Positions 1-64,000 are shown, counted from the first letter of the stretch. The stretch is DNA of 64,000 bases from Leucoraja ocellata (GCA_036785375.1 JAWMAR010001853.1:62001-126000); one strand, 5' to 3'. Notes: generated from the sequence alone by a model not told the origin. A program made the numbers and translations.

Positions 1-55
1 GCCGGTGGTGGGATCCCATTGGAGGTGGCGAAAATGTTGGAGGATTATTTGTTGT
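1..55 (-). mobile_element. Penelope-like element fragment cut by window edge
   Basis: Near-identical to 18523-18575 inside the GIY-YIG-bearing Penelope-like element (gtggtgggatccc.ttggaggtggcgaaaatgt.ggaggattatttgtt). Confidence 0.75.
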
Positions 56-721
56 TTATTGATTATTGAGTTCATTGAGTTCACTGAATAATTCATAGTT
101 GTACAGCACAGAAACCTTTGGCCCACACAAAAGCCGTTTATAACCTGAAGATAGCCTGCATCAGTTTAGCAAAAAACAATTTTGCAGCTTGTTGTGACCA
201 CATTTGAACTTACCACGTACTACATTGCTATTTTACTAAATGCTGCATGTGTTAACAGTGGTATTCAAAGGCTATTGATTGGAAAATTTGAGGTGTCAAA
301 TGAAACCGTAGAATGCCAAGAAATTTCCACCATGTACTCTGAGACTCTCTCTATCCATTCTATCAAAATGAACCACAGCATGAATTTAATAAATCATCAA
401 TTGGTAATACTAGCTGCCACCTATCTTTTACAGCTTTCATTTTAATTATAAGCAGTGCAATTCCCCAGACTGTACAGAATGATTTTCCCATATGAATGAA
501 TGATTACAAGATACATCAAAGTGGATCAACTGCGTTTACTTATGTGTTAATTCATGTGGAAGAAAATCAGTTTGACTTCTTTACAAATTCTGCCTAATTC
601 AATTTCCCCCAAAATCCAAGAAAACCCACAAAATCTCTCCTTGCCTTCAAACTGAAGGTTGGGCATTTTTTAAAACTACTATCCTTACTGTTTTTCCACT
701 GGGAGCAGGATCATCTTCTGC

Positions 722-845
722 AGATACACAAAGCTACAGATGCTGGAATCAAAACACAATGTTCTGGAGGAACATAGTGAGTCAGGTGGCATCTGTGGAA
801 GGAATGGACAGGCGACATTTCAGGTCAGGACCATTCTTCAGACGT
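722..845 (-). mobile_element. Penelope-like pseudo-LTR fragment with degenerate hammerhead motif
   Basis: Same family as 17782-17915. The minus strand reads CTGAAGAATGGTCCTGACCTGAAATGTC. Confidence 0.7.
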
Positions 846-1369
846 TATCTTCCATCGATTTCTCTTACTGTTAGATCCCTGTTTTTTTTATAAATGAATA
901 CATACTCTTTATGTTGGCATGATCCAAAATAAAACTGAATGAGGATTGATATTGTTTCTCAGTTACATTGCCAACAGAATTGCTGATGTTCTTTAGACAA
1001 TGATCACAAGTTTTAATTTCCGGTTCTCTAGGTATTATTTTATGCCGGAAGAATTTATATGTGTAATCTAGTCTGCCGTTCTAACCACATTCATTGCATG
1101 AATGCCCAGAACTTTGCCTCAACAATAGCAACTTCTTGTTCACATAACAAAATATCAGAAAGTGCTTCACAGGAACACTGACTGTTTTACACCAGTCAGT
1201 TACAATTTGAATATGTAAACTACCTGCGTTCCACTTGGTAAATAATAAGGAGGAGATTTTTGGCAGAATGGGATGTCAGGAATATATCCAGGTCAGCACT
1301 AACATAAACTTTCTTGTGAACTTGAAAGAAGTTCACAAAAAAGTGTGAAACAGCAGCATCACTAGTGAT

Positions 1370-2166
1370 AGTGCAGCCCTCCCTGATGAACTTAATGCAT
1401 TCAATGCTCACTTTGAGCAGAAGGCCAACAGGACAATAACAGCCGCGCTGTCAGACGCGTGTGCCTTTTCCGAGGGTCACTGTTGCAGTGAACCCATGAA
1501 AAGTAACTGGCCCGGTTGAAGCCTTAGGAACTGCGGGAGTGTTCACGGACATCATAAATCTCTCCCTTCTCTATTCTGAGGTAACCACCTGCTTCAAGAC
1601 CACTATCCAGTGCCAAAGAAAAGCAAGATCTCAAGCCTTAATGACTACCGTCCAGTGGCCTCGACTTCCCCAGGAATGAACTGCATTGAGCGGCTGGTTA
1701 TGGCACATATTAAGCCCAGCCTACAAAGCAGCCTTAATCCACTGCAGTTCACCCTACTACCAAAACAGGTCCACGGCTGATGACCTCTTCCTGGCCCAAC
1801 ACTCGTTCCTGGAATACTTGGATGAGAAGGACATGCATGTCACGTTCTATTCATGGACTATAGCTCTGCTTTCAATACCATTATCCCAATCAAGCTCAAC
1901 TCCAAATTTGTGGAACTTGGTGTTTGTAAACCCCTCTGCAACTGGACCCTCGACATCCTGACAAACAATAATCAGCGTGGAATGGTGACAAATCATCCTC
2001 TACAATAATCCTCAATGTACTGAGGATTATCTTCACAATACTCTGGTAGGAAAGGTGAATCATCTCCCAAACAATCACTGATTTTTATTTGTATGGTAAC
2101 TGAAATTTCACTGCACCAATTGGCACATGTGACAATAAATGTGAACTTGAACTTGAACTTGAACTG
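1370..2166 (+). mobile_element. Rex1/Babar-type LINE, degenerate RT fragment plus 3' end
   Basis: Translates to LPDELNAF and NDYRPVA motifs, similar to ORF 30094-30720. Ends in gacaataaa plus a (TGAACT)n tail. Confidence 0.75.
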
Positions 2167-2357
2167 AAGTCCTAGTTGCGTACACTCTGTCGCGTCTAAC
2201 AGGCAGACTCAAATCACAGGAAGAGATTCCAAGTTGGATAGAGAAAATATTTAAGGATGGAATAGTGTGTCATCCCACTGAGCAGTGACTGTTCATCATG
2301 GGGCACGTAGAATGGTTCAGGTTCTTGCCCCAGGGACATGCACCATTGTCTTTATAT

Positions 2358-2600
2358 TTTAGACTTTAGTGATACAGTGTGGAAACAGGTCCTTCGTCCC
2401 ACCGATTCCATGCCGACCAGCGATCACCCCATGCACTGTCACTATCCCACACACTAGGGACAATTTACAATGTTTACCGATGCCATTACACCTACAAACC
2501 TGTAGGTCTTTGACGTCGGGAGGAAACCTGAGCACCCGGAGAAATCCCACCTGGTCACAAGGAGAACGTACAAACTCAGTGCAGACAGCACCCGTAATCA
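2358..2600 (-). mobile_element. tRNA-derived SINE (HE1-like), 3' part; head continues at 4284-4350
   Basis: Matches the SINE copies at 9031-9330 and 15275-15595. Interrupted by the CR1 at 2601-4216. Confidence 0.75.
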
Positions 2601-4216
2601 GACAATAAACAATAGGTGCAGGAGTAGGTCATTCAGCACCACCATTCAATATGATAATGGCTGATCATCCACAATCAGTACCCCGTTCCAGCCTTCTCGC
2701 CAAATCCCCTGACTCCGCTATCTTTAAGAGCTCTATCTAACTCTCTCTAGAAAGCATCCCGAGAATTGGCCTCCACTGCCTTCTGAGGCAGAGAATTCCA
2801 CAGATTCATAGCTCTCTGGGTAAGTTTTTTTTCCTCATCTCCGTTCTAAATGGCCTACCCCTCATTTTTAAACTGTGGCCTCTGGTTCTGGACTACCCCA
2901 ACATCGGGAAAATGTTTGCTGCCTCTAGCATGTCCAATCCCTTAATAATCTTATATGTTTCAATAAGATTCCCTCTCATCCTTCTAAATTCCAGAGTATA
3001 CAAGCCCAGCCGCTCCATTCTATCAACATATGTCAGTCCCGTCATCCCGGGAATTAACCTTGTGAACCTATGCTGCACTCCCTCATTAGCAAGACTGTCC
3101 TTCCTCAAATTTGGAGACCAAAACTGCACACAAAACTCCAGGTGTGGTCTCACTAGGGCCCTGTAGAGCTGCAGAAGGACCTCTTTGCTCCTATACTAAA
3201 CTCCTCTTGTTATGAAGGTCAACATGCCATTAGCTTTCTTCACTGCCTGCTGTATCTGCATGCTTACTTTCAGTGACTGATAAACAAGGACCCCTAGATC
3301 TCGTTGTACCTCCTCTTTTCCCAATTTAACACCATTCAGATAATAATCTGCCTTCCTGTTTTTGTCACCAAAGTGGATAACCTCACATTGATCCACATTA
3401 AACTGCATCTGCCATGCATCTGCCCACTCACCCAACCTGTCCAAGTCACCCTGCATCCTCATAGCATCCTCCTCACACTGCCACCCAGGTTTGTGTCATC
3501 TACAAATTTGCTAATGTTACTTTTAATCCCTTCAGCTAAATCATTAATCATTTAGCTGAGACTGCAGCTATTGTAAATAGCTGCGGTCCCAGCACGAGCC
3601 TTGCGGTACCCCACTAGTCACTGCCTGCCATTCTGAAAGGGACCCGTTAATCCCTACTCTTTGTTTCCTGCCTGCCAACCAATTTTCTATCCATGTCAGT
3701 ACCCTACCTCCAATACCATGTGCTCTAATTTTGCCCACTAATCTCCTATGTGGGACATTGTCAAATGCTTTCTGAAAGTCCAGGTACACTACATCCCCTG
3801 GCTCTCCCTTATCCATTTTCCAAGTTATATTCTCCAAAAATTCCAGAAGATTAGTCCAGCATGTTTTCCCCTGCTGACTCGGACCGATCCTGTTACTGCT
3901 ATCCTGATGTGCCGCTATGTCATCTTTTATAATTGACTCCAGCATCTTCCCCACCACTGATGTCAGGCTAACTGATCTATAATTCCCTGTTTTCTCTCTC
4001 CCGCGTTCTTATAAAGTGGGATAACATTAGCTACCCTCCAATAACAGGAACTGATCCTGAATCTATAGAACATTGCAAAATGATCACCAATGCGTCCACG
4101 ATTTATAGAGCCACATCCTTAAGTACCCTGGGATGCAGAACATCAGGCCCTGGGGATTTATCAACCTTCAGTTCCATCAGTCTACCCAACACCATTTCCT
4201 GCCTAATGTGAATTTC
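2601..4216 (-). mobile_element. CR1-clade LINE, 5'-truncated, frameshifted RT and 3' end
   Basis: ORFs 3568-3957 ([20 protein letters not shown]), 3196-3462 and 2893-3153 (RPHLEFCVQFWSP). Short (TATTG/TATTGTC) tail at about 2601-2615. Confidence 0.95.
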
Positions 4217-4283
4217 TCATAATTTATCATAAGTTGTGTCCACTTGGTGATGTGCAACTCAAAATTGCATCTAATGAATATCC

Positions 4284-4350
4284 ATCAGGATCGAACCTGG
4301 GTCTCAGGCACGGTAAGGCAGCAACTCTCCGGCTGCACCACCATGCCGCC
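4284..4350 (-). mobile_element. tRNA-derived SINE head (5' part of the SINE at 2358-2600)
   Basis: The minus strand has GGGCGGCATGGTGGTGCAGC (box A-like) and GGTTCGATCC (box B). Confidence 0.65.
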
Positions 4351-4454
4351 CTGTCAGCACAAGGGGTGCACCACCTCTCAAAATAACCACCTGCCTGACT
4401 TCCTACTCCACGTACGGCTGGTATCCCATTGGTTATCTCAGAACCTAAATACCA

Positions 4455-4745
4455 TGGAAAAGAAGCTGGGCCTCATAGCATCAGAAGCCCAGATTCAATC
4501 CTGATATCAGGTGTTGTCTGCGTGCTGTTTGCATATTCCCCCTGTATCTGCATGGATTACCTTTGGGTGCTCTGTTTTCCTCCCACACCCGGAAGGCGTG
4601 CGGCTTTGTAGATTGATTTGACATCTGAAAAATTGCCCTTTAGGAGTGGATAGACGTGTGTGATTGGGTGATTGATGGTTGGCATGGACTTTGTGGTCCG
4701 AATTTGTGGCCTGTTTCTGTGTTGCTTCTCTAAACTAAACTAAAT
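4455..4745 (+). mobile_element. tRNA-derived SINE, degenerate
   Basis: Box B-like gattcaatcc, family body, (TAAAC)n tail. Confidence 0.7.
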
Positions 4746-4880
4746 TTAATAAATCTGAGGGAGTGACTGAAAATCACAGTTATTCTGAAAAGCCAAGAAT
4801 AACTCGTATTAGAAACATACATTGAGAATTTTAAATGGAATAAGCTTTCAATCCAAATTGCCACCCAGCTTGAATACAAC

Positions 4881-5622
4881 AGGCGACTGCAGGAGACTAT
4901 GCAGTCGCCACATGTTCACCACATGTTCGCGGGTGGTTGCCGAGAAGTTGCCTTCATGGGCGTGAGGAGTTCCTGCATTCTGGGAACTAGTTGCGGCCTC
5001 ATTATGGTCACCGTGAATTTTTTAACATGTTGAAAAATTAGCGGCGACTCGAATGAAGCCGCCATGGAGAGTAGCGAGAATTCTTGAGCCGTAGGTTGGT
5101 CGGCAGGAGGTCGGAGGTTCTCAGAAGTTCTTGTAGGTTGTAGCTGGTGCTGACCTGTGAATTTCATTGGCTCATTGGGGAAAAAAAGGTGAGCAGTAGT
5201 TTTCAGAACCAAGGATAACTGACCGGTGACGTTAAATGTCCGTCGAGCTTCACAGCCGTGTATCTCTAGCTTCTTAAAAGTTGTCTCCACTCCTTCTCCC
5301 CCCCCCCCCCCCCTTCTCCCCTCTTTTAAAGGACTTACCGTTCACTGTGCTTTAGTAGTCGTTTTACAGCGCCAACCTTCCTGTTGATCGCGGTGTGTGT
5401 CTGTATCACCTTGGCTTTGCACCGTGTGAATCTTTTCGACAGGGCAAGCGAGGGGAGCGCTGTCTAAAAAATTCACACGGGCTCGTGAAGGAAGCGATGT
5501 TTGTGTGTGTGTGTGTTCCATTCTGACAGTCGCCGTTCCAGTTCCCGTTTTTTTAGGCGACTGCCGGAAACTTGACAGTCGCCGGCAGTTCGCTGAAAAA
5601 TCGTCTAATTGGGACAGGCCCA
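4881..5622. mobile_element. PIF/Harbinger-like MITE, left TIR missing
   Basis: Right end TGGGACAGGCCCA followed by TTA matches the TIRs of the MITEs at 16343 and 40298. Confidence 0.65.
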
Positions 5623-5626
5623 TTAG

Positions 5627-6003
5627 AGAGCAGGAGGATGCAGGGTGATTTATAGAGGTATAGAAGATCATGAGGGAAATAGATGGGTAAATATGCAGCC
5701 CTTTACCCAGAATAGTGGTATCAAGAACCAGGAGATTTAGGTTTAAGGTGAAAGTGGAAAGATTTAATAGGAATCTGAGATGTAACTTTTTCCACACAGA
5801 GCGAGGTGGGTACATGGAATGAGCTGCCAAAGGAGGTAGTTGAGGCAGGTACGATAACAACATTAAAAAAAAGCATTTGGACAGGTCCATGGATAGGAAT
5901 CATTTAGAGGGATATGGGCCAAAAGTGGGCAGGTGGGACGACTGTAGATAGAGCATCTTGGTCAATATGGGTAAGTTGGGCCATGCTGCATGACTCCATG
6001 ACT
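5627..6003 (+). mobile_element. CR1-like LINE 3' fragment
   Basis: Degenerate RGDLIEVYKIM...FFTQRVV..WN motif and a (TATGAC)-like tail. Confidence 0.75.
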
Positions 6004-7555
6004 GTTCCACTATCTATTTATGGATATTCATTAGATGCAATTTTGAGTGGAACTTCTCTAAGTGGGCACAACATGATGAATTGTGAGAAAACTCATGTTG
6101 CTTTCGGTAGACATAAAAATAATCCATTTCAAACAACAATGGAGAAAATTCCCCTTAGTATTTGAGCTATTATTTAAGCTTCAGCCAAAAGCTAAAAACA
6201 AATAATCCAGTTATCCCCTCACTGTGCAATACATTGGTGAGCACAATTTGGCTGCCACATTTCCTATACTTCAATAATGACAATCCCGTTTTAATTTAAA
6301 AGAAAAATACACATTGCTATAATTTTGCTTTGAGGTAATCCAAGTTTGTGAAAAACAATTTGACATAAATGGTTTTAATGGTAGTTTTGGCCAAAAGCTG
6401 GCCTGAAATTGAAGAGTTTCCTCAGACAACTCTTCCCTTGGTTGGACACAATTCAAAGGAATTTCATTGACTTTGACCCATCCTGTGATTGTGATCAGCA
6501 CCACTGTCCTTCAGGAGTTATCCCGATCGAATGAAAAGATAATGATTAGAAAATTAGGTTTTCCATTACAATTATGGCTGAGAACTCCACTCAGGAATCT
6601 GACAAGCATGCAATATTACCACAGGTCAAATTACTGTCTTGTTAATGAAGGGTAAACTGAGGCAGGAGAACCATTTTCTGGTGGTTTATAGCGGAGTACT
6701 GCTAGAATTTAGCTAGTCTTTAAATCTATCTCAGTATATTCTTTAAAAAAAGTTATCCAGAACTCACAATGAATGAAAACTCACAATGAATTATAGATGC
6801 CATAATTCACAAGAAGGCCATTTGAAAATTGCTGTGGCTTTTATACATGACACATTCTTTTAATTGAACCAACGTTATTAGCAGGGCTTAATGTCAACAA
6901 TTGCTCTCACCAACCAGCATTATCCTTACAAAGGGAAACAAAACGACCTGTATTCATTTTTGTTATTTACTTTTATTGTTTATAGATTATTCATGAGCCC
7001 CTATAAAGTTGTTTTTCCTTCTGATTAAATGATTGCTGAGACTGAGTGCTGCCTCAATGGGTGGATGTGCTGGATCACACAAGGACACCCACATTCCAAT
7101 GCAGATACATGGGGATTTTGCCTTGAGATTAAATTCCTTGAGGTAGAGTCCTGAGTGGTACAGAGATACAACATAGAAATAGGCCCTTCAGCCCATCGAC
7201 CATGCTGGCCATTAAACACCCATTACACTCATCCTGCGCTAATCCCATTTAATCTTACCTTCTGTGTTTCTAGAATGTGACTGTTGACTCAACCGGTACA
7301 TTGGTCCAAAATATTTATTATGAGACACATGCAAGCATGTTAAAGCAATAATTCAGATGCCTGCAGGGGTCAAGAATGTCATTCTGCAGCTTGATAACAC
7401 ATTCAGAGGGTACCACATCTGAAGCATATAAAAAGACTATGAATGTGAGAACACTGAGTGGACAGGAGGATGGGGGAGGAGCATGGGGAGGGGGAGGGAG
7501 GAGCTGGTGGGGGAGGGAGGAGTTAGGATAATAAATAGGAGCAAGAAGATAGTGT

Positions 7556-7818
7556 TGAGAATAAGGAGTAAGCTATTTAGAACGGAGACGAGGAAACACT
7601 TTTTCTCACAGAGAGTGGTGAGTCTGTGGAATTGGTTCTCTGGATGCTTTCAAGAGAGAGCTGGATAGGGCTCTGAAAAATAGCGGTGTCAGGGGATATG
7701 GGGAGAAGGCAGGAACAGGGAACTGATTGGGGATGATCAACCTTGATCACATTGAATGGCGGTGCTGGCTCGAAGGGCCGAATAGCCTACTCCTGCACCT
7801 ATTCTCTATTGTCTATTG
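7556..7818 (+). mobile_element. CR1 LINE 3' end
   Basis: RIRSKLFRTETRKHFFSQRVVSLWN, 3' UTR like the reverse complement of 2601-2900, TCTATTG tail. Confidence 0.85.
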
Positions 7819-8043
7819 TTGGCATGACACACAGCCAATGAAGCACTATGGCACACACAAAAAATTACAGTTGCAGGAATCTTTAGCAAACCACAAAATG
7901 CTGGAGTAACTCAGCGGGTGGAAGAATTGGACAGGTAATTTTTGGGTTGTATTCTTCAGACTGATTGTAGTAGGGAGGACAAAGCATTGGGGAGAGAAGA
8001 TGAGTAAAATATGTAGCTAAAGAAAGGGTAGAGGCGGAAGGGT

Positions 8044-8320
8044 CAATCAGTCAATCAATCAGTTTTATTTATCACATACACGTGCAGTGAAATGAATTTG
8101 CCAGCAGCGGTACAATCAAAAAAGAACACAGAATACACAATAAAAATTAAACACAAACATCCACCACAGCATTCTTCACTGTGGTGGAAGGCACAAAGTA
8201 CAGTCAGTCCTCCTCCATTGTTCACCCGTGGTCGGGGCCATAAACCTCCGTAGTCGCTTCTACGGAGGCCCGATGTACAGACCCTCTCGTCGGGATGATT
8301 GAAACTCCGACGTCAGTACG
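8044..8320 (-). mobile_element. 3' part of a non-autonomous retroelement with a Rex1-like tail (related to 55219-55938)
   Basis: (TCAA/TCAG)n tail, ttttattatcac, and aaacatccaccacagc...cccgtggtcggggc shared with 55345-55440. Confidence 0.6.
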
Positions 8321-8727
8321 GGAAGGGTACATGGGAAATTATCTATGTTAGTATAGATTTTCAGTATTGTTACCCACATTTGTCAATTGAATCTGTATTA
8401 TTAATTGTCACACAATTTTCATTGTCACAAATTAAATTAAAAAAAAAAAATGTTCATTGTCACACAACCAACAAACCTACAACCTGGTTGGTTTTTTCAG
8501 GGTTGGTATTTTCACGCTGGTTCATCCCCAAAATGAAACTGAACTCAGAAATTTATCAACTAACACCAGTTAATATATTTATTGCAGAGACCTCATAGGG
8601 TCATTTTTGAGAAGGCATATTTACTAAAATGTAAATCACAATCTCCCTAATTTAGTGTCAGCGGTAAATTACTATGCAATTAACTAGAAAATGGCACGCA
8701 TGACTGTGATATAACTACATACTAAAT

Positions 8728-9030
8728 GTCAACTCAGTTGGCAGCATACTCGCCTTCTGAAGGCAGTGGGTTCAAGCACACAATGGACTTGAAGTTATAA
8801 TATAAGATGACAATTCAGAGCAATGCTTGGAGGAAGCTGCACTGCTGGAGGTGTTCTCCTCAGATAGAATGTTAACCAAGGTTATATCTTCCTGTTCAGT
8901 TGGATGTTATAGACCCTCCGACTTCATTCAATAAACACAAGGTATTCTGACAGATTTTTCTCCTTCAGCCAACGTCACCATAAAGATTATTTGGTCATTT
9001 TCTAAATTCTTCTCTGTGGCATCTTGCTCT
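8728..9030 (+). mobile_element. Ancient Deu-domain SINE (SacSINE1/AmnSINE1-like)
   Basis: tRNA-like head (ctcagttggcagc...gggttcaagc) followed by gcactgctggaggtg...cagatagaatgttaaccaagg...ggatgttatagaccc, which resembles the Deu-domain consensus as recalled. Heavily decayed. Confidence 0.55.
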
Positions 9031-9330
9031 AGGGTGGCACGGTGGCACAGCGATAGAGTTGCTGCCTTACCGCACCAGAGACCCTGGTTCGACCCTGACT
9101 ACGGGTGGTGTCTGTATGGAGTTTGTCCATTCTCCCTGTGAACTGCGTGGGTTTTCCTAAGATGCTCCAGTCTCCTCCAACACTCCAAAGAAGTACAGGT
9201 TTGTAGGCTAATTTTCTTGGTAAAGTTGTAAATTGTCCCTGGTGTGTGTAGGCAGTGTTAGTGTGTGGGGATTGCTGGTTGGCATGGACTTGGTTGGCCT
9301 GTTTCTGCGCTGTATCTCTAAACTAAACTA
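9031..9330 (+). mobile_element. tRNA-derived SINE (HE1-like), full length
   Basis: GGGTGGCACGGTGGCACAGCG head, box B GGTTCGACCC at about 9086, (TAAAC)n tail. Confidence 0.9.
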
Positions 9331-9959
9331 TTCGCATTTGCCAAGAATATCAATGACCTCTGCAAGATAGCTTTAAGTATTCTGAGCAGGGGACTAATGA
9401 TTACTTCGGCCACTAAAATTTCAACATGCCTTGTGTAAAGTAACTGATGGAACACACAAGGGACATCAAGGAAGGTCAAGTCTAGCCCTCAAATCTACAA
9501 ATCTCCAAGGTTAGTGGGTGGTTCGAAGGATGAGATGAGAGAGTAAAGGAGATAAGGAAAGGTGAGGATGTCAGGGATTGCTGTTGGTGGGTACCTATTA
9601 TTGGTGGGTCCAAATGTTGTAGGATTACATTGCTTCATCACTTTTCTACGTGATCCCAGTTGGAAGCCAGTAATCCTTAGCTCACTTGGCGTATTTACTG
9701 AATAAGAGACTAGTTGGTATTGGTTTATTATTGTGGCATGTATGGAAATAGTGGTATCCAATCAAATCAGATATTACTATGCATGAATACAATCGAGCCA
9801 TGCACAGGTACAATAGGTAACACAAAGAGAAAAATACCAGAGTGCAGAATATTGTTTCTCAGCAATGTAGCGTTAATAAGATAAGAATGGAAGATCCTAT
9901 CTATGATTCGGTATTTCATCATTACTTATCATGGGAAAAGTAGATAGATTCCATTCCTT

Positions 9960-10150
9960 CAGCAAAACAGAAAGCGGTGGAGGAACTCAGTGGGTCAGGC
10001 AGCATCTGTGGAGTAAATAGACCGATGACATTTAGGTTTGGAGCCTTCATCCGTCCATTCTCTCCACAGATGCTGCCTGACCTGCTGAGATCCACCAGTA
10101 CATTTTGTTTTGCTCAAGATTCCAGCATCTGCAGTTTCTTAGGTCTCCAG
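9960..10150. mobile_element. Degenerate fold-back Penelope pseudo-LTR element
   Basis: Inverted arms caggcagcatctgtggag / ctccacagatgctgcctg. Confidence 0.65.
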
Positions 10151-10393
10151 ATTGTATACCTTTGAAGGTAATGAAGAATTTCCAGAAACATTGGCAAATC
10201 AAGAGGCTAGCAATTGGGTCCATTCTACAGTATTTTATGAAACCTCTTTATCAGGATTAAGGTTTCTTTCTTGTCATGTGCACAGAGATGCAGTGAAATG
10301 TTTCTTCTGCATGCTATCCATCAAAACACAATGTACTCAAGTACAAGAGATCTTCTTCTGCAACAGCACACAGCAAGTCATCATGTGAGAGAT

Positions 10394-10581
10394 TCAGCGA
10401 GACAGGCATCGTCTCTGGAGAGAAGGAATGGGTAACGTTTCGGGTCAAGACCCTTCTTCAGTCTCGACCCGAAATGTCACCCATTCCTTCTCTCCAGAGA
10501 TGCTGCCTGTCTCGCTGAGTTACTCCAGCATTTTGTGTCTATCTTCAGTTCAAATCAGCATCTGCAGTTCCTTCCTACACA
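10394..10581. mobile_element. Fold-back Penelope pseudo-LTR element with an intact hammerhead core on the minus strand (10434-10461)
   Basis: Inverted arms. The minus strand reads CTGAAGA A GGGT CTTG ACCC GAAA CGTT. Confidence 0.8.
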
Positions 10582-11222
10582 TCATGTTTGAGTCTGGTGG
10601 ATCCCACAAAGCATTTTGGCCATGTGCACAATACATTAAATTAACATTTATTGAATGGTGAATATTATTATTGTGGCATTTCCATCAATATTGAATGGTG
10701 GCCATCAGAGCTGTGATGCAACATATTTTTTTGAATAGACATACGCAGCCACACTGGATGAAGTCGTGTGTAACCAAGTGTGAAACTTACATGCACACAG
10801 GTACTTTGTACAGTACATTATATACTAACTTCATGTGACAAGATTTAAAAGACACACTTTCATTCATCTTTAATTCAATGGTCCAGACTTAGTCAAAATG
10901 GAGTGACACACTGCAGTATGACAGAGTGACTAGCCATGCAATTGGCAGCATGATAAAAATAAAGTGAATCCTTGGCATCCCATCTTCCACGCGATAAATA
11001 ATTGATTTGCTGCTTTTATTTCTCTGCTGTAAAATTGCTACTGTGTTATAAACCTAGACGGGATATGAATTTGTATAAGAACTGCTCAAAATGAATGTAA
11101 TGGCTGGATTGCACTGCACTACACAGCAGTGATTTGGTCAAATTACAACCAAACAGATATTTATGCAATTAAACAGTGCTGTGATTATTTGTTTTGTTTT
11201 TTTAATTCACTTTTCCTTTTTC

Positions 11223-11515
11223 AGAGTGTAAATGTCAAAGACGAGGCGGTGTAGCTTTGAGGCAAGAGGGGCAGAGTCTAAAGGAGATGTGTGGGACACG
11301 TTTTTTACAGAGAGAGTGGTGGATGCTTGGAAGACATTGGCAGGAATAGTGGTGGAGCCAGATATAGTGGTATTTCAGAGACTTTTAAATAGACACATGG
11401 ATATTCAAGGAATGGTGGGATGTGGATCACGTTTAAATTGGCATCATGTTCAGTAGAACATTGTGGGCCAAAAGGTCTGTTCCTGCACTGTACTGTCTAT
11501 GTTTCATATTCTATG
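11223..11515 (+). mobile_element. CR1-like LINE 3' fragment
   Basis: ORF 11232-11456 contains FFTERVVDAW, followed by a TCTATG-like tail. Confidence 0.75.
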
Positions 11516-12843
11516 TTTAATTTTCAGGATGTTGGTCTCACTTTTTTTTGTGAGACCAGTTATTAAGTTTTACACCACTTTACATGCGCGTTAAGATTGG
11601 AATCACATTCATGGCATCCAAAATAAAGGAAGCAGGTATAATTCTTTGAGATGGGCTTGGAGGTGCTCAGATGTTCCAAGGTCAGGGAGCCATCAGAACA
11701 GGTCAATGGCTGCAGCTCCAACAAGCTGGTCATGGAGAATGGCACGAGTTGTGATGTGTTGGCTTTAGTAAGATGGAGTTTGATGATAGCCTATCTATGT
11801 GGAGACTGAGCTAAAAGGTGAGCAAAGCAGATAAATGTAAAATCTTCCTAAAAGATGTAAGACCAAAGTTGAGCCAATGCACATGATAGTTGCAGGCCAA
11901 GGGGATGTAAAAAAGATCCAGTAATACCAAGCCTAAGGTTGTAGGAAATTCAAATGGCAGTAAATGGAAAGGTGATATTCCTAAATGTGGAGTTCTAGTG
12001 CCAGGTGGTAACAGCACCATGGAACGTGCCTTTTAGAAAATGTCTTAAACCAAGGGTTTTCAGGGTTGACTATTCAAGTGTCCACCAATAAGAATATGTT
12101 TACTTCAGTGCAGAGTAGCTTGCAAACAAATACTCTCAACACTGTCAGTGAGATGCACAGAAGAAGATATCCATGGAGGAAGTGTCTGCAGAGGCCACCT
12201 TGAGGTGCATAGTCAAAGTTTAGATGCGTTGCCTCGAGAGGCCAGATATGCAGTTCAGGGTGAGGTCCTTTAGGGGCATTTTGGCTAAGATTGGGACAAT
12301 GATCTTGGTATTTCTGAGTAATGTGAATATACGTCATCCTCAGTAGCTGGCAGTTCAAAAGTGGAAACTGTGATTTGCCCGGGTGACTCAAGGTTGTTTC
12401 ACCAAAGAGTTAGCACAATTGCCGTACTGTTGCGAGAATCCATTGTTGAAGTGGAAAGTGAGAAACATGACATGTGCGGTTGCAGTGAGTCATTCCTATC
12501 AAGTCAGATGTTGCCGCTGCAGTGAATCATGCGGCAAGAGTTTAGGAAATTGCACTGGGACTACCAGCCTGCTGTCACTCACACTTACTAAATGGGATGA
12601 ACACAAGCTCAGAGTTAGCTGGATGCCTGTAAGGCGAAATTTGTTGTGAAGGTAACTCAAGAGCTATGAAAATTCTGTGCCTGAAGCTTTGTTAAAAGGC
12701 CTCGACATACTAATGACAGGTAGTCTTTAAGAAGACAAAAAATAAAACATGCTATTGTTGAGTTTATGGATCTGGGGATACATTTGAAGCAATGTACAGT
12801 TGTAATTACTGAAGATGTCAGTGAATATTTTGGTCTGTATTAA

Positions 12844-12983
12844 AGGTAGGCAAAAATGCTGGAGAAACTCAACGGGTGAGGCAGCATCTAGATGTACATC
12901 TAGATGCTGCCTCACCCGCTGAGTTTCTCCAGCATTTTTGTCTACCTTTGATTTTTCCAACATCTGCAATTCTTTCTTAAACA
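12844..12983. mobile_element. Fold-back Penelope LTR mini-insertion with a 15-bp TSD
   Basis: TTTGGTCTGTATTAA at 12829-12843 and 12984-12998. Palindrome centred on ATCTAGATGTACATCTAGAT. Confidence 0.85.
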
Positions 12984-13139
12984 TTTGGTCTGTATTAAGC
13001 TCAATGGTTACAATTGGTTACAATAAATGTAACTATGAATTATGATTATGTGTCATCAGGAGAATAATTGTGAAGGAAGATGTACGATTAGTTATTTATG
13101 AACCCTCTTGAAAAGTTGATCTGTTGAAAATGTTTGGTA

Positions 13140-14175
13140 CCAGAAACATGGATAGAAGATTGGCTGACTGTCAGAAGGCAGAGCGGGAATAAAGGAGGCC
13201 ATTTCTGATTGACTCTGATGGCTAGTGGTGTTCTAGCAATCAGTCAATCATGATGGGATTTGGTGTTTGATCTGCTACTAATCATGTTGTATATTAATAA
13301 TCTGAATGATGGAATTGATGTTTTTATGGCCAGGTTTGTGGATGATAGGTAGAGGGGCAGGTATTGGTGAGGAAGCAGGGAATCTGCAGAAGGACTTGGA
13401 AAGGCTTGGAGAGTGGGCAAAGTGAACGGTCATGCGCTTGGATGGAAGGAATAAAGGCGTAGACTATTTTCTAAATGGGGAAAGGATTCAGAAATCATAG
13501 GTGCAAAGTGACATGGGAGTGCTGGTGCAGAATTCTCAAAGGTTAATTTGTAGTTTATGTCGGCAGTTAGGAAGGCAAATGGAATGCTTGGCATTTTGAA
13601 GGAAGTAGAATATAAAAGTAAGGATGTAATGTTGAGGCTTTATAAGGTGCGGGCAGGGCAATATTTGAAATATTGTGAGCAGTGCTGTGCTTCATATCTG
13701 AGGAAGGATGTGCTGGCTTTGGAGAGGATTCAAAGGAGGTTTACAAGAATTACCCCAGGGATGTTTGAGTTAACATGTGATGAGTGTTAGAACTCTCTGC
13801 GCCTGTACTTGCTGCAGTTTAGATGGATGAAGGGTGATATCATTGAAAGCTACTGAATAATGCCTTGATAGAGTGGATGTGGAAAGGGTGTATCCAGAGA
13901 TGGGGATGTCGAGAAGCAGAGGGCACAGGCTCAGAATAAAAGGAGTAACCTTTAGAATGGACATGAGGAGGAATTTATTTGGGCGGTGAATCTGTGGAAT
14001 TCATTGCTACAGATGGCTGTGGAGGCCAAGGCAATGGGTATTTTAAAAGCGAAGATTGATGGGTTAATAAAAGGATTAAAGATTATGGGGAGAAGGGAGG
14101 AGAAAGGGGTTGAGAGGCAAAAATAAATTAGCCATGATCGAATGGCAGAGTTCTGCTCCAATGTCTTATGGTCTA
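13140..14175 (+). mobile_element. CR1 LINE, older degenerate copy
   Basis: FVDD-like motif at about 13335, LQKDLERLGEWA, and ORF 13557-13790 (ANGMLG...LERIQRRFTRI). Confidence 0.85.
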
Positions 14176-14445
14176 ACCTATGACCACACCAGTCACCATG
14201 CTATTGTACTGATCCACTTGGCTCAATGTGATCTACATTTGTTTGAAGTCGCTTGTATTCATTTCTCACGGCTGATTGTTAAAATTAAGGAATAATTATA
14301 TTTCCCAGCAATACAATACATTTCCAGGATTCTGACATTTTTTAAGAGGAGACTTTGTCCAGAGCTGGAATCAGCCTACGTTCTGTGGACAGTTCAGAAA
14401 ATATAAAATTCTCCATTTGAGTTGCTCTAATATTTCTTCACAATC

Positions 14446-14580
14446 TGGAAGATTGCAACCTTCACGTGGTCCGCCCTGTTTCGACTAACGTAATCAACTC
14501 GATGTGCACAAACGGAAGATCAAATAGAACAAGTTGGCCTACAACTTTAGGCTGTGCAAGCCACACGAAAGAAGAAGAAG
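14446..14580 (+). mobile_element. Ribozyme-headed short retroelement, copy A (5' G-run missing)
   Basis: TGGAAGATTGCAACCTTCACGTGGTCCGCCCTGTTTCGACTAACGTAATC...CCACACGAAAGAAGAAGAAG. Same element as 15045-15185 and 16540-16675. Confidence 0.85.
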
Positions 14581-15044
14581 ACAGTGCAATCTGTGGTTAG
14601 ATTATAGGTCACACAGACAATTTCAGATTGGGGTGCTTTTGAAAACATACATCCTCCAAAAAAATCTACTTTGCACTTTGTGTCAATATGTATCCAGACT
14701 CCATATCCACAGATTTCATTAGTGGATGTGCCCACTTCTTCACAATCAGATTTGCAGAAGGGATGTAAGATCTGCTTTGTCATATGGACATTTGAACCAG
14801 CTTTGGGAAGGTCTACTTAAAAATACACTCTATGTGTAGCTGCTCTTCCTCAGTCCCCCACAAACTTCCTGTCCCTACAACGCTAACCCACCCTCAATCT
14901 CACTAGTGGATTGCAACACTGCCTGAGCCCATGACCTTTGCTTGAAGTTCTGATCCACCTCCAAAAGATGCTCTGCTAACACAGTTCTAATGAGTTGATA
15001 GTCCTCTCCAGAAACCTGATAAAAATCAGAGGGTCAGCTGATGT

Positions 15045-15185
15045 CTTCTACTTCTAGCGTATGGCGCGCACAGCCTAAAGTTGTAGGATAACTTGTTCTA
15101 TATGATCTTATTTGATTGTGCACGCCAGGTTGATTGCATTCGTTAAAACAGGGCAGACCATGTGAAGATTGCAATCTCCCACCCC
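15045..15185 (-). mobile_element. Ribozyme-headed short retroelement, copy B
   Basis: Starts GGGGTGGGAGATTGCA on the minus strand and has a GAA-type tail. Exact 11-bp TSD TCAGCTGATGT at 15034-15044 and 15186-15196. Confidence 0.9.
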
Positions 15186-15274
15186 TCAGCTGATGTTAAA
15201 GTCAGTGAAGCATGCGCTACAATGTAGTCACAGAGTTTGCAGATATTGGTTGCAGATATTTGCAGGACAGTTTT

Positions 15275-15595
15275 TTAGTTTAGTTTAGTTTAGAGACACA
15301 GCACGGAAACTTCGGCCCACCGAGTCCGCACCGACCAGCGATCCACGCACATTAACACTACCCTACACACACTAGGGACAATTTACACCTACACTAAGCC
15401 AATTAACCTACATACTGTACCTGTACGTCTTCGGAGTGTGGGCGGAAACTGAAGATATTGGAGAAAACCCACGTGGTCACGGGGAGAACGTACAAACTCT
15501 GTACAGACAGCACCCGTAGTCGGAATCGAACCCGGATCTCAGGCGCTGCAAGAACTGTAAGGCAGCAACTCTACTGTTGAGCTACCATGGCTGCT
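15275..15595 (-). mobile_element. tRNA-derived SINE (HE1-like)
   Basis: (TTTAG)n on the plus strand is the tail. Box B GGTTCGATTC on the minus strand at about 15523-15532. Confidence 0.9.
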
Positions 15596-16539
15596 CACAT
15601 TTGGTTCCAGTAAAACACCTTGTTCAGCAATATAAATTAATTCCTTCCTACAGAATATGTATTAATAAATAGTTAAACAATCCAGATTGTTATAAATATA
15701 ATTTTGATAGTGGTTAACAATGTCAAATGTTCAGCCACCGAGGAGCTGAACTGATTGAATAAATAACCTCCAAAGAACATTATCTGCATCATTCAAGCGT
15801 GGAAGCATTTTTTGTAAATATTCATGGCTTTGTGCTAATCAGGCAGGTGAATTTAATTTTTTAATATTCTTTGTCATTGAATAATTAGCATTCCGTGATT
15901 TCTCTAATTTATTTGCTTTCAACCCATATTATTTTTGCAATTATGTGGGCCAGTGGAATCCCTTCAACTTGTGGACCAGGTAACTCAAAGTTCCCCGTTG
16001 AACATCAGGACATGCTACTAAAATAGATGTGCTTACTTTGTGTTGTTTATAGTTTCTTGTGTAGGCCTATGATGTTTAGCTCCATTATTTCAGGCATCTC
16101 ATTCTATTCCATCTTCTTCCACAATTTCTCCAAAGTATCCAGCTCATTTGTGTTCAGCTCTCAACTCTGCTCAACTTTATATTTCCAATCAGAGCTAAAT
16201 CAACATCCACAACCCTCTCTTTTTATCCCTTCACTATTACTCTGGTAGTTTTTTCAAGCATTTATGATAGTCTCCTCCATTTTCTCATCCATATGGTGAC
16301 TCTTGGAGATCTCCAGAGACAAGCGATGAGTTTCAAAACTTAAGGGCCTGTCCCACTGCGGGGACCTAATTTGCGAGTGTAGAAGAGTTTAGGAGAGTAT
16401 GAAAAAGTATCGGTTGTGTTGTATCGCCGAAGTAGAACACCTCCTTCGACCTTCCTCAACTATGGAGAGAACCTCCTACGAATATGTTGAAGACCTCCTT
16501 CGACTATGTAGAAGACCTCGTTCGATCTTCGACTATGTT

Positions 16540-16675
16540 CTTCTTCTTTCGTGTGGCGTGCACAGCCTAAAGTTGTAGGACAACTTGTTCTATTTGATCT
16601 TCTGTGTGTGCACGTCGAGTTGATTGCATTAGTCGAAACAGGGCGGACCACGTGAAGGTTGCAATCTTCCACCCC
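16540..16675 (-). mobile_element. Ribozyme-headed short retroelement, copy C (best preserved)
   Basis: GGGGTGG start and ACACGAAAGAAGAAG tail. Flanked by TTCGACTATGTT (16528-16539, 16676-16687). Confidence 0.9.
16622..16675 (-). ncRNA. Predicted minimal HDV-like self-cleaving ribozyme (54 nt)
   Basis: P1 GGGGUGG/CCGCCCU (G1-U wobble), P2 GAUUGCA/UGCAAUC, P3 ACC/GGU, L3 UUCACGU, reduced P4 with a UUCG loop, J4/2 CUAA with the catalytic-position C. Folded by eye. Confidence 0.8.
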
Positions 16676-17781
16676 TTCGACTATGTTGAAGACGAGCTTC
16701 GACTAGCTTCGGGAAAATTGGACACCGAATATTGGAGAGTGAAGACTACCTTCATCTATATTAACGCTATCTGCGACTACCTTCGATTACATTTGACTAC
16801 CCTCGATTACCTTCGATTGCCTTTGATTACCTACGCATAACATGTCGACCTACTACGACCTACTTCGACTAACCCTATGAGTAAATAAAATATCGATTTT
16901 TTCCATGGCGACCTTTTTTTACTCGCAGACAATTTATGCTAAAATATTTTACTCGCTAAAATTTTACATGCTAAAAAAAACGCCTTGACAAAACTGAGGC
17001 CTCGAGTAAGCGGGGACTACTCTCGAGCATGAAGGAGAATTACAAAGACCTCCTAGGTCCTCGTGTCGACCATGCTGCGAGTATGAGTCGAGGGCAAACT
17101 CTTCTAAACTTGCCAATTAGGTCCTCGCAATATAGGACAGGCCCTTTAAGCAGACAAACAGCACAAACTTTCTACCAACTCAGTGAATTCCTCCATTGTC
17201 TCTGTGATGTTAACCAATGCAGCCTTAGATAAGCCACAATTTCATGATCCAAACAGTTAAGCAATGGGAATTGTAAAATCAAACCACAAACTCCTCATCT
17301 TGAGTTCTCATCCTTCTCCATCATCACAGTCCCACATTACTAACAGCTAAGATCCTTTGTTCATTCCAAAAGTGGTGCAATCAGCATTACAAAAAAACAC
17401 TGAATTGGTAACGTTGCTCTTAATTTACTCCTCAGCCTGTTGAAACTCTCCACACAGAGTTGTCTTCTCTAAACGCATACATTTTAGTGTTCTCCTGGGT
17501 AATTTTCAGATCTAGCTTTCTAAATTTTGCTGCCAGTAACTTAATCCTTAATCCAGGCGTGGTTTGGAGGATACCACTTGTATCCTTGCGATAGATAGTT
17601 AGGTGTGGCTTTAAAGCCCACTCCTGAAGTGGCAGTACAAGGCTGACACAACATTGAAGTTCAGAGAGTGTGCAACAATATTATAGATGCTTTTCTTGCA
17701 ATGAATAGTTAAGGTAACCTACATCTGTTCTCTTAGCTGTATTTAAATTGGCTGTAAAACACAAAGTGCTGGGGGTACTTA

Positions 17782-18708
17782 ATGTTTAAGAACGAACTGC
17801 AGATGCTGGAAAATCAAAGGTAGACAAAAATGCTGGAGAAACTCAACGGGTGAGGCAGCTTCTATGGAGCGAAGGAAATAGGCAACGTTTCGGGTCGTGA
17901 CCCTTCTTCAGACTGATGTGAGGGTGGGAGGGGGGCGGGGGGGGCGGGAAGAAGAAAGGAAGAGGCAGAGACAGTGGGCTGATGAAGAGCTGGAAAGTGG
18001 AGGAGAAAGCAGGGATTACCTGAAATTAGAGAAGTCAATGGTCATACTGCTGAGGTGTAAACTGCCCAAGCAAAATATGAGTTGCTGCTCAATTTACGCT
18101 GGGCTTCACTCTGGCCATGGAGGAGGCCCAGGACAGAAAGGTCGGATTCGGATTGGGCGGGGGAGTTGAAGTGCTGAGCTACCGGGAGATCAGGTTGGTT
18201 ATTGCGAACCGAGCGGAGGTGTTGAGCGAAGCGATCGCCAAGCCTACACTTGGTTTCACCGATGTAGAGCAACTGACACCTAGAGCATCGGATGCAATAG
18301 ATGAGGTTGGAGGAGGTGCAGGTGAACCTCTGTCGCACCTGGAAAGACTTCAATGCAGTCAAGGGGGGGGGAGGTAAAGCGACAAGTGCAGCATTTCCTG
18401 CGGTTGCAAGGGAAAGTGCCAGTAAGGGGGGTGGTTTGGATGGGAAGGGATAAATTGACCAGGGAGTTACGGAGGGAGCGGTCTCTGTGGAAAGCAGACA
18501 GGGGAGGAGATGGGAAGATGTGGCCAGTGGTGGGATCCCGTTGGAGGTGGCGAAAATGTCGGAGGATTATTTGTTGTATGTGACGGCTGGTGGGGTGGAA
18601 GGTGAGGACAAGGGCGATTCTGCCCTTGTTAAGAGTGGGGGGATGGAGAGTGAGAGCAGAGTTACGGGGCATAGAAGACACCCTGGTGAGAGCCTCGTCT
18701 ATAGTAGA
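17782..18708 (-). mobile_element. Penelope-like element (Neptune/Poseidon type), 3' half with GIY-YIG endonuclease and pseudo-LTR
   Basis: ORF 18042-18362 (NLIYCIRCSRCQLLYIGETKCRLGDRFAQH...PVAQHFN) and ORF 18280-18714 (RT C-terminal linker with a CxxxxCxxC motif). LTR at 17782-17915. Confidence 0.92.
17884..17911 (-). ncRNA. Minimal type-I hammerhead ribozyme core in the Penelope LTR
   Basis: The minus strand reads CUGAAGA-A-GGGU-CACG-ACCC-GAAA-CGUU. Helix III is the palindromic ACGU, as known for PLE hammerheads. Confidence 0.75.
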
Positions 18709-18987
18709 AGTCAAGTCAAGTCAAGTTTATTCGTCACATACACATACGAGATGTGCAGTGAAATGAAAAGTGGCAATGCTTGCGGATTGTGCAAAAAAAA
18801 AAGACAAAACAGAATGGAACAGAATCACATATTCACATATTACGTATTTGTGGGAGGAAAAAAAAGAAAAAACAGCAATTTGAAAAAGATATCACACAAC
18901 AATAAATTGATACAGTAAAGTTAGTCCCTGGTGAGATAGGAATTTACAGTCCTAATGGCCTCTGGGTAGAAACTCCATCTCATCCTC
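18709..18987 (-). mobile_element. Rex1/Babar LINE 3' end
   Basis: (AGTCA)n tail on the plus strand. Nearly identical to 29147-29420. Confidence 0.88.
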
Positions 18988-19380
18988 AAGAGGGGGAGAA
19001 AGCTGGAAAAGAGATGTGGGGGCAGGACAAAGCCTGACAAGTGATATGTTCAATTAGCTCCCATATTTTCCACGTTGCAAAAGTAACTACATTTCAAAAG
19101 TATTTTATTAGCTGTAAAGCATTGTACATGCTCCTGATGATGTACTAGTCTTTGTATAAATGCATGGCCATTATTTCCATTCTTGCTGATTTATATGAGT
19201 TGCAGTACCGGAATCATCTCCAGGGTTGACAATGACATATACATTTTAACATAATGTATAACTTTTAAAATGGAACTGGATACATTTTTAAAGAGAAAAT
19301 TCCACAGTGGAGAAAAAAAATGAAGGAGACTAATTAGATTGTTTCTTCAAAGGACTAACATAGATATGAAGAGTGAAAAG

Positions 19381-19672
19381 TTTATTTTAGTTTAGTTTAG
19401 AGATGCAGCGTGGTAACAGGCCCTTCAGCCCACCGAATCCGCAACGACCAGTGATCTCCGCACATTAACACTATCCTACACATATTATGGATAATTTTAC
19501 ATTTACACCAAGCCAATTAACGCACAAATCTGTACGTCTTTGGAGTGTGGGGGGAAACCGAGGATCTTGGTCGTGGGGAGAAAGTACAAACTCCGTACAG
19601 ACAGCACGCATCAGGATCGAACCCGGGCCTCCGTAAGGCGGCAACTCTACCGCTGCGCCACCATTCTGCCTC
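19381..19672 (-). mobile_element. tRNA-derived SINE (HE1-like)
   Basis: TTTAG tail repeats. Box B GGTTCGATCC on the minus strand at about 19615-19624. Confidence 0.88.
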
Positions 19673-20247
19673 AGATTTCCTATGTTGTAACATTTTTATG
19701 ATGATATGTAATGGTTCGTAATTCTAACATGGTGGGGTCCAGCAAACAAATTTGTGCTGAGCTTCTTTTCGAAGACAAGGCAAAAATGAAGAAAGAGCAG
19801 TACAAAAAAACCATCAGATATAAAAGATTAGATCTGAAGGTGAAATCTGCCATTAAATCCAGTTCCTCTAAAAATACATCAGATGCAGTTACACATAAAG
19901 ACAAAAAGAGCCTTGACCACAGTCCATGACTTCTCATAACCTCTTGTCCTGTTACTGCCATTGCAGCAACATAACGGAAATATATTTTGTAGTCTTGGGC
20001 CAAGTGACAAGAACATTGAGGACAATGCTATACTGTTTTAGTTGCATGACTTTCTTTCTCTGATAAAATGCAGTGCTATTTTCTGATGGTATGCACTGAT
20101 GCTGTGTACTTCGAAAATGTGCAGAGCTCAATTTTCAAATTTCTCACATTTTTAATATTACAAAAAGATCACTCAAGTTTAAAATTTAAAAAAAAAGTAA
20201 TTAAATGAGGAGGTCAGGTTCTTAAATAGCTTATGCTTATAGGACGA

Positions 20248-20475
20248 AGATAGATACAAAAAAGCTGGAGTAACTCAGTGGGTCAGACAGCATCTCTGGA
20301 GAAAAGGATTTGGAGACGTATTAGGTCGAGACTCTTCTTCAGTCTGAAGAAGGGTCTTGCCCCGAAACATCACCTATTCCTTTCCTCCAGAGATGTTGTC
20401 TGACCCGTTGAGTTACTCCAAGCTTTTTGTGCCTATCTTCAGTTTAAACCAGCATCTGCAGTTCCTTCCTGCACA
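20248..20475. mobile_element. Fold-back Penelope LTR element with two back-to-back hammerhead motifs
   Basis: Centre reads TCTTCAG-T-CTGAAGA. TSD GCTTATAGGACGA at 20235-20247 and 20480-20492. Confidence 0.85.
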
Positions 20476-21070
20476 TTAAGCTTATAGGACGATGATTTGC
20501 CAGAAACATCAACAGCAAGGAATGATATGCACTGATAATATGTACAGCAGAAATAAATCATCGTAATTTACTGCTTCAATGCTGGAATTTTATGTAGGAA
20601 TTATTTGTTGCTTGTTAAGGTTATCTGGAAAAGTTCTGGCAGGAAAGTGGGAACTTATTTTTGAATTGAGCTGTATTTTACATTCACAACCAGAAGAGGT
20701 ATTGGCTGCAGAGCAAGGCTCTCAAAATACAGGGACATATTGAGGGCAATTTCCTTACAGACGCTTCCTTGTCACTTCTTTTTGACAGAAATATTCTATG
20801 GCTTTTTTCACTTTTGATCTTCTGAACACGAACCATGTCCCTCTTTATAGCATTTTATTGGCCACTTAATTTTGAAGGGCAGCCTTCTGAGATGGTGGGT
20901 GCCAATTCTGGTCAGTTTATTGAGGGTTTTACAACACTGCCATGTGACTATAGGTGAAGTGTGCCTTTTAAATAATGCACAATATGAGCTTTAGCATTCT
21001 TAGGGTCATTTCTTTGTGTGTGACTGAATGCTACCAGCAGTGATTCAGACTAGTAAGGATGAAAGTACAA

Positions 21071-21657
21071 GTTCAAGTTCAACTGAGTTTATTGTCATGT
21101 GTCCCTGATAGGACAATGAAATTCTTGCTTTGCTTCAGCACAACAGAACATAGTAGGCATTGACTACAACACATGAATAAATAAACTGATAAAGTACAAA
21201 TAACAGACAATGGGTTATTAATGTTCTGGCCGAGTTTTGGCCGAGCCAGGTTTAATAGCCTGATGGCTGTGGGGAAGTAGCTATTCCTGAACCTGGTCGT
21301 TGCAGTCTTCAGGCTCCTGTACCTTCTACCTGAAGGTAGCAGGGAGATGAGTGTTTGGCCAGGAAGGTGTGGGTCTTTGATGATACTGCCAGCCTTTTTG
21401 AGGCAGCGACTGCGATAAATCCCCTCGATGGAAGGAAGGTCAGAGCCGATGTTGGACTGGGCAGTGTTTATTACTTTTTGTAGTCTCTTCTTCATCAGGG
21501 CGCTCAAGTTGCCGAACCAAGCCACGATGCAACCGGTCAGCATCCTCTCTACTGTGCACCTGTAGAAGTTAGAGAGAGTCCTCCTTGACAAACCGACTCT
21601 CCGTAATCTTCTCAGGAAGTAGAGGCGCTGATGTGCTTTCTTGATAATTGCATCAGA
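21071..21657 (-). mobile_element. Rex1/Babar LINE 3' fragment
   Basis: ORF 21079-21591 (NFYRCTVE..LTGCIVAWFGN...LLPSGRRYRS...RFRNSYFPTAIRLLN). Near-TSD TAAGGATGA(A/G)AGTA(C/T)AA. Confidence 0.9.
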
Positions 21658-21869
21658 TAAGGATGAGAGTATAATCTTGGTGGCATCTTATTTGGGTGAC
21701 ATTCTACATTTGAAGTTCTAGCCCGAGGCTTGTCGTTTTAACAATACAAGCAAAATGGGAGAAAACTAGATGGGCGTTGATAAATGATTGCAGTTTGTAT
21801 AACTTTAAAAATATTTGTAATTGATGTTTGTAGTTTAGGATTGAGCCAACCAAATAATAACATCAACTT

Positions 21870-22290
21870 GTGTAGGAAGGAACTGCAGATAGTGGTTTAC
21901 ACTGAAAATAGACACAAAATGCTTGAATAACTCAGCGGGACTGGCAACATCTCTGGAGAGAAGGATGAGCGATGTTTCGGGTCAAATCCCTTCTTCTAAC
22001 TGAGCGTCGGGGGAGAGGGAATCTAGTGAAATGGGGGGGTAAAGTGTGAAAGCAACAGGTCAAAGCAGGTGATGATGATAAGAAAATGTAGAATGGGGAA
22101 GTTGACATCGCGGCATACAATCAGTAATATTTAATCAGGAAGACAGTAGAACTAGTCGGAGAACTCGGATGGGGGAGGGATGGAGAGAGTGGGAAAGCAA
22201 AGATGACGAAGTTAGAGAAATCAATATTCATACAGCTGGGTTGTAAACTGCCCAAACAAAATATGACCTACTGTTCCTCCAATTTAATCC
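21870..22290 (-). mobile_element. Penelope-like element 3' fragment (LTR plus C-terminus)
   Basis: LTR family sequence, and the 3' part is similar to 18020-18095. Confidence 0.75.
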
Positions 22291-23159
22291 AACATCAACA
22301 TGTTGTCAACTGCATCATCAACAAAGCATTCATGATACCTTTTTAAACTGAAAAGAATTCTCCTTTGCAGTTCACAATCTAAAAATTGATGAATCTGTAT
22401 TTTTAAACCATGACAAAGATGTGATAAGTTGGCAAGTTGTTCCAAAGATGCTTAAATTAGCAAAAGTAATGGTTCAGATATCAACTTTTCAAAACTATTT
22501 GAATTGTTAAGATTTGCATGGATAAAACAGACTTGTAGAAGAAAAACAAACTTTCTTGCAAGTTTTTAACTCTTCAGTTCAGAACTTCCTTTTTTCTAAA
22601 CAGCAGCACTTGTAAATGCAAATTCATTATACTGTCCTTCAGGCCCATCTGGCAGGAAATATGTGAAGGTCGTGGTAAAGTGGGATGAAACACAAGTTTC
22701 AGAAATTGTTCAAAACCTTTTCAGGCTCCCAGTTTGAATCCACCTCATGAAAAGTTCACATGATCTAAAATAGTGCAATGCAATCTGAGAATTCTGATCC
22801 CCAGTTGACGAGTGGAATAAAACTGCCTATTACCGAACAACTTTAGTCGGCTAAAGGCTGTGCTGGGAGTAGAGAATTAATTTTTGATGTAACTGCTGTG
22901 AAGGGTGCCGTTTTGACTACTGGCATAAAATAAATGCTTGGAGTAACACGATGGTATCCTGGAGTGTTCTTGGCTTGTTTGTTACCTGACATGGAAGAAA
23001 GGTTTACTGCTCAGAAGAAGAAGTTTATTCGTTCAGTCTGAAGTAAAGTCACCTTCACTAATTCAATAATGTAAAACCAGACTGCTTGCCCAGAGAAGGT
23101 TGTGAGAAGTAGAAAAATATTCTTACATTGTGTACTTGGTAGTCCATTAAATAAACAAT

Positions 23160-23400
23160 AAACAAACTGCCGGAGGAACTCAGCGAGTCAGGGCAGCATC
23201 TGTGCAAGGAATGGATGGATAATGTTTCGGGTCAGGATCATTTTTCAGACTGATGGAGTTGGGGGGAAAAGCTGAAAAGAGAGGTGAGGGCAGGACCAAG
23301 CCTGGTGGGTGATAGGTGGATATGGGTGAGGAGGGGGTGACTGGCAGATGGGTGGAGAAAGTGGCAAAGGCTAGAGGTAAAAAAGGGACAAAAAGGATGT
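23160..23400 (-). mobile_element. Penelope LTR-derived fragment interrupted by the Gypsy element (continues about 27020-27270)
   Basis: LTR family motif aatgtttcgggtcaggatcatttttcagactga, with a purine-rich continuation after 27020. Confidence 0.6.
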
Positions 23401-26400
23401 TGTCGTGAGACCAGACAGGTTGAGCGAATAAGATTTTTTATTTTTAATAAAAATGAACAACGAAAGCCCGTGAAGTTCGCGAGTCTGTCTGCACTAACAA
23501 TAATAAGCTCCTGTCGCTTGGAGGAGCGCTGACTAATTGACGGACACACCCCAAAAGCCCGTGAAAACTGACACCCCACAGTCACATGACCACAACGTCC
23601 AATGAGGAGGGTTTTGCCCTCTCCACCCCACCACTAGCTGCCGCTACAAGACCTCCCCCCCAGAACCCGAGGAGAGGAAACGAGCGGACGTCCGAATGAT
23701 CAGCCCAGACCGAGTGGAGACAGGAGGATCAGGCACAGCCGGCACCACGGGCAGAGCAGAAGGGACTGGCACAACTGACGCCCCAGGTAGAACAGGGCAA
23801 ACAGGTGGAAAAGGGGAAACAGGCACAACAGGTGCAACCGGGGAACAGGGCGCGGCCAGCGGACGACCCCTACGCCAGGGTTGGACCAGCACCACTGGGC
23901 TGTCGATATCCAAATGAGCAGGCTTGAGGCAGGCCACCGACACAATCTCCTCACAAGTAATTGGTCTACCCAATCTAGGCCAGTGAGCCGCGCCTTCAAT
24001 GCCGAGTTCAAATGCCTGTGGAAGCGTTCGATCAACCTGTTGGCCTGTGGGTGATACGCGGTGGTATGATGCAGCTGCGCACCATACAACTGAGCCATGG
24101 CCGACCACAAGGCAGAGGTGAACTGCGCCACCCAGTTGGCCGCGAGAGCCCGGACACAATTCGCAGCGGAGGTGTCGGACAGCGGAATAGCTTCAGGCCA
24201 CCGTGTGAAACGATCCACAACCGTGAGCAGGTGAGTGGCACCATGAGACGACGGCACAAAACGGTAGGAAGGAACCACGAAATCCTGAAGCAGCGCACGA
24301 ACATGCCGCTGGACATTAAACGTCTGGCAAGGAATGCAGGCCCTGGCCCATGCTGCAACCTGCTTCCGAAGGCCATGCCACACGAACTTGGCCGCCACCA
24401 GTGCAGAAGTCGCCCGGATGGGAGGATCAGCCAGTCTATGAATAGAGTCGAAAACGCTCCTCTGCCAAGCAACCGGAATGACAGGTCGCGGCCGGCCGGT
24501 GGAAGTATCGCACAGGACCGCCACCTCTGCAGAGCCGAACAGCACATCGGCCAAAACCAATTCCAATGCAGCAGTACGATATCCTTGCATCTCGTCACCG
24601 TCGCGTTGGGCAGCAGTGAGCGCAGCATAATCCAACCCCGGGTCGACGGACAGCACAGCGTGGACAGCAGGGGGAGACAAAGCATCGGCCACTAGAATCA
24701 GCTTGCCGGCCACGTGTCGAACATCAGTTGTAAACTCAGAAAGGAAAGCCAGGTACCGCTAATTCCAAGCAGACCGGGGATCAGACACCTTCGCAAAGGC
24801 AAACGTGAGAGGTTTGTGGTCCGTAAAGGCGGTAAATGTCTTGCTCTCCAGAAAATATTGGAAATGTCGACCGCCAAATAAAGAGCCAACAGCTCAATGT
24901 CGAAAGCACTGTAATTGCGCTCAGGAGGGCGTAGGTGCCAGCTGCTGAAAGCGAGCGGTTGCCAACGACCACCGATGAACTGTTCAAGGATCCCTCCGAC
25001 AGCAGCATCAGAAGCATCCACGGTATGGGCGGTGGGGGCCATGGCCCGCAGGTGCACCAGCAACGTGCTCGCAGCAAGCGCCTCCTTGGCACCCTCGAAA
25101 GCGGTGTCAGTCTCAGTGGTCCACACGAGATCCCGTGGCTTACCGGCCAGGCACGGGAACAAAGGCCGCATGATCCTAGCCACCGCTGGCATGAAACAAT
25201 GGTAAAAGTTCACCATTCCCACAAACTCCTGCAGACCCTTGATGGTAAGCGGCCGAGGAAACCGCCAAATCGCCCCCAACTTGCAGGGAAGAGGCGTAGC
25301 ATCCTGTGGGGTAACGTGGTGCCCCAGGAAGCAGATGGAGCTGAGACCGAACTGGCACTTGGTGATGTGAATGACCAAACCATGATCCCGGAGCTGCTGG
25401 AACAGCGTGCGGAGGTGCTCACAGTGTTCGCGATGAGAACGGTTGGCGACAAGAATGTCATCGAGGTTCACGAAAACAAAGTTTAAACCATGAGCAACCA
25501 TGTCCATCAAACATTGAAAAACCTGCAAGGCGTTGTTAAGTCTAAAAGGCATCCGCAGCCACTCAAACAGGCCAAACGGAGGAATGATAGCAGTCTTGGG
25601 CACATCATCAGGGTGGACAGATATCTGATGGTAGCCACGAACCTGATTGACCTTCGAAAATATGGTAGCACCATCCAGGTGAGCCGTGAAATCCTGGATA
25701 TGCGGGACCAGGTAGCGATCGACGGTCGTGACATTATTCAGGCGCCGATAATCCCCACATGGCCGTCACACCCCGGACGACTTAGGAACCATATGAAGTG
25801 GGGAAGCCCAAGGGCTGTCGGAACGCTTCATGTACCCCATGTGCCAGAACTCCTCTCGCGCTAAATGTAACTTGTCGGGCGGGAGGCGGCGCGCCTGAGC
25901 ATACAGTGGAGGGCCAGCGGTGAGTATGTGATGCACCACCCCATGCCTTGGTGCCGCCGAATGGAATCGCAGGGTCAGAATCTTCGGGAACTCCGCCAGG
26001 ATCGGGACATAAGCCCCGCCCACATCCAACACAGACCCGAGCTGCGGATCGGGAGCAACCACGGGCCACAGGCTGGCGGCAGGCCGGAGGAATAACGTGC
26101 TGGCCCCGGACGTCCACCATGAGGGAATAAGCCCACAGAAAATTGGCCCCGAGCAACGGGTGGGACAAATCGGCAACTGTGAAGGGCCACAAATAACGCT
26201 GAGAATCAAGGACAAACGAAACAGTCCGAGTCCCGTATAAGCAAATGGGGCTGCCATTAAATCAGGGCGGGGCCACACCTACCAGCACGGGTATCGAGGC
26301 CGGTCGAAGGTATGATGCTGATCTCAGTCCCAGAGTCCACGAGGAAGCGAAGCACCGAATGGCGATCCCTGACGTTCTGGCCGACCGCGATGGCCTCTAC

Positions 26401-27019
26401 TGACGATCGGCCGAGGCATTTCCCGAAAACGAGCAAGGGGCACGACATTAGTGGGCCTCCGCACCCCAGCGTTGGTGGTAATAACACCACTGGCGCTTAC
26501 TGCAACCACGGCGGTGGATGGCGAGCCAGCAAAGTCATCCCGAGGAGGAACAGTCCGGTGAGGCTGCTGTGACGATGGCACGGACACCCGGCTGATGGAA
26601 TCACCATACTGTAGCGGGTCGCATCCGCAACGATCTGGCGGAGATCAAACTGGGCCTCGATGTGTGTTAAGTACGACCGCATTCTGTTGGGTGGGCGAGT
26701 CATCGAAGTTCTCGTCGACATACATGGCGAGAAAAATATCCCAAAAACGTTTGGATCATCGGGGTCACCAAATGTGGTGAGACCAGACAGGTTGAGCGAA
26801 AAGGTTTTTTATTTTAAATAAAAATGAACAACGAAAACCCATGAAGTTCAAGAGTCTGTCTGCACTAACAATAATAAGCTGCTGTCGCTGGGAGGAGTGC
26901 TGACTAACTAACGGACACACCCCAAAAGCCCGCGAAAACCGACACCCCGCAGTCACATGACCGCACTGACCAATGGGGAGGGTTCTGCCCTCTCCTCCCC
27001 ACCACTAGGTGCCGCTACA
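23401..27019 (-). mobile_element. Ty3/Gypsy LTR retrotransposon, frameshifted, two LTRs
   Basis: LTRs at 23401-23648 and 26773-27019 (TG...CA) with a 4-bp TSD ATGT. PBS TGGTGACCCCGA (tRNA-Trp type). PPT GGGGGGGAGG. Protease FLVDSG, RT NLDDILV, RNase H VDASD, integrase VVDRFTRWPEA/YHPQAN. Confidence 0.96.
23700..26490 (-). pseudogene. pol: Gypsy pol pseudogene (PR-RT-RH-IN)
   Basis: ORFs 26257-26490, 25766-26278, 24698-25603 and 23700-24713 occur in the canonical Gypsy domain order, broken by frameshifts. Confidence 0.92.
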
Positions 27020-27270
27020 ATGTCAGATAAAGAGAGAAGAGGAGATGTGAATTGTAAAGCTGGAAGTTGGAATGGGAGTGGTGAAAAAGAGGAGTGATAA
27101 AGGGAAATGTACGACTTGGGGATTGGAGATGCGTGTACAGAGGGGAAAGAAGCAGGGTGAATAGTGTGGTGGAAGAAATGTGTGTGAACTAGAAATGGGG
27201 ATGGGAGCCGAGGAAAGAGTGAGGGAGCGGTGTTAGTGGGGGAAGCTGAAAAGGAGCTGAACATTACCTG

Positions 27271-27485
27271 GTGGTACACAAAAATGCTGGAGAATCTCAG
27301 CGGGTGCAGCAGCATCTATGGAGCGAAGGAAATAGGCAAAGTTTTGGGCCAAAACCCTTCTTCAGGCTTTCGGGTCGAAACATTGCCTATTTCCTTCGCT
27401 CCATAGATGCTGCTGCACCCGCTGAGTTTCTCCAGCATTTTTGTGTACCTTCGATTTTCCAGCATCTGCAGTTCCTTCTTGAACA
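27271..27485. mobile_element. Fold-back Penelope LTR element
   Basis: Long inverted arms. Flanking repeat GAACATTACCTG at 27259-27270 and 27481-27492. Confidence 0.8.
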
Positions 27486-27939
27486 TTACCTGATCAGGTT
27501 ACCAACACCACATGTAAGCAGAATGATTAATCACCTCTCAGGAATTTCAGTCTCCTGCCAGTAACCCTCCAGATTTTCCCAGGGCCTTTGGAGAGTTATC
27601 TTGAGAGACTTAAGTTCCTAAGTTGTTATTTTCCTCAGATATTGAGGTGATTTCAATGTATCTTGGATTCGAGAGTCCTGGGATTGCTCCCCTGGACCAA
27701 TTTGTAAATAAAATTCAATTGACCATGTTGCAAGTATCCATGCATTGTTGAACTTTATTATTACACCAGGATGTGAAGTAAGACAGGAATGCCTTGGATT
27801 AATCACGTCTGGAGATGCCACAATCATCAGTTGATTGAAGTGTTGATGGAGATTTAATTAATTATAGGAGAGATCTGGAATCTGCCTAAGTTTGAATTGG
27901 AGACTCAGTTAATTTACAAAAGATACTCGACTCCGGGCC

Positions 27940-28260
27940 ATAGAACATAGAACAAGACAGCGCAGGAACAGGTCCTTCGGCCCAAAATGTCCCACATGAT
28001 GCCAAATTAAACTTAATCTCCTCTGCCTGCGTGTGATCCAAATCCCTCCACCCCCTGCATATGCATATGCCTATCTAAAAGCCACTTCAATATCTGCCTC
28101 CATCACCACCCCTGGCAGCGGGTTCCAGGTACCTACCCCACTCTCTAAATAAAACTAGGCCCATAAATCCCCTTTAAAGTTTGCCCCCTTCACAAAGCTC
28201 TACCTTCTACTTCTCAATATTTCTACCCTGGACAAAGGTTTTATCTGTCTGCCTACTCAA
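27940..28260 (-). mobile_element. CR1-like LINE 3' fragment
   Basis: (CATAGAA)n tail on the plus strand and a CR1 3' UTR. Confidence 0.7.
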
Positions 28261-28539
28261 CTGCCTTCCTCCAGCCCCAACCCCCATCCCTGCCGCAGGC
28301 CCAACACTCCAGAGCTTCAAATGGCGATCCAGGTAAGGCATCGCCCGCTCCGCGGTGAATCCAATATGTATTTTAAAACCAACTGTTTAATGACAACATA
28401 CAGTAGAATCTAAAAGTGTCACACTGTCACTATCGGGTGGTCATGGTCCTCTAGTCGTGGGGTTGGGGGATTGGGAGGGGGGGTGGGCCTCACAAGTGAA
28501 ATAGCGTAGGGCCTCTCTTCATCTAAATCCAGCCCTGTG

Positions 28540-28829
28540 GAGTGGTGTACAATATGCTCTGAACAGAGACTTCTTCACTACATCTGTACACGCACTAAAC
28601 TTGCGTGTGCTTGTGCATACATCATACGGCATTGCCTATAAATATCCTCATCATCTGTCATTTGTTCTGTACTAAAATGTCCAAGATATTTTACCTTTTT
28701 ACAGACACAAAGATCATTTTCAGACAATTTAAAATCAGGACATTTTAGACATTTATCCTCTTTGGTTCTGCAGATCATAACAGCACACTTACCAGTATTA
28801 TATTTAATATCATGTTCCACATCATACAT
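28540..28829 (-). mobile_element. LINE RT C-terminal fragment (RTEX-like)
   Basis: ORF 28578-28829 contains IKYNTGKC..M...VKYLGH...DDEDIYRQCR. Confidence 0.6.
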
Positions 28830-29146
28830 AGAAGTTGTTGCATTTTAATGCGGAAAGATCAGCTACTTATCTAACTGGCTGACAAGCTAATAACGCTGCT
28901 GGATAGCTGTTATGACCATAGGAATTGGTCACCTCAAACCTGAGGGGTTTGGAGTTAAAATTATTGTGAAACACAGGTGAAACTATTAGTTTGCCATTCT
29001 CACCTCTGCACTGAACATGTGAAATAGATTTAGTTACTATGACCAAGGATGAATTACTCCCTGTTTCCCGAACAACACAGGATATACTGAGTGAATGCAA
29101 GGATCAATCACTTTTGGATAGAGGGCTGATAGCATAGCTCATTTTT

Positions 29147-30722
29147 AGTCAAGTCAAGTTTATTCGTCACATACACATACGAGATGTGCAGTGAAATGAA
29201 AAGTGGCAATGCTTGCGGATTGTGCAAAAACAAAACTACAAAACAGAATGGAACAGAATCACATATTCACATATTATACATTTGTGGGAGGAAAAAAAGA
29301 AAAAAAACAGCAATTTTAAAAAGACACCACACAACAGTAAAATGGTACAGTAAAGTTAGTCCCTAGTGAGATAGGAGTTTACAGTCCTAATGGCCTCTGG
29401 GAAGAAACTCCTTCTTATCCTCTCCGTTTTCACAGCATGGCAACGGAGTCGTTTGCCTGACCGTAGCAGCTGGAACCATCTGTTGCTGGAGGTGGAAGGG
29501 GTCTCCCATGATCTTGTTGGCTCTGGAGTTGCACCTTCTGATGTATACTTCCTGCAGGGGGGCGAGTGAAGTTCCCATAGTGCGTTCGGCCGAACGAACT
29601 TCTCTCTGCAGAGCCTTCTAGTCCTGGGCAGAGCAGTTCCCAAACCAAATGTTGATGTTTCCGGACAAGTTGCTTTCCACAGCCGCTGAGTAGAAGCACT
29701 GGAGGATCCTCAGAGACACTCTGAATTTCCTCAATTGCCTGAGGTGGTAAAGGCGCTGCCTTGCCTTACTCACCAGTGCTGCAGCATGTGATGTCCATGT
29801 CAGATCCTCTGAGATGTGGACTCCCAGGTGTTTAAAGCAGCTCACCCTATCCACAGTATCCCCGTTTGTCTTCAATGGTGTGTACGTCCTCGGATGATGT
29901 GCCCTCCTAAAGTCCACGATTAGCTCCCTAGTTTTTTTTGATAGTCAAGAGGAGGCCGTTGTCCTGACACCAGAGTGCTAGATCAGCCACCTCCTCCCGG
30001 TAGGCCTTCTCATCGTTATTGGAGATCAGGTCCACCACCACAGAGTCATCAGCAAACTTGATTATAGATTTGGAGCTGAACCTAGCCACACAGTCATGTG
30101 TACAGGGAGTACAGTAGGGGCTGAGGATGCAACCCTGGGGGGATCCTGTGCTCAGGGTGAGGGACTTTGATGTATTTCCTCCCATCTTGACTACCTGGGG
30201 GCCTGGCGGTGAGAAAGTCCAGGGCCCAGGCACACACGGGGGTGTTGAGCCCCAATTCCAGCAGCTTCTCAGCAAGTCTGGTGGGGACTATCGTGTTGAA
30301 GGCTGAACTGAAGTCGATGAACAGCATCCTCACATAGCCCCCCTTCTGGCTGTCAAGATGAGAGAGAGCGGTGTGCAGAACCTGCGAGATCGCATCGTCC
30401 GTGGGTCTGTTCGGACAGTATGCGAATTGTAGCGGGTCCATGTTGCGAGGGAGGAAGGCGCAGATGTGTTTCTTGACCAGCTTCTCAAAGCATTTCATGA
30501 CTACTGAGGTGAGGGCCACCGGACGGAAGTCATTCAGACAGGCTGGGGAGACATTTTTAGGTACAGGTACAATGACGGATCTTTTGAAGCAGACAGTGAC
30601 CACGGACTTGGCCAGGGAGAGGTTGAATATTGTAGTGAGCACCGTAGCTAGCTGCGTAACACAAGACTTAAGTACTCGCCCCGAGATGCCATCTGGGCCT
30701 ACAGCTTTCCTCGTGTTCACCC
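29147..30722 (-). mobile_element. Rex1/Babar LINE, 5'-truncated
   Basis: ORFs 30094-30720 ([20 protein letters not shown]), 29928-30275 (GSPQGC, KFADD) and 29618-29917 (FKHLGVHI). AGTCA tail. Confidence 0.95.
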
Positions 30723-31864
30723 ATGCACAGCTCCAGTGCTTGTGAGGAGTATTCAGGGCCTGCTGTTAACAGGGTGTTTATACTCGGACAGATGTTGGGA
30801 TTGGTGAAGTTATTAATTCAAGAAGTACACTATCTTAAATCAGGCATCTCAGAGATTAAACGTACAAACTATTTCCAACTCCAGTTTTGCCTCTTTTATT
30901 CCAGGAAAGGGTTTAAGTTTAGTCACACTTTGCTTGATCTAATTACCAACACCAGCTGGATGCAAAATGGTCAATTGTTTCTCAGGAATTTGAGTCTCCT
31001 GCCAACACACCTGGTAACCCTCCAGTGTCGCCCAGGGCAAATGGACTCAAATTACTCTGGAGAGTTACCAGGTATCTTGGGAGGCTGAGGTTCCTGAGGT
31101 GTAATTTTCTTCTGATATTGTGGTATAATTGGGACTGGTGCCCTGGGGTTTTTGCCTGGCCATGGAGAAAAGATAACTCAATTTTGTCATGCAGCACATA
31201 TCCATGCACTGTGGTACTCGATGTTTTTGATTGCGGTTGGACATTATAGACTGTTTCTAACTTAAAAGGCTTTTTACAGTCACGTCAAATATGTATGCAT
31301 GATTCTGCGGGATAGGGTAGAAGAGACCCAGGAAGTGCTCTGCAGCACACAATATGAAATCATTTCTGGACTTCTGTCTATGTTTGAAGAATTTGTGCTT
31401 ATCCATCACTTATCAACAACCCCCTTTCCTTTCACCCCCCCCCCCCCCCCCCCTCCCCCTGCATCTGTGTCTAATGCTGCAAATATTTATTGCTCTTCCT
31501 CTCCTTAAACTGGAGGGAAACTAAAATTCTCCTGCTCATTACTAATGCACCAAGACCTGTTCATATATAATGTCTGTACCTGTTGATCTATACTAGGTCC
31601 CATTTATGTAATATTTTGGACAACATCTTTAAAAAATATATTTTCAAACCCCTTCATGGTTGAGTCCACCCTCTTTTCAAATTCTAGCATGATGAACATT
31701 AGAGGACTCAGTCGTTATACAATTGATGGCATAGCCTTCAGCTACCAAGGCCTAATCCTCTTGAATTGCCTTTTAAAACCTCTGTTTTATGGTGGCTCTT
31801 CAAACTTATCTATTTGACTGAGACTTTGGTCATCAGTTCTAATATTGTCTAGTGCATTATATAT

Positions 31865-32180
31865 GGTAGTGGCAAACTGGTAGAGCTGCTGCCTCACAGT
31901 TTTAGAGACCCAGGTTCTATCCTAACCTCATGTGCTGTCCGTGTGAAATTGCCATGTTCTCTTTGTAACCCCATGGGTTTTCTTTGGGGGCTGCAGTTTC
32001 CTAAAACTTGCAGGTTGGTAGGTTAATTGGCCATGGAAAATTGCTCCTCATTTTGTGGTGAGCCGAGGAATCTGGGGGGAGTTGATGGAAATGTGAGGAG
32101 AATAGATCACAAAGAAAAGTTAATGGGGAAATTAGATTGGTCGATGAGCTGGATTATACTCAATAAGCCAAAGGTACTTT
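31865..32180 (+). mobile_element. tRNA-derived SINE, degenerate
   Basis: Head ggtagtggcaaactggtagagctgctgcctcacag and box B-like ggttctatcc. Confidence 0.7.
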
Positions 32181-32891
32181 CTTCTGTTATAAGGAAATAT
32201 GAAAATAGCAATGTGTTCAGTAATATTCATGTGAAGCACTTATAATATTTTGTTTCGTGAAGGTGTCATTAAATGGAAATGATTGTTCTTGTAGCAGCTG
32301 CCAATGCTCGAAGCATCTTGGGGGTCAGAAAAGTGCAGTTTCCCATGGTTATATTTTTATACGGTTGTACCTTGCTAATTAAATCAGATTTTAAATACTT
32401 ATTGATTTGCTGTTGTGGGCCATGTTCTCTGAGTGGAAGTTTTGGCAAGGAAAAGGAAGTTTTTAGAAGATAAATAAAGTGACAAAGACTCCAGATGACA
32501 TGGAGTGAGCAAACATATTTAGAGCCCTTGCAATTGAAGTAGTGAAATGCTGTGTTTATTTTTAAATGATGCACTCTGATCCTATTTTATCTATTCACAT
32601 TAAGTTGTAATGGAAAAATAAGCATTATAGATGCAGGAATACTCAGGGAGGTTTGTTTATAATCAGCAGGACATCTGTGTTAAACCTAACTCCCACTCTT
32701 GCAATGAAGTATGGAGTGTGAACAAAGGCATACGCTTAACTTTGTTTCTCGGAAGTTACAAACCTTCACCAAATTTTATTGTTTAAAACCCAGTGGAGTA
32801 ATTTAATGATAAGTTTAACTGCATAAAGCATAATACTGCTGGATTCAGTTGTTGAACAGCCTACATATTAATGGATTAGAGCTGATAGAAT

Positions 32892-32979
32892 GGGCGGCAC
32901 AATCGCGCAGCTAGTAAAGCTGCTGTCTCACAGCGACGGAGACCCAGGTTCGATCCTGACTTCGTATGCTGTCTGTGTA
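32892..32979 (+). mobile_element. tRNA-derived SINE head interrupted by a CR1
   Basis: GGGCGGCACAATCGCGCAGC...GGTTCGATCC. The body appears to resume near 35225. Confidence 0.7.
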
Positions 32980-35222
32980 AATGTGATCATGGCTGATCAT
33001 CCCCAATCAGTACCCGGTTCCTACCTTCTCCCCATATCCCCTGACTCCGCTATTTTTAAGAGCCCTATCTAGCTCTCTCTAGAAAGCATCCAGAGAACCT
33101 GCCTCCACCGCCCTCTGAGGCAGAGAATTCCACAGACTCACAACTCTCTGTGAGAAAAAGTGTTTCCTCGTCTCCGGTCTAAATGGCTTACTCCTTATTC
33201 TTAAATTGTGGCCCCTGGTTCTGGACTCCCCCAACATCGGGAACATGTTTCCTGCCTCCAGCTTGTCCAACCCCTTAACAATCTTATTTGCTTCAATGAG
33301 ATGCCCTCTCATCCTTCTAAACTCCAGAGTGTACAAGCCCAGCTGCTCTCAGCTTATGACAGTCCTGCCATCCCGGGAATTAACCTTGTAAACCTACACT
33401 ACACTCCCGCAATCGCAAGAATGTCCTTCCTCAAATTAGGGGACCAAAACTGCACACAATACTCCAGGCGTGGTCACACTAGGGCTCTGTACACCTGTAG
33501 AAGGACCTCTTTGCTCCTATATTTGATTCCTCTTGTTATAAAGGCCAACATGCCATTCGCTTTCTTCACTGCCTGCTGTACCTGCATGCTTACTTTCATA
33601 GACTGATGTAGAAGGACCACCAGATCCCATTATACTTCCCCTTTTCCCAACTTGACGCCATTTAGATAGTAATCTGCCTTCCTGTTTTTGCTACCAAAGT
33701 GGATAACCTCACATTTATCTGCATTAAACTTATCTGCCATGCATCTGCCATGCATCTGCCCACTCCCCCAACCTGTCCAAGTCACCCTGCATTCTCATAG
33801 CATCCTCACACTGCCACCCAGCTTTGTGTCATCTGCGAATTTGCTAATGTTACTTTGAATCCCTTCATCCAAATCATTGATGTATATTGTAAATAGCTGC
33901 AATCCCAGCATCGAGCCTTGCGGTACCCCACTAGTCACTGCCTGCCATTCTGAAAGGAACCTGTTAATCCCTACTCTTTGCTTCCTGTCTGCCAACCACG
34001 TCTCTATCCATGTCAGCACGCTGCCCCCAATACCATGTGCCCTAATTTTGCCCACTAATCTCCTATGTGGGACCATATCAAATGCTTTCTGAAAGTCCAG
34101 GTACACTACATCCACTGGCTCTCCTTTGTCCATTTTCCCAGTTACATCTTCAAAAAATTCCAGAAGATTAGTCAAGCATGATTTCCCTTTCGTAAATCCA
34201 TGCTGACTCGGACCGATCCTGTTACTGCTATCCAAATGTTCGGCTATTTCATCTTTTATAATGGTCCCCAGCATCTTCCCCACCACCGATGTCAGGCTAA
34301 TTGGTCTATAATTCCCTGTTTTCTCTCTCCCGCCTTTCTTAAAAGGTGGGATAACATTAGCTACCCTCCAATCCACAGGAACTGATCCCGAGTCTATAGA
34401 ACATTGGAAAATTATCACCAATGTATCCACGAATTCTAGAGCCACTTCCTTAAGTACCCTGGGATGCAGACCATCAGGCCCTGGGGATTTATCAGCCTTC
34501 AGTCCCATCAGTCTATCCAACACCATTTCCTGCCTAATGTGGATTTCGTTCAGTTCCTCCATCACCCCAGATCTCTGGCCACTACTATATCAGGAAGATT
34601 GTTTGTGTCCTCTTTAGTGAAGACAGATCCAAAGTACCTGTTCAACTCATCTGCCATTTCCTTGTTCCCCATAATAAATTCACCTTTTTTCTGGCTTCAA
34701 GGGCCCAACTTTGGTCTTAACTAATTTTTTCCTCTTCACATACCTAAAGAAGCTTTTACTATCCTGCTTTTATATTCTTGGCTGGCTTACCTTCATACCT
34801 CATCTTTTCTCCCCTTATTGTCTTTTTGGTTATCTTCTGGTGTTCTTTAAACATTACCCAATCCACTTGCTTTCCGCTCATCTTTGCTACATTGTACTTC
34901 TTCGCTTTAATTTTTATACTGTCCCTGACGCCCCTTGTCAGCCATGGTCGTCCCTTTCTCCCCTTGGAATCTTTCTTCCTCCTAGGAATGAACTGATCCT
35001 GCACCTTGTGTATTATTCCTAGAAGTACCTGCCATTTTTGTTCCACTGTCATCCCTACTCGCGAATCTTTCCAGTCAACTTTGGCCAACTCCTCCCTCAT
35101 GGCCCCATAGTCCCCTTTATTCAACTGCAACACTGACACCTCTGATCTACCCTTCTCCCTCTCCAATTGTAGATTAATCCTGACCATGTTATGGTCACTG
35201 CCTTCTAATGGCTCATTAACTT
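32980..35222 (-). mobile_element. CR1 LINE, 5'-truncated (end of EN, RT, 3' region)
   Basis: ORF 33795-34565 ([32 protein letters not shown]), plus ORFs 34759-35187 and 33079-33336. Same family as 2601-4216. Confidence 0.96.
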
Positions 35223-35894
35223 CGTTAAATTGGACCTAATGTGTAGGGAAAAGTGGGATAACATGGTTACACTATTTGAACTTTGCTGGAATGGGGTGTC
35301 AGCAATATGCCGCTCATTTAGGTGCTGTTTTAGACCTGACTCCTCCTCCCTCAATTCAAAGGGCCAGCGAGACCAGGCCTCTGCATCCAGCTCAGGTAAA
35401 TGGGAATCTCAGGTAGCAGTGGGACAGGGACTCGGGTCCAATATGACCCGGGCCATTCAGCAGCCACCACATCTAATACTGACTGTGAAAGCATCTACAT
35501 CTAACCAACTTAATTTACCCATGCCACCAATACCTTATAACACTTTGTTCAAAGCACTTTTAATTTAAATAACCTTCTGTTAAAAAAACATAACCACCTT
35601 CTTCTCACAGCATGTCATGATGTGATTGTAGGAAGAGTAGTTTTTGTGCTATGTTGACTTCTCGCCACTTTGTAATTAAAATATCAGCAAGTCACAATAA
35701 TTTGTCAACTGCAGTAAACAAGACCTCTTTTTCCACCCATTTATTGATATGGAAAATCCAGCTACGCTGCTCTGACTAAATGTGGTGACTTTTATGGTGT
35801 GGTTTTCACTTTGAGAGTGACATTTTAACATCTGAAATCGAGTAAACACTAAAATCATGCACACAATTTCCAGTTGCATCACTGGGTTTCAGTC

Positions 35895-36445
35895 TTATAG
35901 AAAATAGAACAGTACAGCACAGGCACAAGCCCTTCGACCCGCAATATTTGTGCCAAACACAATACCAGTTTAAATTAATCTCCTTTGTTTGCACGTGATC
36001 CATAATCCCTCTATTCCCTGCATATCTATATGCCTATCTTAAAGCTTCTTAAAGGCCACTAAAGTATATGCCTCTACCACCAACCTTGGCAGCACCCACG
36101 ATTCTCAGTGCAAATCCCGTGCCCTGCACATTTCATTTAAAATGTGTCCATCTCTCTGCAAAGCTATGCTCCCTACTCTTTGATATTTCCACTCTAGCAA
36201 GGGGTTCTGCCTGTCTACTCTATCTATGTCTCCCACAATTTTATATAATTCTATTAGGTCTCCCCTCAGCCTCCAATGCTCCAGAGAAACCAATCCAAGT
36301 TTGTCCAACCCCTCTAACCCAGGTGGCTTTCTGGCAAGCCTCTTCTGCACCTTCTCCAAAGCCTCCACATTATTCCTGTATTGGGATAACCCAAACTGCA
36401 CACAATACTCCAAATGCGACCTAACAAAGTCCTATGAAGCTGTAG
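35895..36445 (-). mobile_element. CR1-like LINE 3' fragment
   Basis: ORF 36105-36413 contains EYCVQF...RLRGDLIELYKI. Confidence 0.85.
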
Positions 36446-36709
36446 CTGGAATAAACTCTTCCAAGGACTGCCTCATTCGGTACTCCAGGCTTACTCACCT
36501 GTCAAACATTATGTCACAATCTGGGAGCGTAGATTTTAGTGACCAGTGAAAGCTTACAATGCTTACAATGGAACTGCTCTGGGATATTCACGACTGTTGT
36601 GTATAAGAGAAGAATATAATGCAAAGGATAGCTGACTCTGTGTCAGCAGAAAATGTTAGACTCAGCAGGTTAGGGAATATCTGTGGAGAGATAACTGAGA
36701 TCACTGGAC

Positions 36710-36933
36710 CGGCACCGTGGCACAGTGGTAAAGTTGCTGTCTTACAGGTCAAGAGACCCGGGTTTGATCCTGACTTTGGTGCTGTCTGTACGGAGTTTGT
36801 ACATTTTCCCTGTGACTACATGGGTTTTCTCCAGGTGCTCCAGTTTCCTCCCACACTCAAATAACGTACAGATTTGTTGGTTAATTGGCTTTGGTACAAA
36901 TTGTAAATCGGCCCAAGAGTGTAGGATAGTGCT
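36710..36933 (+). mobile_element. tRNA-derived SINE interrupted by the Vingi LINE (resumes 40012-40082)
   Basis: Head ggcaccgtggcacagtggt. The body breaks at gtaggatagtgct and resumes atagtgctagcatacggggatcgctggtc...ctgtttctgcgctgtatctc. Confidence 0.85.
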
Positions 36934-39900
36934 TCTTTTTTCGTGTCCTTATGCTTTATAGTGGCTCGCCACTGCTGTACACATCGTTGTGCTATTGGAG
37001 TGTTAAGTGCAAGGTCTGCAGGAGTACATGGATTATCCAGCAATGGGCATTGCAGTAGGTGTTGCATTGTCTGGGTCTGCCACAGTCACAGGTTGTTGTA
37101 CTCTCGATGTAGCCCCATTCGTGCATTGTCACCCTTGACCGGCCGACCCCGGTTTGCAGTCGGTTGAGACATCTTCAGTTCAGCCTGGTGGTAAGCGTCT
37201 GCTGCTGGTATGCCTATCTTGGTGGAAATAGGGACAGTGGCTAGTCTGTTCTTCCACATCTGGAAGCGAGCTTCAGTTGGTTGTGTTTCCAATGGTGGTG
37301 ACACCGGTTAGGAAGCTCTTACGGGATTTTAACCGCTTTGAAGGGGGCACATGGTTGTGCAATGGGAGTCTATCGTCTGTCAGTTGTTTCAGACGCTCTG
37401 TCCTACTTGCAGCAACTCTCCTGATGTCTGGGGGAGCGATGCCAGCCAGTAGGTAGATGTTGTTTATGTCCGTAGATCGGTGGCAACCGGTAATGCTATG
37501 GCAGCTGGCATTCATGGATGTCGATTTTCTTTGCATGTGAAGATCTCTCCCAAGCAGGGCAGGCGTATTCTGCAGCAGAGAGGCAGAATGCTAAGGCTGT
37601 AGTACATACTGTGGTTGCGTTAGCACCCCATTTGGTGGTGGTGAGCTTGTTCAATATGTTGTCGCGGGTGCCCACCTTTGCTTTAATTTTTTCCACATGT
37701 GCCTTGAATGCTAAGCAGTGATCGAGTATGACTCCAAGGTGGACTGGGTTTGGGCAATGTGTTAGTGGGAGTCCAGGCCATGTGACGTGTAGTTGATGGC
37801 TAGCCTCTTGGTTCCTCAGGTGGAATGCACAGATCTGTGTTGTCGATGGGTTGGCACGCAGCTGGTTTTCCTTATAATATGAAGATAAACTGGTGAGTGC
37901 CTCTGTTAGCGTTGTCTCAACATCTTGGAACTGTGTACCCAGTGCTGTTATATAGAGATCATCAGCATAGATGAAAAGCTTGGTTACCAAGTCAGTTAGC
38001 TGATTATTGGTGTAGATGTTGTACAGGGTTGGTGCCAGGACACTTCCTTGAGGGAGGCCGTTCTTCTGTCGTCGCCATCTGCTACGTTTCCCTTCTTTCT
38101 CGCCAAAGAACCTTCGATTTTGGAGCATCGTTTGTATTCGCTCGGTTAGATGCAGATCTTTTGTCATTTCAAGGATCTTGTAGAGGAGTCGTTTGTGGTT
38201 GATAGTGTCGTATGCTGCTGACAAATCGACAAACACTGCTCCCGTGATTTGCCCTTGTTCGAAGTCATGTTCGATATGTTGCATTAGGGTGAGGAGCTGG
38301 CTTGTTGTGGACTTGCCTGGGTGGAATCCTGCCTGTTCTGATATTAGATGTTCATCTACATATGGAGCCAGGCAGTTGAGGATGAGTCTCTCAAATAGTT
38401 TGTAGGTGTGGCAGAGTAGAGAAATAGGTCTATAACTTTGTCTCTGATGGGTCCTTCCCTGGCTTCAGTAGTGCGATTTCTCAATTCTGGCACCAAAGCT
38501 TTGGGATTGTCAGATTGGTGGAGCATGAGTTGTAGAAATTTAGAAGCCACTCTCGTGTCTGTGGTCCAAAGTGCTTGATTTGCTCAGTGGATATGTCATC
38601 GATCCCTACTGCTTTTCCATCTTTAAGAGTTGCGATGCGGGCCTCTAGCTCTTCTGTTGTGAGTGGTTTTATGAAGACTGGGTATCCTGCGTATTTAGTG
38701 CGATCTAGTTTTTGCTTCCTGGTGGACGGTGGCTTTGCCATTCAGTAGTAGCTGATGTGCAATTTGGTTGGCTGCGATGTTGCAGTGTTGTTCTGCCTAC
38801 TTGTGGTCATTACTGAGTTTACGGATGAGGGACCATGCCTTTTTGCTGCTATTTGTCATGTCAGTCGACCCCAACAGGTTCTGCCATGATTTGCTATGTT
38901 CGGCGGCGATGGCTGACATCAGCTGTTCTCCTGTGACAGTAGTCTCATCGGCAAATGGATCAGCTTGGAATTGCTTCTTGTATTGCTCATACAGTGCTGC
39001 ACTCTCTGGTGTGAGGCCAGGGATGTAGTTTGTGCAGCAATCACGTGGGATGTTCTTTCTAGACGTATCTTTGACCAGTTGGACAAAGCTGCTGTAGGCT
39101 TCTGCTGATGGCTCTAGTGATGATACTGCTGCATCCAGACCCTCTGTGAAGCGTTTCCAATCAGCCTTTTTGCAGTTAAAGCATCGTCAAAATGGGGCTG
39201 TGGTGGGAGTGACTGTTGCTCTGACTTGGATACCGATTGAGCGGTGTTGTGTCTTCGGTATTGGATCTAGCACGATCTTGTTACATAGTCTCATGATGTT
39301 TTCGCTGACAAATGCGAGGTCTGGGTTGTATCCCCGTTTCCATCAGCCACTATTGAATGAGCTAGGCCGTTTTGCGTCATGGAGCAAACTAATTTTGTTA
39401 GTTTCCACCCATTCTTCTACGGATACTCCATCTGCGTTGGTCTCGTTGTAGCCCCATTGTGTGCTGTGGCTGTTGAAATCGCCAATTATCACCCGTGGTT
39501 TGTTTTGGGGATTGTCTTGTGGGTCTCTAAACTTAAAGGCAGTGTCTGGTGGTTTGTAGACTGATGTGATGATAACATTACTGAGTTCGAGAGTTATAGG
39601 ATGTTATCCTCTTCAGACTTTGCGGTGGTATTGATGTCTATGCCATCCTTAATAAAGATTGCACGACCATATTTCTCAGGGGCGTCTCGATTGCCATGGT
39701 CGTTGCTGGGATCTGGGGACGGTTGTGCTGGGGAACTGGTGTGTTTCTTGCAGACACAAGACATCACATTGGATATCTTTGCAGATACTTGCAATTAGAG
39801 TTTGTTTCGCAGTAGAAAAGCCTTGCATGTTCACAGATATGACAGTCAGTGCCGGTCTTGAAAAAGACCCATGTTGGTGACACTGACTAATATCTTGAAC

Positions 39901-40006
39901 CATGTGAGAGCGCTAATAGCACTAAGGTGGTAGTAGAATTAGCAAGTTACATGTAGCATACATGCAACTTGACAGGGGCCGCGACGTGAACGCTTCTACT
40001 ATGACC
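36934..40006 (-). mobile_element. Full-length (~3.07 kb) Vingi/Ingi-clade LINE, single EN-RT ORF, now frameshifted
   Basis: EN start at 39903 (..TVISVN..DVLCLQETH). RT DLSAAYDT, NGLPQGSVLAPTLYNIY, IYADDL. SAAEYACPAW, LAGIAPPDIRR, and a C-terminal CDC..QTMQHLLQCP knuckle. No ORF1 or RNase H. TSD ATAGTGCT at 36926-36933 and 40012-40019. Confidence 0.88.
39931..40006 (-). ncRNA. Predicted HDV-like ribozyme at the 5' end of the Vingi LINE
   Basis: P1 (..GGUC)/GGCCCCU, P2 UAGUAGAA/UUCUACUA, P3 GCG/CGC, L3 UUCACGU, P4 CAAGUUGCAUGU/ACAUGUAACUUG, J4/2 CUAA. The first ~3 nt of P1 are lost. Confidence 0.8.
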
Positions 40007-40164
40007 TATGAATAGTGCTAGCATACGGGGATCGCTGGTCAGCGGTGGGCCAAAGGGCCTGTTTCTGCGCTGTATCTCCTCTGAATTTAACATCAGAACC
40101 GGTTCCCCATCAATTATATACAATGATTTGTTTTGTAAGCGGCACACAATCATTCTCCTGAATC

Positions 40165-40272
40165 AACTACTGAAGCTAGAAGAAGAGTCTCAACCCTGAA
40201 ACGTCACTCATTCCTTCTCTCCAGAGATGCTGCCTGTCCTGCTAAGTTACTCCAGCATTTTGTGTCTATCTC
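40165..40272 (+). mobile_element. Penelope pseudo-LTR fragment
   Basis: gaagaagagtctcaaccctgaaacgtcactcattccttctctccagagatgctgcc. Confidence 0.7.
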
Positions 40273-40297
40273 AGGGAGGAATGATTGTAGTGGATAA

Positions 40298-40534
40298 AGG
40301 GCCTGTCCCACCTGGACGTCATTTGCGCGTCATGCAGTTGGCGCGTGAAGATTTTGTGAATCCCAAAATCCTGGGGCGCGGCGCGCGACCACGCGTCACT
40401 GCCTACGTCACCACGCATCATGCGCGCTTAATGCACACCATGCGTGCAACACGTGCGCATCACGACACGCGTCGTGACGCATAACTGATGTCGCGTAAAT
40501 GACGTACAAATGCCGCCCAAGTGGGACAGGCCCT
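40298..40534. mobile_element. PIF/Harbinger-like MITE, CpG-rich and young
   Basis: TIRs AGGGCCTGTCCCAC/GTGGGACAGGCCCT with a TAA TSD (40295-40297, 40535-40537). Confidence 0.92.
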
Positions 40535-41109
40535 TAAGACTAGATAATCTTGTGGGTCAGCACGCAGAGTTGCCACATTCCTGCAACCTCTTGCAACTTT
40601 CAAGTCTCAGTAAATATCAAGTCTGGTCTTGACCTGAGGAGATACATATTTCTTCTTTTCTCTCTTTTGTAACACCAGGCCCCGGTGTCTTGGAGGCACC
40701 CAGAGCTCCATGCAGCTGTAACAGGCGGCACTGGACACACTTGCTCACTCAGCTGCTGTACGGCGTCCAACTGATGCATTGTCTTTCACATCACGTCGGT
40801 TAAAGGGAAACTTGACCTGCCGTCTCCCACAGCCGCCCATTTGCATCCAAGATTGCCATTGTCCCGCTTGAAAAATGGTATCTACTGGAGTGAGGGAGGC
40901 TCTGGATGGCCGGCTCTGGGTGGCCTGGTCTCCAACCAGACACAATTTTCGGAGGGACTGGAAGCGGCCTGGCCTGGCCCGGCCCAACCTAACGTGGTGT
41001 ACAAATTTAAAAATTAACTGCAGAATCTTTGCATTCAAAACTTCTCCCACAATGATTTCTGGTAATTCTGATTCACTTGTGATGTAGGAAATTGCTACCC
41101 AATACTGCC

Positions 41110-41370
41110 AAAGACAAGAGGGCATAGGTTTAAAGTGAGAGGGGCAAAGGTTAAAGGAGACGTGCAGGACAATTCTTTTTACATGGGTGGATGCCTGGAA
41201 TCTGGTGCCAAATTAAAGATATTTAGATAGACACGTGTATATGCAGGGAAAGGAGGAGTGTGGATCACATGCACGCACATGAAATTTGATTCATTTTTTT
41301 ATAGGCATCATGTTCGGCGTGGACATTCTGGACCGAAGTGCTTGTTCCAGTGCTGTAATTTTTTATATTT
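41110..41370 (+). mobile_element. CR1-like LINE 3' fragment
   Basis: Similar to 11223-11515. Confidence 0.7.
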
Positions 41371-41869
41371 TATAAAGTACTAAATTATTTTTTGTATTTC
41401 TTTGTGCATCATAATTCTAATAAGACTTAATTTTTATTGACCCAAAAAAATGATATTTGTGTCTAGGCTAATTTTAGACAAGAATTCAAGGTACATGGTT
41501 TATTTTGGCATCATCAACCACATATTATAGCTGAGATTCTTCATGCAAGTGTGAGATGAAAGTAGGTTTCCATGGAAACACTGTGCTTTTGATGCCAAAC
41601 TGAAGAAAGGACTGTGTTTTGACAGAAGGCAAAGGTAGGCGATCAATTTGATGATTATACTGATTGCTTCTACCTCAGAATCTTTACCATTTTGCTAAAT
41701 AGCAATGTACTTTGCACTTACAGGTAAAAATAGCTTAAATATTATCTAATATCTTCTGACCAGTTATTAACAGGTTTAACATGATAGTAGTCAGAGCAGA
41801 GTAAGCTGTGAATTTCTCATTGTGATCCTGCAATACAATTTACAATCAATTTATTTTCAATGATGACCA

Positions 41870-42185
41870 CCAAAAGCTGGAGTAACTCAGCCGTTCAGGC
41901 AGCATCTTTGGAGAAAAGATAGAGGTGATGTTTCAGGTCGAGACCCTTCTTCAGACTGAGAGTCAGGGTAGAGGGAAACGAGGGATATGAAAAGGTACAA
42001 AGAATAAATGAATAAAAAGTATGCAAATGGAGCCCACAATGGTACATTGTTGGCCGTGGAGAAGGTGATAACAAGTGATACAAACAGTGAAACTGAGCAA
42101 GACGACAGTCGGATGACGGGTGGGGGAGGGACAGAGAGAGAGGAGATGCAAGGGTCACTTGAAGTTAGAGAAATCAACATTCAGT
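41870..42185 (-). mobile_element. Penelope-like element 3' fragment with hammerhead-like LTR
   Basis: The minus strand reads CTGAAGAAGGGTCTCGACCTGAAACATC. The body is similar to 21870-22290. Confidence 0.75.
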
Positions 42186-42317
42186 AATATTTATTATGTT
42201 AGTGCATCTGAGTGGCTATTTGAGTAGTTACTGCAAGGAAATGGAACATAGAGTAAAATAAAGCATGAGCAAGAACCGAAAACTTCAAACTAATTGATTA
42301 TCTTAATTTTAAAAACA

Positions 42318-42600
42318 CAGAATGCAAACAGGCCTTTCGGCCCACCGGATCCATGCCAAACATCGATTATCTGTTCACACTAGTTCTATATTATCCCACT
42401 TTTGCATCCACTTCCAACCCATAAAGGCAATTTACAGAGGCAAATTAACCTACTAATCCATACGACTTTGGGATGTGGGAGGAAACCAGAGCACCCGGAG
42501 GAAACCCACGCGGTCACAGGGAGAAAGTGCCATCTCCACACAGACAACAACTGAGCTCAGAATCGAACCCGGGTCTCTATCAGCTGTGCCACTGTCCTGC
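42318..42600 (-). mobile_element. tRNA-derived SINE
   Basis: Box B GGTTCGATTC on the minus strand and a family body. Confidence 0.8.
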
Positions 42601-43883
42601 TCTACAGAATGGAATTGATTCACACAGTTGGTATTGGTATGCCAAAGAAGGAAACTTTAAGGCGATTAATTATCAACTAATTAGAGCAAACATTACATTT
42701 TATGAGGTTATGGATGATGAATTGCAGAGCTTGTTTTACGCATTAATAGATTGACATTGCAATGTATAGAGGGGAAAGGCTATCCAACTTCAAAAACGTT
42801 TTAACTGCATATTTTGCTAATTAGATTAATTAATGGCAGAGATAGAAGTATTACTATCCAGACCGCCATCATAAGTAAAACATATCAGTGTGGTATCTCG
42901 AAATCCAATTGCATTTTTGTTCAATATCTTGTGTTTGAAAATTGACTTTACCTTAAGTGAACATTTCAAGGCTGTTGCATAGTACTCTGAAAATCTGACC
43001 AAGCACTTCTCAGAGTGAGATATGTTAAAATCCATTAATGAATTTCCAAATAATGAAAAAATAAAGAATGTAATTAAAATTATAAAATTAAAAAATGTAT
43101 GCATGCTTATCATATACTTCTGCCAAAAAGTAAAATAAGTTTAAAAACAGTCTTTATTTACCTTTAGCCATCTAATCTATGAGGCAAGGAATCCCCATAC
43201 AACAAAATGGGGTGCTCAGCTACATTGGATTTGGCTTGTGTATAGGAAGGTAATGCTCAGGAATCCAGCACAGCTTGACTCCATTGCTGGAATCCTAGTG
43301 GAATACAGTGAAGGATGAACATGTATCTGTTGCTTAACACATCTGAGATTGATAACAGGTCTGTGTGAGTTTGAGCCTGGGAGCAACTGAATGGCAATTT
43401 TACTTCGGAGTCACGTGTGTGACTACATGAAGAACCCACCAGTACGCATGCGTGTCATTATCGCTACACGCATTGCAACGAGTCATTGGGGGAGGAAGGA
43501 CGTTCCTCCCAAACGACAGGTTTGGAAACCTGCAACAGTAGGTAAGAGAACTTTGTTTCTTTTTTACTTACCTTTGTTTACAGGAAGGCTGTGGAAAGCT
43601 GGTGGGGGAGAGCTGCTATATAGGAGCAGGCAGCCAGCAACGGCCGGTGGCACGACAATCTCCCTTAGCGGGAGCCGGTGCGACTTCAGCTCCAGCAAGG
43701 GTACGGGACGCCGACAACCGATGGAGCACTCGGAAGCCGTCAATCTGACGACTCGGAAAACAGTCCAAGGACCTACAGGGTAAGGAGCGCTACATGGGTC
43801 CGTGGGGCTGAGAAATAAAAATAGCAGCGAGCGGTCGGTGCCCGTGAGCACCGGGTACGCGTTGGAGCTGCTGGGCCTGCGTC

Positions 43884-44170
43884 GCGAGCGGCCAGTTCCC
43901 CGAGAGGACTGCACCGCGTTGGAGCACCGCAGGCCCAAGTGGGAAAGCAGCGGCACAGTGGGGAGCACTGCACCGCGTTAAAACCACCATACCTGCGGTT
44001 GCGAGCGGCCAGCTCCCCGAGAGGACTGAACCGCGTTGGAGCACCGCAGGCCCACGTGGGAAAGGAGCGGCACAGTGCAGAGCACTGCACCGCGTCAAAA
44101 CCACCATACCGGCGGTTGCGAGCGGCCAGCTCCCCGAGAGGACTGAACCGCGTTGGAGCACCGCAGGCTA
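43884..44170 (+). repeat. 117-bp tandem repeat (about 2.5 units) inside the DIRS
   Basis: Units start at 43884, 44001 and 44118 (GCGAGCGGCCAG.TCCCCGAGAGGACTG..CCGCGTTGGAGCACCGCAGG). Confidence 0.9.
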
Positions 44171-45563
44171 ACGGTAGTACGGGCGGCTCAGTGCCGTGAG
44201 CACTGCACCGCGCTTTGGAGCACCGCAGGCCAACGGCACTACAGGGGACTCAGTGACCGTGAGCACTGCAACACGTTGACACTGCGGGACCTGCACCTGC
44301 GAGAACATACCGCGTTTGCAGCGATGCAGGTCCAAAAAAAAAGAAGAACAAATCCTCGAGTGGGTAAGTCCCATAGCAGCACCTTATACAGGGCTGTATC
44401 TCACTTCTACTATTACAGGGAAGTGCTGGAGGAAAAGACAGACTTAGGGAGAAGTGAGCAGCACCTTTTCTTAGGGCTATAATCATGCTTCTCTCCCTCC
44501 AGTAGACTCTTTTGTCAGAAGAGTGCTGGGGTCTAGTCTAGGGCAAACCCTGGACAGGTAAACAGATGTAAGAGCTGTAATAATGAGGTAATGCTTTTTC
44601 TAAGTCACAAAGTACATAGAGTGCATTATTGGTCTTTTCCTGATAGAAATACAGGAATACTTATGTTATGACTGAAGGATTTAGCAGTCCAAAAATTTAC
44701 TGACAAATTCCATTCCCATCTGGGAAGTCACATGGGAATGTCTGTCTATGTTTCAGGGGGAACAACAGTACAGCTGTAAGTAAAGCTAACTGGGAAAGAT
44801 CTACAAACCAGGTTAGAAGCCAGCATAGACCATATGTTTTCTATCTACTGCAGGGGCAAACATTAGCTGACACCATAGTGGCCACTTGCCACTGGGGATT
44901 GTAAATCCCTGAATGTACTAAACTAATCAATTTATGCATCTGGTTACATCCAACCGGGATTGACACGGGCCTGTGTAAACCCGAAACCTCCTAGCAATAT
45001 CTTTTTATTTGGAGGTGATCGATCTAGAAGGTCAAGCAGTTGGACAATGAAGCCAAATTGGAGCTCATCTAAACGTCCAAACATCATCCTCAAAGGTATC
45101 GCCCCTCTATCTGAAGATGTGTACACCCACAACACACGGCCTCGGGGATCCAGATGAAAACAGTAAAATCAGAAGGAAGCAAGGAGGTTGGTGCGAGAAG
45201 ACATCGAATAAATAATTTTTTGACACTCATATCTTAAACAGTAGCCGGGGATACACAATAGAATTTTACAACACATAATCTTCTAGTCCAGCTGATATAT
45301 CGAGAGAGGAATTTGGAGGAGAACACCAAATGGATATTGGGCTATAGTATTTGCTGATGTTTCTACACGATATGGAACACCAGATGCCGATCTACTCGTA
45401 TCCAGACATAATCACCAATAACCAAATATGTCATATGGGATACAGACACTGGACATCAGCAACGGATGGGTTTTAGCTGCATTGTAAGGGAAGAATTATT
45501 ATCTACGCATTCCCTTCCTAACAAAATAGGATATGGCGCTTGACGCCTCAAACATAGATCAGA

Positions 45564-45654
45564 TCTCGGCTTTTTGCCAAGATCAAGCATAATATCTGGG
45601 GTTTTATCAGTTTAAATATCTGATATGTCCCTTATCTAGGGACCATATATTAAA
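45564..45654 (+). pseudogene. RNU2: U2 snRNA 5' fragment (about nt 7-95) with an A-rich tail
   Basis: TCTCGGCTTTTTGCCAAGATCAAGCATAATATCTG..TTTTATCAGTTTAAATATCTGATATGTCCCTTATCTAGGGACCATATATTAAA aligns to vertebrate U2. It ends before the Sm site and is followed by AATAAATAAATAAAATAAT. Confidence 0.88.
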
Positions 45655-48300
45655 AATAAATAAATAAAATAATACGATATATTCGTTAAGAACGGAAACC
45701 TTTTCTATTGTTAAGTATATTCGTTTTAAGAACGAAAATGGCAAGCATTGATTCAAAGGATGCTTACTATTTTCAGTACCCATAACAGGTGACCACGGAC
45801 GTTATTTTATCTAATTGGATGGCTCAGCTCTAGCAGTATAGAGCACTACCTAATGTGTTTACATTAGCACCTAGGTTATTTACAAAATATAACAACCAGC
45901 CACACAATGGTAATGGCTTCTTTGGATGACATACTAATTGTGCGGGAACTTAGGACGGGCTGAACAAACGGTAACAGCCACTTAACAATTATTTGGAAAC
46001 TAGGATTCATTATCCATCCAATTAAATCAAAATGAAAGCCTTCAAACTAAAGGGATTATTTGGGTTTCACCAATAACTCAGTTCCTCATGTCAGTAACTT
46101 TGCCAACAGAGGTTACAACCTTAATAAAGGCATACAGCAAAATCATTGACATGAGGATAAACCATACATCAGACTGGTAGCAAGAATTTTGGCAACAGGT
46201 GGTACTGGGAATATGGGTTCCAGCCACATAATTCAGACTCTTACATTATAAAGATTTACAGAGGGCCAAAATATGAGCTCTTAAAATTAATGGTGTTCAT
46301 TTCGATAGAATGATGAAGCCATACAGAAGCCATATTGGAACTAAATGGTGGAAAGATAACATTGGGCATTGCTCCAATCCTATCATTGTCAGAAACCTGT
46401 CTATGGTCCTACATATGCATGCTATGCACTAGGATGGTGTGTTACCAATTCCATCTCCAGCTGTGGAGGAAGATGGAATACACAGGAAGCATCATTATTA
46501 CTAACACTGGGCATAACTACCTGGAAATGTTGGGTGTTTTTCATGGCCTAAAGTCATGTTGCTCTGGAATATGTTAAACAGGTTATTAGATTATAAATTA
46601 ACAATACTACTGTGGTAGCACATATCAACGGTGGTAGCACATGGGTGAAAGGGAATCTACATCATGTAACAATCTGGCCAACACAATTTGGCAACCTCAT
46701 CAGTAGGAGTGTTTTAATAGTACCCCACTGACCTACCCAACCATGGTTCTCGGTGGTACTGGGAATGAGATTAGAACCATGCAGCACCATCCTAAACAGA
46801 CGATGAAGTATGGGGAAAACCACCCGTGCCATGAACATATAAATCGCTTAAATCGTAGAGTCTGAAAGCGCCGCTATTACATCTGGGACTGACGGCCAGA
46901 GCAATGGACATGATCACAGCGGGCCACAGACAATCAACCTAAAGACAATGTCTAAAATTATTAGTGACATCAACTGTGCCAGAAGTGGTCCATCTACTTA
47001 CCTATGGCAAGAGAACGGAACAACAGCTTATGGGGGACACTTTTATGGGAATTCCCCAAAGACCGGATATGCCCAAATATGGGACATCAGCATCGTCTTA
47101 ACGTTGTTAAAGAACTGGGCTCCAGCCACAGCGCTGTCATTACAGTTTTTGACTTTTTACAAAACTGTCATGCTGATGGCTTAGGTCACGGCACTAAGGA
47201 CTCAGTCCCTACCAAATTAAGGCTGGATAACTAGACCAGTTCACCTGGCAACTTACACTTCTATATTCAAGAATTAGGGAACTAAACAGACAGGGGTCAG
47301 CGGGCCTTAAAATAACATATTTAGCGGGCCTTAAAATAACAATTTAGAGCCTACCCTACAGATGATTGACTGTGTTGTGAGACATCTACAAATATACATG
47401 GAACAAACCAAGACCATCAGTGGCACAGAAGAGGAACTTTTCATCAACTACAGACAGCCTCATTAAAGAATAACAGGCCAGGCCAGCTAAATGGCTAACA
47501 TAGTATTGACCAAAGTTGGTGTAAACACTAACTGGGTTAAAATCTCACTCCACCAGGCTGCAGCAACGTCGGCAGCATTTAAATTGGAGGTTCCTATGGA
47601 TAAAATCCTCAGGACTGCAGGATGGCCATCGGAAAGAACATTCTAAAGATTATAACAAACCAGTAATGGAAACTGGAATTTTTCAGAAACATTGTTAAGT
47701 TTCTATACCATAATTTACCCCAAAAAACAGGGGCTATCAATTATTATTAACTTTATGGTTATTTATATATATCATATTGATGTTTAATATGTTATCACTA
47801 TTCTCCCCAAAACCAAGGCAGACGTGATGATGGACTCGTTCCACGGCTTGAATCACAGAGCTTTGAAATCTTCATGTAGTCACTCACGTGACTCCGAAGT
47901 AAAATAGTAAGATTAAACGAGAACTTACCAGTTCGAAGTTTGATCTGTATTTTATGAGGAGTAACGTTGAGGGAATACATGCCCTCTGCTCCCACCCTTG
48001 ATCATAAACACGACTGGTATCTTTTCTCTAATCTTACTATGCTTAAGTCATTACAGGTATCTGTGATTCACTCCGCTGCTTTGAAGAATGACACGCGTGC
48101 GTACTGGCGGGTTCTTCATGTATTCCCTCAACGTTACTCCTCATAAAATACAGATCAAACTTCGAACTGGTAAGTTCTCGTTTAATCTTACTATTCTTCA
48201 TAGAAATCAAAGAAACCATGGTTAAACTTGATTTTGTCACCAAGAAGTGCATAAACATAGAAGGAAGAAAGCAGTCACCTATCAAAATTATGAACGTATC

Positions 48301-49167
48301 ACTTCCGGTGGGCGGCGCGACTCTGGTCAGCAGCGGCCTCTGCAGTCTGTCCGCGTTTTATTATTTTCTGTCTGTGTTTTTATGTAGTTTTTGTTATTTT
48401 TTTGTTGGGGTGTGTGTGGGGGGGGGGCGGGGGTGGGGTGGGAGGGGGGGGGAAACTTTTTAAATCTCTCCCTGCACGGGAGACCCGACCTTTTCTCGTC
48501 GGGTTTCCGTTGTCGTTGGGGCCGCAACGAGGAGCGGCCTCCAACAGGAAGAGACCGGGGACTCTGGTGCTACGACTCACCGTCACCGTCGCGGGGCTGG
48601 CCGAGTCCGGAGCGGGTGGAGCGGTGGAGGAGCGCTGCTGCTGCTGCGGCCCGACCGGAGAGTCGGAGGCTCCAACGGCAGGTCTGTGGACGGCGGCACC
48701 GGGAGCCCGCGGGTCCCTGGAGGGAGACCGCTTTTCAGGGCTCTCGCAACGGCGACTTCCCCCGCCCGAGTTGCGGGGTTGAAGAGCTCCTGGAGCGGGG
48801 CCTACATCACTGCCCTGCATGGCTTGGAATGGCCGCGGGACTCTGCGAGCGCACGCCGGGGGCTCTAACACCAAGACCCGGTGTGCGACCTTGCATCACC
48901 CGGCGTGGCTTTAATGGCCGCGGGACAATCGCCATCGCCAGCCGGGGGCTTTGACTTTGACTCTGACATGGGGGGGGGGAGAGTGCAGTGGAGAGATAAG
49001 TTTATTTGGCCTTCCATCACAGCGATGTGATGGATGTTTATGTAAATTATGTTGTGTCTTGGGTCTATGTGTTTGTAATGTATGGCTGCAGAAACGGCAT
49101 TTCGTTTGGACCTCAAAGGGTCCAAATGACAATTAAATGTATCTTGAGCTTGATCTTGATCTTGATC
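48301..49167 (+). mobile_element. Non-autonomous CpG-rich retroelement with a Rex1-like 3' tail
   Basis: Starts ACTTCCGGT with no coding motifs. Ends catttcgttt..aatgacaattaaa plus (TCTTGA)n. Confidence 0.65.
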
Positions 49168-49204
49168 GACAATTTGCATTGCAAGAGCGAATATAATAAT
49201 GGAT

Positions 49205-49630
49205 AGAGACACAAGGCCTTGCAGATGCTGGAATCTTGAGCTAAACACAAAATACTGGAGGGGAAGACACAAAGTGCTAGAGTAATTCACCGGGTCAGGA
49301 AGCATTTCTGGAGAACGTGCATTCGCAACGTTTCGGGTTGGGGTCCTTCTTCAGTCATTAAACGTCACCTAACACTTAGTTTCTTGTGTTGTAAACCAGC
49401 CTCTGCAAGTACTAGAGGAAATCAGTGGGTCAAGCAGTATCAGTGGAGGGAATGGACAGACGACGTTTCAGGTTGAGACGCTTCTTCAGAGTGTTGTTAT
49501 GAACATACGCCTTTATTATTATCATTGTTTTTGGTATATTTGAACTGTTTTCTGCATTTAAAAGAACGGAAGATACAAGGAACTGCAGAACATGGATAGG
49601 TAACATTTCAGGTCAGGACCTTCCTGCAGA
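49205..49630. mobile_element. Cluster of Penelope pseudo-LTR fragments
   Basis: Repeated aacgtttcgggttgggtccttcttcag, gacgtttcaggttgagacgcttcttcag and acatttcaggtcaggacctt motifs. Confidence 0.7.
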
Positions 49631-51054
49631 ATGTGCGCAGTATAAGAACTAAACATGCATTGAATTTTTAGAACTGTCACAGGTTTGCAACATTTTTAGA
49701 CTTTAGAAATACTTTAGACTTTAGAGATACAGATACATTCCTCAGTGATTCTTCGGCTAAATAAGTAAATTGAGTGCCAGTGTTTAAGATACATTGCCAC
49801 AGAATAGGCAGCGGTAAGAACACCTGGTTGTTCTGCTTCTGCTGAATGGTAGGTTTCAGAACCCCGGCAATGCTCCAGGCTTTGTTCCAGTCCCATCTCT
49901 CTCTTTTCCAGCTTTCTCCCCCTCCCCCCTCCCACCCCACTATGATCAGTCTCAAGAAGGGTCCAGATCTAAAATGTCACCAGCTCATTCCCTCCTCACA
50001 ACCTGCCGAGTTCCCCAGCAGTTTTTTTTTTGCTCAAGATTCTAGCATCTACAGTTCCTTGTGTCTCTGATGCATGAGGGACAATGCCACTGCAGGTGAG
50101 TCAGATGTTGTCGCCCAATTTGTGCCTGGAACTGCTTGGCTGAATTTCTGAAATAGTGCCAATGACCCAGAAACTGTCATGATTGCATTCCACTCGGGGG
50201 GAAAAAAAAAATCTGTTTTCATGTGTAGTGTATTGGCAGGAAACGGCATACAATTATTGAATTCCAAAGTTAAAACAGTTCTGCACATGTTGAGTTTTCC
50301 CCATTAAAATTAGTGAACACGGAAAAAATATTCCTATCAATGGGTGTTAAATAATTGTTGCCATAAAGAACTAAACATTACACAGTTAATCTACTGTTGC
50401 CATCTTGTGGCCATTATTAAATAATATTGTAAAGTTATGAAGACATACAGCACCGAAAAAGGCCCTTCTGCTCAACTATTTCATACTGACCAAGATGCCC
50501 CATCCAAGCTAGTCCTATTTACCTGCGATAGTGTCAGGCTGCTCATTGAGACCAATGAAAAAAAAGTAATTGTGTTTCAACATCACAATTATACCATAAG
50601 ATTAGTGGTTAAATTACATTTGGTTGCTAAATATTTACCAAATGTTGGGAAGCATTTGACAGGGCAGAATACTTTTCACTTCAAAGGATCTCTTAGAACA
50701 GGGTCAAGGATAAAAAATCATTAGGGATTGGCTGTCTAATTTGAATAGTTGCATAATCCACTAGATGCAAAAAACAATGTCAGGCTGGATTTAAAATTAA
50801 AAACAAGTTTGTTTTTATATTCTTGAAAATTTTGCTATCAGAAAAGCTTGTGCCGTTTTCTAGAGAAAGATAACAATGTGATCCTGATAATGTCACCAAC
50901 ATGTAACATTTCTTCAGTTTAACAATGAAACATATTGTTCACCTGACAAACTTCCTAAACTGGGAATATAGACACCCACCCCTTAATTCAGCTGGTGCAA
51001 GCGATGAAAAGTTGCTCAGTAGTTTTTCTACCTCAGTTGAAAAGTTCAAGAGAA

Positions 51055-51222
51055 ATTCAGGGGGTCAGGCATCACCTATGGAGAGAATGGAAAGGTGAGT
51101 TTTAGGAAGGGTCCCCACCCGAAACACCGTCGATCCATTCCCTCTACAGATGCTGCCTGGCCCATTGAGTCCAGCACTTTGTTTTTTGCTCAAGATTCTA
51201 GCATCTGAAGTTTCTTAGGTCA
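51055..51222. mobile_element. Degenerate fold-back Penelope LTR element
   Basis: gaagggtccccacccgaaacaccgtc with inverted arms caggcatc...gatgctgcctg. Confidence 0.6.
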
Positions 51223-52019
51223 CCTGATTGCTGATAAGGTTCAGTGATACAAGTTTCAATTAACTTTATCGGAAATCTTTTGCTTTTCATTGGCAAATTT
51301 AACATTGCCACAGTCACCCAATTCAATGTTTCACTGCAAATCCTGTGAAGTATCTCTAATTAGTATCTTTCTTGGAAAGTAGTTCTTTTTTCCACCACCC
51401 ATAATCTAACACTCTAAGTCAATACTGAATCCATCTATGCAATATTATCAAACTTAAGCTCTTACGCTTGTGTAGATTGTGAATAATTTTGCTGAATGAC
51501 ATCTAAAGCACTACAACATTTAAAAAATACTTTTTTGTCATGATCTATTTTAAAAAAATCTTTGTTTAAAAATAATTAGAAATAAAAATTGTCAGTTGTT
51601 TATAAGTCAACAAACCATGAATATTTGCAGGGTGTTACTTGCATATATTTGATTGAAAAAATCATGAAGTCATTGTCATGTAATCACAAAACTTTCCTTC
51701 CTCTGGTCTCAAATGAAAACTGAGTTAACGATGCTTTGATGCAAGCATAAAATTTGTTAAATGATCTAAAAATGAATACATTTTCACATTTTGCTTCAAA
51801 TAATAGTTATTGATGCCAGCTTCAAAAGGGCTGCATGTCTACAAATATCCCTCGCATTTGAAGCAACAGTACTTTGGTTTCATTTGGCCCGAAGGCAGAG
51901 GGATAGATTATTGGGGAACAGATAGATCTTATGTTATAATGTTAATGTTAATTGAACAAGATAGTTTTTGAAAACTAAATTACTGTTTTATCCCCCACGA
52001 TGATTGTAAAGTCTAACCA

Positions 52020-52500
52020 GCTAGTCCATAATTCCTTTCTTGGAAAAATACAAGCAGTTTTGGCCTTCATTTCCCAAGAATATATTTCAATCTGTTGTGC
52101 ATGCTTCTCTAATTAGGTTGATAGCAGAAAATGCTATCCATCCTGTATCTTCTTCATCGTGCCATGCGAACCATGATCCAAACTGATAGGTTTGCAGACG
52201 CAATCTCAGTGCAGACCACAAAGTCACAATTCACCAAGGCTGTATTTTTGCCCCTGCACTGTACACAATTTTTCTTGCCGCAAGTTTACATTTTACCTTC
52301 TACTGGAATCTCAAGTTGAGTACCAGCCTCTTGAGGCAATGGTTAGGGTTGCAAACTCTCAGGTAATTATACAGGATACAGGACTCAGCCAAGTTGAAAA
52401 AGTTATTGCTGGCATGGGAGTCCATAAAGTCACTGAAAAGCTTGCTTGATAGGACTGTTCTGTGTGATAATCTGCACTCCTGGATTGCCAATGATGCAGA
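52020..52500 (+). mobile_element. Ancient RTE-clade LINE RT remnant
   Basis: caaggctgtatttttgcccctgcactgtacacaatttttcttgccgca translates to QGCIFAPALYTIFLAA (RT QG motif typical of RTE/BovB). Confidence 0.55.
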
Positions 52501-52599
52501 GCAGGAGAGGTGAAACAAGCCATTAAACTATTTTATGAATCTTGCATCAAATCATCATTAACTCAATTGATCCATTTTAGATCAGAGCAAGGAAAGTTT

Positions 52600-53070
52600 G
52601 TTGATTTTACAAAGCTGTTGTCAGGATCTAAGAGCCTGAGATACAGGGAGAGGTTGGGCAGACTCGGACTTTATTCCTTGGAATGCAAGAGGCTGAAGGG
52701 TGATTTTATGAGGGGAAGTTCATGAGGGGATTAGATAGGATGAATGCATAGTCTTTCACCCAGATTAGGGGAATCAAGAACCAGAGGACATAGATTTAAG
52801 ATGAGAGGGGAAAGATTTAATAGGAACCTGAGAGACAATTTTTTTCACGCAGTGGGGGTTATATGGAGCGAGCTGCCAAGGAGGTAGCTGAGGAAGGTAC
52901 AATAACAACATTTAAAAGACATTTGGACAGGTACATGGATGGGACAGATTTAGGGGGATATGGGATAAACATGGGTAGGTGGGATTAGTGTAGATGTGAC
53001 AATTTGGTCGGCATGGTTACGTTGGGGCAAAGGAACTGTTTCCTTGCTGTATGACTCTGATTCTATGACT
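52600..53070 (+). mobile_element. CR1-like LINE 3' fragment
   Basis: LRYRERLGRLGLYSLECKRLKGD and a (CTATGA)n tail. Confidence 0.85.
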
Positions 53071-53974
53071 ATGATTACATTATATACACGCAAGTGGCAG
53101 CACAATATATGACATTCACTATTTTAACATCATTGATAATGTAGGCCTATAATATTGAAACAATGCTCAGAGGTAAAGGCCTTTCAAGTCTCATGAATCG
53201 TAAGACCTAGAGTCCTGTGAATATTTAATCAGTTAACATTCTGATTAGTATAATATTTTAATTTCTATAACTTAATTGATCTCACAATCCATGATTGGAA
53301 TATGTTATTTTATATTTTGATTTTGTGATGATCTTCTGACAAGCTCATTGTGAACAATACTGACACCATAACGATTCATAAATTTCAAGATATTGTTCAA
53401 CTGGGTCATTTGACTAGAAATGTTCACAACAAATGTCCATGGAAGCATTTCAATTTGTGATTTTAGATTCTTCAGTCATGCCCACTTAAAATGAGATAGT
53501 GTGAGTTTCAACAGTCACAGTAACTGACTGACCATAAAATATTAGTTGCAATACCCATTCAAAGTTGCAAGTTACAACATTAGGACTTGAATAACAAAGC
53601 CAGTTCAGACCATTTCCTTGCATTCTTTTTTTAAATTATATCTTCAAACCTGCTTAGTCAATAGCCAATAGCCAAGTTATTTTGCTCGGCTATTTTGCCA
53701 AAACTCCATGCCCTTGCTCCTAATTCAATCCACTCATTGGTTATTCAACTAGGCTAAAAGTGATTATGTACAGTCAAGGTAACTCAGACATTTTCCTAGA
53801 AATTCAGCTGCATATTACAGTTTTATTTCCAAGGTTACGAAGTATTGATTTTTTTTTCTAGTGAAATGCAATAACATCTGATTCTGGATAGTTCTCACCA
53901 GAATGGAAATTTGACGGAACATTTTGCTTCATGAATCCGATGCCATTGACATGATTTTTGGGTCAAGGCATATA

Positions 53975-54817
53975 CCGTATTTCCCGGCAATGAAGACGCT
54001 ATTTTTTACCCAAAAATTTACCTGCGCCTTGGAGGCCCAAGGTTAGATTGTTAGCCAAGAAAGATAGACTTGGCAATCCCTCAGTACAGCAACATCAAGA
54101 ACAATGTTGCTGTACTGAGGGATAGCCAAGTCTATCCCTCATTGCTGACAGCTGATGGGAAGCGGCTGTAAAGTGGGAAGCGGCTGTAAAAGGACAGCGC
54201 CGCTGGGGGGGGGGAGAGTTTCTTTCATAGCGTGTGGGGAGTCTGGCCCAGGTCAGCACAGCCTGGGCTGCACAAAGTAGTAAACTTGGTTGGCCGCCAG
54301 GGGTAAAGTTGCAGTGAGGGCAGGAGCGTTGAGAAGGAGGGGGTTGGGGATCATGCCAGCAACTCACTCAGTAGCTCGGGTGGTTGCGAGCGGCTGCCGG
54401 GACCATACAGCGGAACTGGCTGCCACCTCAGCGCCTTCTGGCAGGCCGCTCGCCAGCCAGCCACGGTGTCCTTTAGCACAGGCACAACCGGTGGAGGTAG
54501 TGGTTGGTGGGTTGTTACTGGGCGTAAGAATGGCTGCTCTGTCCCAGGCTCTCTCTCTCACTCTCTCCCCGTTATGTGATCTCCCTGCACCAGGAAGTCC
54601 CCATCCCTCAGACCTGTACCGCACAGCGCATTGTGGGACAGGCGAAGATGGAGGCTCCCCAGTCCTCATTGCCACCTTTGAGTAGTTTCACATCTTCCTT
54701 TCTACTGACTAAACCAAACCCTTGATCCTGTCCTGCCAGCATTTAAAAAAAAAATTAGCAACTCAAAATGGGGGTGCGTCTTTGACGCAGGTGCGTCTTC
54801 ATTGCTGGGAAATATAG
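53975..54817. mobile_element. Tc1/mariner (Tc2/Tigger-like) non-autonomous DNA transposon
   Basis: TIRs CCGTATTTCCCGGCAATGAAGACGC / GCGTCTTCATTGCTGGGAAATATAG with a TA TSD on both sides. Confidence 0.85.
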
Positions 54818-55218
54818 TATCTTGATCTTGTTCTATGTGCAATATTCTTTCTGGAGCGTTGTGGAGAACTTGGATAAACTTGAACTGCAGGGATGCACTT
54901 GTCATTGGACACTCGAGGGACAATGTGTACGTCCAGGACAGCTGAAAAGCAAGGGAATAATATACCTTAATTCCTTGATCCCTACCCACCCTTAATCCTC
55001 AATGCCAATCCTTGCGATGTAATGCTGGTCTCAATCTACATAACCTAATTTAAGAGTCCCCTGATCTTTCAAATGTGATGTTGATGTCTAATCCTCATGA
55101 CGCAATGCTGGTCAAAAATCCCTAAATCCCAATATATTTTCCCCAAATGTAATAATGCTAGCCCTCAGTTCCCTCCCCGACTGAGAGAATCCAAGAGAGT
55201 CAAGCATGTTTAATTGTT

Positions 55219-55938
55219 CAATGGTTCACAGGTTCAAAGCTATTTTATTATCACGTGTACTATTTGAGGTACAGTGAAACTCGATTTACCATACAGTCAT
55301 ACTAGAAAAAGCCACAAGACACACAACTACATAAAAATTAACATAAACATCCACCACAGCAGATTTCCCACATTTCTCACTGTGATGTAAGGCAATAAAG
55401 TCTAATCTCCTTCACTCTTTATTTCTCCCGTGGTCGGGGCGATCGAAGGTCCCGCAGTTGGCAATCGAAGCTTCCTGTGTTGGGGCAGTCGAAGCTCCCG
55501 CGATCGGGGCACTCGAAGCTCCTGTGGCCTGGAGCTACCGGAGTTGGTTCTTAACCAAGGGACCGTGAGCTCCACGATGTTAAGTCCGCAGGCTCCTGCG
55601 ATTGGAGCTTCAGAAGTCGATCCCCATCAGGGACTGCCAGTGCCACGATGTTAAGCCCTGCCTGCTCCCGCAGTTGGAGCTCCCGATCAATCCTCAGCAA
55701 GCGGTCGCCAGATCCTCGATGTTAGGCCGCAATTCGGATGGAGATACAATACGGGAAAAAATTGCATCTCCATCGAGGGAAGAGATTTTTAAAAATGTTT
55801 CCACCAACCCCCCACCCCCACATAATACAAAGCAAAAGAGCACTAAAACATATATTTAGCACACATTAAAAAACAACAAAGAAAGAAAAGGACGAGACAC
55901 ACTGTTGGCAAGGCAGCCATTGCGGTGTCATCCGGTGG
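55219..55938 (-). mobile_element. Non-autonomous retroelement nested in a Rex1 3' fragment (55195-56220)
   Basis: Related to 8044-8320 and structurally to 48301-49167. The host sequence agagtcaagcatgtttaattgt|tgtcatatgtacc is split around it. Confidence 0.6.
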
Positions 55939-56847
55939 TGTCATATGTACCGACAACAAAACAATGTAATTCGTACATGCAGCAACATAACAGGCCCATA
56001 AACACAGATAAATCTGGTAATATGATAAAATACAATAAATTAATAACCATAATATTAGTGGAAAATACAAAGGCGGAAGTGCAACCAACAACAATCCATA
56101 AAAGTTCATAGTTGAAGAGGTTAGTGTTATGAAGTGTCCAAGAGCCTGATGGTTACTGGGAAGAAGCTGTTCTTTAACCTGGTGGTCACAGTTTACAGGA
56201 ATTTGTACCTACTCTCCCAATGGTTTAAGTAAATCATAATTTATTCTCCAATATTGCACACGCGAAATATTCTTTACCGATACAGCAGAAATTATTGTCC
56301 TTAATTTATTTGCTTTCTGTTGCCTTTTGGAAGCCCTGTGCCTTCCATACTTTTAATTCCCATTTATCCAAAATTCCCTGAGGCAGCAATTCCCGAATCA
56401 TTACATTTAATGAGCTTGCCAAGTTATTTAAAACCCAATCTTCTTTTATTAATACATTTTACAAACCTTCAAAATCACATGATCTTAAAATTTACTCTAA
56501 ATTACTACTTCCAGCAATTATTTAAAGTGGTCTATTTAAAAGTTTGGTAAGCTTTTGATATTTAGGTCACTACATTGCTGGTATCAATGTTTATGGAAAT
56601 AATTGCTAGTCGGTGGTCAAGAGTTAACACTTTTCCCAGTTCCCTCATGTTACTATGACAGATTTATAGAGTCGTGGAGCGGTATATTACAGAAACAGGC
56701 CCTTCAGCCTGCTTTGTCCATGCAGACAATGGTGACATATTGTGCTAGTCCCATTTGGTAGCATTTGGCCCATAGCCATCTTATTCATTTAATTGCCCAA
56801 TTGTCTTTTAAAAGTCATTGTTGTATTCACTTCCATAGTTTCAAATG

Positions 56848-57480
56848 TTTAGTTTAGAGATACAACGCAGAAACAGACCCTTCGGCCCACCAGGTCCGCA
56901 CTGACCAGTGATCCCTGCATATTAACATTATCCTACACTAACTAGGGACAATTTTTTACATGTATCAAGCCAATTAACCTGTACATACCTGTACATAGAA
57001 ACATAGAAAATAGGTGCAGGAGTAGGCCATTCGGCCCTTCGAGCCTGCACCGCCATTCAATATGATCATGGCTGATCATCCAACTCAGTATCCTGTACCT
57101 GCCTTCTCTCCATACCCCCTGATCCCTTTAGCCACAAGGGCCACATCTAACTCCCTCTTAAATATAGCCAATGAACTGGCCTCAACTATCTTCTGTGGCA
57201 GAGGATTCCAGAGATTCACCACTCTCTGTGTGAAAAATGTTTTCCTCATCTCGGTCCTAAAAGATTTCCCCTTTATCCTTAAACTGTGACCCCTTGCTCT
57301 GGACTTCCCCAACATCGGGAACAATCTTCCTGCATCTAGCCTGTCCAACCCCTTAAGAATTTTGTAAGTTTCTATAAGATCCCCCCTCAATCTTCTAAAT
57401 TCTAGCGAGTACAAACTTTGGAACGTGGGAGGAAACTGAAGATCTCGGAGAAAACCCACGCTTCTCGGAGAAAACCCAGA
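56848..57480 (-). mobile_element. tRNA SINE with a nested young CR1 3' end (56994-57412)
   Basis: The SINE body breaks at tacctgtac and resumes gtacaaactttggaacgtggg. CR1 ORF 57085-57459 (LYSLEFRRLRGDLIETYKI) with a (CATAGAAA)n tail. Confidence 0.88.
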
Positions 57481-58109
57481 AAACAGGCAGCTTATTTCAG
57501 ATACGGACTATCTTCCGAGTGAAAAGGTTGCCCCTGAGGTCCGTCTTAAATCTCTTACCTTAAGCATATGCCCTCTCGTTTTAGAAACCTCCGTCTTAAG
57601 AAAGACTGTGAGCTTTCACTTTACATGATCCTTTACACATCAATAAAGTCACCATATTTATTGTATGTGTAGATGTATTTGTATTTTGTGCTATTGTGTT
57701 TGGCAGGAACTCATTAAACTCCATTAGTGAAAATTCATAAATTGAGATGCCACTGTGTTGGTTACATGATGCCAGATACATTGATATCAAAGATTGTTGT
57801 GCAAATCTCGTGAACATTGTTATCAATTCTGGAGGGTGGCAGTCATTTGAATGTTGTGTTCAAAGTATGGATTAATTTCACTGGGGCAACTTGCTTTGAA
57901 ATTGTGGAATATTTGTGGAATAACCCTCAACCCATTATGACCTTGGTGTGGGTGAAGGTTTATTCACAATTTGAACTGTAGTGCTAAAGCATTGAAAACA
58001 TCTAATATGAGAGATGAAGAATGTCATTTGTACCTGGAAAGAATCAGATCAGCTTGCAGACACTTTATGTAGGACAATATATTCATAAAACAAAGCAGAG
58101 TATTTGAAA

Positions 58110-58405
58110 TAAATTGAATTGAATTGAAAGATACAACATGGAAATAGGCCCTTCGGCCCACTGAGTTTACGTCAACCATCGATCATCTGTTCATACTAGT
58201 TCTATGTATTCCCACTTTCTCATTCACTCATTACACACTAGGGGCAATTTTACCGAGGCCAATTAACTTACAAACACACTCACCTTTGGAATGGAGGAAA
58301 TAGGAACATCTGAAGGATACCCACGTGGACACAGGGAGTACTTTGAAACTCGAAATAGACAGCATGAAGGCCAGGGTCGAGCCCGGATCTCTAACGCTGT
58401 GAGGT
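58110..58405 (-). mobile_element. tRNA-derived SINE
   Basis: (TTGAA)n tail and a family body similar to 42318-42600. Confidence 0.75.
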
Positions 58406-59254
58406 ATATACAATATATCTCAATTCTTTTCATAGTACAAAAATTAAGGGGAAATAACTGAAGTAGCAGAACGCAGTGCAAATTGTTGACCACTGCCCCA
58501 ATTGATACTCTTTCAGCACTTTAGTTGCAAAACAAAATCAATTGCTCTGGAATTCAGGAAAACCTGTTATTGGTAACCACTGTACCTTTTTCAACTCTTG
58601 TTGTTTGCTACAGAAATTGAAATGGATGATTGTATTTAATGGTTCAGAGATTATCTACAGCCAGAACAAGCTTTGCAATTATTCTTAGCTACAATATTGT
58701 TGCCATTGAACCCCAAAGGCTGTTACTTTTCTTGGCGATGTATGATTCATACCTGGTTATTAGGTGACTCAGTGTTCAAACATTCACAGAGACAGGATGA
58801 CTCAAATGTCAGCATCTTCCCTTGGGACACAAATTGAACAAAACAAATTCAGCCCACACAAGCCATAAAACCCAGTTCATTCGACAACTAATGATAATGA
58901 TTCTAGGAAATCATAGTTAGACTTTGCAAATGAGTATCTAATGAAATGCAGAATCATTAATGATGTGTTTGGGTAGGTTTTAGATGCACATTGTAAATTA
59001 TGAATTATACTGTTGTATCCAATTTTATCCCAGACAATTTAACGATTTTATTTTATTTTATTCAACTTCCATTCTTTTAGCAGAATACTAACCGGAAAAG
59101 CAAATAAATTACTTACATGTACAAATTGGATATAAGCCGAGGGCACAAAGAAAAGAATGTGTAAGATGTACAGTATTGTCTGTCTATTTTCTCTGATACA
59201 TTTTTCCCCCTGCGATCCCCCTCAATTGTGCATAGGAATTCATATTGGGACACT

Positions 59255-59370
59255 TAGTGCTGGAGTAACTCAGCGGGTCAGACAACATCCCTGGAGAACA
59301 TGGATAGATGACGTTTTGGGTTGGGACCCTTCTTCAGACTAAACGAGCATCTGCAGTTCCTTGTTTCTAC
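59255..59370. mobile_element. Penelope pseudo-LTR fragment
   Basis: gacgttttgggttgggacccttcttcagact. Confidence 0.7.
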
Positions 59371-59456
59371 TGAGCCTTCATATTGTTCATTTTTTGGAGA
59401 AATATGCCTATGTTTCCTTTATATAATTGGATGTCTGTATGCATTCATCTTCTTCG

Positions 59457-59775
59457 AGGGTCATCACCTTGTTGTGATGATGAAGCATGCGTGCGCCTAA
59501 GATCCTGAGAGCTAGACCATCTGAAGCTGTGCTCCTGGCAGAATTACCCATGGCAGGCAGGTCCAGGGCGAGGTTTCTAACCAAGCACAGCCCAAAGGTA
59601 GAACAAGCCGAGGATGGTGGCTGGCTAACAGGTGGAGCATCATAACAGCTAAGGCAGCAGAAGTGAGACTCCCAACTATTGTGGACGTCATGCTAGGGAC
59701 CCGGGTCTGCCTCTGTCAAGAATTCTGTGGTGGCTATTTCTGTACCAGTCTCCCGTTAAAAGATATCACGCATTG
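59457..59775 (+). mobile_element. RTE-clade LINE 5' UTR fragment
   Basis: gggtcatcaccttgttgtgatg...gcgtgcgcctaagatcctgagagcta...tgctcctggcagaattacccatggc resembles the conserved RTE/Expander 5' leader as recalled. Confidence 0.55.
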
Positions 59776-60629
59776 CGGTCCACCTGGTGGGGCATACAAA
59801 GAACCCACAAGGAGGACAATCAGTGGTGTAGCTCCATTCGGCGCTCCTCCCCAATCATTAAATAAGCATTCCCAATCACTAAACTTGACATATTCCCCTC
59901 CATCATCCTCCATGGTACGGTATTGCGAGCGTGTGCACCTGATTCCAGGATTCATTATCTTAAAATGGGCTGCATATGAACGTTCATAAGGTCAGAAGGA
60001 ATAGTAGAATTAGGCCATTCGGCCTATCAAGTCTACTCCGCCATTCAATCATGGCTGATCTATGTCACCCTCCTAATCCCATTCTCCTGCCTTCTCCTGT
60101 TTATTTCTATAAACTTTTTGTAAGTAGGACAACAACATTCAAAAAAAGCTGCTTTGGTTTCCTCCCACATCCCAAAGACATGAGGGTTGCGAGTAGATTG
60201 GCCACTGGTGTGTAGGTCGGTGGTGGTATCTAAGGCAAGTTGGTGGGTATGTGGGTATTGATGTAAATGGATGCTGATGCGCTGAGCAGCCTGTTTCCGT
60301 GCTGTGTGACTATGACTCTGTGAAAAGACGCACTTCCTCATGAATGCAAACTAATTCTGTGACAAACTCCGGCTGGTTTACACAACTGATTGTTACTCGC
60401 ATGTTGGCTCCAGTGATGGAAATGGGTTTTAGAAACTAGGGGTACTCTAAGGTTCGTGAGGCTGAGGTTGGGAAGGAAGGGGGGGGGATTTTTTTATGTG
60501 TGGTCATACCCATGTAAGAGTACAAGAATGCATAACTTGTTTATTATGTAATTATAATATAGTTGATTGTGCATAATATGTCGTAGCTGCTTTCTTGCAT
60601 CTCTCTGTCACTCTCTTTCTCTCTCTCTG

Positions 60630-60760
60630 TGTTGGCTGCAGCCATCTTCTGCTTCGGTGAGAGAAGCAGGTCGGTGATTGATCAAAAGACCCCATGGAGA
60701 CTGTGCCTGATTGGCCGCCGAGTGACCAGCGCATTATGTGATTGGACATAATACCCTTCC
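60630..60760. promoter_or_regulatory. Promoter-like motifs (YY1-type GCCATCTT, two ATTGG/CCAAT boxes)
   Basis: GCAGCCATCTT at about 60638, ATTGG at about 60710 and 60741, locally CpG-rich. Could instead be internal Helitron sequence. Confidence 0.3.
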
Positions 60761-61384
60761 CCCTACCCCCTCCCCAAGAGGAAGGAACCGCAGATGCAGC
60801 CGTCTCCGCAAAACGCCTAATGATTCCAGGAGTGCCGAGGCGAGAGGGTGAGAGAGAGTGAGTGAGAGAGCGAGAGAGATCCAAAGGACGGATTCGGATC
60901 CTAACTACGCCTCGCTGAGATCTCGCCAGAAGTTTCAAACCTACGGCCCCCTACAGTTCGAGCCATGTGAACCAACAACCACATTCGCTACTTTGACTGG
61001 GAGTTCGCGTTCCGCCACAGTCCTGCCAATGGTTTATTTCCCCAGATTTTGAATAAAGTTGTTCACAAAACTCACTTTTTGAAATATAATTGCCGCTTGC
61101 CAGCTGCTGATGTCACAATGCCTACATGCCCACCAATCCAGGCCCACCTGCCTCCTGGCCCTGCCCCCGCCCCCCCCACCGCCGCTGTGGATTAAAGGTG
61201 CAGAAAGATTGAGAAAGTTCTGCAGAAAAGATTCTACAGCTCATTTCCGCTATATTCTCGGGGCAGCGGCGCCTCACGCGCTGAACATTCTCCTCACTGT
61301 TGGCGCAGCTCGTGAAGCCCCGCCAGCCTGCGCATTCATTCCAGCTGTGGGTTTCAGAGTCTGAAGCCGATTCTCTCTCCTCAT

Positions 61385-61950
61385 TTGACAGCCCACTCAC
61401 TCGCCCGTCTCCCCTCCACCTCCCCCCTCTCTTCCCCCCACCTCTGCCCCTCCCTTCCCACCCCTCTCCCCCTTCCCTTCCCCCCCTCTCCCCCTTCCCT
61501 TCCCCCTTCCCTTCCCCCCCTCTCCCCCTTCCCTTCCCCCCCTCTCTCCCTTCCCTTCCCCCCCTCAGCCCCCCTTTCCGCCCTCTCTCTCCTCCCATCT
61601 CTTGCTCCCCTCCTCCCCCCCTCCCCCTCCTCCTCCCCTCCACCCTTCTCCCTCTGTCTATTGCCCTTCTGTCTGTCTCTCCCCATTCTCGCTCTGCCCT
61701 CACTCTCTACCCCCCTCCCCTCCCTCTCTAGCCCCCCTCCCTCTCTAGACGCGCCTGTGAGTTGGGGGCTATGCGTCAGTGGATAGGGCGGTTAAGGGGT
61801 AAAAGGAGCAAATTAGTAATATTAATATAATATCAAGGGTGGTAGTTAGTGTGTGTGTGGGGGTGGTTAGTGTGTGTGACGCCGCTTGCCGCACAGCCCC
61901 CGCAAATGCGCGTTGGGGGAACAAACCCAACGGGTCTGCACTTGGTCTAG
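61385..61950 (+). mobile_element. Helitron-like non-autonomous element, 3' end (5' boundary not found)
   Basis: Ends ACCCAACGGGT (hairpin) CTGCACTTGGT CTAG|T at 61950 and is preceded by a C/T-rich microsatellite. Confidence 0.6.
61405..61745. repeat. Polypyrimidine (CCCTT/CCCCT)n low-complexity tract
   Basis: Seen directly in the sequence. Confidence 0.95.
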
Positions 61951-62279
61951 TTTTAATATAAAATTGCATACATGTGAGCTTACAAGTAACAAACAAAATG
62001 TGTAGATCACCTCTGAAAAGTACACAGTTACAATACCACTTGTTTTAGTGACTGTGAAATGAAAAAAAAAATAATTAACCAGATCCTGGAAAATCAATAA
62101 CTATCGGCGAAAAAACCGTCAAGGCATTAAATTTTGGGCTTCAGCCCCATCCTACCCTTTGGGCTTGGCTTCTACCCCATCCTAATTTAGTTGTGTGTGT
62201 GCGTGTCTTAGTTCTGTGTGTGTTCGTTGTCTGTGCGTGATGTGTGTTGTGTATGTTGTTGTCTGTGCGTTATGTGTGT

Positions 62280-62485
62280 GGGAGGGAAGGAGAGGAGGGA
62301 GGAAAGAGAGAAGTGGAGAAAGAGAGAGGGAGGGGAGGAGAGAAGGGAAAAGAAAGAGAGGAAGGAGAGAAAGAAAGGAGAGAGGGAAGGAGGGAAGGGA
62401 AAAGATAGAGAGGAAGGGGGGGGGGGAGAAGAGAAGGGAGGGATAGAAGGGAGGGATAGAAGGGGAGGAGAGAAGTGGGGGAGAG
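62280..62485. repeat. Polypurine (GA-rich) tract preceded by TG-rich repeats
   Basis: Seen directly in the sequence. Confidence 0.95.
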
Positions 62486-63240
62486 GGCCGGCGGCGGGAG
62501 CGGATGTCGGGGTCTGGGCGAACGGGTGTGAGCTGAGGCTGAGGTTTGTAAACGTTGCTCCAACCCCCGGCCCGGCCCTCCCTGTATTATTCACTGCGTC
62601 TCCCCGGGGCGAGAGAGAGAGGGGTGTAGCCGGGGCTGTGTGCGTGAAGCACGGCGACTGCAGGGGCGGGTGCGTGGCCCCGGGACCGTGAGGGATTGTC
62701 CGCCTCCCGCTCTCCATTCCCCCTCACACCCCCTCCCCTTCTACCCCTTTCTTCCCCCTCCACCCCTCTCTCCCCCCTGCACCCGGGATAGATCTACCTG
62801 AGCCGAGAGTAGATTACTCTGGCGCGGGGCCGCCTTGGGTGTGGAGTCTGAGGGGAGAAGCGCCGGCACCAAGAGCGAGCGAACGCGCGGACAGACGGAC
62901 GATAGCAACGAACATAGCGCGGAATAGGTAACATTTCGGGTCGAGACCCTTCTTCAGACTGACAGTCAATGGAAAGGGAAACGGGAGGTATAGGCATATC
63001 TTCCATTCATTTGTTCTTAGTACCGTCTATATAGTTCCTCTTTCCCCTGACAGTCTGAAGAAGGGTCTCGACACGAAATATCATCTATTCCGCTCGGTGA
63101 TCGTTGCTTTCGTCCGTCTGTCCGCTCGTCCTTGGATTAAGTAGCGCAGGATAAAAGCTGCGAATTCACGCACAGGATGGAAACCGAGAAGTTGAGGGGC
63201 GCCGTCCTCCAGCGTATCCCCCCCCCCCCCCCTCCTGTTT
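62486..63240. promoter_or_regulatory. CpG-island-like region, possible promoter or first exon
   Basis: Dense CpG against a CpG-depleted background, GC boxes (GGGGCGGG about 62663, GGCGCGGGGC about 62821), possible donor ACC|GTGAGG at 62688. Confidence 0.45.
62868..63135. mobile_element. Inverted-repeat Penelope-type element with a hammerhead motif in each arm
   Basis: Arms about 62868-62965 and 63045-63135. Cores CTGAAGAAGGGTCTCGACCCGAAATGTT (-, 62930-62957) and CTGAAGAAGGGTCTCGACACGAAATATC (+, 63055-63082). Confidence 0.8.
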
Positions 63241-64000
63241 CCATCACTGGTTGGCTCCTGTGTAATATAGATTTACTCAAGCAATTTGTCAGCATTGCAC
63301 TAATTTGATTTAATGGTTGGGATATAGCCACAGGGGAATTCTTTTGAATATTATGTTTGCATACTATAACTGATTTATTAATACTGTACAAACATGAAAC
63401 TAGTGTTTGAGTCAGTTGCAGATTGGACCAGGCTCCTCTCTCTTAAAAATATTTGTCACAGAGTCTAACATTTGAATGAGCCATTCGGTTAGTGTACTGC
63501 AACTAAAAAACTGTAGATGCTGGAAATCTGAAATAAAAAAGACACGAGCTAGTTCCCAGCAGAATAAAATTCCGATAATAAGTTATGACATTTTTCGGAA
63601 ACCCTCAACATTCCAACATCTGGATGATTGAGTTAAACTCACCAGGGCCCCATTTCTCACACTTTCTTTAAACACACTGGGGTTGTTTGAAGTTTTAATA
63701 TAGTTTGTAAAACTCCCAAAAAAAGTGACTTAAGTAACTTGGGGTATTAATCAAAATACTAACCAAAAGCTGGGAAGATATGCCAATCTTGCATATTAAT
63801 TCAAAAGATTGCCAGCGTTTAGTCGTCAAATCTAGTTTATTGTCATTTGCATAAGTATGGAGAGTACAGGTTGCTTGTAGCAAGAGTTTATCCTGTTGAA
63901 GAATCTTTGACCTGAAGCATTGGCTCTCTTTACCTTTCCATGCTGACTGACCTACTGAGTGTTCACAGCATTTTCTGGCATCTCATGTTCTTTGATCAAA

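Follow-up and report, generated by a model that had tools for sequence, protein, structure and literature searches.

A short retroelement of the skate Leucoraja ocellata with a predicted P4-less HDV-like ribozyme head, derived by internal deletion from a Vingi-like LINE

Short element copies in the window and in the genome

The window, a 64-kb stretch of the Leucoraja ocellata genome, contains three copies of a short element, located at positions 14446 to 14580 (plus strand; copy A), 15045 to 15185 (minus strand; copy B), and 16540 to 16675 (minus strand; copy C), where an earlier inspection of the DNA alone (here, the sequence-only reading) had placed them. The remaining matches to the element in the window were at most 24 nucleotides (nt) long, with E values of 0.08 or higher. 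Copy C is 94.8% identical to copy A and 85.0% identical to copy B, and there are full-length copies elsewhere that are 98% to 99% identical to it. Copies B and C share the first G as their start and are flanked by exact target duplications of 11 bp (B) and 12 bp (C), and GAA-type tails are present on all three copies, all of this in agreement with the sequence-only reading. Copy C is a full-length member of the young subfamily and the sole window copy with an intact ribozyme core. Its 12-bp duplication (downstream, 16528 to 16539, minus strand; upstream counterpart, 16676 to 16687) sits within a locally repetitive target. Copy B, also full length, is a decayed member of the older subfamily (G25A in L3), with its 11-bp duplications at 15186 to 15196 and 15034 to 15044. 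Copy A belongs to the young subfamily. Its first 4 nt, and with them most of the P1 5' strand, are missing, and its P2 3' strand has two changes; no convincing target duplication was found for it, the best candidate being 8 nt with 1 mismatch.

Several other repeats were identified in the window. A decayed, near-full-length LINE with APE and RT regions and its own HDV-like head, belonging to a sister family here designated V1, occupies positions 36933 to 40006 (minus strand) and has an ~8-bp target duplication. The region of the window occurs twice in the assembly (G000:C9:3.11-3.14 Mb); around copies B and C and around the LINE, the flanking sequence is the same in both. A tRNA-type SINE whose B box is perfect is abundant, with copies at 15281 to 15600 (minus strand) and near 2354, 9040, 19390, 36730, 42440, and 56850. 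A common palindromic (MITE-like) repeat, found at 10389 to 10582, 12839 to 12985, 17780 to 17925, 20246 to 20480, 27273 to 27488, 40179 to 40271, and 62883 to 63129, is the source of spurious Rfam miRNA matches in the window. A 3'-truncated U2 snRNA copy (45558 to 45665, plus strand; 57 bits) is probably a retro-pseudogene.

Genome-wide, a 24-nt head motif gave 11,167 matches with at most one mismatch in the 3.44-Gb assembly, and the reversed control gave none; the assembly includes duplicated regions or haplotypes (e.g., L001/L004 and L182/L184), so that insertions are fewer than these raw counts. A DNA search with the 64-nt head, by a method that skips very common words, returned no match. 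Two subfamilies are defined by exact tail motifs (924 and 3,556 matches). From each, the first 30 loci were sampled by the tail only and 4 duplicates were dropped, which left 26 and 26 loci. The uniform 5' end anticipated by the sequence-only reading was observed in 44 of these 52 distinct loci (23/26 and 21/26), which begin at the same G1. Target duplications of 10 to 16 bp, with one mismatch allowed, flank 41 of the 44 full-length loci (20/23 and 21/21), and mismatched-flank controls gave 2/506 and 5/420. None of 30 loci picked by the head continued into an ORF. The element is 133 to 135 nt long plus the tail, has no coding capacity, and spreads as a unit with duplications. Its characterization as a nonautonomous retroelement with a footprint of target-primed reverse transcription (TPRT), whose first base is also that of an HDV-like head, was borne out.

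Words of the element were found in runs from nine organism labels (24 runs, all consisting of contigs, with the RNA status guessed for most), and in two further public runs, 29 and 61 contigs turn to unrelated flank exactly at the position corresponding to 16675; the public runs examined are contigs, which are unable to show RNA starts. In 35 of the 44 full-length loci (among L222 to L281), G1 is preceded by C or T, which probably reflects a nicking preference of the endonuclease. Variants were also seen. At L115 to L120 (G000:C1:19.26-19.43 Mb), a copy lies within an ~2-kb tandem repeat unit, and at L092:1490-1570, a deletion variant of ~80 nt, barely more than ribozyme plus tail, has a 12-bp duplication. 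L196 is a copy of the parent LINE (see below) shortened to ~870 nt, and L245 and L276 are likewise listed as deletion variants.

Predicted fold of the head

The sequence-only reading had proposed that the first 54 nt of the element form a complete HDV-type nested double pseudoknot. In copy C, this stretch (16622 to 16675, minus strand) matches such a fold without any stem mismatch, as judged with a descriptor comprising a 7-bp P1 with first G, P2, a 3-bp P3, a 7-nt L3, P1.1, and a J4/2 beginning with C. On the minus strand, P1 is formed by 16669 to 16675 with 16640 to 16646 (7 bp, G-U at base 1), P2 by 16660 to 16666 with 16622 to 16628 (7 bp), and P3 by 16657 to 16659 with 16647 to 16649 (3 bp). 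L3 comprises the 7 nt at 16650 to 16656, and P1.1 (16638 to 16639), with the G after P1, has one standard pair. A 5-nt loop (16633 to 16637) replaces P4 and is followed by the four bases of J4/2 (16629 to 16632), with the catalytic-position C at 16632. The proposal held for copy C only, as copies A and B lack a complete core. Copy B departs from the descriptor at G25 in L3, and a change of the G25A type has been reported to impair a Caenorhabditis briggsae ribozyme (PMC13635239). The stems of copy B still pair, which had been offered as support for the fold; its differences from copy C are, apart from two subfamily letters, five decay-type transitions (C18T, G25A, C31T, C41T, and G42A), and they represent decay, not covariation.

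In the window, the descriptor matched at 16675 (copy C) and nowhere else, and 300 simulated windows of 64 kb gave no match; the descriptor was composed with the element already in view, and this figure is therefore a measure of rarity, not an unbiased P value. Nested folding programs did not pick out the head fold (z scores, -1.2 to +0.5), as folding of this kind cannot form pseudoknots. An Rfam scan of the element gave no match at an E value of 5 or lower. The distance between P1.1 and J4/2 is 5 nt in both the short element and its parent, i.e., P4 is absent, versus 25 to 29 nt in V1 and in a second LINE family, V2. The catalytic-position C is the first base of J4/2 in all five heads compared, in 21 of 21 young copies, and in 18 of 21 old copies.

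Stems P1 to P3 are identical in the majority sequences of the two short subfamilies, with no compensatory change between them, and covariation can therefore come only from other LINE families. The covariation expected by the sequence-only reading was found there, as swapped stem pairs across sister LINE families, and not between the short subfamilies. V2 begins at the G1 of its own ribozyme, with the layout of the short element and different stems. Over eight heads, 93.8% of the P1 and P3 cells are paired (slid controls, 41% to 58%), and 5 of the 10 pairs are changed on both sides; P2 has 7 of 7 pairs in each of five heads, with three different sequences. Pair counting covered P1 and P3 in the eight heads and P2 in the five. 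The eight heads represent about three related lineages, so that significance is overstated by the shuffles, and for two of the five measures, the heads did not exceed them (354/500 and 67/500). The heads of families V3 (L205, L209, L214, and L216) and V4 (L128) were excluded from the eight-head count for their imperfect P2. They fail the descriptor, while P1, P3, L3, and P1.1 can be seen by eye, and appear to be HDV-like heads of another type, with a two-pair P1.1 and a very short P4.

Cleavage may instead have been lost in the short family, with the fold persisting as an inherited relic or serving only as a protective 5' cap that binds protein. This would also fit a P1.1 with one standard pair, the loss of P4, and the lack of compensatory change between the short subfamilies, and some well-folded SIDER heads are described as inactive in vitro (PMC4035085). 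We consider such a loss of function very unlikely. The majority sequences of both short subfamilies keep every core position while adjacent letters (nt 8, 45, 58 to 59, and the tail) differ, and cleavage in vitro is described both for P4-less HDV-like ribozymes (10.1101/2023.06.13.544163) and for those with a nonstandard P1.1 pair, which is no bar to fast cleavage (PMC13635239). As modeled here, the head of the short element is a P4-less HDV-like ribozyme with predicted cleavage.

Parent LINE, end pairing, and drivers

A pattern combining the head with the start of an endonuclease had 10 matches, in one of which (L145) the same head leads into an APE frame; the other nine were rejected as short copies with chance flanks. 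A search with L145 yielded 73 candidates, of which 40 were scored, and 21 regions were examined. Four copies of a parent LINE, at two independent loci (L182/L184 and L183/L185), have both ends shared with the short element, APE and RT regions in between, and target duplications, and several more parent 5' ends run into the same ORF. The parent is an APE-plus-RT LINE of ~2.8 to 3 kb (uninterrupted locus, 2.77 kb), collinear in pieces with residues 12 to 906 of a 939-amino-acid (aa) APE-plus-RT protein of Anolis. Nucleotides 1 to 79 of copy C (16597 to 16675, minus strand) derive from the parent 5' end, with 69/79 and 70/79 identities to L183 and L185 and 66/78 to 70/79 over the four parent copies (about 88%). 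Nucleotides 93 to 136 (16540 to 16583, minus strand) derive from the parent 3' end and comprise its last codons, the stop codon (16567 to 16569), the 3' untranslated region, and the GAA tail (identities to parent copies, 37/42, 39/42, and 33/36; in the old subfamily, 36/37 to 42/43; 88% to 98% over the last 36 to 44 nt). The junction of ~13 nt is the short element's own and is partly a small duplication. The genome contains 194 parent 3' ends, versus the 11,167 head matches of the short element.

The short element is therefore a short internally deleted element (SIDE) of a Vingi-like LINE. The name of the parent clade rests on architecture and on one Anolis match (P0054, not labeled Vingi) and is best kept as Vingi-like: a compact single ORF with APE followed by RT and no RNase H, as in the Vingi description (PMC13708176), is what the parent appears to have. 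Pfam scans covered sister frames and proteins, the parent frame being broken, and RNase H was found neither in four sister-LINE frames nor in the best 120 of 1,052 V2 matches. The LINE in the window, V1, was rejected as the parent, having only the last 16 nt in common with the element (with its young subfamily), and V2, V3, and V4 were ruled out likewise.

The sequence-only reading had seen the head as a substitute for a tRNA in an independently built SINE. This was not upheld, since the head, down to its minimal P4, comes from the 5' end of the parent LINE; the further proposal that the element is copied by a LINE gained support from the discovery of this LINE, which shares both the P4-less head and the 3' end. 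Independent assembly, with the head taken from a tRNA or other polymerase III gene and the tail borrowed from a LINE, would suit a short, noncoding, LINE-tailed element with a weak B-box look-alike at nt 37 (3 mismatches of 11), but it is extremely improbable, because the LINE that supplies the tail also has a 5' end 88% identical to the head. Chimeric parent loci are unlikely, since the two loci are independent and flanked by duplications, and several more 5' ends lead into the same ORF. The absence of polymerase III boxes had been noted correctly. Scored against consensus sequences of the boxes, the closest A-box match in the element carries 2 mismatches and is found no earlier than nt 84, and the closest 11-nt B-box match carries 3, while both boxes were recovered in the tRNA-type SINE at 15291 to 15600, used as a positive control (1 and 0 mismatches). 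A head with A and B boxes, as in tRNA-derived SINEs (SINE2), is thus lacking.

In copy C, a 5'-derived arm (16607 to 16616) can pair with a 3'-derived arm (16555 to 16564; both on the minus strand), as seen by folding and in a duplex test on full-length LINEs. The same two arms are ~2.7 to 3 kb apart in the parent. The bases directly after the ribozyme thus pair with those directly before the tail, with 10 of 10 pairs in the old short subfamily. In full-length LINEs, the contiguous end pairs number 8 (parent L183/L185), 9 (V2), and about 11 (V1), and the sequence differs in each. End pairing held in three of four LINE families in the duplex test, and it was found neither in V3 nor at the decayed parent locus L182/L184. 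In the LINEs that have it, 1 to 49 of ~600 to 800 internal windows pair equally well with the 5' arm, and the parent stem is in part a 6-nt palindrome.

The reading that we regard as highly likely is that a Vingi-like LINE derivative, made of the first ~79 and last ~44 nt with an ~13-nt join, has its 5' end cut by the ribozyme and is mobilized by a LINE protein in trans. An intact copy would be transcribed as part of a host RNA or from its own head. The 54-nt HDV-like ribozyme, with a fold supported by the descriptor and by covariation, would then cut 5' of G1, remain on the RNA, and so fix its 5' end. The ~10-bp stem between the LINE-derived arms may offer the terminal motif and GAA tail to the LINE protein, and a Vingi-type APE/RT protein would nick the DNA and reverse-transcribe the RNA in trans, leaving the 10- to 16-bp duplications that are observed.

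Templates as short as 135 nt are usually copied to the end, so that uniform 5' ends are equally expected from a fixed transcription start. The 5' end could accordingly be set by an internal polymerase II promoter in the head, with the ribozyme secondary or alongside, as in Pr77 of L1Tc and NARTc, where 77 nt are described as both internal promoter and ribozyme (PMC4035085; PMC8256844). Vingi is placed as the sister clade of Ingi (PMC13708176), and the short element retains ~79 nt of the parent 5' end, 25 beyond what the ribozyme needs. However, the end-pairing arm accounts for these extra 25 nt, and the heads of different families are alike in structure, not in sequence, which suits an RNA fold over a DNA motif. 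A dual promoter and ribozyme role is compatible with the ribozyme-cut 5' end and competes with it only as a promoter acting alone. We regard the promoter explanation as unlikely.

The two short subfamilies differ in age. Divergence from the majority is 2.9% in the young and 6.2% in the old subfamily (n = 21 each), in samples biased towards intact copies. Parent copies are 71% to 93% identical pairwise (mean, 84.8%) and have no long open LINE frame; V2 is young, its copies being 96.6% identical, with open frames of 546 to 805 aa. The old subfamily keeps the parent tail, and its divergence is about that of the parent. In the young subfamily, two tail changes produce the V1 terminal motif and nearly the V2 motif, and by eye, the tail with both changes occurred in none of 100 parent 3' ends listed of 194. 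On balance, these changes favor a switch of the young subfamily to another LINE as its driver; it probably outlasted the decayed parent and was driven by V2. The proteins of the parent and V2 types are 31% to 44% identical, a wide gap for cross-mobilization.

Known systems and the CPEB3 ribozyme

Ribozyme-headed derivatives formed by internal deletion are known from R2 and L1Tc/ingi elements, and the skate element is an unusually stripped-down version of this design. The R2 SIDEs and R2/R1 hybrid SIDEs of Drosophila are likewise described as joining a 5' HDV-like ribozyme to a LINE 3' end by internal deletion and as using TPRT in trans, with the driver of the hybrids following the 3' end (PMC3414825). 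R2 SIDEs are site specific in ribosomal DNA and rare, with an RLE-type driver (PMC3414825), whereas the skate element is dispersed (~11,000 head matches), with an APE-type parent and a 54-nt P4-less ribozyme. NARTc, RIME, and SIDER are, similarly, short derivatives of APE-type L1Tc/ingi that combine an ~77-nt HDV-like ribozyme at the 5' end with the 3' end; in contrast to the skate element, for which cleavage is predicted, the trypanosomatid parent carries RNase H and a ribozyme with a P4 helix, with promoter activity and cleavage demonstrated (PMC4035085). The Vingi-1_EE derivatives are also bipartite and ORF-less; they combine the 5' end with the 3' end of a LINE that is compact, has a single ORF, and lacks RNase H (PMC5786205). 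With respect to the fold, drz-Mtgn-1 and the theta ribozymes share a short loop in place of P4 and a catalytic C first in J4/2; theta and minimal ribozymes are described from metagenomes and from gut phages, beside tRNAs (10.1101/2023.06.13.544163), while the skate ribozyme sits on a eukaryotic retrotransposon. Some SINEs are described as using HDV-like ribozymes in diverse metazoans (PMC6765202).

Our literature search returned no description of this family or of a Vingi-type ribozyme, which may have been published under Ingi or RTE names, and no P4-less HDV-like ribozyme in a eukaryotic retroelement. It also returned no pairing between the two ends of a LINE, no such driver switch, and no LINE heads scoring as CPEB3. 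Ribozymes from sea urchin, lancelet, and lamprey were reportedly described by Kojima (2011), Ruminski (2011), Webb (2009), and Webb and Luptak (2011), going by the summaries of others. Sea urchin and lancelet are among the named protein relatives of V2, so that ribozymes of this clade may have been published before as Ingi or RTE.

The element represents a 135-nt natural minimum of the cis signals needed by a Vingi-type protein. Such minimal signals are relevant because Vingi-1 is employed for RNA-only gene insertion, with templates flanked by UTRs (PMC13708176). The element also provides a natural test of LINE-SINE partner switching and places a predicted P4-less HDV-like ribozyme, a class whose origin and role are called undetermined in its description (10.1101/2023.06.13.544163), in a eukaryotic genome of 3.4 Gb, where it occurs thousands of times.

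The sister elements and a second short family, not the three window copies, resemble the CPEB3 ribozyme. The head of V1 in the window scored 50.1 bits with the Rfam CPEB3 model (RF00622; gathering cutoff, 35), and 6 of 20 head sources exceeded 35 bits. All six are sister heads, with a best score of 64.2 bits and scores of 50 to 64 for V1 and V2 heads (L139, L292, L293, L295, and L283). The heads of the short element (none at an E value of 1 or lower), the parent, and V3 gave no match to RF00622, and V4 scored 22.6 bits; since heads of the same fold score 22.6 bits or nothing, the model reads sequence and not the fold alone. In the best sister-head alignment, read by eye, 45 of 53 core positions equal the RF00622 consensus, and the stem differences are compensatory or wobble. 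The CPEB3 ribozyme shares with the short element L3 and a single-pair P1.1 (RF00622; PMC8233481); unlike CPEB3, which is described as single-copy, intronic, and conserved (PMC8233481), the short element has other stems and no P4.

The CPEB3 ribozyme is reportedly absent outside mammals. Its deeper ancestry could not be reconstructed for lack of an outgroup (PMC8233481). The LINE heads are a candidate outgroup and origin for it. Judged from the alignments, descent of the CPEB3 ribozyme from a LINE head seems somewhat more probable than the alternative that the likeness is convergence under functional constraint. Rather more tentatively, Vingi-type LINEs may combine a self-cut HDV-like 5' end with an arm that pairs with the 3' end, a module that mini-elements would keep while switching driver by two tail letters, and the CPEB3 ribozyme may be a domesticated 5' end of this kind.

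The second short ribozyme-headed family (L287, L288, and L286; G000:C28, C104, and C15) consists of elements of ~180 to 210 nt with a GAA tail. Its P2, P3, and L3 equal the CPEB3 consensus, L288 scored 40.3 bits, and related heads occur at L289 to L291.
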